Below, in pieces: positions 1 to 64,000 of a stretch of 64,000 nt of DNA; positions within the stretch are counted from its first letter, which is position 1, and each line of letters opens with the position of its first letter. The position numbers were made by a program, and so were the translations under genes. This stretch comes from a virus. The notes below the pieces were generated by a model. That model was not told the origin of the DNA. It did not search any database and saw nothing but the letters and a program-made list of their open reading frames with translations. Location: IMG/VR virus record IMGVR_UViG_3300030397_000361, positions 25-64,024 of that record; one strand, written 5' to 3'.

Positions 1-1043
1 ACCAAATCGCCAAGGTCTGACCACTGGTCATCATCGTGCCAAAATACGTGATGATACCTGTTGGCGAACGTTAGTTCGATAGATTGGTATGGCTGGTTGG
101 CGATGGCGTTCAGCCGACTGGCAAACTGTTGCCCCTCGGTTTCTGAGGCCAATACCACGCGCCGAAAGTCCACCTCAGTTGGCTCGGCATCTGCGCTTGG
201 TACGTATTGACTCGCCAACAAAAACGCATCGGCCCTGTCTGCGCTGTCAACGTCACCATCTGACACGATGCCAGATAGCAGCGTCCTTACCCGCGCCTTA
301 CGCTCGATTTTGTTAAGCGTGCGTGTGCCTGGTACATCGCCGGTCGTTATGGTCATCGTTGTGGCTGGTATCGCCCTGGTTGCGGATTGCTCAATGTTAA
401 TGTTTCGCGTGATATTGAGCCGGTTTGACGGCCTAAAACTGGCTTCATATAGCCGACTATTGGCAAAAGCCCGAATGCCATCGAGGATATTGCCCCGGCT
501 GAATAGCTCATTTGCCACCCGTTTTTGGTTGTCATCCCACGGCATATGGATGTCCATCACTTCAAATAACGTACTATGACCATCAACGCTCAGGTATATG
601 CCGCCACTGGCCGTCATCACAGCCGGTCGCGCCTCAAGCCAATTGCTTGGTGACGATTTGCCGGTGATGGATTGCGCGAACGTGAACCTTGGTGGCACAG
701 GATCGAGCGACAATTCAACGCTCGGCGCTCCGTCCTGACCAGACAAATGGCGCTCACGCGAGCCGGTCACAAATGCAAAATAGATCACATTGGTATCGTT
801 TTCGGTTTTGACGCTGATGTTGTCAGATGTACCGCCGAAATAGTCCTCCTGCGTGATTATGACAAGAGATTCGTTCTTTACGCTTGTCCAGTCGATAGCG
901 TTGGATGCGCTGCTGAATGAATCGTCAGGTGCGGTAATCGTGACTGTTGACCGTGGCGCAGTGTTGTTTCGGCTTAGTGCCGGTCGCCGCCAATCAAACT
1001 CTTTGATGTGGACATCAGTGGCGCTTGTGTCCTCAAAAACAAA
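1..1043 (-). CDS. Tail protein, 3' segment (partial; open to the left window edge; continues ORF 974..1807 across a frameshift)
   Basis: Manual translation gives a stop-free frame (FEDTSATDVHIKEFDW...FGTMMTSGQTLAIW) from about 1043 to base 1. It has no ATG/GTG/TTG for about 90 codons after the upstream stop. It is missing from the ORF track. Confidence 0.65.
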
Positions 1044-1807
1044 GCCCGGTGGGCTGTGGTGATACCGCCTTCGCTGTCCTCAACTTTGACGTGCAAATAG
1101 CCCCGCCCCGCCTGTTGAGGCGTGACGCGAATCGAGCCGGGTACTGGTGTGGCAATGGTCGCCAGTGACGAGGGGGAGCAGGTTGCAGTGTAGGTCAATA
1201 CCGCGCTTGCATCTGGGTTGACGACCTCGGTATCTGCGGTGAATTGCGTAAACGTTGCCGCTGGTATCGCACCGCGATAGACAAACGCGCCAAGGTTCAG
1301 ACGGCAATGCGGTCTGAGTTGATGCGTTTCGTCGTAGGCAACGCCCGCGCCGGTCGGACTCGGCGGGCCTGACTGGTAAAACACGATGTTGCTTGGATCG
1401 GAGTAGTCAGCATAGGCGAGCTTAGGCCATATTGGATACAGATTCCACAGCGTTATGTTATCCCCATTACTCGCCTGATAATCGTCGGCATAGTCCAGCG
1501 TGATTGACGAGCCGCTGAATGTGCCACTAGCCAGGATGCAAACCCGGCGCGATACGTCATCGCCTTTGGCGCTTGAGCCAATCGTCACATAGCAATGTTG
1601 GTGGACATCGGCGGCGCTAAATCCAGTCTCATAGGAGCCGGATACGGTGTATATCTGCTGCCCTCTGGTTGGGCTGGCATCGCTAATCGTGCCTTGCCAC
1701 ATTACGATCTGAGAATCATCGTTGAACAGATACAGGCGGCGGGTGTAGCTATAGCCCGCGTTTTTATTGCGTAATGTGGTTAGATCGCCTGCGGAGATTG
1801 CTGTCAT
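974..1807 (-). CDS. Tail protein (hub/baseplate-region), 5' segment
   Basis: 277 aa ORF, two genes downstream of the tape measure; beta-rich composition. Confidence 0.6.
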   Translation of the reverse strand: MTAISAGDLTTLRNKNAGYSYTRRLYLFNDDSQIVMWQGTISDASPTRGQQIYTVSGSYETGFSAADVHQHCYVTIGSSAKGDDVSRRVCILASGTFSGSSITLDYADDYQASNGDNITLWNLYPIWPKLAYADYSDPSNIVFYQSGPPSPTGAGVAYDETHQLRPHCRLNLGAFVYRGAIPAATFTQFTADTEVVNPDASAVLTYTATCSPSSLATIATPVPGSIRVTPQQAGRGYLHVKVEDSEGGITTAHRALFLRTQAPLMSTSKSLIGGDRH

Positions 1808-2236
1808 TTAGAAACTCGCAGGATCATTTTCAGTTGACAAGTTATTTATAACCAAGGTGATTGCATTCATTACAAGACCCTTGCTCCCACCTACGGGAGC
1901 AACATTGCTATCTATGAACGCTTTGCCTGACACGTCGATCCAGTCATCTATGTTAATTGCGCTCCAGCCCCGGTTGACTGTGGCGTAAACGTCCCCAAGA
2001 TCGGCGATTTCGTTGATTCTGATTGCTTGGTAGACTGTTGGTTCAACCCAAGTTAGCCTAACGCTGGCAATCCCTCGCTTGGTAGCCCCGCCATCCGAGA
2101 GAGAGATCAGGTCTGAATAAGCCCTATACAAAGGTGTGGTTGGCGGTGGAAGCTCCCAGGCCGGTTGCAGCCATCCCACCGTTAGACCCGCCAAAGAAGA
2201 AGATATTCTGATCTTGCAGACTTGCGATACGCTCAT
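1808..2236 (-). CDS. Putative distal tail protein
   Basis: Position immediately after the tape measure with an overlapping start/stop; 142 aa. Confidence 0.5.
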   Translation of the reverse strand: MSVSQVCKIRISSSLAGLTVGWLQPAWELPPPTTPLYRAYSDLISLSDGGATKRGIASVRLTWVEPTVYQAIRINEIADLGDVYATVNRGWSAINIDDWIDVSGKAFIDSNVAPVGGSKGLVMNAITLVINNLSTENDPASF

Positions 2237-4893
2237 CGTAAAAATACCCTTTGCATTGCGCGTTCGGCCATTTTCTCGAAGATAGCCATCACTTCGGGAT
2301 CGTTGATCATGTTCGGTGTTAGCCCCGCATTGAGGGTGTTGTTGTTGGTCACACTGCGATTGACGCCACCTGCCCCAAGGCCGCCTATCGGACTAAACAT
2401 ATCGCTTCGCGGAATGACCGTTCCGCTAACTGACGGTGTAAAAAGCCGCTCGTCGGGAAGGAATCCTTCGCCCGTTTGCACCAGGGCAGTTTGCCCCGCG
2501 CCAATCGCACCGCCTTGATGTAGTACGGGTATTCCGCCCCCCACCGTGCTTTGTCCTGACTGGTTTACCCGTTGCCTTGCTGCGTTTGCCGCCGCTCTGC
2601 GCCTCGCGTTCTCCTCAACAATGCGGGTGCGCTCTGCCTCCTCTGCCGCAACCTTGGCGGTTTTGGCTTCCTCAGCCGCCGCTATAGCGGCAAACTCGGC
2701 CTTAAGTGAGTCTTGCAGGGCTTCTTGCTTGCGTTGGAATTGAGTCTCCAGATCGGCGATCTCTTGAGCGTTCCGCGTTAATCTGTCTTCGGCCTTCTGT
2801 GCCTCAACTCTGGCTTGCTCTTCCAGGTCACGTTGATTTGCAATCCTTTGCTCTTCCAGCTCTCGTGCCAAGCGCATTTGCAGGTCTTCGAGTTTTTGCC
2901 GATTGGCTATTCGAGCATCCTCAACCTCGGCCCGTAACTGGACTTTTAGCTCTTCGCGTTGCTGTTGAGCGGTGATCCGCGTTTCTTCAAGCTGGTTATC
3001 CCTTGTCGCTTCAGCGTCAGTTATTTGATTGTCACGGGTTCGTTTGGCGCGTGCGAACGCTTGAGCGTCAACGTTAATCGCCGCCTCAGTTGCGGATTGC
3101 TCGAACGACCGTCTAATTCCGTCAAGCCTTTGCCTGAAATCACGCTCGATGGATAGCTTTTGGTTGGCTTCGTCTGTGGCTATCTTGGTCTGTTGTCTGG
3201 CCCCATCACGCGCTATCTTCTGCTCTTCGCGTGACAAATCCTTGATCTCATCTTCGACAGATTCAAGGTTTTTCCGGTTGATGTCAGCGACGGCTTCGGC
3301 ATTGGCCTGGGCGATCTTTTCCCTAGCTCGGGCATTGTCCAAAAGCTCTTTGGTCAAGCGTCTTTCTTGCTTGATCTGCAAGTCAAGATCGGCATCTTCG
3401 CGGGCCTTGTTCGCTTTTTCCGTGGCTTCCTCGACCCGCTCCTCCGCACTAGCCGCTTCATCCAAGGTTTTGGTCAGCTCCTCTTCGGCGGCTTTGCGCT
3501 CCAGGGCGGCATTTATAGCATCTTCGTCTACTTCGACTTGCTGCTTGGCGCGTTCTGACCGGGTTTCGGTTGTCTCTGCGCTTTTGGCTTGGGCTTCGTC
3601 GAACTCCTCAAAGGCTTCAAGGGACTCTCGGAGCGATTGCTCGTAAGCTTTTTGCCCTTCAGCAGCGGCCCGCACCTTTAGTTCCTCGTCAGCAAAAAGA
3701 CGACCTACGGCCCGCAGTGCCGTTTGATTCACTAATGGGCCATCGGTGTTAACCTCGCCAACAAAGCTTTCGAGATTATCTTCGAGAGCTTTGTTCTCGG
3801 CCAAGACCTGTGCCCGTTGCGCTCTGGAAATAGCCGCTATCCTGGCCGCTGTTCTCCCTGCTTCACCCAGCTTTTCCAGCAGGGTGGTTGCACCATCAAT
3901 AAGGGAGTTAAACGCATTAGGCGCATCTATCAAATCGAGCAAAAGCCCCGCCGTGTTGAATACATCAATAAATCTGTCGGCAAACTCCTGAACGCCGTCC
4001 GTGTCCACGTCCTCGATGAAATCAATAATGCCCGAACCAACCAAATCAACCGCCGCTGCTGCCATATCCCCCAAGGCAAGCGCCGCTTCGGTGATGTCGC
4101 CTTTGTTGTTCTCGAAGGCTGACAATACATCGCCCAATGTTTCTTTTAGTTGCTCGAAGATCGGACTACCCAACACGGCTTGCAAGTTGGAAAACTCAGA
4201 TCGGATGGTTTTCAGGTCTGCATCAAGCGTATCCGTTAGCCTGACCTTGCCCAAACGCTCAAATTCTCTGCCAAGCTCTTGAGCCAAAGCTTTGTCCAGG
4301 CCGATTTCTTGGCCTAGCTCCTTGATGCGCTCGACAGTCTCGCGTGATAGGTCAAAGCGATCCCGAATCGAGACAAAATCGCCTGACAGGGCTTCCCGAA
4401 TGGAGAACTCAAGGTCATCAACGGTGGTTCCTGTGGCGCTGGCTTGAACGGCGGTAAGTTCTAGCAGCTTTTGAAAGGTTTCGAGGTCACTGGTGCGGGG
4501 CAATATGCGCTGGCCAAAGCCGATAGCCTCATCCTGAGCGATCTTCAAGGCGTCGGCTGTATCTCTGAGGAATTGAACCGTCTGCTTGCCCAGGTTCGGA
4601 TCATTGAAGACATTGCCGAAAACCCGTTCGGCTTGCTCGAACGTTTTGTTCATCTCAACGCCGCGCTCGGCTATCCCCTTTAGTTCAGCGGTGGCCCGTG
4701 CCCCCAATTCGATGATTTTTTCGGTCAGGGCACCGACAATCCCCGCCGTGACACCCATCTGAAGCCCAAGTCCCTTAGCCCCTTGCGTGGCTCCGCCAAA
4801 GGCTTTGCCACCATCGTCTTTTAGTCGTTTTAGTTGTGTGCGAAAGGTCTTTCCGTCTATCTTCGCCTGAAAGACCATCGTTCTAGTGGTCAT
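2233..4893 (-). CDS. Tape measure protein
   Basis: 886 aa, Ala/Glu/Gln/Arg-rich helical/coiled-coil; TMP-like N-terminal region; position in the tail module. Confidence 0.88.
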   Translation of the reverse strand: MTTRTMVFQAKIDGKTFRTQLKRLKDDGGKAFGGATQGAKGLGLQMGVTAGIVGALTEKIIELGARATAELKGIAERGVEMNKTFEQAERVFGNVFNDPNLGKQTVQFLRDTADALKIAQDEAIGFGQRILPRTSDLETFQKLLELTAVQASATGTTVDDLEFSIREALSGDFVSIRDRFDLSRETVERIKELGQEIGLDKALAQELGREFERLGKVRLTDTLDADLKTIRSEFSNLQAVLGSPIFEQLKETLGDVLSAFENNKGDITEAALALGDMAAAAVDLVGSGIIDFIEDVDTDGVQEFADRFIDVFNTAGLLLDLIDAPNAFNSLIDGATTLLEKLGEAGRTAARIAAISRAQRAQVLAENKALEDNLESFVGEVNTDGPLVNQTALRAVGRLFADEELKVRAAAEGQKAYEQSLRESLEAFEEFDEAQAKSAETTETRSERAKQQVEVDEDAINAALERKAAEEELTKTLDEAASAEERVEEATEKANKAREDADLDLQIKQERRLTKELLDNARAREKIAQANAEAVADINRKNLESVEDEIKDLSREEQKIARDGARQQTKIATDEANQKLSIERDFRQRLDGIRRSFEQSATEAAINVDAQAFARAKRTRDNQITDAEATRDNQLEETRITAQQQREELKVQLRAEVEDARIANRQKLEDLQMRLARELEEQRIANQRDLEEQARVEAQKAEDRLTRNAQEIADLETQFQRKQEALQDSLKAEFAAIAAAEEAKTAKVAAEEAERTRIVEENARRRAAANAARQRVNQSGQSTVGGGIPVLHQGGAIGAGQTALVQTGEGFLPDERLFTPSVSGTVIPRSDMFSPIGGLGAGGVNRSVTNNNTLNAGLTPNMINDPEVMAIFEKMAERAMQRVFLR

Positions 4894-5012
4894 CTACAAC
4901 CCCAATGCCTTAACCCACTTGTCAAAGCGTCAATGGACTTTTGTATCTTCGTTTGATTGCTCATGCTACGCTTCCAACCACAGCCAAAGATCGAGCGTGG
5001 ACACCCCCACCT

Positions 5013-5360
5013 TTAGGCGGTATGTAGTTTATTCAATAAATCCGCTACCTGTGACATAATGCGGTGATACTCTTGAAATCGGTCGAAAATATCCTCTTGC
5101 TCTTCAGCGGTCAATTCCGCGTCATCGTCAATGCTATCAACAATCTGGGCCTGTTGGCGCTGTGCCTCCCTGCCAATGGCTGTCAGCAAAGAACGGTTAA
5201 ACGCTTCTCTACTGCGTGCTTCGTAGGCCAGAGCGGCGTATCTGGCAAAGGCATCCATTTGCGCTGTTTTTACGTTTGCCTGCCAGTATTCCAAACGCTT
5301 CATTTCATAGGCATAAAGCAGAATGGATAATTTCCAGAAACGAGGCTCAACTGGTCGCAC
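5013..5360 (-). CDS. Hypothetical tail-module protein
   Basis: Probable GTG start at 5360 with GGGGG SD, overlapping the upstream stop; ORF track begins at 5426. Confidence 0.5.
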   Translation of the reverse strand: MRPVEPRFWKLSILLYAYEMKRLEYWQANVKTAQMDAFARYAALAYEARSREAFNRSLLTAIGREAQRQQAQIVDSIDDDAELTAEEQEDIFDRFQEYHRIMSQVADLLNKLHTA

Positions 5361-5796
5361 GTTCCCCCGCTTCAGCAACCGCTTCCAATACTTTTGGATA
5401 CTCCGCGTCTTGTATCCGATCAACATCGCCCGTTGGTCTAAAGCCAGGGTGATTGACTGGATTTCTGGTGAACACTGTTTTGCTTCCGATAGGGAATACC
5501 AAAAGCCCGTGCGGTTTTGTTGCTCTGATTTGATGCGGCTGAGTGCCAGTCATATGCACCCAGGGGTACAATGGCTTTTCTCGGTCAACGGCAAATATCG
5601 TTGAAGTTGCGCCGCCTAAGTCTTGCTCGTGATCGGTGTCAAATGTCGGCCTATTTCCCGCTGACCAATCGGCAACCGTGGGCGGAAAAGCTTGCAAGGC
5701 AACGCGATTTGTTTCGCGTCTTAGGGTTTCGCTAGATACGTCTAACCACTCCCGATATATGGCTTTGTCGTCGATGTTCTTTTTAAGCGTGAGCAA
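5347..5796 (-). CDS. Hypothetical tail-module protein (possible assembly chaperone)
   Basis: TTG start with GGGAG SD, coupled to the upstream gene; lies between tail tube and TMP. Confidence 0.5.
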   Translation of the reverse strand: MLTLKKNIDDKAIYREWLDVSSETLRRETNRVALQAFPPTVADWSAGNRPTFDTDHEQDLGGATSTIFAVDREKPLYPWVHMTGTQPHQIRATKPHGLLVFPIGSKTVFTRNPVNHPGFRPTGDVDRIQDAEYPKVLEAVAEAGERATS

Positions 5797-6502
5797 GCCG
5801 CTTCTCCCGTTCCATTTCTTTCCGATGATCTTCTGAAATTAGCGCCTGTGTTGCGTTTGGCATTAACTGAGAGAGCATCATGCAGCCGATCTCGAATTTA
5901 GATCGGCTTAAAAACTGCTCTGACGTTTCGCCTAGCTTGACTATCAAATCCCAAGTCATTTGAGGAATCCAGGCGTATGATATGTCTGATCCTTCCAGGT
6001 TTTGAAAGGCATCAAAAAGCGATACTTCCTTTTTCTTGCCTTGCCAAAGTTCGTCAGCAAGCTTTTTGAGATAGTCAGCATCGGGCAAGTCGGGTGTCAC
6101 TGCTGTGTGCACAGCGTCCCAATCTTGCCAGGTTTCTATCAAACTCCTGTCATCTTCCGCAACGCAATGCTCAAGGATGTATTGCTCTATCTGCCGAAAG
6201 TAGGCAGACAGGGCTTCGGCTTGATCCTGATAATGGGCAATGCCATTTTGCCAGCGAAGATGTTCTTGCCACTGATACCACTCTCTGGTTTTTTCTTCGC
6301 ACTCTTCTAGCGGTTTATCGGGCTTTGGCCGAACAGTCGTTATGTCGAAAACCTGTTCGTATATTTGGCCGCTGGCAAATAAAATTGTAACGCGATAGTG
6401 CCCCGGTATCTGGCTCCGGGGCACGTTGTATTCAAGCTCAAATAAAGCAAGGCTTTCGACTTGAATGATCTTTCCACTTGTCAGCGTTACATCAACTAGC
6501 AT
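5783..6502 (-). CDS. Putative tail assembly chaperone
   Basis: 239 aa acidic helical protein directly after the major tail protein; called on position only. Confidence 0.45.
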   Translation of the reverse strand: MLVDVTLTSGKIIQVESLALFELEYNVPRSQIPGHYRVTILFASGQIYEQVFDITTVRPKPDKPLEECEEKTREWYQWQEHLRWQNGIAHYQDQAEALSAYFRQIEQYILEHCVAEDDRSLIETWQDWDAVHTAVTPDLPDADYLKKLADELWQGKKKEVSLFDAFQNLEGSDISYAWIPQMTWDLIVKLGETSEQFLSRSKFEIGCMMLSQLMPNATQALISEDHRKEMEREKRLAHA

Positions 6503-8022
6503 CAGGCAGTAGCAAAATACTTGTGAATGATCCCCGTAGTGCCATCATCATCGCCGACAATCCAGGCTTTGTTGTCATTAATCGAGCTAAAGTAAGCGTC
6601 GTTATATCCGCTGTTGGTCAGGTTAGTCACTTCGTCGAAGTAATCACCATCATAAGTGCGCCAAACGTCACCTTCATTGCCCGAGGTATCACTGACCACA
6701 AGGTCAACGATATGCCCATCGCCAGCCAAGATTCGATTGCCGTGGGCCTTCATGCGCCGGACAACGTGATTGGTCCCGAAATCCTTTTTCTGTGTCCACT
6801 GGTTGGCTAGAGTTGGGCTTGGGTTTCTGGACAAAAACACCTTGTCCCCGTTCCCAAGCCAAATACCTTCACGAGTTACTTGAATAGCAGTCGAAGGGCT
6901 TGAGCCAGTCGGACCCGTTAGCGATGCACTCAAGGTTTTGCCGGTGGCATTGCCTTTGAGCAGCGTATTAGATGCGCCGCAACCGTACACGATGCCGTTC
7001 TCATCGACCGTTAGCTGATTAATCTGGTTCCCGCTGTAGGCTTCGGTCGGGAATGATACGCCTGCGTCTTCGCTCAAGAAAACCTTGCCGTTATCATCAG
7101 CAACGTACAGCCTTGTTAGCCTGTGCCAAAAAATAGCGGTGACAACATCGCCATTGTTGCTGCCAACGTTTACCGTTGTCCAGCTTGTCGTGCCTTCATC
7201 GCCAAGCGTAATCACCGCTCTGGCAATCTCACCTGGGTTGCTGACATCGGTCGTTATGCGGCTGGCAATGAGTACAAACTGCGTGGCGTTCAGGCGATGA
7301 ACGGCTAAATAACTGATATGCTCATCGGTGCCGAATGGGTCAGCCGAAACATTAGCCCAAGTGTCGCCGCCATCGGTGGTGTATTGTATTTTTGCCGTAG
7401 CAGATGATCCAGCGTCAAAGGCCATGTAGCCGATCTTGTCAGGACCAGGGTAGCCATTGCCACACTCTGCCCAAGAAATATCTTCGCTCAAAAACACGAC
7501 GCTGTTTATATCCGTGGTCAGGGCTGTTGTTGCCTGAGTCAGTGATGACTTATGCACCCAGGCGAAGCGGGGCGAAACGTAAGGAACGCTATGGTCAAGC
7601 GCCGCATTGGTGAACGTTTTATCCACATCTGATACAGACGCATCGCCTGCTGTGGGCTTTGACCAGTGCATAACCCAATCGGGATCAGACGGAACATCCA
7701 GGCTGTTGCAGCCGCTTCGCCGTAATTGAATGTAGGGAAGCGAGCCTATGTGGTGCGCCTCATCTACGGCATCAAAGGCCGCATTCAGATACTTATCAAT
7801 AGTGATCGTGGCGTTACCAGGCGTTCCTGTTTCCTCATCCAAGGCAATCGCCCGCCCATTTTCATCTTGACCGTACACAACGGTTAAGTCTCCGTCGCCG
7901 GGAACATTTAGACCGCTGAATCCAGCCTCGTGCAGTTGAAATGGTTGGGCTTGCTCAAAGTCGCCATCAATAGGCAACCATATCACAAGCTCGTTTGCTT
8001 TTGCTCTTGTTACCGGCATCAC
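6502..8022 (-). CDS. Major tail protein with C-terminal Asp-box beta-propeller
   Basis: N-terminal tail-tube-like region; Asp-box-like motifs YTTDGGDTW, FLSEDAGVSF, WRTYDGDYF; follows the neck genes. Confidence 0.6.
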   Translation of the reverse strand: MMPVTRAKANELVIWLPIDGDFEQAQPFQLHEAGFSGLNVPGDGDLTVVYGQDENGRAIALDEETGTPGNATITIDKYLNAAFDAVDEAHHIGSLPYIQLRRSGCNSLDVPSDPDWVMHWSKPTAGDASVSDVDKTFTNAALDHSVPYVSPRFAWVHKSSLTQATTALTTDINSVVFLSEDISWAECGNGYPGPDKIGYMAFDAGSSATAKIQYTTDGGDTWANVSADPFGTDEHISYLAVHRLNATQFVLIASRITTDVSNPGEIARAVITLGDEGTTSWTTVNVGSNNGDVVTAIFWHRLTRLYVADDNGKVFLSEDAGVSFPTEAYSGNQINQLTVDENGIVYGCGASNTLLKGNATGKTLSASLTGPTGSSPSTAIQVTREGIWLGNGDKVFLSRNPSPTLANQWTQKKDFGTNHVVRRMKAHGNRILAGDGHIVDLVVSDTSGNEGDVWRTYDGDYFDEVTNLTNSGYNDAYFSSINDNKAWIVGDDDGTTGIIHKYFATA

Positions 8023-8336
8023 GCACCTGCCTTGGCGGGTTCAATATCTTCCCGCAAATCTGTAATGTAATAAGCGACTGCTTCAGGGCTGGTGCCAAAC
8101 TTCCCCGGATGAGGAACGGGCTTGCCATCATCGCCAACGATTTTATGCTTTTTGCCGTCGTCGTCGGTTGTCTCCAGCGGTTTTCCCTTTTCATCCACCT
8201 GAAGCAGAACGCCATCAATGGGTTTCCCTGCCTTGTGCTGACTGATTAGCCAGAGCATCGCCGGGAACCCTTGGCGCTCAAGTGCTGCTGCGTTCTGTAG
8301 CAACCCTTTTTCAAAAACTGGTTTTTCTTCGGTCAT
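8019..8336 (-). CDS. Hypothetical protein
   Basis: 105 aa ORF coupled to its neighbours. Confidence 0.6.
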   Translation of the reverse strand: MTEEKPVFEKGLLQNAAALERQGFPAMLWLISQHKAGKPIDGVLLQVDEKGKPLETTDDDGKKHKIVGDDGKPVPHPGKFGTSPEAVAYYITDLREDIEPAKAGA

Positions 8337-8346
8337 AATTTAATCC

Positions 8347-8838
8347 TTAGCAATTCTCTGCTAAATCGGTTTCCACGGAAAAGCGCAATTCACATCCGTG
8401 ATGCCACAACTGCGAGCGCAACGGATAATTAATGAGTTGGTAGCCTGACAGATCAAAGGCATCTTCCCCGCCTGAAATTTCAATTTTTACTGGCTGCTTC
8501 TGTAATACTCTCAGCCCTTTTATTTCATAGCTGGTGTCTGTGGTGTAATGCCGAAACAGATCATCCATAACCTGATGAATTTTCAGCATTGTGTCCCCAT
8601 AAAACCCCTGCTCGACTGGCAGATACAACAGCCTGCAAACCACTCTCATTGAGAGATAATTTGCGCCAGGTCGCCCAAAAGTTACCCCCTCGCTGCTTGT
8701 AAGCATTATCGGGTGCAGCAAGTCGGCCATCGGCGGATAATCATTCAGGCACGGCGCTTTTATGTCGTAGGTGGACACAACGCTCTTGTTGAACTCCTGA
8801 ACAATGTCGATGACCGCTACAATATGGGCATCGCTCAC
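8347..8838 (-). CDS. Putative tail terminator / completion protein
   Basis: 163 aa, position between the head-tail adaptor and tail tube. Confidence 0.5.
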   Translation of the reverse strand: MSDAHIVAVIDIVQEFNKSVVSTYDIKAPCLNDYPPMADLLHPIMLTSSEGVTFGRPGANYLSMRVVCRLLYLPVEQGFYGDTMLKIHQVMDDLFRHYTTDTSYEIKGLRVLQKQPVKIEISGGEDAFDLSGYQLINYPLRSQLWHHGCELRFSVETDLAENC

Positions 8839-9782
8839 AGTTCCATCCTTCGATAAACACCGATCAAGCTTCTAACCTCTTCGGGGAGTTGATTGGGCAT
8901 TAACACAACGCCAGTTGGCGAAGCTAAGGCTCTGTCGGCCTCACTGCCTACGCTGACCGGCCTACGCCAAGCGTAGGTGACAAAGACCTTCATTGCGTGA
9001 ACGATCTCGGGCATCGGGCGGTAAACGTAGATTTCTGTTGTCGCCGCCTGTTCAACAGCGGTTGTGCCATTGACACCCCTGATTAATTCAATCGTGTTGG
9101 CAGACGAATTAACGCTGATAACAAAGGCCATTTCTGCGCTAGTTGTGGTGCCAAACCGAATCAATTGAAACTTCTGAAACCGCGCCGAAAGGTTTAATGC
9201 GTCTTGTCCATCAGCGTTAGCCACGCTGCAACTTGTTCCAGACACAGCCAGGGTGCTTTGTACGGCATCAACCTCTTCCCAAGCATTGCTATACTGATCG
9301 TGATACCCCCACAAGCCATCTGCTTGATTGGCCTTTTGCGGTGTCCCCGAGAAGGTGAACACCTCGGCGCTGTCAAGGGTTAGCCTGATGCGGTTGTATG
9401 GCGCAAGGTTGTGATTGTCACCGCTTTGCAACAAAATGTTGCCTGACGTGACCGTTGTTGATCCGTTTTGGGTCTTGAGCGTGTCAAGGGCAAGCAGGTC
9501 TTCATCCAGACACAAAACCTTGTCTTGTCCGTAGACCAGGCGCGTATGCTGCTGGTCTACGGACGATATAGCTCCCCCACGGTCGGGATGGTCGTAATAG
9601 CGCGTTTCGTAAGCCGGATAAAAGCGTCGATGACAGTGAGCATCAAAGCGGCGTGAAGCCTCGACACAAAAGCGAGCTATGCGCTCGTCGTAGCGTATAT
9701 TTGTGCCACTTTGCGCCCCGTGTGTATCAGTGAGATACTCTTTGATCTCGTAGGGCGTAGCGTAAACGCCATAATTAGCCAT
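8835..9782 (-). CDS. Head-tail adaptor/connector
   Basis: YATPYEIKEYL ... ASRRFDAHCHRRF ... ETRYYD and C-terminal PEEVRSLIGVYRR resemble gp6/gp15-type connectors. Confidence 0.7.
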   Translation of the reverse strand: MANYGVYATPYEIKEYLTDTHGAQSGTNIRYDERIARFCVEASRRFDAHCHRRFYPAYETRYYDHPDRGGAISSVDQQHTRLVYGQDKVLCLDEDLLALDTLKTQNGSTTVTSGNILLQSGDNHNLAPYNRIRLTLDSAEVFTFSGTPQKANQADGLWGYHDQYSNAWEEVDAVQSTLAVSGTSCSVANADGQDALNLSARFQKFQLIRFGTTTSAEMAFVISVNSSANTIELIRGVNGTTAVEQAATTEIYVYRPMPEIVHAMKVFVTYAWRRPVSVGSEADRALASPTGVVLMPNQLPEEVRSLIGVYRRMEL

Positions 9783-10098
9783 TCACGAGAGCCTTTACAT
9801 CGCCAAGTGTGATACGTCCGCCTGCACCAGTTCCCGCGACATCTTTCAGATCAATGTCGTTCTCACTGGCAAACGCCAGAGCGGAGTCGGTCGCGTTGAC
9901 CTCTTCGGCCTCGACCTCTTCTTGTGGGTCCGGCTTGGACACATCAACCTTTTCGGCTAGTTTGCTGTCCACAAGTGATTGAGCGTACCAATCAGGATAA
10001 TCAACCTCATCATCCGCCGAGAGCGTTTGCGCTTTCTGGAATCCAGGCTTTGCTTTGAAATCGGCATAAGGCCCATCAACAAGGATTTTAACCAGCAT
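9775..10098 (-). CDS. Small head-region protein with E3-binding (PSBD)-like domain
   Basis: C-terminal ATDSALAFASENDIDLKDVAGTGAGGRITLGDV matches the peripheral subunit-binding motif (GIDLxxVxGTGxGGRITxxDV). Confidence 0.75.
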   Translation of the reverse strand: MLVKILVDGPYADFKAKPGFQKAQTLSADDEVDYPDWYAQSLVDSKLAEKVDVSKPDPQEEVEAEEVNATDSALAFASENDIDLKDVAGTGAGGRITLGDVKALVNG

Positions 10099-10106
10099 TT
10101 AGTCTC

Positions 10107-10541
10107 CTATCCAGCAACCAAGATTTGTTCTGCGTACTCGGTTGGCTGTGTTGGCGGCTGATGTCGGGCGCAAAGCATCAAAAGGCCCGAGCAAGTTGTT
10201 CCGGTGGTGCCATCGCCAGCCGTTACAGACAAGCGAACATAGTTGAAATTGTTGGCAATGTCGAGCTTGGCGGGTTCCAGGTCAATCGAAACATACTTGT
10301 TGTCGTCGGTCGCAGTTAGCTGCGTAACGGCTGCGCTGGTTACGTCTTTGGCTCCGGTGCCACTGCTGTCGGTCGCTTGCTCGATCTTGGCATCAAAGGT
10401 GATGTCCGTTGCGCCAACCTGAACAAATGCAGTGACCCAATCGGCATCGCCAGCATCGCGCCAGGCGGTGGTTGCTGATGCATTATCAAGCGTTTGCGGT
10501 GGAATATCATCAACCAAATAAGTTTCATACATTGGACTCAT
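10107..10541 (-). CDS. Putative capsid decoration/cement protein
   Basis: Directly after the MCP; start MSPMYETY at 10541 with GGAG SD; beta-rich. Confidence 0.55.
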   Translation of the reverse strand: MSPMYETYLVDDIPPQTLDNASATTAWRDAGDADWVTAFVQVGATDITFDAKIEQATDSSGTGAKDVTSAAVTQLTATDDNKYVSIDLEPAKLDIANNFNYVRLSVTAGDGTTGTTCSGLLMLCARHQPPTQPTEYAEQILVAG

Positions 10542-10560
10542 AATAATAAATCTCCAGTGC

Positions 10561-10581
10561 AAGGGGGCTTGCAGCCCCCTT
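10561..10581 (-). terminator. Hairpin after the major capsid gene
   Basis: AAGGGGGC-TTGCA-GCCCCCTT inverted repeat. Confidence 0.55.
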
Positions 10582-10601
10582 AGTTAGTTATAATTGTTAA
10601 T

Positions 10602-12008
10602 CTACGATGCAACTTTTTGGACTGCCATTCGCCACGGCTCTACCGTTTGACCGCCTAAGCGTCGGCGCATCTCGTACTTGACAATGTTTTCGCCGGGGTT
10701 GACATCGTAACGCTGCACAGACATCCCTACACGGTCAACGATCATGTAGGCTTCAGGATCACCGAATAGGATCGGGAAGGCGTTAGCCGCTACATCGGGC
10801 ATTGATTCTTGCTCAAGTACGGGGTAGCCGCGCAAGGTATTAGGCGTGCCAGCGGCATTGTTCCCGCGCATCTCTGTCCAGAAGTACGCGCCGTCACTGT
10901 CAGCCAAAACCGCAATAGCCTCAAAAGTGGCTCGGTTAGCGATCCAGGCGGCACGTTGCCGGTACTGGGCCGCAATCTCAAAGGTGAGCCGGATCAAGCC
11001 CGTAAAAGTCAGGGCTGATGCGTTGCCACTGTTTTGCTCGGACAAGCTGTTGCCATTGGCACTGCCTGGCAGTAAGCCTTGTGGCTTCCCTGCACCCGTG
11101 CCAACCAAGAAGGTGTTGTCCTCATTGATAGCAGCGGCTTGGGCAAATTGACGCACCAGATAGCCACCAAGCTCAAAGGCGCTGTCTTCCAGCAAGTTCT
11201 TGGACAGCGGAACAAGCCCCATTGCGGTGTGAATGGGGATGTTTTCCAGTCCAAAGGTAAGGTTAGTTTCGCTTGCGCTACTGGTGGGCGTTTCATCTAC
11301 CCAGGTTTCGCGGACTGCGCCCACATACTGATCGTCGCCCCCCGTTGCTTTGGGGAACTGAACGCGATCACGGCTAGTTCGTTCGGTTTGGGCACGTCCA
11401 CGCATTGCCGTAAGACCGGGCAGACGCTCAATAACTCGTGCCTGAAAGTCAACTGGAACAACGAAGCCGCCCAGGCTGTCTACCGCTTCAACCATTGTTG
11501 ACTTAAGGTGTTCGATTTCCCAGCCTTCCTCGATAGCTTTCTTGGTGTAATCCGGGGTCAGGACGATCTCGTGAAGCAGATCAAGCGATTTTTGATCAAG
11601 CGTGCGCTCGCGTCCGCGCATGTAAGCGATAAAAGCCTTCCACTGATTGGCCCGTTTCCACTCATAATCTGCGCCGTGCAAGTCAACCAAGATAGCCTTG
11701 ACCGCATTATCAGTTTCGCCGTAGCGCATCTGATAAATGGACTTGGCCATTAAATCCTTGGGGTCTTCCTCGCCCTTGGCGGCTTTAGCCTCTGTAGCGG
11801 GTTCAGCAGAAGGCAGTGGCGCTGGCATCTCTGGTTGATCCAGATCGGCCATCAGTTCGGCGGCTGACTTAGCGGCTTCGCCTTGCTCTTTGAGGTTTTT
11901 TGACTCCTCGATGAGCGTAGCGAACTGCTGCAAATCGCCGGACTCAGCGGCGGCTTTGGCTTCCTCTGCCTTTGCTTTTGCCTTTTTGAACAATTCTTTA
12001 TAGTTCAT
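10602..12008 (-). CDS. Major capsid protein (HK97 fold, with N-terminal delta domain)
   Basis: GGFVVPVDFQARVIERL, GTGAGKPQGLL, LRGYPV, FGDPEAYMIVDRVGMSV, RRLGG motifs. Confidence 0.95.
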   Translation of the reverse strand: MNYKELFKKAKAKAEEAKAAAESGDLQQFATLIEESKNLKEQGEAAKSAAELMADLDQPEMPAPLPSAEPATEAKAAKGEEDPKDLMAKSIYQMRYGETDNAVKAILVDLHGADYEWKRANQWKAFIAYMRGRERTLDQKSLDLLHEIVLTPDYTKKAIEEGWEIEHLKSTMVEAVDSLGGFVVPVDFQARVIERLPGLTAMRGRAQTERTSRDRVQFPKATGGDDQYVGAVRETWVDETPTSSASETNLTFGLENIPIHTAMGLVPLSKNLLEDSAFELGGYLVRQFAQAAAINEDNTFLVGTGAGKPQGLLPGSANGNSLSEQNSGNASALTFTGLIRLTFEIAAQYRQRAAWIANRATFEAIAVLADSDGAYFWTEMRGNNAAGTPNTLRGYPVLEQESMPDVAANAFPILFGDPEAYMIVDRVGMSVQRYDVNPGENIVKYEMRRRLGGQTVEPWRMAVQKVAS

Positions 12009-12025
12009 AGTAAATTCCTTGTTTT

Positions 12026-13555
12026 CTAAACGTTGTTTGCTTCTAATTCAACAAGTAGCAGATTGGCCTCGGCTTGAGCCATTGCCTTTTTGACCTCATC
12101 AGACGCCCCCGCGTCTTCGGATTCAGCATCAAGGCAAATACCTTTGGCTTGGCATATTTCTGCCACCTGGGGAATGTCATTAGCCAACGCCTTAAGCGTT
12201 GAAAGTTGGTTGCCCTCGATCATGCGAGGTTCCATCGGGGTAAAAGTCAGCGTGTCACGGCGAATTGGCCACACGCGAATTTCGCCATTGTCGCCTTTTT
12301 GCACGGCTGATGATACGGCCTCGCTTGAGGTGCCGATCCAGCCCTTTTCAAACACGCCCAACTGTTCAAGCATTTGAATGTAGCGATTACGGCGGTTCAG
12401 GGCACGTTGCACCCATAGCCCGGTGCCGTCTTTGGTTGCGGTATTCCACAAGACCCGCCCAAGCGGCTCATCGCGGCCTGGCCCTTCTCTGTCTGGTTTG
12501 CGTCCGTGTTCAAAATCAACAACAACAGCGTCCACATCGGTGTAATCGCTGCCAAAGGTTGTGTTTTTGGTGAAGTATTCGCCTTTGGTTCCATCGGGGT
12601 TTACGTTGTTGCTTAATTGGCCTTCCAGATCGCGCCCGCCCCACAAAGCAATGTAGTTGCCAACAATGATCGCGTCATCGGTCTGAGAAATGGCCTTTAA
12701 GGCATTGCTTGGGGCAAGTGCTGCCTTGTAAGCGGGTTCGTCGTGGTCAGGGTCGTCGTTTTTCATCCCTTCCTTATCACGATCTTCACCGCATTTGGCT
12801 CCCAACCCCTTAGTCATATCGTGAATACCTTGAATAGTCTCTTGATCCTCGCGGTTGTTACGCCGCCCTGCTTTGGCGGCTTCATCGTCATCGCCTGCTA
12901 CAGCGCCCCACGAGTCGCAAACATAGCCAACGTCATAGTTGAAGCGATATTCGGAGCAAAGCCGATCATCGTTATTACCAAAACGACAATTGCTACACTT
13001 GATATTACCTCGTGAGATGTGATAGTTTGGCGCATCTTCGCGCCCCTTTGTGGCCTTTACGCGTTCAAAGCCGCCCTCAAGCTTTAGCTCGTGGCGCTCG
13101 TCGCCTATGGCCAGCGACAATGTGTCAATCTCAAATTCGACAGAAGGCAGGGTGCTGATAGGGGAAGGCTCATCAGGAGCCAAATAAGCCAAAGTGATGT
13201 GCGGGGTAAAGCCGTGCTGTTTTGAGATTTTCACATCGGCTTCATCTTCCCAGCGCAAGGTGGAGATAAGCGCCTCTCGGAATCGAGTTAGCTGTACGCT
13301 ATCAATGGACGCATAAAAGGGTTCTCGTTCATCATCTCGTGACGCATTGAAGCGCCCAACGCCGCTAATCCGTGCCGTGAATGGCACTTGATGCTGTGCC
13401 CACTGTGCGACCGTGTGCTTTAGCGCCTCAGTGTCTTCAACGTCTTCTAAGGGAACAAGCGTAATATGAAGATCATTAATCGCTTCGCCTTCTGGCAGGG
13501 CGATGCGTTGAGCCACTTGCGGCGGGAGAAAAATACCTAGTATTCCTGACGGCAT
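12026..13555 (-). CDS. 2H phosphoesterase fused to Cys-rich linker and prohead protease/scaffold
   Basis: Two HxT motifs (LHITL, PHITL) in the first ~130 aa; CSNC..C..C segment; C-terminal EYFT..., DFEHG, GTSSEA, TLTFTPMEPR prohead-protease-like motifs; upstream of the MCP. Confidence 0.8.
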   Translation of the reverse strand: MPSGILGIFLPPQVAQRIALPEGEAINDLHITLVPLEDVEDTEALKHTVAQWAQHQVPFTARISGVGRFNASRDDEREPFYASIDSVQLTRFREALISTLRWEDEADVKISKQHGFTPHITLAYLAPDEPSPISTLPSVEFEIDTLSLAIGDERHELKLEGGFERVKATKGREDAPNYHISRGNIKCSNCRFGNNDDRLCSEYRFNYDVGYVCDSWGAVAGDDDEAAKAGRRNNREDQETIQGIHDMTKGLGAKCGEDRDKEGMKNDDPDHDEPAYKAALAPSNALKAISQTDDAIIVGNYIALWGGRDLEGQLSNNVNPDGTKGEYFTKNTTFGSDYTDVDAVVVDFEHGRKPDREGPGRDEPLGRVLWNTATKDGTGLWVQRALNRRNRYIQMLEQLGVFEKGWIGTSSEAVSSAVQKGDNGEIRVWPIRRDTLTFTPMEPRMIEGNQLSTLKALANDIPQVAEICQAKGICLDAESEDAGASDEVKKAMAQAEANLLLVELEANNV

Positions 13556-13595
13556 TGCTTTTACCTCTGCGTTTTTCTCGATTAAATCAGATGAA

Positions 13596-13752
13596 CAAAA
13601 AAGGACGGCTTACCAACCACCCTTGCAGATGCTTGATAAGCCGTCCTTTCAGACGTGTTAAATTAAATTGTCGAGAACGTCAGTACTGCATTGACGAACT
13701 GACGTTCTCAGTTTGCGAACAGACAAAGCGCGAGCGGCGTGCTTTGTCTGTA
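13596..13752 (-). promoter_or_regulatory. Structured leader (three hairpins, last a terminator) before the protease-capsid operon
   Basis: IRs ACAGACAAAGC/GCTTTGTCTGT, GAGAACGTCAGT/ACTGACGTTCTC, and AAAGGACGGCTTA/TAAGCCGTCCTTT followed by a U-tract on the minus strand. Confidence 0.65.
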
Positions 13753-13757
13753 TAGTT

Positions 13758-13786
13758 ATTTTACCGCTTTGCACCGATTACGTCAA
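13758..13786 (-). promoter_or_regulatory. Putative late promoter A
   Basis: TTGACG-17-TAAAAT; flanks identical to the promoter at 29357..29384. Confidence 0.65.
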
Positions 13787-13961
13787 CACAGCCAGAACGA
13801 AAGTTCTGTTTCAGCCAAACGCGCTCGTGCTTGGTTGGCACCGGGTTAGATCGACCAAGGATTTTCGCTATCTCTCGGATTTCTTCTATAAGCAAGTCAT
13901 AGCGTATTTCGTAATACGTTTTAAGTTGCGGCGTCATTTGTTTTTTGTGCTGATCGCTCAC
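13761..13961 (-). CDS. Hypothetical protein
   Basis: 66 aa ORF; promoter A lies in its 3' end. Confidence 0.55.
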   Translation of the reverse strand: MSDQHKKQMTPQLKTYYEIRYDLLIEEIREIAKILGRSNPVPTKHERVWLKQNFRSGCVDVIGAKR

Positions 13962-14154
13962 TAATTAAACCTTGACAATTGGCGCTTAATGCTTTTAAGC
14001 GCATTGATAATCACCCTTCTTACATTCTTGGAGCCTAAAGCCAATCCGATCACAAAAACCCACCAGTATGCGAGAAATGCTTCAATCATTTCCTTGCTAC
14101 TACCTTTCTTTAGATGCCCCGCCTGATAGCGTCGAACTCTTGTGTTTTACACGC

Positions 14155-14469
14155 TTAATTAAACCTTCGTAACTTTACTACAATTTCTCTGTCCGCACCT
14201 TGCGGAAACGTTGTTGACATGCGGAATTGCTCGCCCAGCCAGTGAGACTGATCATAGGTAAGTGTCGTCCAGCACGACAACGCGATACTTAGTGATAAGT
14301 CGTTGATTCTATAAAACACGCCGGTTGCGTCTGGTACCCACAGCCCAACGGTGGTGCCTGTAAAGGCTGCGGGCGCTAGAATTGCAACTGGCATGTACTC
14401 GGGCATCGAAACAACATCGCTTTGGGTTTGTCCTGACTGAATAGTTGCGGTTGCGTATGATTCTCTCAT
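14155..14469 (-). CDS. Hypothetical protein (possible virion accessory)
   Basis: 104 aa beta-rich ORF with GGAG SD. Confidence 0.6.
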   Translation of the reverse strand: MRESYATATIQSGQTQSDVVSMPEYMPVAILAPAAFTGTTVGLWVPDATGVFYRINDLSLSIALSCWTTLTYDQSHWLGEQFRMSTTFPQGADREIVVKLRRFN

Positions 14470-14640
14470 GTTCTAGCTCCTTTTTGTCGATTTCGTGCGG
14501 CCATAAACCGTGAAATTTCCAAACACAATGGTCGCGTTGTTTGGCATGTCGCTCGTCACTTCTACGGACAATCCCTTCCCGCAAGCAAAACTCACGGCAC
14601 TTACGCATAAATTCTTCAGCGCCCCTTGCGTTTTTCATCG

Positions 14641-14934
14641 TCAACCCTCTTGGTTCCATTCAAAAGAAAATTCGCCCCAAGGGAACGCCGACGCGCTCCC
14701 CGTTATTGTGGCTGTGATTTCAGGAAGCTCCTCAGATAAAGGCACTTCGCGCAAATCATCGTGTTCAACGTAGAAAAGGAACGTTCCATTCAAGTGATGA
14801 TGCCTGACAATGTTATGGATAATGGCATCGCTTGGCATCCCCAAAGCCTCTTTTATGAAAGATTCGTCTACCCGCATCACTGCCCTTCTGCGAGATGGCA
14901 ATTCGCTTTTATCGTGCGTCTTTTTAATTTCCAA
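14641..14934 (-). CDS. Hypothetical protein
   Basis: 97 aa ORF coupled to the MuF-like gene. Confidence 0.55.
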   Translation of the reverse strand: MEIKKTHDKSELPSRRRAVMRVDESFIKEALGMPSDAIIHNIVRHHHLNGTFLFYVEHDDLREVPLSEELPEITATITGSASAFPWGEFSFEWNQEG

Positions 14935-15613
14935 GTTTTTCTACCTCCAGCGGATCCCATTCTTTCGACAGGTTGACACAATCCTGGCAATGTTCGGCCT
15001 TGCCAAGCTTCCAAAAAACCTGCCATAGTTTATCAGTTTCCTTGATGCGAAGATGGCACCGGCAATTGGCCTTGCATTGCGTGTTTCCATCGCCTGGGTA
15101 CTGCCTTAGCCTGGGAACGCCTCGCCCTTCTGTTTTGGCGCGTTCAAATGCTTGGCTTGATGCTTCGATGTACATATTGGCCCTGGCTGCAACTGCGCCG
15201 ATGCTGTCTACCGTGTAGCGCCCGGAGGCAATGTCTTGAGCAAATCCGCGCAGAAATTCATATTGCCTGCGCAACATAAAGCCAAGTCGCCCGTAATCGG
15301 CCTGAGTCATATTATTGCGCCCGCCTCGCCCAAGCATATACTGAGCCACAAACACCGTCTTTATATTATTCCGCATCTCGGCTTCCCACTGCTGAATGGT
15401 AATCCGCTTGTCAAACAGGCGACGATGAACGACTTCAAGCCGTTGCTTGTAGCGGTCGTTGAACTGATCGCGCAATGCAACAGCTTGTGTGATGCGCAAA
15501 AAGCGCCCGTCACGACCTCGGTATCTTTGTGCGGCATCGTCCCACACCCAAAGCGGTGAGGGTGAAGCTTGCTTGTATTCGGTTTCTCGCACATCGCTAA
15601 ATACAGCCATCAA
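14924..15613 (-). CDS. MuF-like head morphogenesis protein
   Basis: Follows the portal; C-terminal PGDGNTQCKANCRCHL motif. Confidence 0.7.
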   Translation of the reverse strand: MMAVFSDVRETEYKQASPSPLWVWDDAAQRYRGRDGRFLRITQAVALRDQFNDRYKQRLEVVHRRLFDKRITIQQWEAEMRNNIKTVFVAQYMLGRGGRNNMTQADYGRLGFMLRRQYEFLRGFAQDIASGRYTVDSIGAVAARANMYIEASSQAFERAKTEGRGVPRLRQYPGDGNTQCKANCRCHLRIKETDKLWQVFWKLGKAEHCQDCVNLSKEWDPLEVEKLGN

Positions 15614-17235
15614 ACCTCAGCGTCTAAAACGCCCTCGTGTTCTGGCATTAGGTCATCCCATTGAGCAGTGGTTTCATTCAGGAACCTGGAAGTTTGAACC
15701 TCTTCGCCCAGCCTGTCTGATTGCGGTAAGTCATCAAACAATTGATCTGCCCCCTCGGGGATGAACATTTCAGCGGCTTTGCCGTTCGTGCCAAAAGCGG
15801 CTTTTATCTCTTCCTCGGTGGTTGCCCTGAGCAAAGCAGTTTTTATGGCGGCTTGTTTGCCAATATCAATGTGCTGGCTTTCAAAATCATACCCCCCCGG
15901 CTGTTCCCCTCGTTTCAGCATTCGCCTGGCCACGGACTCCCATCGCTTCAGGTCGGCTTTCTCTTCGCGTTCGCTCTCTTCCTGTGCTTGCTGAACGCCA
16001 TTACCTCTTTGGACTTTTATTTGAGCGATGGAAGCCGCCGCCTCGTAGGGTGCATCGCCGATGTCTGGATCGGGGTGTGGCGGTCTTCCCTTGGCCTCGC
16101 GGGCCTCATTGTACGTCATTGTGCGCCGCTCGTTTTCTTCCTTGCGAATATCTTGCTCAACATTGGCGGGCCGGATGTCTTCAAACACAGCGCGGTATTG
16201 GTTGCCGTAGTAGGGCTGTACCATTTGGATGGTGATGTCTTCGGCAAGCATCTGCATAAGCGGCCAAACAGTATCGTTGATAAGCGCCTGGTTGTGAACG
16301 TGGGCGCTTGCTTCGGTTGCGTTGCGTTCCCAAATGGCATCAGGTACGCCATAGATGTCATTGGCCTGACTTTCGGTAAGCTCGAAAACGGACAGGCTAA
16401 ATTCGTTGCGCGGCGAACTGGTAGACGCTACCGAAATATCGCCAGCTCGTATCACTTTCCACCGTGCCCCAGCCTCGTTTGCCTCTCGCAAGTCTGCCTG
16501 GGCCTGCACAAACTGCGTGCGTGACGTGTCTTGACGCACGCTGATAAGCTGCTGAAGGTTTAGCTTGTTCTGGAAATCGTCAAGCTGTGTTTTTTGGGCT
16601 TCAATGTTGGTTCTAAGCCCCATCAGATAAGCCGAAATTGGCGATAACCCCCGATGATAGTCGAAAGGATTAAAGAAGCGATGGAAACAGACCTGCTCGG
16701 GCTTCAAGAAATTGGGCGGTTGCCCATTGACAGGTGTATACCAATAGCCTCGAAACATCTCTGCTTGGCCAGGGATAGGCTGCACTCTGTTGGCGGGTAA
16801 GGGGTAAACACTGTTTAGCTCGCCGCCTCGGGTGGGCACGAGCATCCAGTACGCCTCCCCACGAAGCAATAGCCAAGCTACTTGATACATCCAGATAAAC
16901 GATTGCGACATCCAGCGATTAGGGCGATACTCTATGATCTCCTCAAAGGGATGCGCCGTGATGTCTTGCCACTTTTCGCGGTTGTCATTGTCGCGCTCTT
17001 GGACCTTGGCCGTACCGCCAGCAACCATTTTGGCTATCTTCATAATATTGCGGTAGACGGCGTAGTTGGTCATTGCCAGCTTTTCAAATTCTTGTGATGA
17101 ATAAGCGGCAAATGGCTGATCCTTGCCCGGTGTTATTTCGCCTGTCAGGGCGACAGGCATCCTCACATCCCCTGCCTTTACATAGCCAAGGCTGCCAACA
17201 AAGCGATCTACTGTGTTTTTGACGATATTAAACAT
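15610..17235 (-). CDS. Portal protein (HK97-like)
   Basis: RPNRWMS, LLRGEAYW, YPLPANRV, VCFHRFFNPFDYHRGLSPI, YGVP, MTYNEARE motifs; probable start MFNIV at 17235. Confidence 0.93.
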   Translation of the reverse strand: MFNIVKNTVDRFVGSLGYVKAGDVRMPVALTGEITPGKDQPFAAYSSQEFEKLAMTNYAVYRNIMKIAKMVAGGTAKVQERDNDNREKWQDITAHPFEEIIEYRPNRWMSQSFIWMYQVAWLLLRGEAYWMLVPTRGGELNSVYPLPANRVQPIPGQAEMFRGYWYTPVNGQPPNFLKPEQVCFHRFFNPFDYHRGLSPISAYLMGLRTNIEAQKTQLDDFQNKLNLQQLISVRQDTSRTQFVQAQADLREANEAGARWKVIRAGDISVASTSSPRNEFSLSVFELTESQANDIYGVPDAIWERNATEASAHVHNQALINDTVWPLMQMLAEDITIQMVQPYYGNQYRAVFEDIRPANVEQDIRKEENERRTMTYNEAREAKGRPPHPDPDIGDAPYEAAASIAQIKVQRGNGVQQAQEESEREEKADLKRWESVARRMLKRGEQPGGYDFESQHIDIGKQAAIKTALLRATTEEEIKAAFGTNGKAAEMFIPEGADQLFDDLPQSDRLGEEVQTSRFLNETTAQWDDLMPEHEGVLDAEV

Positions 17236-17237
17236 AA

Positions 17238-18800
17238 TTAAACCCAACCTATCATTGTTTCTTCGATTGGCGCGAAGGTGAGGCATAGGGCGTCTGCACG
17301 GTCTGGGCTGCGCTTGAGCAAGTCCTTCATTACATCCTTGCTCATCACCTTGATCTTGCCATTAATGATTGCGTACTTTGGCGTTGTTAATTCTTCGATC
17401 AAATACTCATCAGGCGGCAACATCGCGCCTGTATCTGTTCTAAGCCACTCTCGCGCAGACCACCACAATTGATCCCGCATGTTGCCAAACTCACCCATCT
17501 CAGTGCTGTAAGTTGGGCTACTGGCCACCTTGACACCTGTAGCCGCGCAGTCAAGGCGGCTCATCTTGGGAGCTACGCCAGCGCCAACGCCAGTGGCGTC
17601 TATCATCGCGCCGGATGCTTTGTGCTGATGATACAACTCAGCCGCTTTGCTACCGGTCAGATCAATATCCATTCCAGACCAAGAGATGAGCGGCTTCACC
17701 CATCCACCATAGCGGAAACAAGCAACGTTCGCATCTGCGCCGAACTCGGCTACATCTTGCCCCATCAGCGGGCTAATGCCTTTGGGCGGCACTTCGCCAT
17801 TCTCGGCTACGTATAAATCCCATCTGCTGCGAGCGTCATTGATCCACGACCGGCTAATCAATTGCGACTCGCTTAAGGCGCTGTACTTGCCCAATACCAT
17901 ATAGCTGAAGGCGGGGTTCGTGATCTTGCGCCAACCACTGGGCAGGGGCGGGTACTCTTTGCCGCCAAGCGACTGACAGGTTAGCCCCACGAGATAAGGA
18001 CACTCTTCGTCAACGCTAAAGCATTCCTGATCCGGCTTTTCGCCATTCGCAAGCGCCCTTGTCCATTCGTTGATCCGGCGCAAGGTCTTTTCTTGATCCA
18101 CTGCGCCAGGGATAACGTCATTGCCTGTTACAACGTTTGGGTGTCTAAACGCCGACAGTTCGACAACATTACCTAATCCGTCGCGTTCCATCCGGTAAAC
18201 GGGGCCTGACTCGTGGCGCGGGTTAAACATAATCAGCAGGCGGGCGTGCCCACCTGACATACAGCTTTCAATACCACTGTAAACCTCATCCGGTATCGCA
18301 TCGCCTTCGTCAATGACAAAGAGCAAGTAGGGCGCGTGTTTTCCGCTGAATTTGGCCTCGCGTTGGGCTGATGTGCCCGACATCGGAATTGTTACGCCGG
18401 TGATAAAGCTTTGCGGATCACGTTCAATGTGCAAGGTCAGAACACGGTCGTCGGAAAACAAAGCGGGGTTCTCCGATGCGATTGCGCCTAGCTCGCCCCA
18501 TAGCAACAAGCGCAGGTTGTTTACTGGTGGAGCCGCCGTGGTGTAAACCTGGCTGTTCTCAAAGGCTTTGTAAAACCAAGTCACAACACGGGCCGCGGCG
18601 TGGGTCTTGCCAACAGCATTAGCACTCCGAGCAATCGTGACAGGGTAATCACGCACCGAGTTCATGACCGCGATCACGTCATCGGTGTACGCTTCGCCTA
18701 AGACCTCCTCGCCAAAAAGGTGCGGGCTATTCTGATATTTCAGGTGCGGATTGATCTTCGGGCGGGATTTCGTCTGTCGCCGCCTCCGCTCGATCTCCAT
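17238..18800 (-). CDS. terL: Terminase large subunit
   Basis: Walker A ARSANAVGKT, Walker B FVIDEGD, coupling motif FNP, nuclease GQDVAEFGAD, SPDRADAL; probable start MEIE at 18800 (ORF track 18851). Confidence 0.93.
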   Translation of the reverse strand: MEIERRRRQTKSRPKINPHLKYQNSPHLFGEEVLGEAYTDDVIAVMNSVRDYPVTIARSANAVGKTHAAARVVTWFYKAFENSQVYTTAAPPVNNLRLLLWGELGAIASENPALFSDDRVLTLHIERDPQSFITGVTIPMSGTSAQREAKFSGKHAPYLLFVIDEGDAIPDEVYSGIESCMSGGHARLLIMFNPRHESGPVYRMERDGLGNVVELSAFRHPNVVTGNDVIPGAVDQEKTLRRINEWTRALANGEKPDQECFSVDEECPYLVGLTCQSLGGKEYPPLPSGWRKITNPAFSYMVLGKYSALSESQLISRSWINDARSRWDLYVAENGEVPPKGISPLMGQDVAEFGADANVACFRYGGWVKPLISWSGMDIDLTGSKAAELYHQHKASGAMIDATGVGAGVAPKMSRLDCAATGVKVASSPTYSTEMGEFGNMRDQLWWSAREWLRTDTGAMLPPDEYLIEELTTPKYAIINGKIKVMSKDVMKDLLKRSPDRADALCLTFAPIEETMIGWV

Positions 18801-19272
18801 ATCCGCTTGAAGTTGCAATGACAAAGTAGGGGTCTTCTCCCTTTGACACACGCTCTAACTGCTCGTCCGTCATCTTGGTAACATCAATGTTTAATGTTTG
18901 CGTTTGGTTGCGCTGCTTGGGCGGCGCGAAGCTGTCGGGGAACTTTTGCTCAAGCATATACTTAGCCCAGGCAGGATCAACCGTCGCCGCATTGTCGATC
19001 ACATTAAGCCAACCTATGCCTGCGTCTGCCTGAGCTTCCTCTATAGACTGCAATAACTTAAGACATAGCTTTGTGTATCTGTCACCGGACGGTTTCGCCT
19101 CCGGGTCATTGTCCAGCCGCTCTTTTTCAGCCTCGCCAACACGTTTCCACAGGTAAAATGCCCCCTCAGAAACGCGGGCGTAGGTGTACGCCATTTTGTA
19201 ATCGGCACCGATAGAAATGGCGGCGCAAATCTCTTCTATTACTTTGTTCGATAATTTATATTTTCTAGCCAT
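18727..19272 (-). CDS. terS: Terminase small subunit
   Basis: N-terminal HTH (EEICAAISIGADYKMAYTYARVSEGAFYLW), AWAKYMLEQKFP; directly upstream of terL. Confidence 0.8.
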   Translation of the reverse strand: MARKYKLSNKVIEEICAAISIGADYKMAYTYARVSEGAFYLWKRVGEAEKERLDNDPEAKPSGDRYTKLCLKLLQSIEEAQADAGIGWLNVIDNAATVDPAWAKYMLEQKFPDSFAPPKQRNQTQTLNIDVTKMTDEQLERVSKGEDPYFVIATSSGYGDRAEAATDEIPPEDQSAPEISE

Positions 19273-19278
19273 AATTTT

Positions 19279-19353
19279 TGGTAGCGGGGGCGGGAATTGA
19301 ACCTGCGTGGCCCTGTTAATCAGACAGGATCGGGAACCAACACCCTCCCCGCG
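19279..19353 (-). tRNA. Atypical tRNA-like gene: initiator-like acceptor stem, GAT anticodon
   Basis: CGCGGGG/CCCCGCT acceptor with C1:U72 mismatch; anticodon arm CCTGT-CTGATTA-ACAGG; T-loop GGTTCAATTCC; encoded ACCA end; D-arm irregular. Confidence 0.65.
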
Positions 19354-19550
19354 ACAATGTTGAGTGAGGGGGCGGGTTGCCCCCTCGGTGATAAATCGCG
19401 CAATGCCTAGTAGGCAGCGCCACCACCACGACCAGCAGCGCCAGGAGCGCCACCACGGCCACGGATGGCATTAACGCCACGTCGCACCAGATTCCGCGCA
19501 CGGTTTACTAATCCTTGGATTCGCAATCACCCCCTTTCATTGTAAAGTTA

Positions 19551-20006
19551 TTATTTCCGTCCCAAAACAAAGGACTTAAGCCGCTGTGACGTGCGGCCCT
19601 GCGTAGTAAGCCGCTCTTCTTGTAGTTCGATACCTTGCTCGGCTGCGATCTTCAATCCGTTGAGGTATTTGTCACCGTATTTAAGCCAGTCCATTGCTAT
19701 CAAGAATTGCTCTTTTTGCTCTCTGGACTGGAAGTAAAGACAACACCAGTACTCAGTATCCACAGCTACATCAAAGCGGCGCTTGTCGGCCTTCTCCTGC
19801 TCTTTGAGGGTCTTTAGGATTTCCCCCTCTTCGGCCTTGGTGTCGTCTGCAATGTCTCCGGTGTAATCTATGTTGTCGAGCGGGTTATCGGCTCCCGCTG
19901 GGTCAAACAATCCGTCTAAGTTGGCCTTGCTGACCTTGGTCTTGCGACGTTTGATCGTGTTGCCGGACTTGCCGATTTCCGGCTTCTTCTTGAGATTAAG
20001 ACTCAT
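19551..20006 (-). CDS. Hypothetical partner of the PAPS-reductase-family protein
   Basis: Coupled to the upstream gene; acidic/basic N-terminal region then DTEYWCCLYFQSREQKEQFL; probable start MSLNL. Confidence 0.7.
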   Translation of the reverse strand: MSLNLKKKPEIGKSGNTIKRRKTKVSKANLDGLFDPAGADNPLDNIDYTGDIADDTKAEEGEILKTLKEQEKADKRRFDVAVDTEYWCCLYFQSREQKEQFLIAMDWLKYGDKYLNGLKIAAEQGIELQEERLTTQGRTSQRLKSFVLGRK

Positions 20007-20712
20007 ATCTAAGTAACTCCATTTCAGCCAACGGGAACCATTCAAGAATGCGCTCCCAATCGGCGGGGTAGTGGTCGTGAATTGGTTTCAAGAATCGGTA
20101 GTCCATTCCATCATATGAACGCCCAAATAATTCGTAATCCACTGACAGCTTGATTTGATGTCGCTTTAGCAACTCAACCAACTCATCCATATACATGTCC
20201 CAAATAGGATAGAAATATCGACGTTTGGCATTGATCGAACCACGCTGTTTGATGGCCGTTCGACGCATCATATTGTCTGGGGCACGAATGCCAGTGGCAC
20301 ACCAGGGGTCGGGCAATTCGTAGACACGTCCCAGTATTTCGTTGATGTCATCGTAATCAAAAACGTGCAAATTCATTGCTCGAATCTTGGCCACGCGCTC
20401 AGGCGTTTGATAACTGAAGTTGGCCAGCATCCGGTAGAACGTGGGATGAGGCAGGCGGACGATCTCTTGATCGAACCATCTCTCGTAATAGTCGAGCGTC
20501 TCCTCGACAAAAGAAATGTCGGGGATGCGATACAGATAGAACGGAATGATTTCAAAATGATCCATTAACTCTAGCCATAGGGCCACCGAATCCTTACCGG
20601 CACTGAAGGACAAGAGGATAGTATCCACGCCTAAATCATCCTTCATATATTTGATTGTATCCTGACGGTTTAGCACTTCGCCGTCAGGATAAAAGCCAGG
20701 ATAATCCGTCAT
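19996..20712 (-). CDS. PAPS-reductase / adenine-nucleotide alpha-hydrolase family protein
   Basis: PP-loop LSFSAGKDS, ATGIRAPDNMMRR, YPIWD motifs. Confidence 0.85.
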   Translation of the reverse strand: MTDYPGFYPDGEVLNRQDTIKYMKDDLGVDTILLSFSAGKDSVALWLELMDHFEIIPFYLYRIPDISFVEETLDYYERWFDQEIVRLPHPTFYRMLANFSYQTPERVAKIRAMNLHVFDYDDINEILGRVYELPDPWCATGIRAPDNMMRRTAIKQRGSINAKRRYFYPIWDMYMDELVELLKRHQIKLSVDYELFGRSYDGMDYRFLKPIHDHYPADWERILEWFPLAEMELLRYES

Positions 20713-20828
20713 ACAGTGAAATTCCCTTTCCCATCACCTATCCCAAACTCTACCGCAATTACATTCATAATGTACACAGGTGTTTTTTTGTTCGGTCGTT
20801 TATTCCAGTACTCTTCATTATATTTCAT
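20709..20828 (-). CDS. 39 aa small ORF coupled to the PAPS gene
   Basis: CAGGAG SD; MKYNEEYWNKRP...GDGKGNFTV; ATGA overlap with the next start; below the ORF-track cutoff. Confidence 0.45.
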   Translation of the reverse strand: MKYNEEYWNKRPNKKTPVYIMNVIAVEFGIGDGKGNFTV

Positions 20829-20918
20829 AATCACACGTCTCCTGTCTGTAATTAATTTGTCTTCATTGTAAATCATAACGTTACCGTTATAAATAGGCCA
20901 TAGGTACTATTCTTACTC

Positions 20919-20947
20919 TGGACAATTCATAACGGTTGTGATATGAT
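20919..20947 (+). promoter_or_regulatory. Promoter of the amidoligase cassette
   Basis: TGGACA-17-TATGAT with extended -10 TG; spacer contains TAACGGTTGTG, shared with the promoter at 23362. Confidence 0.7.
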
Positions 20948-21000
20948 TTATACAGTAGTTCATAACGATAACGTTACCAACTGACAGGAGATTACAAAAA

Positions 21001-21774
21001 ATGTTCGTACACGGTAAAAATTTGACCTTTGGGATCGAAATTGAGTGTCACATACCTACCAATCGTTACACTCACGGCCAACTGAGATTCCGTAAACGTA
21101 GTTTCACTTTGGATGGCATCTCAGGTTGGAAAATCGGCACCGACAGTTCATTAAGTCACATCAACGGCCATCATTCAATCGAAATCTGTTCCCCTCCATT
21201 AAGTGGTATAGATGGTCTGTCACAGGTCGTCACCGTACTCGATTATCTGAATTCAATTAACACAATCGTTTCTCAGTCCTGTGGTATCCACATCCACGTA
21301 GACGGAAAACATCTGGAACGGGCAAATTTAGACGGTTTGATCAACTCGTTTTTGAGATACGAAGACCTGTTTTTCTCGACCAATGGTACACAGTCACAAC
21401 AAAGATTTTCATCTAGTTTCTGCAAACCGTTTAACCCTCGGCACCCTGGTGACAGATACCAGTCACTCAACATTTCAAACGTTCACCGTAACCCGACCAA
21501 AAATACCGTTGAATTTCGTTTATTTAAGTCAACCCTCGACCCCGAAACCGTTTTTACTTGGTTGTATATGTGTGTCGGGTTGGTCAGTCGAGCCACCAAA
21601 ACAACACGGCCCGTTCGTGTCCCCCGGAATGTCACCACATTTGAGAAAATCGAGTCTTTTGTATCTCAGGTGTTCTCCAAAAAAACCTATCAGATCGACC
21701 CCGATTACGCACCCGATAAAAATGATAGTCTGTATCAAGTTCTATTCAACGAAGTTCCCCTGTCAACGATTTAG
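21001..21774 (+). CDS. Putative amidoligase (COOH-NH2 ligase type 2)
   Basis: FGIEIE, TDSSL, EICSPPL, CGIHIHVD, RYQSLN, TVEFRLF motifs. Confidence 0.88.
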   Translation: MFVHGKNLTFGIEIECHIPTNRYTHGQLRFRKRSFTLDGISGWKIGTDSSLSHINGHHSIEICSPPLSGIDGLSQVVTVLDYLNSINTIVSQSCGIHIHVDGKHLERANLDGLINSFLRYEDLFFSTNGTQSQQRFSSSFCKPFNPRHPGDRYQSLNISNVHRNPTKNTVEFRLFKSTLDPETVFTWLYMCVGLVSRATKTTRPVRVPRNVTTFEKIESFVSQVFSKKTYQIDPDYAPDKNDSLYQVLFNEVPLSTI

Positions 21775-21789
21775 TTAGTGTTTAGATTG

Positions 21790-21818
21790 GTACCGGTTTC
21801 AATACTTGAAACCGGTAC
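21790..21818. repeat. Perfect 13-bp inverted repeat between amidoligase and GGCT
   Basis: GTACCGGTTTCAA-TAC-TTGAAACCGGTAC. Confidence 0.8.
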
Positions 21819-21863
21819 TGATGTGTACATTAACCCAAAATTCAACCGTAGGAGGTTTTTATT

Positions 21864-22253
21864 ATGTACGATGTGTTTGTTTACGGCACCCTGATGAAAG
21901 ATCAACCCAATCACAAATTTTTAATCGGATCACAGTTCATTTCTCGTGGTCTGGTTTACGGTCAGATGTATCGGTTATGGTCGTTTCCTGGTCTAAAAAT
22001 GGACACAGGGAAAGAATTTAGACCGTATTGGGGTGAGGTTTATCGGGCGGATGATAAGACCCTGTCCAGACTGGACATTCTGGAAGGACATCCCAATATG
22101 TACACCCGAACCACGGTGAAAATCATTAATGAATCGGGCGATCTTCAGGTCTGTTTCATTTATCTTTACAATGGTTCAGTGGAGTCAAAAAACTTGGTTT
22201 TGAGTGACTCCTGGCCAAACGATGTCAACCAAATTTTAGCAATAGGAGCATAA
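21864..22253 (+). CDS. Gamma-glutamylcyclotransferase (AIG2-like)
   Basis: VFVYGTLM, WGEVY, LSRLDILEG, YTR motifs. Confidence 0.9.
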   Translation: MYDVFVYGTLMKDQPNHKFLIGSQFISRGLVYGQMYRLWSFPGLKMDTGKEFRPYWGEVYRADDKTLSRLDILEGHPNMYTRTTVKIINESGDLQVCFIYLYNGSVESKNLVLSDSWPNDVNQILAIGA

Positions 22254-22257
22254 ACTT

Positions 22258-22683
22258 ATGGCAACTCGTAGCAACGTAGTGATTAAATTCCCTGGCACCT
22301 CTGATGTTTATCTGTGTCGACATTGGGACGGTTATCTATCTGAGAATGGCGCAATTGTGGCCATCGCAGCCCGCAAACTCGCTGAAGGATCGTTAAACAC
22401 TGACAACATTGTTGATTGGTTTACCAATCAACAATATGAAGGCCGTCCATTGTATCACCTGACAGACGATATTCACGGCGACATTGAACACCTGTATTAC
22501 ATCGAATTGACCGAACGTGGCAATGTGATTGTGTCTCACGGGCAAGGATATGGAGAAAACATACCAGTTAAACGATACAAGGTGTCAACCTTCATTAAAA
22601 AGATCAACGCCAATCGAAGGTCAATCAATCGTCGCTTTGATCCAAACGAGTGTCAATACCGAATGTTAAGACAGCCTCAATAA
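22258..22683 (+). CDS. Hypothetical protein
   Basis: 141 aa, RHWDGY motif, GGAG SD. Confidence 0.7.
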   Translation: MATRSNVVIKFPGTSDVYLCRHWDGYLSENGAIVAIAARKLAEGSLNTDNIVDWFTNQQYEGRPLYHLTDDIHGDIEHLYYIELTERGNVIVSHGQGYGENIPVKRYKVSTFIKKINANRRSINRRFDPNECQYRMLRQPQ

Positions 22684-22733
22684 CCAAGCCCTTTACCCTT
22701 CGCCCGGTTGGTGGTTAAACCGGGCTTATTATT

Positions 22734-23372
22734 ATGAAACAACTAAAACTATTCCATAAACGGGTTTTGACTACCAGATCAAACCGGTTTGAAGACTTCA
22801 AGCAATTATTTGATTGTTTAGGTGTAGACCTGATCCCCATTCGCACCCTAGATCAAGCCAGGAAGGCGAAAGGCGATTTCGTTCTACTCACCGGAGGGCC
22901 AGACATAAACCCCTTTTTTTACGGCGAGACAAACACCGATGCCCGATTCGTTGACAAAAACAGAGACATTTTAGACTGGACTCTGTGTCGCCGGGCCTTG
23001 TCTGAAAAATTACCTCTACTCGGCATATGTCGCGGTATGCAGATGATCAATATCGCCTGTGGCGGCTCACTGCATCAAGACATTTACCGGGCAAAAGTAA
23101 CGAAAAAGCACCCATCATATCATAAAATACACTCGTGCTATCCTTTGTGTGACCATATCCCAACCGGAAAAGTCAATTCCAGGCACCACCAAGCAGTTAA
23201 AGCGGTTGCCCCAGGACTTGACGTGATCGCCACTTCGACCAAGGACAATATCATTGAAGCCATTTACGCGCCGGGAATCTTGGGCGTACAATGGCATCCT
23301 GAAGACCTTTGGGCCAGCGACTACAAATGGCAATCGCTGTTTGATTGGTTTCTCAAGGGTCTTGAATGTTAG
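22734..23372 (+). CDS. Class I glutamine amidotransferase, peptidase C26 (gamma-glutamyl-GABA hydrolase-like)
   Basis: LLTGGPDINP, LGICRGMQ (catalytic Cys), NSRHHQAV, GVQWHPE (His-Glu). Confidence 0.92.
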   Translation: MKQLKLFHKRVLTTRSNRFEDFKQLFDCLGVDLIPIRTLDQARKAKGDFVLLTGGPDINPFFYGETNTDARFVDKNRDILDWTLCRRALSEKLPLLGICRGMQMINIACGGSLHQDIYRAKVTKKHPSYHKIHSCYPLCDHIPTGKVNSRHHQAVKAVAPGLDVIATSTKDNIIEAIYAPGILGVQWHPEDLWASDYKWQSLFDWFLKGLEC

Positions 23373-23390
23373 TAACGGTTGTGTTACAAT
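23362..23390 (+). promoter_or_regulatory. Promoter of the cassette HTH gene
   Basis: TTGAAT-17-TACAAT with TAACGGTTGTG in the spacer. Confidence 0.7.
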
Positions 23391-23412
23391 CTTGTCCAAG
23401 GAGGCGCTAATT

Positions 23413-23706
23413 ATGGACGCTATTAAAGACTTGCTGAAAGATTGGGACAGACTCAACAAGAGACAAATCAAGGAGCGGCTAATCACTCTTGTACTAGAGG
23501 GCAAGCAGGAGCCTATTTTGTCCGTTTCTGATATGGCCCAAGAGCTTGGCATTGCTGAAATCACCGTTCGGGTCAAAGCGGCTAAGAATGGCATCGGGAC
23601 GAAGGTAAATCCCAAAGCCTGGGTTTTCCGTCCAAGCGACGTTGATTTATTTAAGGCCATTCCAAGCACCCCAGGCCCGAAGCCGAAAAAACCAATAGAC
23701 GACTAA
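23413..23706 (+). CDS. HTH DNA-binding protein (excisionase/MerR-like HTH)
   Basis: AAGGAGG SD, start MDAIK; LSVSDMAQELGIAEITVRV. Confidence 0.75.
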   Translation: MDAIKDLLKDWDRLNKRQIKERLITLVLEGKQEPILSVSDMAQELGIAEITVRVKAAKNGIGTKVNPKAWVFRPSDVDLFKAIPSTPGPKPKKPIDD

Positions 23707-23707
23707 G

Positions 23708-23751
23708 AAAAAGGACTGAGGCAAGTTTAACCCCGCCCTCAGTTCTTTTTT
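23708..23751. terminator. Bidirectional terminator at convergent genes
   Basis: A-tract, ACTGAGG...CCTCAGT stem, T-tract. Confidence 0.7.
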
Positions 23752-23789
23752 ATGGAATTTGTAAATCATCTCCTCAGTTTTAATGTCGC

Positions 23790-24068
23790 TCAAAGTTCCT
23801 CATTTTCTGCGCTCTTATAAATATCAACGATCTCCAGCGCAACCGATTCGCCAACTCTTAACAGGTCATCATCTTTCAACTTGAAAGGCCAAAACCTATC
23901 CATTGCCAGCGTGACGACCATCGAGCCATCATCAGAAAGCGTGATGTTATGTCGCTTGCCTCCGGTTGGCGGCAATAGCTCATTGAGTTTTGTTAGTAGT
24001 CCGTGCGCGTGTTTCAAGATACCTCTTTTCGCTATATGGTCACACAACTCCAGAAGAAGTGTAACCAT
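23790..24068 (-). CDS. Hypothetical protein
   Basis: Probable start MVTLL just after the upstream stop (ORF track 24317). Confidence 0.5.
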   Translation of the reverse strand: MVTLLLELCDHIAKRGILKHAHGLLTKLNELLPPTGGKRHNITLSDDGSMVVTLAMDRFWPFKLKDDDLLRVGESVALEIVDIYKSAENEEL

Positions 24069-24072
24069 AATT

Positions 24073-24348
24073 TCAGTGAATTTCGCCGACCAAAACCCAA
24101 TTGCCGTTCTTGTCAATGTCGTAAATTGGTCGCTTATCGCCGCCAACCTGAATTGCAATTGATGTGCTACTGGGGCGGCTTGATTCAATCGTCGATGCCC
24201 AGTCAGCACCAAGCCAATGCGGAGCAGGCTTGCATTCTCCATCTGGCACCTTGACACTAACCGCAGTCTCGTCTGCTTCGCCTTGCCCTGCAACCAATGA
24301 GCCTGCAATGGCGGCAATCGCGCCGCCTAGAAATGTTCTACGTTTCAT
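24073..24348 (-). CDS. Small protein with twin-arginine (Tat)-type signal
   Basis: MKRRTFLGGAIAAIAGSLVAGQGEA. Confidence 0.6.
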   Translation of the reverse strand: MKRRTFLGGAIAAIAGSLVAGQGEADETAVSVKVPDGECKPAPHWLGADWASTIESSRPSSTSIAIQVGGDKRPIYDIDKNGNWVLVGEIH

Positions 24349-24361
24349 TTTGATCCTTTCG

Positions 24362-24700
24362 CTAATCGGTAACAACGATCTTCATCCACGGTATACCAGG
24401 CGACCAGGTTCCGTCCTCAAATGATATATTGCAAATGTAATCCCCGAGCGCGGCGGCGGCGGGTGCAACGATTTCAGGCAACGTGATAAATGTAGTGCTT
24501 TCAGATGTCGAGTTGACAGCAATAAAGTCCGCTATCACGTCCGATTCATCTGACTGCCGAATGATTGAGGCGACTGCCGACGATGTTACAGTAGCACTAC
24601 CCCATTGTGCCTTGTCGAGTGTCCAAAACGCCCCCTCGCCACGCCTTAACGTGCGCGGTCCCTCTTTGACCTGATGCTCTTTCGGTGGATTTATAGCCAT
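24362..24700 (-). CDS. Hypothetical virion-accessory protein
   Basis: 112 aa beta-rich, in the post-holin block. Confidence 0.5.
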   Translation of the reverse strand: MAINPPKEHQVKEGPRTLRRGEGAFWTLDKAQWGSATVTSSAVASIIRQSDESDVIADFIAVNSTSESTTFITLPEIVAPAAAALGDYICNISFEDGTWSPGIPWMKIVVTD

Positions 24701-24703
24701 AGT

Positions 24704-24982
24704 CTAATCCCTTGAATCCTGTAACGTTAGCGAGCTGTCACGAGGCTTGAGTGTTAGCGAGGATTCACGTTCTTCCAATGTTAGTGACGCATCGCGTGGC
24801 TTGAGTGTTAGCGAGGATTCACGTTCATCGAGTGTTAGTGACGCATCACGCGGTTTGAGTGTCAATAGCTCAGTTTCGATTGTCGTGACAGCAATCTCAA
24901 GTAGCGTATTATCGGCAATCTCAAGAACCGTGTTGTCTGCAATCTCCAATACTACGCCAATCGTCGCCGTGTACGTGGTCAT
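24704..24982 (-). CDS. Repeat-containing hypothetical protein
   Basis: LTLKPRDAS-LTLxERESS units. Confidence 0.6.
   Translation of the reverse strand: MTTYTATIGVVLEIADNTVLEIADNTLLEIAVTTIETELLTLKPRDASLTLDERESSLTLKPRDASLTLEERESSLTLKPRDSSLTLQDSRD
24719..24885. repeat. 54-nt tandem repeat (about 2.5-3 copies) in coding sequence
   Basis: GGCTTGAGTGTTAGCGAGGATTCACGTTC recurs with a 54-nt period. Confidence 0.85.
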
Positions 24983-25160
24983 TCGTCGAATGCCTCATCA
25001 TCGCTGGCTGACTCTGGTTGCTCTGGCTCGACATCGACCAGGCGCAGGGACCAGCCGCGAAACGCAGCGGGCAGGGCTTCGAGCAGCGGTATCCAGCCGT
25101 GGCCGCTTGGAGGGACCAGCACCGGCATTTGTTGGCGCGGCTTTTGTTCGTCTGTCATCG

Positions 25161-25553
25161 TCACACCAAATATCCAAACAAATCAACAGCCCACGTCTCG
25201 GTGGTCGCATCGCTACCGGTTTCAATGGAGATTCTAAAACTATCACCAGCCGCTTGTACTGTGACCTCGCTGCTATCGGCTGGCCCATCGGTCTGGAAGA
25301 AATCTTGATTGGCGACGGTGTAAGTGACCGAATTTATAAAATCATCATACGTGGCTGAGTTGCCGCCAAACGAGGCGACGGCCTGAACTGCCTTGCCGCC
25401 CGCCGTGAATGATGTAACGCGAATGACGACGAACATGGGTATTAATGTTTTCCCGGTCGGGACGCTGTAAAGCCCGGTCGTTGCCACCGTTTTGGCATCA
25501 ATGCCGGTTGTAGTCGATATTAGCGCGATGGTTTTCTCTTTTGCGTCAGCCAT
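25161..25553 (-). CDS. Hypothetical virion-accessory protein
   Basis: 130 aa Thr/Ala/Val-rich, beta-sandwich-like. Confidence 0.6.
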   Translation of the reverse strand: MADAKEKTIALISTTTGIDAKTVATTGLYSVPTGKTLIPMFVVIRVTSFTAGGKAVQAVASFGGNSATYDDFINSVTYTVANQDFFQTDGPADSSEVTVQAAGDSFRISIETGSDATTETWAVDLFGYLV

Positions 25554-25589
25554 TGCGGGTGCCTCTCCCTGTTCTTGGTTTCTTTGGTT

Positions 25590-25973
25590 TCAAAATTTTA
25601 TCAATCCGGTCTGGATTTTTAAGCAGTTGCCTGATTTTACTGGATGATTTTGCAAAGCCTCGATAAAATCATCAACCAGTCCAGGAGTGATGATAGCAAA
25701 GTCGAATCGCCTGAACTCGTTAATATCATTCGGGAATCTGCCGAGATAGGCTGATAGTGCGTCGCGGCTGGCTCCTGGTGCGCGTTGTAGGATTTTTGGT
25801 ATTCTGAACGTTGCCAAGTCGCGTTTGTTTTGACGCTCGATATTTGCAGTGTCAGCCACCTTGCGTCGGATTTTGGCCTGGTCAAAACTATTGGGGACAG
25901 CAACGAATTCTCCGGCTCTCCGAAAAACGCCATTTATTTCAGTGTCTTCTGACAAAGTAACTATTTGGCTCAT
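25590..25973 (-). CDS. Hypothetical protein
   Basis: 127 aa ORF coupled to its neighbour. Confidence 0.55.
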   Translation of the reverse strand: MSQIVTLSEDTEINGVFRRAGEFVAVPNSFDQAKIRRKVADTANIERQNKRDLATFRIPKILQRAPGASRDALSAYLGRFPNDINEFRRFDFAIITPGLVDDFIEALQNHPVKSGNCLKIQTGLIKF

Positions 25974-26230
25974 CAGTAATACAACGCCTCATTTTCCCAG
26001 CACAACACGTCGTTTTCATAGCACACCAATTCGCCAGATTCAAATGAAACCGGAGTGCCACCATCTGCCGGGAAAACAAATATCTTTTTACTGTCACTGG
26101 AAAATGCAATCTCTCCTTGGCGACCGATTGTGTTGCCAGATTCGTAAACCGTCTTGATATTGGCTTCTGTGTCTACACCCAACTGGATGATCACTGGATG
26201 TCCATTTAAGATCAGTGGGTTTACAGCCAT
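25973..26230 (-). CDS. Small fibre-associated protein
   Basis: QGEIAFSSDSKKIFV resembles fibre N-terminal motifs. Confidence 0.5.
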   Translation of the reverse strand: MAVNPLILNGHPVIIQLGVDTEANIKTVYESGNTIGRQGEIAFSSDSKKIFVFPADGGTPVSFESGELVCYENDVLCWENEALYY

Positions 26231-27111
26231 TATATAGACACTCCTCCACCAATTAATGTACTAGTAGGATCAAGATTGAAATTTCCGGTTGATGGTCCTA
26301 AAAACAGCGGGTCTACTGTGGTCATGTCGGTGCCTGCCGGTACATCAGTGATGTTACGAGTATTGACGTGTGATAAAATGTTGGTCGGTTCGGTTCGTCC
26401 CGCAGACAACGCAGGATCCTTCCACGTTAAACCTCCTCCTGTCTGATTTTCGATAATCGTGTTATTAAGCGTAATATTAAATTCAGATGCGCTGGAGTGA
26501 GCCTCGAATAAGTAAGTCCACGTGGGGCTTGAATTAGCAAAATAAAAAACGCAATGATTCAGCGTCAAATCCACGGGAAAACCTGAACTCCCTCGAAACT
26601 TCATTAAAACAACACCCGAACCATTTTTCATGATGTCGTCAAAAACGCAACTCGTGAACACGTAATTCCGATCCTCCCCAAGTATTGATTCCCCGTTAAC
26701 AATGGCACCCCTATTTACATTGTTGTTAGCCGTGATCGAGCTAAATCTAACTCTGGTAAATGTCAATGTTTCCCCGCTCGTCAGAGTGTCTGCGAATAAC
26801 CCGTCATCTGTATCCGTTGAAGCATTTTGAAAAACTATATCCTGAAATGTCGTGTCGGTGGTCACTGTCCACTGGACTGTTCCCGCAGACCCATCAAAAA
26901 CAGCAGGATTGATTATAGAGGCTCCTCTAACGGTACGATCTTCAATTGTATCAGTCACAAATGCGTAATTGGCTGTTGAAACTTGGCAGGTGATCGTATC
27001 GCCTGACCCACTGTTATCGTAAGCATAAGCCAACGTTTCCCACGGATTACCGCTTGAACCGTCACCGCTGCCATCATCACCTGTATCTGCATTGATAAAA
27101 TATTCTGCCAT
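26230..27111 (-). CDS. Beta-helix (pectin-lyase-like) virion protein
   Basis: YFINADTGDDGSGDGSSGNPWETL N-terminal motif; C-terminal DPLF...NFNLDPTSTLIGGG. Confidence 0.75.
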   Translation of the reverse strand: MAEYFINADTGDDGSGDGSSGNPWETLAYAYDNSGSGDTITCQVSTANYAFVTDTIEDRTVRGASIINPAVFDGSAGTVQWTVTTDTTFQDIVFQNASTDTDDGLFADTLTSGETLTFTRVRFSSITANNNVNRGAIVNGESILGEDRNYVFTSCVFDDIMKNGSGVVLMKFRGSSGFPVDLTLNHCVFYFANSSPTWTYLFEAHSSASEFNITLNNTIIENQTGGGLTWKDPALSAGRTEPTNILSHVNTRNITDVPAGTDMTTVDPLFLGPSTGNFNLDPTSTLIGGGVSI

Positions 27112-28070
27112 CAGCTATATGACCTTCCTTGAACTCGTAGTGGGTACGGATATGGCCCCAAACTAGAACTATACTGTTGCGACAATGGCAAACCATTCAA
27201 TCCCAATTCGTCTGAATTTCCGTTCATCAGTTGATAATACTGAGTCAATCCCACAGGCTTATGCTCCAACTCGTAATATGATCCTGATGATCCCACGCTT
27301 GAATCCTCTCGGAACACAAAGCCTGTGACCACATCACCCCAAGCGCCGTTCGAGTAAAACTGCAACACGCCGTTTGACGTTCGTAACCCTCTTGCTTCAT
27401 CAAAAGCCGACTCGCCTATCTTAATGTTAAAAAGCTCTTTGTTTGCTACATATGAGTCACTGTAGCCCGCCAAATCATTGACGACCATCGGAGGCTGCAA
27501 TCCAATATCAGGCGTCGTGCTGGCCGCCTGATGTTCCAGCGGTGCGACCTGGAAATCAGTGCCATCGTGGACAAAAAACTCTTCTGAATCGATCGAATAG
27601 AACATATCGCCCGATGATGGGGAAACGGTTGCTAAAATGTTGGCGCGGGTGTCAACGATGAGCGATGCGCCGCCACCCAACGCATCCCAACTGCTGCCAT
27701 TGTATCTCTCGTGTTGGCCGGTCGTCGTGTTGTAAATAATCGCGCCGGTTGCCGGGGAACCAATCGCATCACGCTGCGCTGTGGTCAGGTTGTTTGGCAC
27801 AATGCCAACGTGCCCCGTACCGGAAAACGTCAGTGGGCCAGTCATTTCGTCGCCAATCACGGCAACGAAATCCGTCGCGGATGATGTAGCAGCGGTGCCA
27901 AGTCCGCTAATGTTGGCCGATGTCAAGACGTAGGTCTTGAAATTGGCATAGCTCATCATCTCAGCCACGCCGGTTGCGGTTGGCACGACCATTAACAGAT
28001 CGTCACTGCTCGGCTCGGCGGCAAGCTCGATTATGCCTGCGTTGTTAAGTCGCCACTGGACTACGCCCAT
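27111..28070 (-). CDS. Fibre-like protein
   Basis: LTTAQRDAIGSPATGAIIYNTTTGQHERYNGSSW fibre repeat motif. Confidence 0.65.
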   Translation of the reverse strand: MGVVQWRLNNAGIIELAAEPSSDDLLMVVPTATGVAEMMSYANFKTYVLTSANISGLGTAATSSATDFVAVIGDEMTGPLTFSGTGHVGIVPNNLTTAQRDAIGSPATGAIIYNTTTGQHERYNGSSWDALGGGASLIVDTRANILATVSPSSGDMFYSIDSEEFFVHDGTDFQVAPLEHQAASTTPDIGLQPPMVVNDLAGYSDSYVANKELFNIKIGESAFDEARGLRTSNGVLQFYSNGAWGDVVTGFVFREDSSVGSSGSYYELEHKPVGLTQYYQLMNGNSDELGLNGLPLSQQYSSSLGPYPYPLRVQGRSYS

Positions 28071-28492
28071 TATTCTCTGCCCCCTCGCCTGGAATCAGTA
28101 TTCGCGGCTTGCTCGATGGCTTGCTGCCAGTGTGCTATCTGCTCAGTAGTCATATGCTCTGCAATGGTCTGGATCATATCAGGTTCTAAATGTCCAAATA
28201 ACTCAATTAGAAACGTGCTGTCAGTCGAGGCAATAAAGGCGTGATTTTCTAGCACGGTCAAAATGTCTAGTATCCGCGTCGCTGAATCGCGTGCAATGTC
28301 AAGCTCAACAGTCTCAATCTGCTCAATCGCGTCTTTGATGTGCCGAACCAGGTCGGCAATCCGACCTGTGGTCGCGATGTTTCGGTTAGCCTCTTCCCCG
28401 GCGTTGCTGATGGCGCGTTTGCGTTTTTTACTCACTGCCGCCGCCTTTTTTTTGATCGCGCCGCTTTTGCAAACTATTGAGCGATGAGGCAA
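28070..28492 (-). CDS. Hypothetical protein
   Basis: 140 aa; basic N-terminus, helical. Confidence 0.5.
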   Translation of the reverse strand: MPHRSIVCKSGAIKKKAAAVSKKRKRAISNAGEEANRNIATTGRIADLVRHIKDAIEQIETVELDIARDSATRILDILTVLENHAFIASTDSTFLIELFGHLEPDMIQTIAEHMTTEQIAHWQQAIEQAANTDSRRGGRE

Positions 28493-28907
28493 TATCGTTC
28501 AGTTCATCGACCGTTGCAGCGTCAATGTTGTCAGGATGGATAAGCGGCTCATAACCAAGGCTCCGAAATTGCATTGAAAAGATCGAGATAATCAGGCGAT
28601 ACTTCAACACCTGCGCGTTGAGGTTTTCTAGCGTTTTGCTGAGTGTCGCTAGTTCCACCTGCGCCTCGCGCATATCCTGACGGAGATTGGCAACCTCAAG
28701 GCGCAAGAAGTCGTTTTGCGTTTGCAGGTAGTCAGCTTGATTTTTGTATTCGTTTATCAGTTCCCGAGCCGCTTTGGTAGCAGTCTCGGCTATCGTCGAT
28801 TCGGCTGCGGCATTAGATTTCCGGCGATTGAACAGGCCGGAAACAATGCCGCCGCTCATCGCGGATGCCAACGCAACGACGATTGTGATGATTGACGCTT
28901 GATCCAT
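28428..28907 (-). CDS. Membrane-anchored coiled-coil protein (lysis-region, holin/spanin-like)
   Basis: N-terminal TM helix followed by heptad repeats. Confidence 0.55.
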   Translation of the reverse strand: MDQASIITIVVALASAMSGGIVSGLFNRRKSNAAAESTIAETATKAARELINEYKNQADYLQTQNDFLRLEVANLRQDMREAQVELATLSKTLENLNAQVLKYRLIISIFSMQFRSLGYEPLIHPDNIDAATVDELNDIASSLNSLQKRRDQKKGGGSE

Positions 28908-29012
28908 CGTTACCCGATCCGCTGAAATGGTGCTATCATTTGGTTAGCCTCCCGCATCCCCCGATGCGTTAGGTTAGTGTCAGACGGCGGCGGGCGGCTG
29001 CCGTCTGGTACG

Positions 29013-29249
29013 CTACTGGAATTTTCCTTTAGCCGCCGTGGTAAGCGGCTGACCTGTCAGATGTCGCAAATACATCACAGCGGCGCTGACAATGATCGCC
29101 GCAATGCCTTGATACTCAGCCGGGGCCAGCTCGATCAATTCCTTGACTTGCGGCAATGTCAGAATGGCGATACCAAAGCCCGCAAGGATGATTGCGAAGC
29201 GGTTGGTTTTGCTCTTGAGCCACGGTTTGCCGGTGTTAAAATCTGTCAT
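29013..29249 (-). CDS. Putative holin
   Basis: 78 aa, KPWLKSKT, two hydrophobic segments, YLRHLTGQP. Confidence 0.7.
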   Translation of the reverse strand: MTDFNTGKPWLKSKTNRFAIILAGFGIAILTLPQVKELIELAPAEYQGIAAIIVSAAVMYLRHLTGQPLTTAAKGKFQ

Positions 29250-29269
29250 TTGTCCCCCAATTTGGGCAT

Positions 29270-29314
29270 AAAAAAAGAGGCGGCAATCCGATCTTTCGAC
29301 CGTTTCACCGCCCC
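29270..29314 (-). terminator. Terminator in the leader before the holin
   Basis: GGCGG...GCCGCC stem with internal CGGTC-GAAA-GATCG hairpin and a T7 tract. Confidence 0.7.
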
Positions 29315-29356
29315 AACAATGTTCCGTCTAGGCTAAAACATTCGTTCTATGTATTT

Positions 29357-29384
29357 ATTTTACCATACGATTACTTTACGTCAA
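29357..29384 (-). promoter_or_regulatory. Putative late promoter B
   Basis: TTGACG-16-TAAAAT with extended TG; shares TGTTGACGTAA and GGTAAAATAA with promoter A. Confidence 0.65.
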
Positions 29385-29613
29385 CAGTTTTACACGCTTC
29401 TTTAAGTATCTGCATCGCCTCGCCTGCGCTTTTATTGATCGTCGGGAGTAGGTTTAAGAGCCGTCGCTCGTCTTTTTGGTCGATGAATAGAAATGATGTC
29501 GTGTCCGGCTCTGATCCAAGCGCGTTCAAAACCTTTTCGGCTTGAAGATACTGGCTGACTGCTGAGTAAATAATTGATTTCTGCGCTGCAATGATAATTT
29601 CTTTTTTATCCAT
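29371..29613 (-). CDS. Hypothetical protein
   Basis: 80 aa; promoter B lies in its 3' end. Confidence 0.6.
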   Translation of the reverse strand: MDKKEIIIAAQKSIIYSAVSQYLQAEKVLNALGSEPDTTSFLFIDQKDERRLLNLLPTINKSAGEAMQILKEACKTVDVK

Positions 29614-29868
29614 CTATTCTTGATCCTTGTATTGCCAGTCTCCACCACCGAAAGGCACGTCAACCCACTCGTCATCTATCATTTGCTGGCAGGCGAAATA
29701 TGGCTTATATCGTCGCTCGCCTTCGCCCTCGAAACATAGTTTTTCCGTAACGACTTGAGCGAATGCCATTAGGATAGCAACAAAACCAAACGCCACAGCA
29801 AGGAAAAACACAGTCGTTATCAAACTCATTATAAACATTGATATTTTATCTAGAATCTCTTCCATCAA
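29614..29868 (-). CDS. Hypothetical membrane protein
   Basis: One TM segment; coupled to neighbours. Confidence 0.55.
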   Translation of the reverse strand: MMEEILDKISMFIMSLITTVFFLAVAFGFVAILMAFAQVVTEKLCFEGEGERRYKPYFACQQMIDDEWVDVPFGGGDWQYKDQE

Positions 29869-30101
29869 CTATGCCCCCAAATCATCACCACGCCATTTGA
29901 GAGGTGATGAGCTTCAAACTCAGCCGCGTTGGGGAACATTGGTATATGCGCCCCTTCACGCTCCCATACGTCATAGGGCGTAAACGCTAGCCAGTCTTCA
30001 TCGCCGCCAAGCGTTGACAGTCGCCTATACTCCATTGGTGCGTCCGCAAACTTCCATACTAAAATCGTTGTCATCAAATCCTCTGGTCGAAAAGTTTCCA
30101 C
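29865..30101 (-). CDS. Hypothetical protein
   Basis: 78 aa ORF in the operon. Confidence 0.55.
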   Translation of the reverse strand: METFRPEDLMTTILVWKFADAPMEYRRLSTLGGDEDWLAFTPYDVWEREGAHIPMFPNAAEFEAHHLSNGVVMIWGHS

Positions 30102-30356
30102 ACAGCGCCAATCAAAACCCCGACCATCAAAACCCTGTCGTAGCCAGGGTTCACAGCTTGGCTAACAATGTACGCAGCAATCAAGGCGATGACCGCAATC
30201 ATCAAGACAATGATTTCTTTATATGTTTTTTGTGATTTCATCAAATCCTCTCGTATTACACAACCACTGACCAGCAACCGACCGGGCCGAACAAACCAAT
30301 CCCTCATTAATTTAAGAGTCTAATTTAATGATTGATGGTCAGTTGCTAGTCACTGG

Positions 30357-30863
30357 CTATATACACTGGAGCCAGCCACCACCACGTTGGCTCGGCTTAA
30401 CTGGTATCCCGTTCTCTCCACCGATCCGCAATAGCTCTGGTTGACGACGCTTGGCTAGCTCGGCTTCCTCAATCGCGTCGATGTCCATTTGGCTCTGCGG
30501 CGTGTAGGCAACGATTGATTGTGCATTAAGCCCGTATTGTTCCATCGTGTCCAGTTGTCGGCGGGCGTGATGATTGCGATTGCAGCCCAAAATCTGCCGG
30601 GCTTTATCAAGGCTGATCCTGTTTTTGTTGCCAGCCTGGACGAAAGCCTGTTTAAGTAACTCATACTTTTGTTCGCGCTTATAATTCCGGCTATCCACCG
30701 GACTGCTGATGTCTAATCCATATTTTCTGATTTTCTTCCGGTAAGTGATCCAATCAGGGTATCCCGATATGCGTTTAACGTCTGCTATCGTGTATCCTTC
30801 AATGCTCTCGATCTCGGCAACCTGGCTTATGTATTTCGCAAGCATTTTCATTGATAGTGCCAT
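30357..30863 (-). CDS. Putative DNA-binding protein
   Basis: Basic and helical, two HTH-like segments; AAGGA SD. Confidence 0.5.
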   Translation of the reverse strand: MALSMKMLAKYISQVAEIESIEGYTIADVKRISGYPDWITYRKKIRKYGLDISSPVDSRNYKREQKYELLKQAFVQAGNKNRISLDKARQILGCNRNHHARRQLDTMEQYGLNAQSIVAYTPQSQMDIDAIEEAELAKRRQPELLRIGGENGIPVKPSQRGGGWLQCI

Positions 30864-30998
30864 AATCTAATCCTTACGGCTGGCAGAGTGCCCACCCTGC
30901 CAGCCTATCCAAAATCCACGCGGCGCAGTCAGTCGCGCCCCACAGCGGCCAATCTGGTTAGCCCCTATAGGCCGAGGCTAACGGCTCGACCTTGAATA

Positions 30999-31235
30999 CT
31001 ATAACAACCTCCATAGTTTGCGCGGCGTATTTCTTGTAGGCTCTTCCCGAAAAACAACATCATTATTATTATTGAGCATTTTCCTTAAATGATACCTTAT
31101 TGACGGCCCTGTAACATTGAATATCCTGCTCAATTCGACAACAGATAGCTCGCCTCTCTCAAACAAAACATCCCTGATTTCATCCACTGTCACACCTTTT
31201 TCAGCATTAGACAGATGCCTTTTCGTTCTCATCAT
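30999..31235 (-). CDS. Winged-HTH protein
   Basis: LSVVELSRIFNVTGPSIRYHLRKM; probable start MMRTK overlapping the MazG stop. Confidence 0.7.
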   Translation of the reverse strand: MMRTKRHLSNAEKGVTVDEIRDVLFERGELSVVELSRIFNVTGPSIRYHLRKMLNNNNDVVFREEPTRNTPRKLWRLL

Positions 31236-31597
31236 CGGCTGTCCCCGCTTCCGCTGATCTTGCCGCGTTTCTCGCGGTCGTATAATTTTTCGATGTTGGC
31301 TATAGCAACCTGATCGAGCGTGAATCCTAACGCTTTGGCAGCCTGCGTCAGATGCCACAAAACGTCGCCAAGTTCGTGCAACAGGGCAAGGTTATCTGTC
31401 GGGATCATCTCGCCATTACGATCCCTGATGATCTTCGACATTTTACCTGCAACTTCACCAGCCTCGGCGGCCAGGGCCAGGATATGATACTCTAAATTGC
31501 CAGGGCATTTATCCGTTCTGGCTGATAGCACCTGATATTCGCCCATCGTCATTTCGGTCAATTCTTGCCAGTTAATGCCGTCCTTTGATTGTTTCAT
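31232..31597 (-). CDS. mazG: MazG-like nucleotide pyrophosphohydrolase
   Basis: LAAEAGEVAGKMSK, HELGDVLWHL, NIEKL...GSGDSR. Confidence 0.9.
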   Translation of the reverse strand: MKQSKDGINWQELTEMTMGEYQVLSARTDKCPGNLEYHILALAAEAGEVAGKMSKIIRDRNGEMIPTDNLALLHELGDVLWHLTQAAKALGFTLDQVAIANIEKLYDREKRGKISGSGDSR

Positions 31598-31989
31598 TTC
31601 ACCCTCTCGATCAATTCAAGAACCTTTGGCACTACGCCTTTCTCGATTGCATCGCCCAAATGCAGATCATCGCGCCAGTTGATTTGCAGCAAAACAAACA
31701 CATCTTCCAGATGCCGCTTCACATCATTGCGTTCTGCCATCCAATGAAGCGCCGCGTCGTCAGTCGGCACGAATTCAACCGGCTGGCTTGGAACGTTGAT
31801 CTTATGTATCGCTGTGATTGTCTTGTCGGAGAATTGAGGTAAAGCCAAAATATCATTAATCCCAAAGCCAGCATCTTGGTTCACGGCAATGAACTTGGTC
31901 TGCTTGCCAAACCTCTCGAATACCCATTCAACTTGCCATAAGTCCAATGTATGCCTCTCCAAATCTCGCCACTCCATTACATTCATCAT
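31594..31989 (-). CDS. Hypothetical protein
   Basis: 131 aa ORF coupled to mazG. Confidence 0.6.
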   Translation of the reverse strand: MMNVMEWRDLERHTLDLWQVEWVFERFGKQTKFIAVNQDAGFGINDILALPQFSDKTITAIHKINVPSQPVEFVPTDDAALHWMAERNDVKRHLEDVFVLLQINWRDDLHLGDAIEKGVVPKVLELIERVK

Positions 31990-32207
31990 TTCGCTTCATC
32001 TCCTCTGAATCAACTTGCGGATATGTGTCTTTCTGTCACTTGTTGATTTGCCACCACGCGATAATGTTGGCAATGCCACCGAGAAAATGTCCAACTATCA
32101 GCGGTATGCCAACTGCTAAATAGTGCGGCAACTCATTACCTTTCATTAGGGTATATGTCAACACATATACCGATACCGATATAGCAATAAGAATGATTAG
32201 TGCCATC

Positions 32208-32468
32208 CTAAATACCTAGTCCTTTCTGCACAGCCCCAAGCCGCCGCGCTTGCTCATCCTCACTCAGTGGTCGAGACTTGAAATTGCCCCAACCTTCGAT
32301 GCTGCCCAGGCTGACATTGTTCGCCATCGCCCACTGCTGCTTGGCGAGGTTTTGCATCTTGACCTCGTTTGACGTTGATATGACTTCCATCTCGCTAACG
32401 TCGGCTGATTGCCGGTTGCCAGCGGCGTTGAAATAGTGGATGGTGCCGGTGACTTTATAGGTTTGCAT
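32208..32468 (-). CDS. Hypothetical protein
   Basis: Probable start MQTYK overlapping the upstream gene. Confidence 0.5.
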   Translation of the reverse strand: MQTYKVTGTIHYFNAAGNRQSADVSEMEVISTSNEVKMQNLAKQQWAMANNVSLGSIEGWGNFKSRPLSEDEQARRLGAVQKGLGI

Positions 32469-32654
32469 TGTCGGCCCCATCCACGATTGATTGCGCGATG
32501 TCGATAAACTCGCGGTTGATCCGGCCATTGTGCCACCTGACGATGAACCGGTGCAACAACGTCTCATATCGCATATAGCCAAACTGGAATGAGGTTAGGT
32601 CGTTGTGCGCCCGCTCGTCAGATTCGATAATTCTGATAATCTCTGGTCTGTCCA

Positions 32655-33146
32655 TTACTTATCTTCCTTTTTTCGTTCGTATTCAGTATTATTGTCAGAT
32701 AGTTTTCTGGCCTCATCCCACAAAGCTTCATATAAATCAGATGATATATGTTTCTTGACTAATTTGTTAAAGTAATACAATGGCCCGTATTTCTTTTTTG
32801 GTTGATTTTGAATGATGCACTTAATAGCAATGTCGCATCTATCCCTCATATGTATAGCAGCAATGCCCCATTGCGATTTCAAGCGGCGACTCCGCTTGTG
32901 CAATTGTCGCTTTATGTCTTTTTGTATGGACTTAACCGCCATTATAATCTGATGGCACTCTGACGGCTCAAGCCTTTCCACAAACATTGCCAGCTTGTCA
33001 TCTGGCAAATGTATGATTTCTTTTGCTAATTCGGCGGGTGATTCGCTTCGCTTTCTTGATAGCCACCTTTCGCGCAAATCGTCAAGATTATGCGCCATTG
33101 CGCGAGACCCTTGCGAAGAACTACTGGTAATCATCACTCCTCCCAT
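32655..33146 (-). CDS. Hypothetical protein
   Basis: 163 aa ORF after the DnaC-like gene. Confidence 0.55.
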   Translation of the reverse strand: MGGVMITSSSSQGSRAMAHNLDDLRERWLSRKRSESPAELAKEIIHLPDDKLAMFVERLEPSECHQIIMAVKSIQKDIKRQLHKRSRRLKSQWGIAAIHMRDRCDIAIKCIIQNQPKKKYGPLYYFNKLVKKHISSDLYEALWDEARKLSDNNTEYERKKEDK

Positions 33147-33982
33147 TTCATCGCCGGTCGTGCGCTGCCCTGGCGATTATGCACAATTGAAAATCGGCCA
33201 TCCCTCACGCGGTCAAGTATCGCTGGCGGTAGTGTCTCAGGATCAACATTGGAGGCAAACACGGTTACAGTCTCGCGCTTTAATGCCTGGTTGTATCGCT
33301 CGTCCAAAAAATCAAAGCGAAACTCATCTGCAAACCCGGTTTCTCGCACCTTGTCAAGCTCGTCAATTGCCAGAAACTTGATGTCCTTTAACCGATTGAA
33401 CCGCTCAATATAACCCAAGTTGGCATATGGATCATTGTCCAATTGCTTTTGTTCGCGGAAGCTGTCACGCATCCAATTGATGAGCGTCGAAAATTTGACG
33501 TACATCGCGGGCCCGTCACCCGCCTCATTGATCTCATTAACCATTGCCATCAGCGCGACGCTTTTGGCGTTGCCACTGCCGCCCCACAAATACAACCACC
33601 CCTTTGGATCATCTATCATCGCTTGGCACTTGTTCAGCATTTCGGCATTGTCATCCGTTTGGGCGATATGGCTTAATCGTATGTCCAGGTCTGATCCTAA
33701 TAATCCGTTAATTGACTGCAACCGCTCAAGACGCTCAGGGTTGTGGCTTGGATCGTCGCAAGGAATCGGCTTACCAAATTGCGAATGATCCGGCTCGACA
33801 TCGGCCATCAAAAAGCCTTTGTCACCGCACTTAAGACACATAGGCCGTGGTCTTTCCTGTGGCCGGGTCGAAGACTTTGGACATATGGCCTGTGGTGTTT
33901 GCGATTCGGTTTTGCTCGGATGAATCTTGCTTACTACCTCTGCTATTGCTTGCATATCGTTTCTGCTCCTTTCGTGAGCCAT
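33134..33982 (-). CDS. DnaC/IstB-like helicase loader ATPase
   Basis: CxxC zinc region (CLKCGDKG...PCDD); variant Walker A GGSGNAKS; Walker B LAIDELD; VFASN. Confidence 0.88.
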   Translation of the reverse strand: MAHERSRNDMQAIAEVVSKIHPSKTESQTPQAICPKSSTRPQERPRPMCLKCGDKGFLMADVEPDHSQFGKPIPCDDPSHNPERLERLQSINGLLGSDLDIRLSHIAQTDDNAEMLNKCQAMIDDPKGWLYLWGGSGNAKSVALMAMVNEINEAGDGPAMYVKFSTLINWMRDSFREQKQLDNDPYANLGYIERFNRLKDIKFLAIDELDKVRETGFADEFRFDFLDERYNQALKRETVTVFASNVDPETLPPAILDRVRDGRFSIVHNRQGSARPAMKWEE

Positions 33983-34880
33983 TTAACTTATGTGCGGCCA
34001 GTGATCTTGATCGCTTAACGCCTTTAATCACACCTCTGGCATACCCCCAATTTCGAGCATCACATAACACCGCCTGCTCAATCGCGTACAAAATCCAATC
34101 TTCTGCTGTCTCATCCCCCTGCGGCTGATCGGCTAATATCTGCCTGATTTCGTCAAGTTCCGCCTTAATGCCATCGCTAATTATCGGGCTAATTGCGCCA
34201 ATCTCGTTTTGGTATGCTTTGCTGATACTGGCAAAACCTTGGTCAATCGGGCCGAAGTCCAAATCAGAGCCATCGTCATAGTCGGGCGCGTGCGTGCGCG
34301 TTGTAGTAGTAGGATTCTTTTCTGACTCTATATCTAACCCTAACCCTAATACTATCGGCCCGCCCATCGCTTTAGGTGTTTCTTTAGGTAAAGCTTTGGC
34401 TGAACCTTTAGGTAACTGCGCATAGCAATCATCCACTCTACCATTAAGGTCGTTACCTGTCGGTGACTCTGACTTCGCCTCGTTTTCGCCCTTCCAATTA
34501 TCGGTCAACACTTGCCCCCCCTGGCGGTATCGTTTGCGATCCTGCCAGCCCTCCATTGGCGGCAACTCTGACGGATAGGCCCATTGCGGATGCTGGTACT
34601 GCCACCAGTTTAGAATCTGTATGCAAGTCTTAGAGCCAGCTTTGTAAATGGCAATACATTCGGCTGTTTCAATCTCATCCAAGTCGGCTTGCACATCATC
34701 GGCTGAAATGTTGTCGAATGGGAAGACGATGGCCTTGACAAGCTTTGGATTGCCCTTGAGCCTTCCTTGATCATCGGCATTACTGATAAGGCCGATGAAC
34801 AATAACCGCTGCCTGTAGTTCAATTCCATTAATGATTCGCTTTGCCAAAATGCCGGGTCAATCATTCTACGACTTGCCAT
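33831..34880 (-). CDS. Phage replication initiator (DnaD-like C-terminal region)
   Basis: RRMIDPAFW, LLFIGLISNADDQGR N-terminus; C-terminal AYQNEIG...AIEQAV...NWGYARGVI; start MASRR with GGAG SD. Confidence 0.85.
   Translation of the reverse strand: MASRRMIDPAFWQSESLMELNYRQRLLFIGLISNADDQGRLKGNPKLVKAIVFPFDNISADDVQADLDEIETAECIAIYKAGSKTCIQILNWWQYQHPQWAYPSELPPMEGWQDRKRYRQGGQVLTDNWKGENEAKSESPTGNDLNGRVDDCYAQLPKGSAKALPKETPKAMGGPIVLGLGLDIESEKNPTTTTRTHAPDYDDGSDLDFGPIDQGFASISKAYQNEIGAISPIISDGIKAELDEIRQILADQPQGDETAEDWILYAIEQAVLCDARNWGYARGVIKGVKRSRSLAAHKLNGSRKEQKRYASNSRGSKQDSSEQNRIANTTGHMSKVFDPATGKTTAYVS
34370..34415. repeat. Iteron-like 12-bp-period repeats inside the initiator gene
   Basis: CTTTAGGT at 34370, 34382 and 34406; degenerate CTTTGGCT at 34394. 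Confidence 0.55.
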
Positions 34881-34941
34881 AACTCCACCTTTACCGCCTC
34901 TGCGGTCTATCATATCTCTGTCAACTGTCTGACAGATTGCT

Positions 34942-35232
34942 TCATTTTTGTTTCTTTTGCTCTTCGGCTTTGTTCGCTGCATCAAGATGGGCACGCAATG
35001 TCTTTTCCCAGGCATCTGTCACGGAATGTCCCCTATCTCTATAGCAACCATAGATACCTGACAAAGCGGTTATGGTGATGTCTCCTGAGTAATCCTGGCT
35101 TATTTTCCGGTAAACCTGCTCATCTGTCACGGGCACGGTGTGTTTGTCAATCATAATTGATATTCCTATGCTGCCTATCTCGATACTGCCTAATCTCAAT
35201 GTCCAAAACATTAGCCTCGCTGATAGCCTCAC
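34942..35232 (-). CDS. Hypothetical protein
   Basis: ORF track; true start probably later (MIDKH). Confidence 0.45.
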   Translation of the reverse strand: MRLSARLMFWTLRLGSIEIGSIGISIMIDKHTVPVTDEQVYRKISQDYSGDITITALSGIYGCYRDRGHSVTDAWEKTLRAHLDAANKAEEQKKQK

Positions 35233-35362
35233 TCAGCATCTTCGCCAACGTTTGCCGGTGCCGATCTTCCAGCACCGCATGCAGGGCAGCACGCAAGGCG
35301 GCTTTCCGCTGTGCCAGTTTCCATTGTTTCTCGGTTAACGTTTGCAGTCTGATGTTGTGCAT
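35147..35362 (-). CDS. Hypothetical protein
   Basis: 71 aa helical ORF. Confidence 0.5.
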   Translation of the reverse strand: MHNIRLQTLTEKQWKLAQRKAALRAALHAVLEDRHRQTLAKMLSEAISEANVLDIEIRQYRDRQHRNINYD

Positions 35363-35641
35363 AATAATGGCTACGACTAAGACATATGTCTGACTAAACG
35401 TTAGCGGATCAACTTCAATTGATAAATGTTGATCACGCCCGGTCTGCTCAAGGCCCTGGCCCTGGCATCCGCTTTGCTTGGCGCTTCGATCTCGCGCCGC
35501 TCGTGAACAAACGCATTTGGATCGTCGGGCTTTTTTGGATTGCGGAGGATGGCAACGTAGGTGTATTTCACACGAACCAGCCTATCGCAAACGCGATAAC
35601 CGCGATGCCCAGCAGCGGGCCGAAATAGATGATTGCTTCGG

Positions 35642-35890
35642 TCATCGTGTTGCCTCCAACCGCTCTGGAACAATGCCATCAGCGAGTGATTCCAGCGCAT
35701 AGCGTATTTGCTCGGTTGTGGTTCCTTCACGGCTAAATGTCGTGCCGTAAATGATCCTTGAGCGCCCTATGATCTGACTAACCTGAGCGAACTCACCTAC
35801 CCATTGCAGCCGCATTGTTTTGCCGTTTACGCTACCCTGATACCATTGACCAGTCCAGATCAGGCCAATGGCTTTTAATTCGTTGCTCAT
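35642..35890 (-). CDS. Hypothetical protein
   Basis: 82 aa, coupled to the methylase. Confidence 0.55.
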   Translation of the reverse strand: MSNELKAIGLIWTGQWYQGSVNGKTMRLQWVGEFAQVSQIIGRSRIIYGTTFSREGTTTEQIRYALESLADGIVPERLEATR

Positions 35891-36444
35891 TTCGCTACCT
35901 CTATTGAGACATCGGAAACAACTTCATTTCCCCACGAATCCCAACCGGGCCAAGGGCGGCGCGCAAACATCTCAAGATATTTTCTCCCAGGGTACAGCGC
36001 CTCGATTTTGCGGTATTGGTCGTCTGGCTTGCGGCTATGCTCCATCACGGGTGCATAAATCAAAGACAAGATTCCTCTATCTTCTGGTGTTCCTAACCCT
36101 TTCCCTCTTGTAGCCAACAAGCACACTTCTGCATTTGCTCTGGTGTAGTACCCCATTCCCATAAAATGCCCGAACCCGCTAGGATTCGACTTTATCCACG
36201 TCCAAGCCTGTGTCTTATACGAGAATCCCCAAGCATCAATGACTGACAATGCATCTTTTAAGATCGGGAAAGTGATCCACATAAAAAGAACAGAGTCCTT
36301 GGCGGCTGGGACTGAAATAGAACACAAATCGTCAATGCTCATCGTGTTATAATGCGACTCAGCACTTCGGCCTTGCCCAGTGTCTTTATTCCAAACTCGA
36401 AAAGCCCACGGCGGATCAGCCAGAATAACATCATAATCGGTCAT
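35887..36444 (-). CDS. MT-A70-family adenine methyltransferase
   Basis: ILADPPW, SHYNTM, WGFSYKT, GMGYYTRANAEVCLL, HSRKPD, LEMFAR. Confidence 0.93.
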   Translation of the reverse strand: MTDYDVILADPPWAFRVWNKDTGQGRSAESHYNTMSIDDLCSISVPAAKDSVLFMWITFPILKDALSVIDAWGFSYKTQAWTWIKSNPSGFGHFMGMGYYTRANAEVCLLATRGKGLGTPEDRGILSLIYAPVMEHSRKPDDQYRKIEALYPGRKYLEMFARRPWPGWDSWGNEVVSDVSIEVAK

Positions 36445-37091
36445 CGTGTCACCGCCTCAAATTCAACGACCCACACCCACGGATTGCTTTTGTACGGATA
36501 GCCACGCCTTGCGTTGAGGCCGTCCCACAGATGTTCCCACCATCCATACATGGCGTGAGACATTCCGTTGTTGTTTTCCTGCCAGTATTCAGCGGGGCAG
36601 CCCTCTGCCTTGATGTCGTCAAGGCTGGCTTCGTGCAATCGCTCGATCCTGATGTCAGTCAATCGCAGCGTCAGCCGAGATGCCCAACGGGGCATAAATA
36701 TGCTCGGCATCCATTTGGGCGGCATTGGCAAATCGGGGTCGGGTGTTGCTCTGTTAATCAAGCTCCAGTTATATTGGTCTCTGCTATCCCTGGGTACTTC
36801 GTGCCACCATTGCCCCGAGTGATTTTGAGCTTGCCAAGTTTCACGAATCCACAACGTATCCGCTGTGCCATCGCCGTAAATGCTGCCATATGGCGATCCC
36901 TTTGCCCCATACACGTCATTGAACAAATGGTCTTTCATTGCCTCTACTGATAGATACATTTGACCATCGTATTCAAATCCGAAAGTACATTCAATTGGTT
37001 GAGGCTTGAATATGCGACGTGTATGTGTTTTCTGGCCTGACAACGTAGCGCGAACCATTTCGCCACTCATCAAAAGCGGTTTCTCAGCCAT
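36441..37091 (-). CDS. ASCH/PUA-like phage protein
   Basis: MVRATLSGQKTHTRR, LWIRETW, PSIFMPRWASRLTL, IKAEG, NPWVWVVEF. Confidence 0.75.
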   Translation of the reverse strand: MAEKPLLMSGEMVRATLSGQKTHTRRIFKPQPIECTFGFEYDGQMYLSVEAMKDHLFNDVYGAKGSPYGSIYGDGTADTLWIRETWQAQNHSGQWWHEVPRDSRDQYNWSLINRATPDPDLPMPPKWMPSIFMPRWASRLTLRLTDIRIERLHEASLDDIKAEGCPAEYWQENNNGMSHAMYGWWEHLWDGLNARRGYPYKSNPWVWVVEFEAVTR

Positions 37092-37104
37092 TTTGCACCG
37101 CCTC
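37078..37104 (-). repeat. Gene-junction repeat copy 1 (27 bp)
   Basis: GAGGCGGTGCAAAATGGCTGAGAAACC, identical to 37632..37658. Confidence 0.9.
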
Positions 37105-37302
37105 TCGTCGCTCAGCTATCGCATCCAAAACGACCTGTGATCCCTCACAGTCAGGATTAGCCAAGCAGCGGATAACCCAGGCGGCGATGGCAACATCACG
37201 GTCACACACGGGCAAGGCCATCTCGCTATACTCGAAGGATTTTAGCCCGGTCGGGCCGTTGATCACCTTCTCGCACCAAGCAGAAATGCTATTCTCAGCC
37301 AT
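37084..37302 (-). CDS. Hypothetical protein
   Basis: Starts MAEN in one junction repeat and ends EAVQNG in the next. Confidence 0.6.
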   Translation of the reverse strand: MAENSISAWCEKVINGPTGLKSFEYSEMALPVCDRDVAIAAWVIRCLANPDCEGSQVVLDAIAERREAVQNG

Positions 37303-37310
37303 TTTGCACC
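37292..37310 (-). repeat. Gene-junction repeat copy 2 (19-bp core)
   Basis: GGTGCAAAATGGCTGAGAA. Confidence 0.85.
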
Positions 37311-37645
37311 TCATCATTAGCCAATTCCAGCAACACATCAGCGTGGCACGGTTCTCCAGGCTTGCACCAGCAAGCTAGATTTTTTCCTCGAAGATCGGCA
37401 ATGTTATTCAGTATCCATTGCCGCCGATCTTCCAAGTCAGGCCGGGGTGATGGATTGGTGCCTTTAAGCCACTGGCGAAAAGCTGTCTTAGCATACAGTT
37501 TAGCAGTGGCTATGATGGTTAAATCCGAATCCTTCCAGTTAAACGGATTACCATATTTACTCGGCCTACTCACGATCACTGTATTCCCAGGCTTGCGCCA
37601 GCCCTTAGTTCGCTTTAGGTGGATGCGCTTTGGTTTCTCAGCCAT
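37295..37645 (-). CDS. DUF4326-like protein
   Basis: RPSKYGNPF, LRGKNLACWCKP, CHADVLLELAN. Confidence 0.8.
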   Translation of the reverse strand: MAEKPKRIHLKRTKGWRKPGNTVIVSRPSKYGNPFNWKDSDLTIIATAKLYAKTAFRQWLKGTNPSPRPDLEDRRQWILNNIADLRGKNLACWCKPGEPCHADVLLELANDEVQNG

Positions 37646-37658
37646 TTTGCACCGCCTC
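37632..37658 (-). repeat. Gene-junction repeat copy 3 (27 bp)
   Basis: Identical to 37078..37104. Confidence 0.9.
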
Positions 37659-37964
37659 CAGATTATTCTCGCAGTACCAGCAATGCCCATCTGCCGGTAT
37701 GTCAATCTGGCAATCGGGGCAGGTCACAATGCCGGTGCGTTTGGTGATCGCCTTGTATTTGACTTCGCCAATCTCATCGCGGGTGAAATGCAGAGCCACC
37801 ACATTCTGAGCGAAGAACACGCAGCCATCCGACACGAATGAGCAGACACAGCCATTGGCCAGTGTTATCTCGACCAAGGTCTGGTCGTGCTTCGGGCCCA
37901 ACTCGGCTATCCGGTTGTCAACATCAGGGGATTGTGTTATACTACCGTCGAATCGTTTTAACAT
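37638..37964 (-). CDS. Hypothetical protein with C-terminal zinc finger
   Basis: CPDC...CWYC; GAAAGGA SD. Confidence 0.6.
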   Translation of the reverse strand: MLKRFDGSITQSPDVDNRIAELGPKHDQTLVEITLANGCVCSFVSDGCVFFAQNVVALHFTRDEIGEVKYKAITKRTGIVTCPDCQIDIPADGHCWYCENNLEAVQNG

Positions 37965-38123
37965 CTCGATTTCCTTTCAAACGCGCCATAGGGTTGCAGC
38001 CCTACGATTGGCGCGTTTTCTGTTGCATTTGGGCCAAAATAAAAAGAGGCCCGGTTAGCGTTCGGATGACCGGCCAAGGTCGCAACATTCGAAAATGTCC
38101 TAATAGCTAATCGAGCCTCTTGT

Positions 38124-38152
38124 ATGATAGCAATGGTATTAACTTTTGACAA
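38124..38152 (-). promoter_or_regulatory. Promoter followed by a structured leader and terminator
   Basis: TTGTCA-17-TATCAT with extended TG; leader closes GAGGC...GCCTC-TTTTT. Confidence 0.6.
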
Positions 38153-38389
38153 CAAAAAAATGTTGCTCAGAACGTTGGCCGGTCTTTTATATTCTTGACT
38201 ATGATTATACCACATCTGAAACCCGATTTCAAGCATCATTTTTCTCACCACTTGCTATTTTGTGTATACTCTGCTGTGCCGTGCAATTCGACATCCAGCC
38301 CATCGGCCCGACGCTCGAAATACCAAGACAAAGATTCGAACAAGCGCACTAATTTGCGGTACAAGCGGAGCCGGAATCGGCGGCTGATT

Positions 38390-38632
38390 TCAAGCATTGT
38401 TTTTCTCTGCGATCTTGTAGAAATTGGTAGGGCGTTGCTGCTTTCTGCCATCACGCCTCGTGTGATCAACCTGCTCAGACAGCAGCACTTTGCCGCACCA
38501 CGGACACCACCAATGGCTTCGGCTTGGCGGCGCATCACCGATTGACCACCATTTGTTACACTGGCCACATTGGAAATGTGATAGGGTTTCGATTGATCGC
38601 TTGAATGTGTTGGTTGGTTGGCTATCTGACAT
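38390..38632 (-). CDS. Zinc-finger protein
   Basis: CGQC...CPWC. Confidence 0.6.
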   Translation of the reverse strand: MSDSQPTNTFKRSIETLSHFQCGQCNKWWSIGDAPPSRSHWWCPWCGKVLLSEQVDHTRRDGRKQQRPTNFYKIAEKNNA

Positions 38633-38639
38633 AAAAATC

Positions 38640-39188
38640 CTAATTTCGTCGCTTCGCTATGTCTATTGCTTTGTCGAGGGCACCGATCTTCTTTTCCAGG
38701 TGTTCAATATAAGCCTTCCTGTATACCTCAGTGACCTCGATCAGATTTTGGCCCTCGCACTCTAGCGGCCACTCCTCGATCCTGTAATACCCATCGCCAA
38801 ATCCGACGGTAACATTGTTGATTTCGAGCCACCTGACAGCCTGCTCTAATGTGTGTATTTCGTGCTTGTTATCTGACATAAAATCCTTGTCCACATCGCC
38901 AGATGACGCATCGCCACCGAGCCGGCGTCTGTCGCTTCGGCGTCTGTCGCTTCGGCATCGGGCAACTACATCTCGGATCGTATCGTCAACGCCCTCGGTT
39001 TCTATGTTAACGAAAGTGGTCATAATAGCCTCAAGTTTTCGCCTTAAATCTTTTGCAGTTTGAGGCATGATGATAAATTCAGTCTCTAAAGCGTCAATGG
39101 CGGCTGAGACTTCTGCCGCTAACTGAAATGAATCTTGGACCTGGCTCATATCAACGGCGTTTGTCATTTGTCCCAACCTCATTATCAA
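38640..39188 (-). CDS. Hypothetical protein
   Basis: 182 aa; contains a 15-bp tandem repeat encoding RRSDR units. Confidence 0.55.
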   Translation of the reverse strand: MIMRLGQMTNAVDMSQVQDSFQLAAEVSAAIDALETEFIIMPQTAKDLRRKLEAIMTTFVNIETEGVDDTIRDVVARCRSDRRRSDRRRLGGDASSGDVDKDFMSDNKHEIHTLEQAVRWLEINNVTVGFGDGYYRIEEWPLECEGQNLIEVTEVYRKAYIEHLEKKIGALDKAIDIAKRRN

Positions 39189-40101
39189 TAATCATCCGCG
39201 CCAGTTGCTTGGTTCGCATCCGGTTGTATTTCCGCTTGCGCCTCGACTTCGGATGACGCGCCAGGCAATAGCGGCCATCGGATTCGCGCCGGTAGATTTC
39301 CTGGTCTGGCCTTGCGGCGCGTTTGGCTTGCCAATACGTGCCGAATGATTCTTTGTACTCATCATCGCTGGAGTGGACTGGCTTAAACGTCATCTCTACA
39401 CCTGCACCGCGCCAAAACAGCCACTAACAACACACAGCACAATGCCGATAAACACGATGGCAAGATCAGCAGGCCCAATGAAATGGCTTGAGCGGTGGTC
39501 AGTTGGATTTCTTTTTTGCATTTCGCGCCTTCGGATTCTGACATTTACCGCCGGGCGGTAATGGCTTGTTGTTTGGGTCACTGCAATGTGGGCAGGGTTG
39601 CGCCGATTTTTGCTTTGCCATTTTGCTTTGCCTTCAATCGCTCAAGGCTCCTAATGTGCTTTCTGAGGCTGTATGCCCCGTTGCCGTTTTCGTAGCCAGC
39701 TTCGATCAATCGCCGCAATGCCCTGCGGCTATCGGCCAAATCCTCATCAATCGTTTTTTGCTTCACGTCGCTTTGCCTTTGCATCTATTGCGGCCTTGAT
39801 CGCCGCTCGTTTGAGTTCCAATACTGGCACCACTGACAGCAGCCCCGCCTCACGCGCTTCGATGATCTGCGCGTCAATCGTCACCAGAAGCTTTGTCGTT
39901 GGCTCGCTTCTCATTGCGTTCCATTCTCTCGTTTTCATCTAGTATCAGTTTGATGCCTTCGGCCAACTCAGGATCAATGTTTCTAAGGTCGCCTTTGCGG
40001 AAATGATGGCTGGCAAAGATCACGGCGAGCTTGGCTGATAGGGCTTCATTGTGGAATTCGTCCAATGCCTTGCGGAGTTTTGGGTTTAGGCTGAATTTCA
40101 T

Positions 40102-40401
40102 TTACACTGATCTCGGCTCGACCATCCCGGCCTCATTCGGCGGCAATTCGCTCTCACGAAGCGGAAAAATGCGCTCTGGATTGATAGCATCATCCAATGG
40201 CGTTCCTGATTTCATTTTTCGCAATCTGCCAACCGTGCCGTAATGAGCGCCGTTAATGTTGATACCGCACACATAGGTGATTTCTTCGCCCGGTTTGTCT
40301 GGAATAGCGGGGCCGCTGTGATCGTCATTGAATGGCGTTCCACAATTGATAGAAATTGTCATTGTCATAAATACAAATGTTGTTTCAATCAATGTCCACA
40401 T
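40102..40401 (-). CDS. Hypothetical protein
   Basis: 99 aa with GGGGG SD. Confidence 0.5.
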   Translation of the reverse strand: MWTLIETTFVFMTMTISINCGTPFNDDHSGPAIPDKPGEEITYVCGININGAHYGTVGRLRKMKSGTPLDDAINPERIFPLRESELPPNEAGMVEPRSV

Positions 40402-40575
40402 ATTACCCCCTCACGCACCACGCTAACCCGCAGCCGCAAGCCAGCAATAACATTGACACGACCTTGAGCGACACGCGATAGATCATTAATTGGCTCTTGA
40501 GGTGCATTAGCTCGATTGCTAAATAGGCGCTCTGATCGTCGCTGTAAATGATGCGGCGCAATTCATCGGCTGGTG

Positions 40576-40872
40576 TCATAATGCCCCGATTTCCCTAAGC
40601 GCCTGGTCAACCGTGAGCCAAATAAAATATTCACCACCAGCGGACTCGATGAGCGCCTTGCATTCCGCTTCGCCCTCAGTCAGCATTGATTCGACTGGCT
40701 TGCGCTTTGGCGCTCGAAGTGGGTTTTTAATCTCGGCTGGAAAATACCTGCCACGAAACACAACCAGAATATCGAAGGCGTTTTTTAATTCGTGACAATG
40801 GATGACAGTTGCCCCCACTTGCCGCAACGCCTCAACTATTTCGGGCTGGTTTTCGTCAACTCTACTCGCCAC
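40576..40872 (-). CDS. VRR-NUC / PD-(D/E)xK nuclease (resolvase-like)
   Basis: RVDENQPEIVEALR, FDILV, AEIKNP, LTEGE; probable GTG start at 40872. Confidence 0.85.
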   Translation of the reverse strand: MASRVDENQPEIVEALRQVGATVIHCHELKNAFDILVVFRGRYFPAEIKNPLRAPKRKPVESMLTEGEAECKALIESAGGEYFIWLTVDQALREIGAL

Positions 40873-41336
40873 GTTCAAACCACCTTGCCAGCAACAAAAC
40901 CATCCCGCCTCCTGCAACCGATGTCACGCAAAAGAACAAAACTCCCCAGGCTATCCACTCTAATATTTGCATCATCATAAACTCCGCCTTTCAACCTTCC
41001 GCGCCAAATCGCGCAATGATTTCGCCTCGATCATCGTGTAAGCCAGAATCACAGCCTCAGACACAGCCGCAAGGCCGATGAAAAATAGGCTTATGATAAT
41101 TGCTTGAAATGCGGTCATTGATCCATCCTCTGTAATTTGCCAGCAGCGATAGCAAGCGCAATCCAGGTGAAGAAAAACCAGGATGTGAAACACGTTGCGA
41201 TCATTAAACACCAATTCATCATTCACGTGCCCCTGGGCGGCGCGGGCCGAAAGGAGGAAATACCCGCGCCGCCAAGCAGAAGGGAGGAGCCGCGCCCCGG
41301 TAGCAAGATGGCATTACGGCGCGGCCCTGGTAGTTG

Positions 41337-41570
41337 TCATTTGTCGTCAGGATAGCAATCAACATCACTCAGTTTTATGCCAAGCCTCAAGGCATACCGG
41401 ATAGACTGGATAGTGCGGCGGCTGGGGCTGCGCTCGTTTTTGCTGACAAGCTCCTGAGAAATACCAAGTTTGTCTGCAAGCTGCTTTTGTGTTAGCCCCA
41501 TCTCTATGCGCTTTTGCCTGAATAAATCTGCTAACATCTTTTGAAACGCTTTCCAATCCTTTGACATCAC
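41337..41570 (-). CDS. XRE-family HTH regulator (Cro-like)
   Basis: RIEMGLTQKQLADKLGISQELVSKNER. Confidence 0.9.
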   Translation of the reverse strand: MMSKDWKAFQKMLADLFRQKRIEMGLTQKQLADKLGISQELVSKNERSPSRRTIQSIRYALRLGIKLSDVDCYPDDK

Positions 41571-41625
41571 AGCCTAATGGTACTAGAATACCAGCACGCA
41601 ATCTTAGTATGTTTGTGCTAAGACT

Positions 41626-41794
41626 TTGACAATAACGAATCTTTATCTAAAATTGAATTAGGGGAGACAAGCCGCAAGCGGATTGCGGCGGGAAGTGGGC
41701 AACAAAATAGCGGAGCCTGGTGAGCCTAGCGGCTTGCCTCGTTTTTGGTAGAGCGATGCTTCACCCGCAAAAGTTTCGCATCGCTCTTTTATTT
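41626..41794 (+). ncRNA. Candidate small RNA with its own promoter
   Basis: TTGACA-16-TAAAAT; closing stem GAGACAAGCCGC/GCGGCTTGCCTC plus T-run; second hairpin AGAGCGATGC/GCATCGCTCT plus T-run; no convincing ORF. Confidence 0.45.
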
Positions 41795-42158
41795 GGTTGC
41801 GGGTACGATGTGGCTGCTATAAACAAAAAAACCGCTAACGGTTAGCGGTCGTAAAATAACGCGCTAACCATAGCGGTCTAAATCTGCATTATCAGTATTC
41901 GGTTAGCGTTTGACATTGGTCGTAATGACATTTGTCTTCACTCCGAATTGGCTCCGAAAATTTACGGAACATTTACGTAGGATAGTCCCTACATTGTATA
42001 GTTGATTTTAATTTAGGTCAATTGACACTCTCAAGTGTCACGCGCTGGCCAGCGCCCCGGCTCGATCCCCCCAAGCCGTGAAACCATTATAGCACACTCG
42101 TTCAATATGTTCCAAGCCGAACATTTGTTTTTGGTTGAAAATATTCTGCTAAGAACAT

Positions 42159-42359
42159 TTAGAGTTCGTTTTTTTTCTCGCGGATAAACCGCTCTGCCGA
42201 TTCTTGCGGAATAATCCACTGGCCCACAACGGGCGGCAACCTGTAAGCGCCGCTAATCTCACCAGAGGCGCACAGCCGCCTGATGTGCTGCCTGGTGTAC
42301 GGCACGCCCTCACTTTTGCACAATTGTTCCATCGTTTTCGGTGTCAGGTCGTTTTCCAT
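42159..42359 (-). CDS. Excisionase-like HTH protein
   Basis: YTRQHIRRLCASGEISGAYRL...WIIP. Confidence 0.75.
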   Translation of the reverse strand: MENDLTPKTMEQLCKSEGVPYTRQHIRRLCASGEISGAYRLPPVVGQWIIPQESAERFIREKKNEL

Positions 42360-42610
42360 TGCGCTTCCAATCTATAATTTCCGATTGGAACATTGTATCA
42401 AATTTTAAGGTTAAGGCAAAACAAAAAAACCGCTGCAAGCAATACCGGGCCTTGTGGCCTTTATGGTCATCGCTCGAAGCGGTCTAGGTTCTAGGCTGTG
42501 CCGATCTCAGCGTCAAGCCAGCGTTGGCAGAAGATCGCGCTGACTGTGTTGTAATGGTAGCACGCTTGGCGCGATTTGGTCAAGGTGGAAATGCTGAGGG
42601 TTTGTGGCAA

Positions 42611-42642
42611 CAAAAAAGGCGGCTGAGTTGCCGCCTCTTGGT
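42611..42642 (-). terminator. Duplicated terminator, copy 1
   Basis: CAAAAAAGGCGGCTG-agt-TGCCGCCTCTTGGT; 29/32 identical to 44487..44518. Confidence 0.8.
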
Positions 42643-42935
42643 TAGTCGCTTGATACAACGCGCTTAATCCAATTCCAAGTACGCCATTGTCTAGTATTGT
42701 ATAATTCAGCGTTCTCATCATACCAGATACCAAACGCATTATTCCAAATTACGACTAGGTACTGATTAACGTAATCCTCTTTTGGAATATAAAACCAGTA
42801 CAGACCGATGATGCACAGCCCGCTTGGCAGAAACAATCCGATTGCATTATTCATTCGCGGGTTTTTGCGCTGATTATCGCTTTCGAATTCATCAATTACA
42901 TTTTGGTGACAGGGAGACCAGTTTAATGTCCACAT
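42642..42935 (-). CDS. Hypothetical membrane protein
   Basis: One TM segment. Confidence 0.5.
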   Translation of the reverse strand: MWTLNWSPCHQNVIDEFESDNQRKNPRMNNAIGLFLPSGLCIIGLYWFYIPKEDYVNQYLVVIWNNAFGIWYDENAELYNTRQWRTWNWIKRVVSSD

Positions 42936-43282
42936 TATGATAATGCCTTTCGTCTAACGTATTGGCTAAAATTCTCGCCTGTGCCATCAATAGCCATCTC
43001 AATTTTAGCTATCTCGGCCTCTGTGAATCGGATTGATTTTGATATTGTACCACCATCATCTGCTGCTGCCCCCACTATTGAGGCCAGTATAACCACATCA
43101 TCATCTCTCAAGTCGTTCTGTGGATTGTTTAGCGCATCGCTTACGGTCAGGTTCACCCGTTGCTGCAAGATCGGGCTGTTAGCGTTGGCGGCTTGGATAG
43201 TTTTAATTGCGTTGTTTGCGGCGCTCGATCCACCACGAGCTATGATGATCTGCATCGCCTTTATAATTGCTTGTTTATCCAT
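42935..43282 (-). CDS. Protein with C-terminal ribbon-helix-helix-like domain
   Basis: SKSIRFTEAEIAKIEMA...NFSQYVRRKAL. Confidence 0.7.
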   Translation of the reverse strand: MDKQAIIKAMQIIIARGGSSAANNAIKTIQAANANSPILQQRVNLTVSDALNNPQNDLRDDDVVILASIVGAAADDGGTISKSIRFTEAEIAKIEMAIDGTGENFSQYVRRKALS

Positions 43283-43643
43283 TGTATGCCTCGACTGATT
43301 GAATCAGTTCATCGCAGAATGATTTTACTTTTTTAGCAGATAGTGGCGACCACCATCCAGAATTAAGTGTCTGCCACTCGAATACTTCAATGACATTTTC
43401 TCGATAGGCTTGATGTCGATAATCGTGGCTAGTGTTTCCAACCTTTTCCAGATAAATTCGCGTCGATGCGTTTCGTGTGCTTGACGTGCTGCCACCCTTG
43501 CTGATCTGCAATCCCTTGGCATTGAGCATTGGAGCCAATTTTTTGGCGGTTTCGTCGATCTTTGCCAGGGCTTTGGCTTCGGTTCGTTCGGTGTATTTGG
43601 TGGGCAACTCACTGATTACATTTGCGATTGATTGAGCTTTCAT
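43275..43643 (-). CDS. Hypothetical protein
   Basis: GAAAGGAAACTGA SD region, shared with the gene at 56963. Confidence 0.65.
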   Translation of the reverse strand: MKAQSIANVISELPTKYTERTEAKALAKIDETAKKLAPMLNAKGLQISKGGSTSSTRNASTRIYLEKVGNTSHDYRHQAYRENVIEVFEWQTLNSGWWSPLSAKKVKSFCDELIQSVEAYNG

Positions 43644-43675
43644 CTCAGTTTCCTTTCGTAACTAACTGTTTATTT

Positions 43676-43710
43676 GTATTCTATTGTAGCACAAAAGAAT
43701 ACGGAGTCAT
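43676..43710 (-). promoter_or_regulatory. Promoter with an inverted-repeat operator
   Basis: ATGACT-16-TGcTACAAT; GTATTCT/AGAATAC arms flank the -10. Confidence 0.55.
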
Positions 43711-43738
43711 ATAGGCCATTTAGCCTAATACATATGTT

Positions 43739-44386
43739 CTATGCCCCCTCGACCCTCCCAACATCCACACACCAGCCGCGCCCCCGCTGTCCCATCACCC
43801 CCTCGACCTTTACGCAATCACCGGCACCAGCCGCGCCTACGTCACCCCGACACCACCATTCATTACCGCGATCATCGACGATGTACACATTGCAGATGCC
43901 GTCACGCCTGACGATGCGCCTGATCTGTCCGCTGACCACAATCTGTCCGCTGACTGGCATCGGCTTGCGTTGGCTGTGGTACAGACGACTAAAAGCCGCG
44001 GCTATTTGCGCCTCCGGTTCGCTCTCGGCTGATTCGCCGGTCAAATGCCTGATGAGTTTCGTGCCTGGTCCACTAATGCGCCACAGGAAACAGGCCACGT
44101 AATTCCTGGTCATCGGAATGCCGTCATCGTGGTATCTAAATGTGACAGACACCTCAACATAGCTATGCTCAGGCAGTACGCCGATGATGGCATAGCTCAG
44201 GTTGGCCGGGTTGACGGTCGCCGCCTGCATCTGTATCAGGCGATTATCGGCACTACTGCCCACGCCAAGCGGTGACATAAAAACACAGTCATCGGCTATC
44301 AGGTCACGCCATTTTTGCCAGTCTGCGGCGCGAAATGCCTCGTAATATTCGGTTGTTGCTTGTCTCAGCAATCCCTCAACGCTCAT
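43739..44386 (-). CDS. NTF2/SnoaL-like domain plus C-terminal OB-like domain
   Basis: YYEAFRAADWQKWRDLIADDCVFMSP; C-terminal GQIRRI...GDCVKVEG. Confidence 0.6.
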   Translation of the reverse strand: MSVEGLLRQATTEYYEAFRAADWQKWRDLIADDCVFMSPLGVGSSADNRLIQMQAATVNPANLSYAIIGVLPEHSYVEVSVTFRYHDDGIPMTRNYVACFLWRISGPGTKLIRHLTGESAESEPEAQIAAAFSRLYHSQRKPMPVSGQIVVSGQIRRIVRRDGICNVYIVDDRGNEWWCRGDVGAAGAGDCVKVEGVMGQRGRGWCVDVGRVEGA

Positions 44387-44486
44387 AAAAAAATGCCTCC
44401 ATTATCGAGGAGGCATTATATCAGGAAATCACGGTGTATCTGTTGGGGGTCTATCAGGTGTCTATCGTTTGTCTGTCACGTTGCGG

Positions 44487-44518
44487 CAAAAAAGGCGGCT
44501 GGGGTGCCGCCTCTTGGT
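44487..44518 (-). terminator. Duplicated terminator, copy 2
   Basis: CAAAAAAGGCGGCTG-ggg-TGCCGCCTCTTGGT. Confidence 0.75.
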
Positions 44519-44729
44519 CGCAAGAAACACAAACACTGTTATGTTTCCCGTGACTCTCTGCCTCTTCGACTTCTCGCGCCTTCGCTTGAGCGAACAACTC
44601 CCAATTGTTATCTGACGGATTACTGCAAAACGCTTCCCAAGCCGCATCAGCTTCTACTGCTAGCATTGATAATTCTTTTTCCATAATTCGGCTCCCTTAG
44701 TCGACTAAACTAGTAGGACTTAATTTTCG

Positions 44730-45167
44730 TTAAGTCACATCGACTTTCGATAAAAGTGATTTCACTTCTCTGTATATTTCATCGCGTGAAGGCAAGACAT
44801 ATTGATCCGGCCAATGCTCTAAGACGCCGATGGTTTGGTCTACGGCATTCGCAACGCTAACTTTGATAGCAAATTGCAAATCTTGAGTTGCGCCTTCGTG
44901 CCAAAAGCCACCCGACTGAGTTACCCACACGATACCGTTCAGACAATCCATATGGACATATCCGTTTATTCTCGATTGAAATGTGTCTCCATCAATGATA
45001 ACTCGATTATTTCGCCGCTTCACCCTGGCTTTTAGCACGCCAACTTTGGTTGTAAAGAAACCTTCTATTTCGTCGCCATCTTCTAAATTTCGGCACTCTG
45101 CCAGCAATGGGGAAGGCCAGACCATACTATCTAAATCCTTATAATCATCTATTTCAAATTTCATCAC
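44730..45167 (-). CDS. Hypothetical protein
   Basis: 145 aa, GAAGG SD. Confidence 0.6.
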   Translation of the reverse strand: MMKFEIDDYKDLDSMVWPSPLLAECRNLEDGDEIEGFFTTKVGVLKARVKRRNNRVIIDGDTFQSRINGYVHMDCLNGIVWVTQSGGFWHEGATQDLQFAIKVSVANAVDQTIGVLEHWPDQYVLPSRDEIYREVKSLLSKVDVT

Positions 45168-45429
45168 GCACCTTCTTTATGATTGATTCTGGATTTCAGC
45201 AACTCGTTAGCCATATCACACCGCCTTATTGACCGTGATGGTATCATTGTGGGCACCATCTTTACTTATATTTATTTCTAATTCGTAATGGTCTACAATG
45301 TACATTTTTAGGATTTTCCAAAGTTCGGTCAAGGTCTTTAATTGCTGGTAATTGTCGCCGCCTTTGAGTTTGAATCTGCATTTAAGTTTCATTATTTGCT
45401 CCTCTAAAAGACTTAAGTAGGTTTATGTA

Positions 45430-45633
45430 TTATTCGATTAGCCCAAGCCGCTGGGCTAACTCCTGTATCGCTTTTCTGATTCCTGCATCGCGGCTGATGT
45501 CTAATTTCTTGGCTATCTTCCAGGCTAACTCCTGATCTTGGCCGTATAGCCTCACGTTGGTTCGCTTGGCGGTTTCGGCTTTGGCGGCGTTCCGGTTGCC
45601 AGCCGGTGCGCCGCCTTTGCGTTTAGGTTTCAT
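45430..45633 (-). CDS. Small ribbon-helix-helix-like regulator
   Basis: KRKGGAPAGNRNAAK tail; RTNVRL strand; ISRDAGIRKAI helix. Confidence 0.7.
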   Translation of the reverse strand: MKPKRKGGAPAGNRNAAKAETAKRTNVRLYGQDQELAWKIAKKLDISRDAGIRKAIQELAQRLGLIE

Positions 45634-45637
45634 CTAA

Positions 45638-45841
45638 TTAGATTGGCGATACAACGGTGCATCCAAAGTCATTGGCCACTTTTTTCAATTGATCAACATC
45701 TGATGTCCAAATCTCTTCGCCGTCGCCGCTTTGTTCATCGGCTGGTATAGTAGTAGTAATATTCAGAGTGCTAACGTACTTCAAAAAATCAACAAGTTGG
45801 TCACTATCGTTTGTCCAAAAAACACTAACCTTAATCATCAT
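45638..45841 (-). CDS. Hypothetical protein
   Basis: 67 aa, AGGAG SD, first gene after the promoter. Confidence 0.65.
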   Translation of the reverse strand: MMIKVSVFWTNDSDQLVDFLKYVSTLNITTTIPADEQSGDGEEIWTSDVDQLKKVANDFGCTVVSPI

Positions 45842-45884
45842 TTTGCTCCTTTTTCGGCTAATACTGCATCACTTAACTATCTAA

Positions 45885-45926
45885 AGTATAACCTATTTTA
45901 GTTGTTTTGTCAACCCCAAACAACTA
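45885..45926 (-). promoter_or_regulatory. Consensus promoter with an inverted-repeat operator
   Basis: TTGACA-17-TATACT; TAGTTGTTT/AAACAACTA arms flank the -35. Confidence 0.8.
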
Positions 45927-46068
45927 ACTTTAAGGTTAGGAAACATATTGCCCTTAATGCTAATCTCGACCTCTCTGAACCAAAGCGGCCATATCGCATC
46001 GGCTAACCTGGCTCTCAGTTGATTGCTATTTAGTTGTGGCTGGTTGCAGGTTGGGCACGGTTGCTCTA

Positions 46069-46506
46069 TCATATCTGATAATCACCTAGCAATTGCTCAT
46101 AAAAATCATAGATCAGCATCGCCTCACGGTTACTGGCATCGACCATCATTACCAGTTCGGGAAGTTTGCCGTGCCATCGAACTATGGCAATCTGCAACGT
46201 TTGCCCGTTGTCGCGCTTTGCGAGCGACAATGTTTCGCTGCCGCCAATCCTGCGCCCTTTGTAGTAATGATACTCTATTTTCTTCCACCACTGCGCGTCA
46301 TATTTCAGCCACGCTCGCCACTCATCGTATGTGATGCCGCAATGGTTGGCGCAACCTGAACAGGCACAAGCCAGAAAATCATCCTCGTTTTCCGGCTCCC
46401 AGCCTTCGCCGCACCAGTTGCGTTTGAAATCATCTGGCAGCGGTGCGAGTAGTCGCTTAATCTCTGATATTGTTTTCATTGAGTTTTCCTGAGAGCAGTA
46501 TGCCAA
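46069..46506 (-). CDS. Hypothetical Cys-containing protein
   Basis: CACSGCANHC cluster; true start probably MKTIS. Confidence 0.55.
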   Translation of the reverse strand: MAYCSQENSMKTISEIKRLLAPLPDDFKRNWCGEGWEPENEDDFLACACSGCANHCGITYDEWRAWLKYDAQWWKKIEYHYYKGRRIGGSETLSLAKRDNGQTLQIAIVRWHGKLPELVMMVDASNREAMLIYDFYEQLLGDYQI

Positions 46507-46792
46507 TCTTCGTCAATCCGTCAATCTGTCCCCGCCAAAACATCTGTGCGCGCTCGAATCTAACCGCATCACCAACCGATTCGGCCTTGCTCGCCTTGCG
46601 CTCGAATTCGTCAAGAAACTCTTCCCCGATCTCCTGTATTGCCCGCGCTATCAGCAGTCGGATGTCGTCTGTTCCAGGTAGCGATACCAGATGATCGAGC
46701 CAGTCACTAGCCGCTTGGCACTCCTCACCGACATCATTCTGATTTTCGCTCAGGAATGATAGTGCGGTCTGGATTGTGTCATAGTGGCTCAT
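46457..46792 (-). CDS. Hypothetical protein
   Basis: 111 aa helical ORF. Confidence 0.6.
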   Translation of the reverse strand: MSHYDTIQTALSFLSENQNDVGEECQAASDWLDHLVSLPGTDDIRLLIARAIQEIGEEFLDEFERKASKAESVGDAVRFERAQMFWRGQIDGLTKIGILLSGKLNENNIRD

Positions 46793-47051
46793 CGGGTGCC
46801 TCGCTGGCTATAAAATTATTCTCAATCAAATGCCGCTTGATTATGGCTGTCATCAATGCCATAAGTCGATCAAAATCGCCATATACATGCGAGGTTTCAT
46901 CTAATACCATCTGAGACGAAACCCGCTCTTCGCTATCGACAAACATTCTCACCACTATTTGATGATGCCGATGATCGAGCGGGTCAGGATGATTGCGCGC
47001 CGCCGTGATTGTTATGCGCTCGATTGGCTTTTTTTGCGCCTTAAACATCAT
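46779..47051 (-). CDS. Hypothetical protein
   Basis: 90 aa, coupled to neighbours. Confidence 0.55.
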   Translation of the reverse strand: MMFKAQKKPIERITITAARNHPDPLDHRHHQIVVRMFVDSEERVSSQMVLDETSHVYGDFDRLMALMTAIIKRHLIENNFIASEAPDEPL

Positions 47052-47265
47052 TCGGCCTCTCTGGATTGTCCGTGAATATCAATAATATCCACCATTACAG
47101 GCAAATCAAATCTAGTCAGTTCGTTGCTCGTGTATCGGTTACGCAAATCGACTGATGTGCTGATAAGCCTGCATTGCTCCCAATGGCCGGTAGCAATAGG
47201 CAGGCCGCAAGATTCGCAGGTCATACTGGCTATGCTTTGCTCGAAATGGATCGGACGATTGCTCA

Positions 47266-47637
47266 TCATTCGCCCTCGCTTGCTGTCGTTTCCAGCGCAA
47301 TTTCTTCGATTTCGCAATCCTCGCAGATGAGAATAGTTTCGTGTTCGCCAGCCACGTTTTTTTGCTTGCTTTTCCACAAACTAGCTGGCATCTCAGCAAC
47401 GTGTCCGCAAGAAAAACGAACTGTTACGGTTTCGCGCTCTGGCACACCCATCCAGGCATCATTGAGCGCAGCGGCTAATGTGTCGCCCTGGCCGTGATAG
47501 GTGTCACTATCGCCAACCTGATTAACTGCGATCTCGAAATGCCAATCGTCGCCAGGGCTGAAAGTGATTTCGTATCCTTCGGCTATTAGTTGGATCATCA
47601 TCTGTTCTATGTTAGTCATTTTAGGTTGTCCTTTCAA
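47266..47637 (-). CDS. Hypothetical protein with zinc-finger-like C-terminus
   Basis: FSCGH...ICEDC. Confidence 0.55.
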   Translation of the reverse strand: MKGQPKMTNIEQMMIQLIAEGYEITFSPGDDWHFEIAVNQVGDSDTYHGQGDTLAAALNDAWMGVPERETVTVRFSCGHVAEMPASLWKSKQKNVAGEHETILICEDCEIEEIALETTASEGE

Positions 47638-47640
47638 GTA

Positions 47641-47749
47641 TTATTATAAGGCTATTAAAAGCTATTAGTAGTTCAGGTATCATTTTGACACTTGTATACA
47701 AAGGTCATTTTGATACTGTCGAAAACTTCGTGAGTATCATTTTGATACT
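47641..47749. promoter_or_regulatory. Candidate plasmid-type origin: three palindromic repeats plus an AT-rich tract
   Basis: GTATCATTTTGACAC (47677), GGTCATTTTGATAC (47703), GTATCATTTTGATAC (47734); AT-rich 47641..47670 with GCTATTA x2. Confidence 0.65.
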
Positions 47750-48471
47750 TTCGATAATCCTGCCTGGTCATCCGGTGTCAATGGCTCATCTAAGTATACA
47801 ATAAATTGCGTGCCTTCATTGCGTATCTTGTCACGACCAGATGAGTATTTTATGATCCGCATATCAGCGATGAAGTGACCCAAAAGCTCGTTTTGGAATG
47901 AGCCATCCTTGTTGCGTTTCAAGGCCCGCTTGATTGTCGGCTCCGAAACGCCAAGTGCATCGGCCAGCGTTTTATATGTGGTCTTGGTGGTATTGCGTTG
48001 CGATTTATGATGGCACAATTGGCGCAATTCACGAACCAATTCAGACAGCAATGGGCCGAGCAGCGGTCGCCATTTTTCGCGAAAGTAGCGCGTTGCCGCC
48101 CATTCTTTGCGATCTGGCTGGATGATGGCGTTTTCTGCGTTATGATATGCACCAACGAACTCGCGTTCGGAATCGTCGTCCGATTCTGCGTCAGGCAAGT
48201 GAATCGCCTTCGCCTCAGCCTTCACGAAAACCAGAGTAAAATCGACGCCATGCACGCTCTTGACTTTCTGCCTGACAATGCCTGACAGCCTGTTTTCTAT
48301 CATTTCCAGATTGGCCGACGCTGGCACCGACACGATGAGCCTGCCGCCGTCAATAGTCGCCACAGAGCCTAAAAAATGCGTGTTGAATGATCCGGCTGGC
48401 ATCGAGCCTTCGAGCGATTCCAGCACCGCTGGCCATTGACTATCAAACTGATTCGTGCTATCGTTGTCCAT
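47737..48471 (-). CDS. DnaA N-terminal domain fused to HTH (second replication initiator)
   Basis: WPAVLESLEGSMPAGSFNTHF...LIVSVP...MIENRL (DnaA domain I-like); C-terminal TYKTLADALGVSEPTIKRAL. Confidence 0.78.
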   Translation of the reverse strand: MDNDSTNQFDSQWPAVLESLEGSMPAGSFNTHFLGSVATIDGGRLIVSVPASANLEMIENRLSGIVRQKVKSVHGVDFTLVFVKAEAKAIHLPDAESDDDSEREFVGAYHNAENAIIQPDRKEWAATRYFREKWRPLLGPLLSELVRELRQLCHHKSQRNTTKTTYKTLADALGVSEPTIKRALKRNKDGSFQNELLGHFIADMRIIKYSSGRDKIRNEGTQFIVYLDEPLTPDDQAGLSKVSK

Positions 48472-48517
48472 AGGAATCTCCTAAATAGTATGCAGTAGCA
48501 AAAGCGGCTGATGTGCG

Positions 48518-48898
48518 TCAGCCGTTTTTGTTTTGGTCTGCATCGTCAATAATTGCCTTGATCCGCTCCAAGACTTCAACGGAATAATCGTAATTATCCA
48601 AAGCGCCAATGACCTCGGCTTTGATTTGGCGATGTCGCTGGTATTGCTGATAATCCGTATTGGATTTTATTATATCGTCCGTCAACGGTTCGGCATACGA
48701 TCTTCCGCTGTTCCATCGTGCTCCATTGTCAGAGCCTATCAGGTATCCATTCCGTTTCCGGAATCGTTTATCTTGGCAAATAACCTGAGTTTTGGTTACT
48801 CGATCCACAGTAAATATTTTGTAGTGCATCATTGAACCAAATGAGTGGTGAGGAACCGCTATTTTGTCGCCCGGTTTTACGTCATTCAATACGCTCAT
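48518..48898 (-). CDS. Hypothetical protein
   Basis: VDRVTKTQV...RFRKRNG motif; ends NKNG. Confidence 0.65.
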   Translation of the reverse strand: MSVLNDVKPGDKIAVPHHSFGSMMHYKIFTVDRVTKTQVICQDKRFRKRNGYLIGSDNGARWNSGRSYAEPLTDDIIKSNTDYQQYQRHRQIKAEVIGALDNYDYSVEVLERIKAIIDDADQNKNG

Positions 48899-48917
48899 TA
48901 TCTAATCCTTCCCGGCC

Positions 48918-49118
48918 TCAGCCGTTTTTGTTTTTACGCATCTTCTCATACTGCTCAAGCATCCATTTGGTGCGACCTGAATTGGTATTGCCGTATGGAC
49001 TACCCGCCGCCCTGTATTTGTCCAGTGACGTGTCAACAGATTTCAGCAAGCGGTTGAATTGCCGATTAATGCGCCAAGTATCAATGATGGCCATTATTAA
49101 AGATAGTAGTTTAATCAT
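48918..49118 (-). CDS. Hypothetical protein
   Basis: Ends NKNG; shares a 17-bp 3' end with the gene at 48518. Confidence 0.55.
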   Translation of the reverse strand: MIKLLSLIMAIIDTWRINRQFNRLLKSVDTSLDKYRAAGSPYGNTNSGRTKWMLEQYEKMRKNKNG

Positions 49119-49128
49119 TGGGTTTCAC

Positions 49129-49344
49129 TCATTCCTTGTGTTCCTGCCAGTCGCAGCTTATACCACCTTGGTCAACAACCACGCACAGCATGCTATCGTC
49201 AACCTCGATCAGCCGATATCTTCCAGCGACCTCTATAGTTTTTATACGTTTGTCGCCAGAGTTTGATTGTGCATCTTGCCGAGGCAATGGCGCACAGCTT
49301 GTGAGGAGCAAGGTCATTGCCAATATGATGGCAATCGGTTTCAT
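49129..49344 (-). CDS. Putative lipoprotein
   Basis: MKPIAIILAMTLLLTSC lipobox. Confidence 0.7.
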   Translation of the reverse strand: MKPIAIILAMTLLLTSCAPLPRQDAQSNSGDKRIKTIEVAGRYRLIEVDDSMLCVVVDQGGISCDWQEHKE

Positions 49345-49574
49345 CCCGCCTCGCTTTCGGCGTTAGCCGCTTGGTCTAATGTGCCAATGCTCGCGTATTT
49401 GATTTCGCTGTGCCTAATACGCATATTGCCAGCCCAGCCGAAATGAATTTCATACAATTGATCTGACGGATTCTCAACCGCTTCTAACAGTTCTCGGATT
49501 CTGCCAATTGACCCATTATTCGTGATGACTGTATCGCCCTTTGAAAATCGTTTCATTGCTCTAAATCCTTTCAT
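49341..49574 (-). CDS. SH3/KOW-like small protein
   Basis: FSKGDTVITNNGSIGRI...YEIHF. Confidence 0.55.
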   Translation of the reverse strand: MKGFRAMKRFSKGDTVITNNGSIGRIRELLEAVENPSDQLYEIHFGWAGNMRIRHSEIKYASIGTLDQAANAESEAG

Positions 49575-49830
49575 CTAATCGCGTCAACAGATCATCAGCG
49601 CGGCTATCATATTTCGATTTCAGTTGGCCCATTCGTTCGCGCAACTCGGCGGCGGTTGCTGGAACCAAACCTGGATCGGCCATTACAATCTCGGTCTGCC
49701 GATGCTGGTAGACATTTTTGCACCAGCGGATCTCGTAGGCGATTTTAGGACTACTATCAGATGTCAGGACATCCTCAATAATGCCAACATAGGCATTGTG
49801 GAATCGTACAATATCACCTGGCTTGTACAT
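49561..49830 (-). CDS. SH3/KOW-like small protein
   Basis: YKPGDIVRFHNAYVGIIEDV...YEIRW. Confidence 0.55.
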   Translation of the reverse strand: MYKPGDIVRFHNAYVGIIEDVLTSDSSPKIAYEIRWCKNVYQHRQTEIVMADPGLVPATAAELRERMGQLKSKYDSRADDLLTRLDERI

Positions 49831-49846
49831 TATTCATATCCCTGTG

Positions 49847-50167
49847 CTAGTAATTGCTCGACCATGTCGACACTTCGGTTTCGGGCTTTTCTCGGGCCGT
49901 GCCTACGATGTAGTCGAATTCAATCACTGGTGCTCTTTGAGAGACTTCTTTTAGGATTTCCGCGAACCTGTTTTGACATTCTTTTTCGGTGCCTTCGAAC
50001 AGGAGAAGATCGTTGGAAATCGTTCTTCCCTCATGATTCCACCAGGCCCCGATTGGACCTGACGCTTTGATCTCGCACTCGAAGTCATCGTATTCGTTAT
50101 TGTACTGAATCTGGATCAGTGATCCAGTATTGATATTCAGAGCTCTTCCGTCTCTAACCATCCACAT
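49847..50167 (-). CDS. Hypothetical protein
   Basis: 106 aa, CAGGAG SD. Confidence 0.65.
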   Translation of the reverse strand: MWMVRDGRALNINTGSLIQIQYNNEYDDFECEIKASGPIGAWWNHEGRTISNDLLLFEGTEKECQNRFAEILKEVSQRAPVIEFDYIVGTAREKPETEVSTWSSNY

Positions 50168-50332
50168 AATTTTTCTCCTGTTGGGCCTTGCCTATTTTTA
50201 TCAGACCAGTGTTTTCATTCTCTACAAAATACACGCACATTACAAAAACCTCGCTACATATGCTATAGTAGCCTTGTTACCCCTTCGCCCTGGCTTGGTG
50301 GTCGAGGTGAGGGCGGTAACATTTAGCCACTA

Positions 50333-50557
50333 TCAAGCAGTTTTATTCTCCACTTCCAAATCATATAAATCAGTGACAGGAACATCAAGCGCCGTTGCGA
50401 TGTCCAGCAACGTGCCGATTGGTGTTGTCCGCTTGATGACTGCCTGATTCTGCAAGCGAAGCACCACGCGATAAGTCAGCCCGGTTTGCTTGCTGATTAC
50501 GTGCGGGTTTGTATCTCGTTCCTTTATTAGCTGCTTGATTTTATTCCGCATTATCAT
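50333..50557 (-). CDS. Cro/CI-type HTH repressor
   Basis: IKQLIKERD...ISKQTGL...LLDIATALDVPVTDLY; AAAGGAGG SD. Confidence 0.85.
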   Translation of the reverse strand: MIMRNKIKQLIKERDTNPHVISKQTGLTYRVVLRLQNQAVIKRTTPIGTLLDIATALDVPVTDLYDLEVENKTA

Positions 50558-50585
50558 AAGCCTCCTTTCGTAATAAGGTGATCTT

Positions 50586-50677
50586 ACTATACCATAGTGT
50601 TCACGACAAGTCAACCACGAATGTGTATACATATTCAAAGTTAGTACTTGACAATGTATACACATTCGTGGTATAAT
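50586..50677. promoter_or_regulatory. Divergent promoters with paired 19-bp operators (genetic switch)
   Basis: Rightward TTGACA-18-TATAAT; leftward TTGACT-17-TATAGT; ACCACGAATGTGTATACAT (50614) is the exact reverse complement of 50654..50672. Confidence 0.85.
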
Positions 50678-50943
50678 TCTCATACAGTCAAGCAACACCA
50701 GACTGGGCAGACCCGTAAGCACATCGACACCACGACAGGCACAAATCGGGCGGCAAAAAGGCCGACAACTGATCGTAGAGGACTAGACCGCGTAAAGGGA
50801 ACCGAACAGAGCAATAGCCGCGAAGTAGCTCTAAAAAAATCGGCTCAGAGGGTGGAAGCCCCAAACGCAAAGAGGCCGGTGGTTGTGATGAACCACCGGC
50901 CCCGATATCCAAAACCAACGTGTAATTAGTAAAGGATCGTAAA

Positions 50944-51180
50944 ATGACTGTAGCACAACTAGAAGCACTTGACAAACCGGGCCAATCGGCTTGTCTCATT
51001 AATGGTCGTCAAGGATGGCTACCAACCCATAAGGAAATGCTGGAATATCTCGGCATCATCCCCTTGGCCGAAGTTTACGCAGAAGCATCAGACGCGATGC
51101 AACGCCAGATGTCGGGTAAGCGATCCGAGCCAGTCGGGGAGGCTGGCTATCTGATCAGTAACGATGTCATACCGTTCTAG
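50944..51180 (+). CDS. Hypothetical protein
   Basis: First ORF after the ~260-nt leader; AAGGA SD. Confidence 0.65.
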   Translation: MTVAQLEALDKPGQSACLINGRQGWLPTHKEMLEYLGIIPLAEVYAEASDAMQRQMSGKRSEPVGEAGYLISNDVIPF

Positions 51181-51324
51181 GGGCAAGGCACAATCAACGG
51201 TTTGCGCGTGGTGTCAGCGTGAGGCTGGCATCACGCCAAAGGCAAATGAAAGTCACGGAATCTGCGAGAAACACGCAGAACAAATGAGACAAGAAATCGA
51301 GGCCGCGAGGCGGCGAAAGAGGAA

Positions 51325-51573
51325 ATGATGGACAATACACATTTAAGCGGCGTTGAGTTTGCCAAAGAATTGCAGCGATTGCAGGACGATATCCATTTGT
51401 CTATCAATGGTCTTCATCATTCCTACGCTATTCAGCAGATTGTGGCTACTGAACTTTCAAAATCATCTCTGAACGTTACCGCAGATATTGCAGCCAGGTT
51501 AATCGCCGTTGCTTATGTCAACGGCATCGACGATGGGAAAAATCAACTTAAAGAAGATATTAGCAACCTGTAA
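51325..51573 (+). CDS. Hypothetical protein
   Basis: 82 aa, GAGGA SD. Confidence 0.6.
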   Translation: MMDNTHLSGVEFAKELQRLQDDIHLSINGLHHSYAIQQIVATELSKSSLNVTADIAARLIAVAYVNGIDDGKNQLKEDISNL

Positions 51574-51626
51574 ACAAAATAGCCGCTGGCAACCGTCAGT
51601 GGCGAGTATAAATAGGAGTAATAACA

Positions 51627-52712
51627 ATGGCTAAGAAGAAACAAGAACCAACCGTGATTATTGATGAGAAGGACAACGATGTATTATCATTTTTGTTTGA
51701 TGGCGATACCGGGCCAGATGATAGCGATTATTGGCAGGAGCGATATAAGCGAATCCAGTGGAACAACAAAGAAAAATGCTGGGAATTTCCCCTGGCACAT
51801 TGGGCGGGGACTTACATCGAACAAGCCTATGATGTGCAGGACATCAAGCATAACAAAGGACAATCCGTTGAGAGCGGGATGCTAGTCCCTGAGATTTCAT
51901 TGTCCGTTTTGTCATATCGGACGACCTGGGAATCCTACATTGACGAAAAAGTTGTCTACACTGCCAAGCCCGATTTTGATGATGGCAACACATGGTCAAA
52001 GCGTTACAATTTCTTGGTTATGGCTAAGGTCGACGATTGGGCGTGTGACGAGCCAGTTGTTGTCACAGTCAAAGGTCACACCGGCGCATATCTGGAATCT
52101 GGCTTGAACAGTTACCGAAAGAAAATGATACAATTGGGGATTTCGTTGGGTGGTCAAAAAATGCCAGGGTATGTATACTGGTGCGCGATGTCAGCCGGTG
52201 ACGAGCAGCTAGTCGGCAAGCGCGAAAAATCCGAGATTTATCCACCTGCACCCATCATCGACAGCATGACCGACTTAAATGATGATGCTATTGGAGCCTT
52301 GCTATCATCGGCATATATCGGCCAGGAATTACATAGCCGAATCAAATCCGTTTTGTTTGATGAAGGAGAGCAATGGCGAACAGAGCATATTAATGCACCG
52401 ATGTTGGGAAGCGGCGATCCGCCCGAACCTGTAGCCGAACTGTTGCCCGGTGGCGTTGTGTTTTTGCCTGACCTGTCAAAGGCGAGTAAAGGCGACTGGA
52501 TTAAATGCGCTATGTCAACCGGCATTTTCCGTCACGAGAAACACGCCGGGAACGCATTGGCCAAGGTTCTGACCAAGGTCGGATACGGGTCTGGCAAGGC
52601 CGAGCAGTGGGAAGCATATCGTAGCGATATTGAACGGCGATACGCTAAGACAAGCGAGGCCGATGAAGAAATGGCCGAAATTGTAGAACGTCAACGGATG
52701 TTGACTGAGTAG
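51627..52712 (+). CDS. Hypothetical protein (possible ssDNA-binding/recombination protein)
   Basis: 361 aa, AGGAG SD; aromatic-rich beta core; function inferred only. Confidence 0.55.
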   Translation: MAKKKQEPTVIIDEKDNDVLSFLFDGDTGPDDSDYWQERYKRIQWNNKEKCWEFPLAHWAGTYIEQAYDVQDIKHNKGQSVESGMLVPEISLSVLSYRTTWESYIDEKVVYTAKPDFDDGNTWSKRYNFLVMAKVDDWACDEPVVVTVKGHTGAYLESGLNSYRKKMIQLGISLGGQKMPGYVYWCAMSAGDEQLVGKREKSEIYPPAPIIDSMTDLNDDAIGALLSSAYIGQELHSRIKSVLFDEGEQWRTEHINAPMLGSGDPPEPVAELLPGGVVFLPDLSKASKGDWIKCAMSTGIFRHEKHAGNALAKVLTKVGYGSGKAEQWEAYRSDIERRYAKTSEADEEMAEIVERQRMLTE

Positions 52713-52744
52713 CATAACCCAATCGCCAGCGGCTTCGGTCGCTG

Positions 52745-53098
52745 GTGGAAAGTGAGAGAATGATGCACATCTTTACGACAAATGAAGTTGACCGGAAAAA
52801 CGTAAAAAACCGAGACAAAGTGCCAACCGCGTCGTTGTACGATGTCGAGCGGAAAATCCAGTATTGCATGTGGATAAACAATGAATTGATCCGGCTCTGG
52901 CTGTACGTTCCCGGCACAATTTCGGAAAACGATTATCCGCAAGTGAGCTATGAAGATCACGAGGCATTAGACTTTTGGGAGCAATTGTGCGACATCGTTG
53001 AAAGTGATGGCGACAATTTTCTGGTAGTATCCGCAATGCGAGAGGTATTGACCGCTGGCCGTGATGCCTGGATGGGACCGGAGCCAGAACAAGAATAG
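52745..53098 (+). CDS. Hypothetical protein
   Basis: 117 aa acidic ORF. Confidence 0.55.
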   Translation: MESERMMHIFTTNEVDRKNVKNRDKVPTASLYDVERKIQYCMWINNELIRLWLYVPGTISENDYPQVSYEDHEALDFWEQLCDIVESDGDNFLVVSAMREVLTAGRDAWMGPEPEQE

Positions 53099-53116
53099 CA
53101 CCGATAATGGTGAAAA

Positions 53117-53323
53117 GTGAGTGAGATGATGCCAAACTTAGGCGATATGACAGTTGATCTTGAAGAGAGCTATACCGACGATTACGAATTGCTTGCGGTG
53201 CTGAAATCTGTCAGGGCCGATATCCTGAATTTGCACAAACAAGCGTGTGAGGTTGGGATGACAGACGAAGTTTACACGCCGCTGGCTAAAATGATTGATG
53301 CCTTGAAGGAGCAGGCAGAATAA
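53117..53323 (+). CDS. Hypothetical protein
   Basis: 68 aa ORF. Confidence 0.55.
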   Translation: MSEMMPNLGDMTVDLEESYTDDYELLAVLKSVRADILNLHKQACEVGMTDEVYTPLAKMIDALKEQAE

Positions 53324-53390
53324 CCCAACGCAAACCAAAAGAGCCTAGCGTCTGCTAGGCTCTGAGCCATATAACTAATTGAGGTAGGAT

Positions 53391-54368
53391 ATGACTATGG
53401 AAAGTATACGCAAGTCACCCGATTTTAACAACCTAATACCAGTCGGATTCGACCCTGGCAACGGTTTCGCCAAAATCGCGTTACTAGGCAAAGTCGCCAA
53501 GCTTCCAGCCAATTTCAGCTACACTCAGCCCGATGGCGAATTGTCGGCCAAAACGCTGGCCAGGATCAAGCCCAAAGCTTTTTCAATTATCGCAGATGGC
53601 CGCGAACTGTGGTTCGGCCTCGATAGCCTGAGCAACGGCAATGGCAGAGCTATCGACCAGGCCAAATATCACGCTGACTATTTGCGCCCATTGTTTGCGG
53701 CCTCATTGGTGCAATGGTTCAAACAGCATCGGCAAAGCCCTGATATGTTGGACGGCAAGCGGCTGAATGTTGTGGCGTCAATGCCGCCCGAGCTATACCA
53801 GGACAAAGCGACGCGCACCAAAACCGAACGGGCCTATGCTGAAACATTCAACCATCGTATTGACTGGCAGGTCAAGAATAGCCAGGTTGACACGTTTCAG
53901 CTATTCACGCAGTTTCAACAGGTCACGCCGGAAACGCTCACGTATATGTCGGTCAACCTGGCTAAAGCTGGCTACACCGTGGTGTTTGACCTCGGTTATG
54001 GGACGCTCGATATAGCGATCTTCGCGGCTGGCAGTGACGTGCCAGTGATGACAAAGAGCTTGAATAAAGGATTGCTGCACGCATTTTCGAGCATTAATGC
54101 GCTGGCAGTCAACCAGGTCGAACTTGATATTCTGCGCTCCAAATCCTACGACCGGCTGAACGATTACTTCAATGAGGTTCGCACCATCGTGCAAACAGTG
54201 ACGCGCAAACTGCCTGAGCCATTGAAGCTGGTAGGCATCGGCGGCGGCGTAAATCTGATGAGCAAAGCAGCACGCGATAGCTTCAACCTGGCGTTTAGTG
54301 GCTTGATATTTAAGGACGAATTTACAAACGCCAGGGCAAGCGAGAGGGTTGCCAGAAGTGCGTTATAA
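53391..54368 (+). CDS. parM: ParM/StbA actin-like partition ATPase
   Basis: Phosphate-1 GFDPGNGFAK; VASMPP; phosphate-2 FDLGYGTLD; adenosine GIGGGV; FTNARA. Confidence 0.88.
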   Translation: MTMESIRKSPDFNNLIPVGFDPGNGFAKIALLGKVAKLPANFSYTQPDGELSAKTLARIKPKAFSIIADGRELWFGLDSLSNGNGRAIDQAKYHADYLRPLFAASLVQWFKQHRQSPDMLDGKRLNVVASMPPELYQDKATRTKTERAYAETFNHRIDWQVKNSQVDTFQLFTQFQQVTPETLTYMSVNLAKAGYTVVFDLGYGTLDIAIFAAGSDVPVMTKSLNKGLLHAFSSINALAVNQVELDILRSKSYDRLNDYFNEVRTIVQTVTRKLPEPLKLVGIGGGVNLMSKAARDSFNLAFSGLIFKDEFTNARASERVARSAL

Positions 54369-54597
54369 AAAACTATCGGCTAAATTATCACGCAATAGCC
54401 ACGCGGATTTGATAGCGTGGCTTGAGCAAAACGACATCAATGTAAACCAGTTGATTATTCATCTACTCTATTGCGCGATGAATATGGGTCTGACCGCCTC
54501 GCCCCCTCTGCCAGTCGAGAAACCCGAGGTTGAAACGGTCGGACTAAATGACAGCGACCCGATAGCCGATATAGCCGACTTTTTAGACGGAATATAG
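54349..54597 (+). CDS. ParR-like adaptor
   Basis: Overlaps the parM stop; basic strand-helix N-terminus and acidic C-terminal tail (DPIADIADFLDGI). Confidence 0.6.
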   Translation: MPEVRYKKLSAKLSRNSHADLIAWLEQNDINVNQLIIHLLYCAMNMGLTASPPLPVEKPEVETVGLNDSDPIADIADFLDGI

Positions 54598-54612
54598 AAG
54601 CGAGGTGACAGG

Positions 54613-54825
54613 ATGACAGAGGCAACCGTAGATGAAGTTCGCGAGGTATTAAGACTTGCCAAGACCAATCGCGTAATCCGGCAATTGCTTGAGCTTGCCA
54701 TTATCACGCATTCTGCAACCACAAGCATTGATGAAAACATTGACTACGACACGCTGGATCAGCACATTGCCAATCACATTGACGAGGCTGTGCGGTTGGC
54801 ACGAAAAAGGAGGCTGGACGTATGA
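54613..54825 (+). CDS. Hypothetical protein
   Basis: 70 aa ORF in the operon. Confidence 0.55.
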   Translation: MTEATVDEVREVLRLAKTNRVIRQLLELAIITHSATTSIDENIDYDTLDQHIANHIDEAVRLARKRRLDV

Positions 54826-55043
54826 CACCGAAGGGATTTGCGGAGCAGTGGTATAGCTGGTCGATTGAAGCCGGTGACGATCCCGAGGACGTTGAGCGCA
54901 GGATTGCAGGCTTGGCGGCTGAGATAGAAAAGTATTTCGTTTCGCGCAAAACATATGATGCCGTGGTTGAAAATTTCAGAGCCTACGTGGACGCTATGAC
55001 ACCTATCATTCAGATGATAGAGGATGACAATGACACTCTCTAA
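54822..55043 (+). CDS. Hypothetical protein
   Basis: 73 aa, AGGAGG SD. Confidence 0.6.
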   Translation: MTPKGFAEQWYSWSIEAGDDPEDVERRIAGLAAEIEKYFVSRKTYDAVVENFRAYVDAMTPIIQMIEDDNDTL

Positions 55044-55251
55044 ATCATCCGATCTGATTGTGGCGTTCTGGCTGTGGCTGGCTTTGTTGCCGGTTGAGCG
55101 GTCGATATATCTGTATCGCTCGATCCGTCACGAAGTTATTGCGCCACGGCCAGCGGTATCAATGTGGCTCGACCGCGGGCATTATGCAGCGGTTGCGCTG
55201 GTTAGTTTGATTGCAGTAATCGCGATTCCGTCGCCGTTGGCGGTCGCGTGA
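55024..55251 (+). CDS. Hypothetical membrane protein
   Basis: Two hydrophobic segments. Confidence 0.5.
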   Translation: MTMTLSKSSDLIVAFWLWLALLPVERSIYLYRSIRHEVIAPRPAVSMWLDRGHYAAVALVSLIAVIAIPSPLAVA

Positions 55252-55264
55252 AAGGTGTAGGAGG

Positions 55265-55894
55265 ATGGCTAAACTAGATTATAAGCAGATGACATTTGCA
55301 TACGTTGGCGGCAGTATTGCCACAGTCACAACCGGCGCGGTAAGTGCCGGCATATGGTCAATGATCGGTGGGCATCCTCATTATGGTCTGGCCATCGCTG
55401 GCACTTGGATGCTGTTTATAGGTGGGCCGTCTGTATTTGTCGCTTCAAATACACTGCTCGAAGTGCTTGGGCAGAAACGGCCAAAGCAGATCAGCGTCAG
55501 TCCTGGCAGCAGTGGTCGCAAAGTGCCGATCCATTACGGCGGCGGTAAGACATCGCATGTGTTCCTGAATGAGTTCAACCCGTTCAACCGCAAGCGCGAA
55601 GTGATCGAGGTCGAGCCGCCTGAGTTGCCTATGTCGTTTGAAGTTGGATTGCAGGTCGTCACGCTTGATGCGCTCGACACGTTTTTGTATCGCGCTTGGC
55701 GCAGGCAATTATCCAACAAGCCAGGCTTGAGCCGGTCATACTGGCTGAACAACCAGCGATGGAAACGAGCCGAATACGAGGCAACTATTTTTTTGCTCAA
55801 CTCTGCAAATCTGATAGGGGGGAGGGCTGGCAACCAGTCGGGCAAACTCATCGCGCCGCCCAAGTTGGCGCTTGAAGCGATCAAGGCCATCTAG
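55265..55894 (+). CDS. Membrane protein with soluble C-terminal domain
   Basis: Two N-terminal TM segments; AGGAG SD. Confidence 0.65.
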   Translation: MAKLDYKQMTFAYVGGSIATVTTGAVSAGIWSMIGGHPHYGLAIAGTWMLFIGGPSVFVASNTLLEVLGQKRPKQISVSPGSSGRKVPIHYGGGKTSHVFLNEFNPFNRKREVIEVEPPELPMSFEVGLQVVTLDALDTFLYRAWRRQLSNKPGLSRSYWLNNQRWKRAEYEATIFLLNSANLIGGRAGNQSGKLIAPPKLALEAIKAI

Positions 55895-56226
55895 CCCTCC
55901 TATCACGTGCGGGCATACGTGGGCTAATGCTTTTGCAACTAGGCCCACAACGACCCGCAACGACCCGCGCCTGCCAGCAACGACCGGCAATTCAAGACCG
56001 ATATTCAATAATACATAACAACCCTTAAGTATTATAGAAAGGATAACGAACATAATGACTAAACAAGAGGCTTACGGCCTTGCCCTTCAAGCAATCGAAT
56101 TTACCAAATCAAATGCGTCGCTAAGCAAAGAAGATTATGAAGAGATGACCGAGGCCTCAAAAATTATTGAGGCGCAGATTATTATTGAAAATGTGATGTC
56201 ACACAAAAACCCGAAAGGATGATCTA

Positions 56227-56556
56227 ATGTCTAAATCAACCTACTACATACCAACCTGCGTCCCAGGAAAATACCGAATTCTAGAATTCGAGCATAATTG
56301 CGACGACGACACAACCGCCGCAACTAATGCCGCATTGCTGGCGGCATCCTGTCGCCATCGGCCCAAGCCTGAAACATTCCCCGAAATCCAAATGCTACGC
56401 CGCGTCATCAAAATCGCAACCAATCCACTGCCAGCGATCCTGAAGCGGTGCTGCAATCCGCACACGACAACGGCAGAGCCGCAACCGGATCAGCCAGAGC
56501 CGATGATACTGGTTGACGGCTGGCCAGTCAGAGCCGAGCAACCAGCAAGGTTATAA
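56227..56556 (+). CDS. Hypothetical protein
   Basis: 109 aa, AAGGA SD. Confidence 0.55.
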   Translation: MSKSTYYIPTCVPGKYRILEFEHNCDDDTTAATNAALLAASCRHRPKPETFPEIQMLRRVIKIATNPLPAILKRCCNPHTTTAEPQPDQPEPMILVDGWPVRAEQPARL

Positions 56557-56567
56557 TGGCCCCAAAG

Positions 56568-56600
56568 CAAAAGACCACCATTGCGGTGGTCTTTTTTGTT
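56568..56600. terminator. Rho-independent terminator
   Basis: AAAAGACCACC-ATTGC-GGTGGTCTTTTTT. Confidence 0.8.
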
Positions 56601-56645
56601 GCTGTACGCTAACGCGGAATTTCTAGTGTCGCGTGCCAGGTCGCC

Positions 56646-56698
56646 AAGGTAAGCAGCAACACAAGCGAAGGTAAGCAGCAACACAAGCGAAGGTAAGC
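56646..56698. repeat. 22-bp tandem repeat (2.4 copies), intergenic
   Basis: AAGGTAAGCAGCAACACAAGCG x2 plus AAGGTAAGC. Confidence 0.9.
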
Positions 56699-56878
56699 CA
56701 GGGGTTAGGAGGCGCGGAGCGAAGGGGCAACCCGGCACGCAGGAGAGAGAAATTGAACGGAGGTTCATTGTAAGCCACGGGTATTATACCGCATCTGAGG
56801 CGAGTTAACAATTGCGGGTTGGTCACAGTTGGCTTACGGTTTACTCACATTTTGTTTATGAAGTTCATAGAAACTCAC

Positions 56879-56919
56879 TTGATTATTTGCTTGACAAGAA
56901 ATCAAAAATAGAGTATAAT
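56879..56919 (+). promoter_or_regulatory. Consensus promoter with an inverted-repeat operator
   Basis: TTGACA-17-TATAAT; TTGATT/AATCAA arms flank the -35. Confidence 0.85.
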
Positions 56920-56962
56920 TTAGATAGTTAAGCGAAACAGTAGCAAGAAAGGAAACTGAAAG

Positions 56963-57217
56963 ATGACTAACTTAAACCCAAGAGTGCGAACACAGGAGCT
57001 CATGGATAATCTGGATAAAGTCTGGAGAAACGTAGAATTCAATAATGAGCCTGACAACGCAATTGATTTAGCATTTATGGAGTGCTTTGCAATGGAATTA
57101 GGCGAAGAGCACAAGTCAGATGGGAAACCAAATGATCCACCATTCAAAAATTCAAACCTACGACATGCTTTTAGTGAAGGGTGGCTAGGATGGGATAGAA
57201 ACGGATTAGCAGTATAA
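56963..57217 (+). CDS. Hypothetical protein
   Basis: GAAAGGAAACTGA SD region; 84 aa. Confidence 0.7.
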   Translation: MTNLNPRVRTQELMDNLDKVWRNVEFNNEPDNAIDLAFMECFAMELGEEHKSDGKPNDPPFKNSNLRHAFSEGWLGWDRNGLAV

Positions 57218-57267
57218 CCAATCAAGACCTGAGCCAAGTCACTAAACTGGCTCGAAAGGATCACGAG

Positions 57268-57519
57268 ATGACTACTAAAACCCAAACCATAGCAGGCCAC
57301 GAAATCACCCTAGAAACCGGAAAGAATTACATCGCAACCAGACCAGCCGCAACCCGCCGTAACCAAGTGTTCACCGTAACAATCATCCGCAACACACAAA
57401 ACGCCATCATTCAAAAGGGCGCAGGCTTCAAGGTGCGCCGCCTGAGTTACGATCAAGCCAATGACCTGATCAACGCATTTAACAATGGCGATTGCTCATT
57501 CTCAGGAAGGGACTGGTAG
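57268..57519 (+). CDS. Hypothetical protein
   Basis: 83 aa, AAGGA SD. Confidence 0.65.
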   Translation: MTTKTQTIAGHEITLETGKNYIATRPAATRRNQVFTVTIIRNTQNAIIQKGAGFKVRRLSYDQANDLINAFNNGDCSFSGRDW

Positions 57520-57522
57520 CCG

Positions 57523-57720
57523 ATGACCAAACACGGCGGCAAACGACCAGGCGCTGGCAGGCCAGCAGGCACGACCAAACCTGACAAGCGCCCGATGCTA
57601 CAGGTCAGAGTAGCACCCGCAACGCTCGAATGGTTCACGAGGCAGGCAGAGCTAAACGGGATGAAACTAGGAAGATGGTTCGATAAATTAGCAGATGAAT
57701 GCCGAAAGGCGAAAGGATAG
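57523..57720 (+). CDS. Small ribbon-helix-helix-like regulator
   Basis: GGKRPGAGRP tail; MLQVRV strand; TLEWFTRQA helix. Confidence 0.7.
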   Translation: MTKHGGKRPGAGRPAGTTKPDKRPMLQVRVAPATLEWFTRQAELNGMKLGRWFDKLADECRKAKG

Positions 57721-57818
57721 GATGAATGCTGAAAGCCTTGGGTACATTCAAGGCGAATCAATTACCCCCTAGCTGAAGCTAGGGGCATCCTTGAAAGGAA
57801 AGACGGTGAAGAAACCCC

Positions 57819-57845
57819 AAGAGCCTCAATCGAGGCTCTTTTTTT
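57819..57845. terminator. Terminator at convergent arms
   Basis: AAGAGCCTC-AATC-GAGGCTCTT-T tract; second hairpin CCCCTAGC/GCTAGGGG at 57766..57785. Confidence 0.75.
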
Positions 57846-58443
57846 ATGCCAATCTAATCACAACCCGATCCGCTTCCCGCTTCACCGTGTCAGTCTCAGT
57901 CAGCCCCGCTATAACGATCTCACGCGCAAGCCGAGGCGGCTCGGCTATCGGCTCGCCAATCGGCAACGGGTCAGGCACCACCAAACCCGCCACACGCTGA
58001 AATACCACGTAAAACGAGTGGTGGAATAATGTGTTGCCGCTGTCTTCGTCTGGATGGCCCGAATGTAGCCCAGTCACAACTTCGCTCGGCAACTCAGGAT
58101 CAACCATCGAAACCGAATAGCGTCCGCCTCGCCACATCGGGAAATTGTTAGCCGGTTCGTTTCCGGGCTTGTCCACGCCAAATTCGCGATGGATATCCTC
58201 GCCTTCAGCGGCAAGCGAGAATCGGCCAGATGCAAACCGTTTGCCGTCCTCGTCCAGGCAATCGAGGTAGCAGTTATGCTTTCCGCGATTCTCAGTGCCG
58301 GTCAAGTGATGCACGCCGATACAACGCCAGTGTGGTATGGTGCCTCGAAGTGCCACAACCCCAACGCCGTACTTGGCATCTGGTATCGGTCGCACCATTG
58401 TGGCTCTAAATATGGCGTTGTAGCGTTTGTGGTCGAAGCTCAT
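57844..58443 (-). CDS. Beta-sandwich protein resembling domains recalled from Chloroflexota surface/amidase proteins
   Basis: VHHLTGTENRGKHNCYLDCLDEDG, DKPGNEPANNFPMW, HPDE..GNTLFHHSFYVVFQR; family recognition from memory only. Confidence 0.55.
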   Translation of the reverse strand: MSFDHKRYNAIFRATMVRPIPDAKYGVGVVALRGTIPHWRCIGVHHLTGTENRGKHNCYLDCLDEDGKRFASGRFSLAAEGEDIHREFGVDKPGNEPANNFPMWRGGRYSVSMVDPELPSEVVTGLHSGHPDEDSGNTLFHHSFYVVFQRVAGLVVPDPLPIGEPIAEPPRLAREIVIAGLTETDTVKREADRVVIRLA

Positions 58444-58703
58444 ACCTCAAACTCCAGGTCAGTGTCACCTTGCACCGCGTCACGCGCCGCTGCCTCATCA
58501 ATAATCGCCTGATACTGTCTGGATTGCCGGGTCAAGCTGGTTTTAATGTGATCCATTACGAAATCGGCAACCGCCTGGTTGTCGTTTATGTTGCCGCTGT
58601 AGCCGTTGAGCCGTGCGACGTTGCGAAATACGGTCGCGGCCTTAGTGTTGCTGGCGGTGATGGTCGAAGTTATTGCGCCTGCTGTAAATTCTAATGTTGC
58701 CAT
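58440..58703 (-). CDS. Hypothetical protein (fibre-associated)
   Basis: Probable start MATLE. Confidence 0.55.
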   Translation of the reverse strand: MATLEFTAGAITSTITASNTKAATVFRNVARLNGYSGNINDNQAVADFVMDHIKTSLTRQSRQYQAIIDEAAARDAVQGDTDLEFEV

Positions 58704-59074
58704 AATGATCCCCGCTCTGGCTTGCACTGAGGCAAGCCGATAACATTGAGCGTTTTGTAATCGCTCAGACTTTTGGATAGTGCCAAAGCATCAGTCATCC
58801 TGTCACCTAATGATATAAATGTGTCACACTTCTGCGCTATATTTTGCACACTTTCCGGCGCAACTAGATTGGCGCAATGTGGATCGCCAGCGATGGCAAT
58901 GGCGTAGAGGCGGCGTGTCTCAGCCTGGTATCGGTAATCCTGCCAGTAAATGTCAAGGTGCCTGAAATCCTCTGGAACACTGCCAGATTGCACGAAGGCG
59001 ATTGAGGCGCATAAGAGTGCGATCATCAGCCGAGCAATCCTAGAAACCCGATGCCAGTGCCCCACAGCACGCAA
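58691..59074 (-). CDS. Hypothetical secreted/membrane protein
   Basis: Hydrophobic segment MIALLCASIAFVQ; start uncertain. Confidence 0.45.
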   Translation of the reverse strand: MRAVGHWHRVSRIARLMIALLCASIAFVQSGSVPEDFRHLDIYWQDYRYQAETRRLYAIAIAGDPHCANLVAPESVQNIAQKCDTFISLGDRMTDALALSKSLSDYKTLNVIGLPQCKPERGSLWQH

Positions 59075-59280
59075 ATGACAATAGGCAGTACAATCGAGAA
59101 AAACAGGAACCAGGCCACGGCAAAGCCGCCGCCGAATTCAAGCCCATCGCGAAATGTCAGTTTCACTCGTATCGGTTGCTCAACGCTCATGTGTGCGTTT
59201 GGCTTTTTCTTCGGCTTTGGGACTGTTGGTTGTCCGTCTTTTTTTATCAAACTCATAGCCAACTTATGACCCCCTCTCAC
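59026..59280 (-). CDS. Hypothetical membrane protein
   Basis: C-terminal TM segments; GAGGGG SD. Confidence 0.55.
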   Translation of the reverse strand: MRGGHKLAMSLIKKDGQPTVPKPKKKPNAHMSVEQPIRVKLTFRDGLEFGGGFAVAWFLFFSIVLPIVICVLWGTGIGFLGLLG

Positions 59281-61907
59281 TGTCGCTTCAGTTCGTCAAT
59301 CTCTGCCTTCAGGTCTTTAATCGCCTGCACCAAGACAACGGATAGCGCATCATAATTGAGTGAGTACAAGCTTGTGTCTTCATTATCAATGTGAGGCACC
59401 AATTCAGGCAAGATTTCTTTTACGTCTTGAGCCAGTAGACCAATTTTTCGCCCCGGTCTGGTGGACTTTTCAACGAACTCGCCATCTTTTAACTCGCCAT
59501 CTTTTCTGAGATATGATATTGGTTTGAGCTTTACAACCTCATTAAGGCCATAGCCGATTTCTTGAATATCAGTCTTGATCCGCTCATCTGAAAATGTAGT
59601 CCAGGCTACGTCCGCATAGGCTGTGCCATCCTCTTGGAAAATATAGCGCGTTGTTCCTGCGTCTTTGATCGCGAACAGGTTGCCGCCTGTGTTTACACCA
59701 GCTATAGACGTGCCGCTCTTAACATAGGCATTTGCTTCGATCACCGCTGTTGATGTCGTAGTCGTAGTCGTGTCAGCGTTGACGCCATTTAGACCCTGCA
59801 ACCTGATCGAGACTGGCACATCATCAGCATCACAAGCCGCCTGTAGAAGGTAGCCTCCTGATGTATTCGAGATTGGATATATTGCGCCATAGGTATCAGT
59901 CTCCATAATGCTAGTCATACCGTGCGCTACACTGCCGTGTTTGACAGTAAATATCTGATTGCTATTGGTACTAAGCATTGTTAGCCCAGCGGTCATATTG
60001 GCGTTGGCCGTGTCATTGATAAAAACGGCTCCGCCTGTGCCGATTCTCATTCGGTCAGTGTTGTTTGTCCTGAACACCATCGGATGATTAGTCCACGTCC
60101 CCGCGTAACAAATGCCGCCAGCGCCAGCAATCAAACCCATCTCTACATTGTTCGTGCTATCTCTGACCGCTACTTGCGCCCCGCTGCCATTGGTCGAAAC
60201 ATAAATACCATCAGACGATTGCGTTGGCGTATCCGTGCCCGGCCCAACGTGTAACAGTTTCAGCGGATTGGTATTGCCAATCCCTACGTTCCCTCCAGTC
60301 AAAACCCTAACTCGATCCGCGTTATTTGTTCTAAGCACCAAGTCGTGATTAGTCCACGACCCCGCGTAACAAATGCCGCCAGCGCCAGCAATCAAACCCA
60401 TCTCTACATTGTTCGTGCTATCTCTTGCGCTGATGTGCGTGCCGCCATTCATTGACACATACAAACCATCAATCGCCGATTGAGTCGGCGTATCCGTGCC
60501 CGGCCCTACATGCAATTTAGCCAATGGCGCAGTGTTATTGATGCCAACTCTGGTATTAGTGCTTTGGCAATAGACATAATTTGTGCCATCGTTTTTGCGT
60601 ATCTCCAAGTTGCCGCCATTGGATGACGACCCCGAAAACGGATACAGTGACACCAGCCCAGTCGATTCTGTTACCGCTGCTGTGAGGCCATAGTTGTTGC
60701 TACGATAGGAATCGGTTGACTGATCATAGCTGGTGTTTATTTGGAAGCCAGAGGTAATGTCAGCCGAGACGCTAGAATAGGCAGAGCCAATCAGCAAATA
60801 ATAATTAGCATCGTTCGTGTCTTCACCGCCTGTAATAGACAATCTCGGAAATGTCGGCGTGTTGACGTTCTTAAAGGCGCTGTGCCAGTCTGGGCTGCCA
60901 TCTCTGGTTAGCCGAAGCGAGCCCACAACCTCTACCGTTTCGCTTGGCGTTTCTCCGTTTGCGCCGCCGAATAATACATTCTGTTTGAATTGAACGTCGT
61001 CGGTGACAGTTATATCGTCTGCTGTTGTTGGCTGTGAAGCATTGCCGCCGCCGCCCAATGCGCCTGCGATTCGGTATGGCACATCAGCCGCAGTGATTGC
61101 CTGGCTGTCATCGCCGAACAGCGTCCGCATATCGTCAATGTCACTGTGCGTTACGGCTGTCTGTCCATCGTACAATCTGACATAGGCGCTGATAATGTAG
61201 TTGGATGCGCTGATCGTCGGATCAGGCGGACGCCCTGAGTTGATACCAGTCGTCGAACCATTGGACGTTTTTACCTTGTTGTCGTCACGGTCAAGATATA
61301 TTGCTACAAATCGCTGTTGATTGGTGCCGGGCGCGGCGCTTGACAGAGAAATACTAGTCGCGCCTGCAAATAGAACAGTAGCCCCGTCCTTGATGTACTT
61401 GAACTTTTTGACATCAACGGTCAAACCACTCGATGTCCCCGGTACGGTTTTGAGCGGTCTCAGGTTAGATACACCGAGCGCAAGCGGATCATAGCCCCTG
61501 GTTTGATACGGTGTATTAAAATTAAATTCGATCTCGTGAGATATAGCGTGTTCTGCAACATCGGTAAAATTGTGCCCATTTTCCAAAAATCCGAGGTCTG
61601 TATAATCATTGTCAATGATGCCAAGCTTCCCGGTGTAGATATTTGTCCCATACAAAACGCGTTTGCCAACCTGATTAGATCCAGCAAAATTATCAGCCTG
61701 CCATAGTGGAGAGGATTCGTTCGTGCTGTTGATGCCAACGGTCTTGAGCCAAACCCGCTGGCTATGGTCGCCTTCTGGTGAGCCATTCGGGCCGTCTGTG
61801 ATTTCAGCCGGTATAGCCAGACCGTTGCGCCAGTTGTCGATTTCTTCTTTCGCGGCTTCTCTGGCCACGCCTTCTACGGCCCGTTTAATGTCATCATTTA
61901 GCGCCAT
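59277..61907 (-). CDS. Tail fibre with C-terminal intramolecular chaperone (peptidase S74)
   Basis: GNVGIGNTNP fibre repeats; WTTFSDERIKTDIQEI...LKPISY...GLLAQDV...LNYDAL chaperone motifs. Confidence 0.9.
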   Translation of the reverse strand: MALNDDIKRAVEGVAREAAKEEIDNWRNGLAIPAEITDGPNGSPEGDHSQRVWLKTVGINSTNESSPLWQADNFAGSNQVGKRVLYGTNIYTGKLGIIDNDYTDLGFLENGHNFTDVAEHAISHEIEFNFNTPYQTRGYDPLALGVSNLRPLKTVPGTSSGLTVDVKKFKYIKDGATVLFAGATSISLSSAAPGTNQQRFVAIYLDRDDNKVKTSNGSTTGINSGRPPDPTISASNYIISAYVRLYDGQTAVTHSDIDDMRTLFGDDSQAITAADVPYRIAGALGGGGNASQPTTADDITVTDDVQFKQNVLFGGANGETPSETVEVVGSLRLTRDGSPDWHSAFKNVNTPTFPRLSITGGEDTNDANYYLLIGSAYSSVSADITSGFQINTSYDQSTDSYRSNNYGLTAAVTESTGLVSLYPFSGSSSNGGNLEIRKNDGTNYVYCQSTNTRVGINNTAPLAKLHVGPGTDTPTQSAIDGLYVSMNGGTHISARDSTNNVEMGLIAGAGGICYAGSWTNHDLVLRTNNADRVRVLTGGNVGIGNTNPLKLLHVGPGTDTPTQSSDGIYVSTNGSGAQVAVRDSTNNVEMGLIAGAGGICYAGTWTNHPMVFRTNNTDRMRIGTGGAVFINDTANANMTAGLTMLSTNSNQIFTVKHGSVAHGMTSIMETDTYGAIYPISNTSGGYLLQAACDADDVPVSIRLQGLNGVNADTTTTTTSTAVIEANAYVKSGTSIAGVNTGGNLFAIKDAGTTRYIFQEDGTAYADVAWTTFSDERIKTDIQEIGYGLNEVVKLKPISYLRKDGELKDGEFVEKSTRPGRKIGLLAQDVKEILPELVPHIDNEDTSLYSLNYDALSVVLVQAIKDLKAEIDELKRQ
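60085..60425. repeat. Internal duplication in the tail fibre (261-nt period; 80-bp core 79/80 identical)
   Basis: 60085..60164 versus 60346..60425. Confidence 0.9.
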
Positions 61908-63646
61908 ATGATCTCCCCCTTTCCGTTCGCCGCAACATCATTTGTTGCGGCGTTCCAGGTCGCATACAATGGAGCCTGAGCAATGGCGATTTGATCGGCG
62001 GCGCTATCCATATTGGCGATGGCTATCCGGTCATCTGATGTATTAATCGCCGCCGCTGAAACGTCGAACGGTAATGAACCAAGGTTTGTCCAGTTGTCGC
62101 CACCGTCGCTCGTGTACCAGAGCGCACGAGAGCCGCCAGTTACAAATGCGTAGATTGACTGCTCACTAATCACAATGATCTGGCTAACCCAAGCAGCTGA
62201 CCAACTTGCGTTGCCAATGTCGGTGTTGTAACTGGCCCCGCTATCGGTTGACAGCCTCAAATACTCGCCGCCGCCCAAAGGCCAGTAGCCGTATATATAG
62301 ACATAGCCGCCGTTGTTTTGGAATGGCGCTTTACATTGTGCGTAATAGGTGCGTGCATCCCATTGCGCTAGTGTTGAGGTGCCAAGCGCAAATGTTTGCG
62401 CTTCCGCAAGATCGCTGACCAATGCCTGAGCGGCGTATATGTTGCCATCCTCAACGTCAAGATAGGTGTAATATATCCGTGTGCCATCACCTATATCAAT
62501 ACTGTGATTGCCCGGTCTGATGTCGTCACCACCAGCGGGTGCTGCAACATCTGTAGTAATAACATATGCCTCAGATGAGTTGTGCGAGCCAAGGATGGCA
62601 TAGGCGCTGTCCAACACGCCCATTTTGTCACCCCGATATATTGTTACGCCACCAGTGGTAATTGTGTCATCATCTCCCTCTGTAATCGTTGTCCCATCAA
62701 TCTCAAGCTCGATAACCGGGGCTGAAGTGCCCGATACTGGCAACGTGTACATTATAGCAATATATGAGGCTAAGACCTTTATGCTTTGGATTCTGGACAC
62801 ACTAAAACTGCTAACATCTGTTTCGCCGCCAATGTCGAACGTAGTGCCGTTTAAGGTTAGTATTCGAGTGCGCATTCCAGTTGTGCTATTTATAAAGGCA
62901 AATATCATTGCCGTACCGCTGACCTTCGTTACCTCGACTTTATAAATGAATGAAGCGTTGGAAACGGCAATGGTATCAATGCGCTTCTCTGTTTCTGGCG
63001 TAATTGCGTGCGTCGTGTCGTCTATGGTAAGGATTTTCCCGTAGGGATAACTGCTGTCGTCCAAGTTACCATAAACCATTAGAGCCTTGGTTTCGCTGTA
63101 AACATCAAATGTAGGATTTCCACCAGCATGAGTGTTCGTGGAAACGATCTGGTAGGCTGTTTCTGTATCATCAATCGTTGTCCCGGAAATGGTTAAAACT
63201 TTCGCCCAAACTCCGGCACCGCCCGCCGCTCCTGTGTAAAGCATTAATACCTTTGTTGACGTAATAATATTGATTTGCGGACTTTGATATGCTGTTGTTG
63301 ATTGGTAAACTGTGTTGACAGTCACAACCGTACCACTAACAGACAAAATCACAAAGCGAACATTGCTGGCGCTGTTAGTGTAATACATCAGCACAAAAGC
63401 AGTGGTGTCACTCAGTCGTTTGATTTCGCAATAGTTCGGGTCTACACCGGTATTTTCGTCTATCTCGTACTCTGTGCCTGCCGCTGTTGCGGTCGTGCCT
63501 GAGACATCAACAACACGAGCATAAAACTTCCTGTTGGCATTGTCCTCATAAACAGCCAACGCCTTAGTCGAAGTCAAGGCAGTAATATCATACGCGCCGC
63601 CGGTGCGGCTATCAACCTGCTCGATGGTGCCTACGGTTAAGGTCAT
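61898..63646 (-). CDS. Beta-propeller tail-associated protein
   Basis: Repeated VLxxSGTTI blades; Asp-box LSTDSGASY and WYTSDGGDNW. Confidence 0.7.
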   Translation of the reverse strand: MTLTVGTIEQVDSRTGGAYDITALTSTKALAVYEDNANRKFYARVVDVSGTTATAAGTEYEIDENTGVDPNYCEIKRLSDTTAFVLMYYTNSASNVRFVILSVSGTVVTVNTVYQSTTAYQSPQINIITSTKVLMLYTGAAGGAGVWAKVLTISGTTIDDTETAYQIVSTNTHAGGNPTFDVYSETKALMVYGNLDDSSYPYGKILTIDDTTHAITPETEKRIDTIAVSNASFIYKVEVTKVSGTAMIFAFINSTTGMRTRILTLNGTTFDIGGETDVSSFSVSRIQSIKVLASYIAIMYTLPVSGTSAPVIELEIDGTTITEGDDDTITTGGVTIYRGDKMGVLDSAYAILGSHNSSEAYVITTDVAAPAGGDDIRPGNHSIDIGDGTRIYYTYLDVEDGNIYAAQALVSDLAEAQTFALGTSTLAQWDARTYYAQCKAPFQNNGGYVYIYGYWPLGGGEYLRLSTDSGASYNTDIGNASWSAAWVSQIIVISEQSIYAFVTGGSRALWYTSDGGDNWTNLGSLPFDVSAAAINTSDDRIAIANMDSAADQIAIAQAPLYATWNAATNDVAANGKGEIIWR

Positions 63647-64000
63647 CTAGAAAGTTCTCCAAGTGTACGTTGAGCCAGCGTCAGTGGTTTTACATAGATA
63701 CGTTCGCCATTTGTCGCCCTGATATTCTGCCAGAAACACGATTGTGTCTTCGGTGTAAGCACTGGCTTCGCATTTGACATAGGTCACGGTTGTCGCGGTT
63801 GGCGGCGTGGTATCACTATATGTATCTGTCGGATTGGTGCCAGGTGTAATATCAGTCCAGCTAACGCCGCTATCGGTCGAACGTTCGATCCAACCAACGC
63901 CGCAAGCGTAATAAATAGTACTGTCAAATGGATCAATCAAAATATCTCGACCCGTTGTCGCGCCCATTCCGGTTGTGCGCTGTGTCCAATCGTTACCGCT
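63647..64000 (-). CDS. Asp-box tail protein, 3' part (partial; frame open at the right edge)
   Basis: Frame continues upstream of the ATG at 63967 (SGNDWTQRTTG); ERSTDSGVSW and KTTDAGSTY motifs. Confidence 0.7.
   Translation of the reverse strand, partial: SGNDWTQRTTGMGATTGRDILIDPFDSTIYYACGVGWIERSTDSGVSWTDITPGTNPTDTYSDTTPPTATTVTYVKCEASAYTEDTIVFLAEYQGDKWRTYLCKTTDAGSTYTWRTF

Follow-up and report, generated by a model that had tools for sequence, protein, structure and literature searches.

A DnaA domain I–winged-helix protein and its adjoining site cluster in a tailed phage: a candidate initiator-plus-origin module

The locus and its phage record

The stretch of viral DNA considered here (64,000 nucleotides; referred to below as the window) makes up nearly the whole of a linear IMG/VR virus record of 64,402 bp, which is rated by CheckV as about 75% complete. 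It derives from an uncultured tailed phage and includes genes for the major head protein, portal, terminase, and tail fibre. The same stretch is present as contigs in three DNA sequencing runs from one aquatic study, with no RNA run listed. The gene of interest, P0001 (47737..48471 on the minus strand, stop codon included), encodes a 244-residue protein composed of a DnaA domain I and a winged helix-turn-helix (HTH); its ATG start codon is preceded, 6 nt upstream, by an AGGAG Shine-Dalgarno sequence. The gene sits in an early leftward operon near a Cro/CI-type HTH gene. Just upstream of it, a terminator-like hairpin (48505..48524, minus strand) overlaps the stop codon of a ProQ_C-like gene, and the next downstream gene (47266..47619, minus strand) encodes a protein of 117 residues, counted from an ATG at 47619, with no family hit.

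After the P0001 gene come three sites of the GTATCA-TTT-TGATAC type, which are inverted repeats (dyads), and an AT-rich tract, both of which the first-pass annotation had placed directly downstream of the gene. Site 1 (47734-47748; GTATCATTTTGATAC), a perfect dyad, extends over the TGA stop codon of the P0001 gene. Site 2 (47702-47716; AGGTCATTTTGATAC), with three mismatches, lies 32 bp from site 1, and site 3 (47677-47691; GTATCATTTTGACAC), with one mismatch, lies 25 bp from site 2. A GTATAC spacer palindrome (47694..47699) is found between sites 2 and 3, with TGTATAC or TGTATAT in the corresponding position of three related loci (L001, L003, and L007). Matches to the site at up to three mismatches number 14 in the window, against 1.7 expected; those with two mismatches at 24342, in a start-codon context, and at 39942, in the interior of an open reading frame, were treated as chance occurrences.

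The AT-rich tract (47620..47676) is 72% AT, compared with 51% for the window, and falls within the 100 bp, starting at 47584, over which the duplex is less stable than anywhere else in the 64 kb. It includes a conserved box (47644..47662, minus strand) made up of two copies spaced 10 bp apart, GCTTTTAA and GCCTTATAA on the gene strand, which is a candidate unwinding element or host-factor site. The box region also contains a perfect TATAAT on the gene strand (47643-47648), and a promoter-like TTGACA-16-GATTAT arrangement ends just before site 1. A structured RNA at the locus was considered and rejected: Rfam gave no meaningful match, and the RNA fold z of −2.5 is due to the palindromes.

The phage carries a second set of replication genes at 33134..35015 on the minus strand, in agreement with the separate initiator/DnaC pair that had been assigned to 33-35 kb in the first-pass annotation. 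This set consists of a 394-residue replication-initiation/DnaD-like protein (33831..35015), which matches replication-initiation PHROGs at 1.1e-22, and a DnaC-like loader (33134..33982), matched at 2e-16. Hhalign of the profile of the P0001 C-terminal domain found no relation to the 394-residue initiator; a search for a second origin at 32.5-35.5 kb yielded only weak repeats within the initiator gene. A match to a partition protein is located at 53391-54368 (phrog_691, 1.3e-13). Neither a tyrosine nor a serine recombinase (PF00589, PF00239) was matched in the 64.4-kb record, about 75% complete as it is.

Domains of the P0001 protein

The N-terminal residues 8-84 of P0001 (48220..48450, minus strand) constitute a DnaA domain I, with a KH-like α-α-β-β-α-β fold and a nearly invariant Trp13. 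Taken alone, P0001 matches PF11638 (DnaA_N) weakly, at an E value of 0.15 and 12.2 bits against a cut-off of 24.6 bits, with residues 11-67 placed on positions 2-60 of the 65-position profile. At the family level, the DnaA_N match is found. Homologues of P0001 number 33, at 31-58% identity, and a family profile built from 31 homologue sequences matches domain I of Bacillus subtilis DnaA (4tps_B) at 1.2e-12 and domain I of Escherichia coli DnaA (2e0g) at 9e-6; furthermore, 20 of the 31 members match PF11638 individually, the best of them at 4.5e-13. The AF2 model of P0001 (pLDDT 84) contains a compact N-terminal domain spanning residues 8-84. Residues 4-85 of the model superimpose on 4tps_D over 82 aligned residues (Z 12.3, rmsd 2.0), the N-terminal domain matches Helicobacter pylori 2wp0_D with a Z of 8.7, and Foldseek comparison with DnaA domain I structures gave TM scores of 0.80-0.84 by target. 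The fold matches further include the KH-like domain of DciA (8a3v, Z 6.9; 7ykm, Z 6.2). Thus, the N-terminal domain of P0001 is a true DnaA domain I homologue, established at the family level by sequence and fold together, and the fusion of domain I to an HTH that the first-pass annotation had proposed is upheld.

The same annotation had described the HTH as standing in place of the AAA+ domain, and indeed no AAA+ domain is found in P0001 or anywhere in the 64.4-kb record. Neither the AAA+ domain III (PF00308) nor the DnaA-box-binding domain IV (PF08299) appeared in a Pfam scan of P0001; the search of the record for the Bac_DnaA AAA+ domain (PF00308) gave no match, the same search matching 13 of 14 control genomes. 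The Pfam scan of P0001 likewise gave no Rep_3 hit and, at E values up to 10, no hit to Phage_rep_O (PF04492). Searches of PHROGs and NCBIfam with P0001 returned weak HTH hits only, the phage record collection gave no DNA or protein match, and IMG/VR, searched by peptide patterns, gave no relatives.

Trp13 is conserved in at least 90% of the 31 family members and aligns with the N-terminal Trp of domain I in E. coli and B. subtilis DnaA, presumably Trp6 and Trp8, respectively. In E. coli DnaA, Trp6 serves the self-association of domain I. The partner hot spots of characterised domain I modules, which we take to be E21/F46 in E. coli and T26/W27/F49 in B. subtilis, correspond in the HMM alignment to Asn/Thr/His and Ala in P0001 and vary across the family. 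In this family, the positions that bind DnaB, DnaD, or SirA in the model organisms are thus unconserved, and the self-association Trp alone is kept. An acidic linker predicted at low confidence (residues 85-125; 48097..48219, minus strand; pLDDT 40-65) follows domain I, in a position comparable to that of DnaA domain II.

Residues 126-243 (47743..48096, minus strand) form a predicted winged-helix DNA-binding and dimerisation domain, where conservation across the family is highest, at a mean column identity of 54%. In the model, a long helix is followed by the HTH (residues 166-183; nt 47923-47976), a β-hairpin wing, and a terminal helix, and residues 152-190 hit generic HTH families in the Pfam scan. 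When two copies of this domain were predicted together, the ipSAE was 0.77, compared with 0.00 for the best control; in calibration, 20 of 30 proteins whose solved structures are one-chain pairs attained the ipSAE mark, as did 1 of 23 whose solved structures are single chains. Among the three runs, 98% of contacts agree, with a partner pLDDT of at least 83. The predicted symmetric interface involves residues 112-151, 171-175, and 228-242, and both the conserved long helix and the terminal helix take part in it. Such a homodimer, as modeled, would fit the dyad symmetry of the sites.

The fold of the C-terminal domain is less telling. Its structural matches include the N-terminal domain of DnaD (2vn2_A, Z 6.5, rmsd 3.9 over 92 residues), 5wtn_A (Z 5.9), and 8ojj_A (Z 5.8), and the winged helices of CRP, MarR, and TFE tie with that of DnaD at a Z of about 6. 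These scores from model comparison are middling and do not separate initiators from regulators. A PDB sequence search with the domain returned generic HTH matches only and no specific solved relative, and the fold searches picked out no single family.

The site module and its mobile relatives

Ten loci were compared, namely the window and L001, L002, L003, L007, L009, L028, L030, L031, and L032, whose proteins are 31-51% identical. The cis module after the stop codon is kept in all ten, with three or four sites in each. In most of the loci, the first site is found at the stop codon or overlapping it, the next follows at a spacing of 32-33 bp, and the third after a further 24-27 bp, with a fourth site in L031; in L009, the sites are instead spread over about 350 nt. 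A short spacer resembling TTGTATAC often stands between sites 2 and 3. After the sites come two or three (A/G)TGCTTTTAA boxes at 10-bp spacing, which in L002 end about 12 nt before the next start codon. The core of the sites, CA-AAA-TG, is constant, and the flanking half-sites are specific to the lineage (GTATCA, GGCCCA, ACGTCA, GGATCA, CTGACA, or GGGACA). In most lineages the sites are inverted repeats and not directly repeated iterons.

The box occurs 19 times in the 2.4 kb of module zones and 6 times in the other 82 kb, an enrichment of about 108-fold. By itself, the box is not diagnostic: of 86 loci returned when viral contigs were scanned with the box only, 80 were examined, and none of these had the family gene or the core sites. 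The locus-specific site is confined to this cluster in every locus, and there is therefore no regulon. The downstream gene varies from locus to locus, being a small gene of no known kind or one for FtsK or a HerA-like ATPase, and the gene at 47266..47619 is consequently not part of the module. Two Chloroflexota contigs, L009 and L006, have no co-directional gene downstream at all; they carry four or five sites, as long perfect palindromes over 350 nt, followed by about 110 nt of AT-rich DNA with several copies of the box on both strands. Since the downstream gene is variable or missing, the conserved unit is the gene together with its sites, and not the gene together with a target gene. What is new here is this gene-plus-sites module, with its fixed site spacing in ten loci, the enrichment of the box, and the confinement of the sites to the cluster.

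More distant relatives extend beyond phages. At an E value of 1e-3 or better, the profile of the C-terminal domain finds 758 proteins among 1.84 billion representatives. These include long forms of 400-870 residues, in which the winged helix is N-terminal, often in two copies, and DnaA_N lies at the C-terminus; between the short and the long forms, the winged helix and DnaA_N thus stay paired although their order differs. P0079, a long form of 704 residues, comes after an HTH_17-parA-parB array on two metagenome contigs. These contigs are circularly permuted relative to each other, which identifies the element as a circle of about 15.2 kb. P0079 is the only Rep or initiator candidate seen on this circle, whose other genes encode an integrase, toxin-antitoxin pairs, AbiE, and a chemoreceptor. 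Further long forms are found in a T4SS element and beside genes for a DnaG-like primase and an actin-like partition protein.

A complete plasmid carries a homologue as well. On the 212-kb plasmid of Leptolinea sp. HRD-7, a cultured isolate, one open reading frame at 197.0-197.9 kb combines DnaA_N (2.1e-12) with this winged HTH (3e-14) and lies 6 kb from a parA gene. The cumulative GC skew of the plasmid is V-shaped, with a minimum at 191,076 and a nearly antipodal maximum at 79,040, and its amplitude was reached by none of 500 block shuffles. The homologue lies 6 kb from this minimum, the position of which is resolved at the kilobase scale. No match to Rep_3, RPA, or RP-C was found on this plasmid. 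The site pattern of the phage module is absent both at the Leptolinea homologue and in the circular long-form element of about 15.2 kb. In the class to which Leptolinea belongs, the domain is present sporadically, in 12 of 121 sampled genomes, and is therefore accessory.

Known systems and the function of the module

By domain content, the nearest published precedent for P0001, as judged from its published description, is the DnaA-like protein (DALP) of Rickettsia plasmids. All Rickettsia plasmids encode a DALP, the conserved part of which is a C-terminal DnaA_N (PMC4316617), and it is the sole protein common to all sequenced Rickettsia plasmids (PMC4316617, PMC3244465). Shuttle vectors with only parA, the dnaA-like gene, and the intervening sequence replicate autonomously (PMC3244465). 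Like P0001, DALP contains DnaA_N without an AAA+ domain, and it is plasmid-borne; with the long-form relatives it shares the C-terminal position of DnaA_N, and the long form P0079 is likewise found in a parAB context. P0001 differs from DALP in its N-terminal DnaA_N and in its size of only 244 residues, and the papers cited here describe no origin comparable to the three-site-plus-box module (PMC4316617, PMC3244465). A tblastn search of PLSDB with the long forms P0101 and P0056 returned no Rickettsia plasmid. In our literature search, no paper dealing with the short DnaA_N-winged-helix family or with its site module turned up, and a Fusobacterium preprint among the results proved irrelevant.

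The closest working analogy is offered by lambda O and its origin. Lambda O is a dimeric winged-helix origin binder joined to a part that brings in the helicase machinery, and ori-lambda has several dyad-symmetric repeats with an AT-rich region after them, in physical linkage with the initiator gene. The P0001 locus resembles this arrangement in having several dyad sites beside an AT-rich region, coupled to the gene for a winged-helix protein predicted to be dimeric. It differs in that P0001 has no Phage_rep_O match, its domain order is reversed, and its candidate recruiting part is a DnaA domain I and not a P-binding domain; furthermore, the sites are found not inside the gene but at its 3′ end, and there are three of them rather than four. 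Other known initiators share single parts with P0001. Chromosomal DnaA is homologous through domain I, by profile and fold and with the conserved Trp, whereas domains III and IV are missing from P0001 and the hot spots for helicase, DnaD, and SirA are not conserved. DciA is similar in its KH-like domain. The N-terminal winged helices of DnaD and of DnaB of the B. subtilis type, which are extended, oligomerise, and act in initiation, are the best structural matches of the C-terminal domain; however, their scores tie with those of CRP, MarR, and TFE, lie below the level that separates a relative from a common fold, and are accompanied by no sequence match. In contrast to the Rep proteins of iteron plasmids (Rep_3, WH1-WH2), P0001 has no Rep_3 domain and its sites are mostly dyads, the long forms of the family carrying two winged-HTH copies.

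The explanation that we favor, with somewhat better than even confidence, is that the P0001 gene and the roughly 120 bp after it make up a self-contained initiator-plus-origin module. The C-terminal winged helix would dimerise through its conserved long helix, and the dimers would bind the three dyad sites, recognising the common core CA-AAA-TG and the lineage-specific flanks, at the fixed spacings of 32-33 and about 25 bp. Domain I, held on the flexible acidic linker, would link the bound dimers, contact domain I of the host DnaA, the helicase, or the loader, or do both; that it recruits the helicase is a guess. The adjacent AT-rich box, with its 10-bp periodicity, would be the place where the duplex opens.

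Several observations weigh against an origin. The sites occupy a gap between two genes of an operon and come immediately before the second of these, and the pair at 33-35 kb already provides the phage with an initiator and a loader. Hot spots through which characterised domain I modules bind their partners are not conserved in the P0001 family, the fold matches of the C-terminal domain fail to separate initiators from regulators, and the site pattern is missing from the Leptolinea homologue and from the long-form element.

A transcription regulator, which we regard as unlikely, is the first alternative. Here, the dimeric winged helix would occupy three operators at the 3′ end of its own gene and control the downstream early genes or its own operon, with domain I merely oligomerising the protein. 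Repressors and activators are typically dimers that act on dyad sites, as predicted here, the winged helices of CRP, MarR, and TFE are among the best fold matches, and the sites lie immediately upstream of the next gene; the perfect TATAAT in the box region means that an operator or promoter role is possible in the window, as does the promoter-like element ending just before site 1. Against this, the downstream gene is not conserved and is absent in L009, no further operator copies occur in the 64 kb or in the flanks of any locus, and the box region is not promoter-like in most loci, ending so close to the next start codon in L002. DnaA_N is, moreover, otherwise tied to replication proteins, and the domain pair occupies the Rep position in plasmid-like elements.

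Both remaining explanations rank below the operator reading. That the sites form a maintenance locus, with the true origin elsewhere, is improbable; they would then be a protein-bound copy-control element acting by handcuffing, like P1 incA, or a centromere-like cluster. Sites directly downstream of the gene for their binding protein are typical of P1 incA, which lies downstream of repA, and of parS/sopC, and members of the family are found near genes for ParA, ParB, actin-like partition proteins, and FtsK/HerA. However, the partition systems of these loci have DNA-binding partners of their own, such as HTH_ParB in L025 and, on the reading of the first-pass annotation, a ParR-like protein in the window, and melting, not pairing, is suggested by the AT-rich periodic box and the duplex-stability minimum. 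It is more improbable still, to the point of being barely credible, that P0001 is a host-takeover factor, its copy of domain I titrating or poisoning the host DnaA or its partners and so stopping host initiation, with the DNA sites incidental. Domain I is a hub for DnaA self-association and for regulators (SirA, HobA/DiaA), 4tps and 2wp0 are the top fold matches, and the early leftward operon with its nearby Cro/CI-type gene would suit such a factor, but the strictly conserved cis module at the stop codon would be left unexplained, as would the family's occurrence in plasmids and integrative elements, which have to live alongside their host.

If the module is an initiator with its origin, it probably serves the phage as a second replicon, perhaps in a plasmid state, in addition to the 33-35 kb DnaD-like/DnaC-like pair. 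A second replicon had been proposed in the first-pass annotation, and this part of its reading is favored by the module shared among ten loci, the Rep position of the long form in the circular parAB element, and the homologue near the GC-skew minimum of a plasmid; the host-helicase recruitment proposed there is conjectural, the partner hot spots being unconserved. Two modes of replication, one plasmid and one lytic, would be a further inference. Phage-plasmids of the P1 type have two replicons, oriR/RepA and oriL/RepL. By analogy, the two unrelated initiator systems of the window, its partition-protein hit, and the lack of a recombinase match in the 64.4 kb would fit a phage-plasmid with two replicons, the record being linear and about 75% complete and showing no homology to RepA or RepL.

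A broader version of the initiator-plus-origin explanation, which we put forward tentatively and with less than even confidence, is that the unit of about 0.85 kb is a minimal portable theta-type replicon of Chloroflexota-associated mobile elements. In place of a whole DnaA, its copy of domain I would tether the host DnaA/helicase system to a private origin, and in the phage it would maintain a plasmid prophage beside the lytic replicon. This would amount to a new class of initiator and origin and to a ready vector backbone for a phylum in which genetic tools are almost lacking. Should the module work as proposed, it would show how little protein is needed, as site binding and a domain I handle would suffice to found a replicon. 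It would also strengthen the case for phage-plasmids in a host group that has been little studied, and would offer a compact replicon for vectors in Anaerolineae-type bacteria. Apart from this, DnaA domain I, which is usually treated as part of the chromosomal initiator, is here a module in its own right, which phages, integrative elements, and plasmids combine with a dedicated winged helix in one order or the other. Its stereotyped, origin-like surroundings lead to exact predictions of the 15-mers that would be bound, the 20 bp that would be melted, and the Trp that would matter.

Fusions of DnaA_N in mobile elements are also listed in the Atlas, where, as leads, they are accompanied by HTH_36, RP-C, AAA_25, and Phage_rep_O, the last of these in 17% of the members of one neighbour cluster. 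Chloroflexota is the commonest phylum of these DnaA_N-fusion clusters, again as a lead.

DnaA domain I proteins in other genomes and elements

The Anaerolineales genome G001, which supplied one of the loci (L005) with a homologue of the target protein P0001, contains five ORFs matching DnaA_N on contigs C57, C22, C50, and C11, with open frames of 472, 313, 588, 327, and 488 aa; in this lineage, DnaA domain I has repeatedly been put to new use. The short-form gene in this genome retains just one site, at its stop codon. More than one DnaA_N protein is also encoded on the contig of locus L003, in which a second gene (14053–15204; 383 aa) lies 5 kb downstream of that of the homologue P0011, past the genes for FtsK and an actin-like partition protein.

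The metagenome contigs L025 (1–15158) and L026 (1–15028), each from a different sample, were found to be circular permutations of each other, and thus represent a single element of ~15.2 kb. This element encodes an integrase, HTH_17, ParA, ParB, a 704-aa wHTH-DnaA_N protein, AbiE, YoeB/Phd, and a chemoreceptor, and carries three internal copies of a 400–500-bp repeat. In the 212-kb plasmid of Leptolinea sp. HRD-7 (AP024711.1), the cumulative GC skew is cleanly V-shaped, with its minimum at 191,076 and maximum at 79,040; bidirectional replication starting in the parA/DnaA_N-wHTH region is therefore predicted.

DNA flanking the origin-like module

The immediate upstream neighbor of the target gene (48518–48898, minus strand) encodes a product matching the phage ProQ C-terminal-like domain (PF24203, 3.1e-6) and also phrog_9662. 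A terminator-like hairpin on the same strand (48505–48524), with 7 pairs and a weak T run, overlaps the stop codon of this gene, and the target gene ATG follows 34 nt further on. The target gene may be shielded in part from transcription coming from upstream. At the homologous locus L009, additional repeat families, namely GATATTGC-type repeats and clustered TGTACA/GTGTACA motifs, were observed at 9290–9830, past the box-rich tract, followed by a divergent small gene. These repeats may be additional protein-binding sites within the same origin-like region. Further duplex-stability minima in the window, at 32721–32830, 45120–45320, 56000–56060, and 56840–56950, are probably promoter or intergenic regions.

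The separate initiator and loader genes

As listed, the ORFs for the DnaC-like loader and for the 394-aa replication-initiation protein share ~150 nt (33831–33982). The true start codon of the loader is probably further along its ORF. Within the initiator gene, a tandem repeat with 23–24-nt units, GCTTTAGGTGTTTCTTTAGGTAA and GCTTTGGCTGAACCTTTAGGTAA (34369–34415), is a possible iteron pair of this other replicon.
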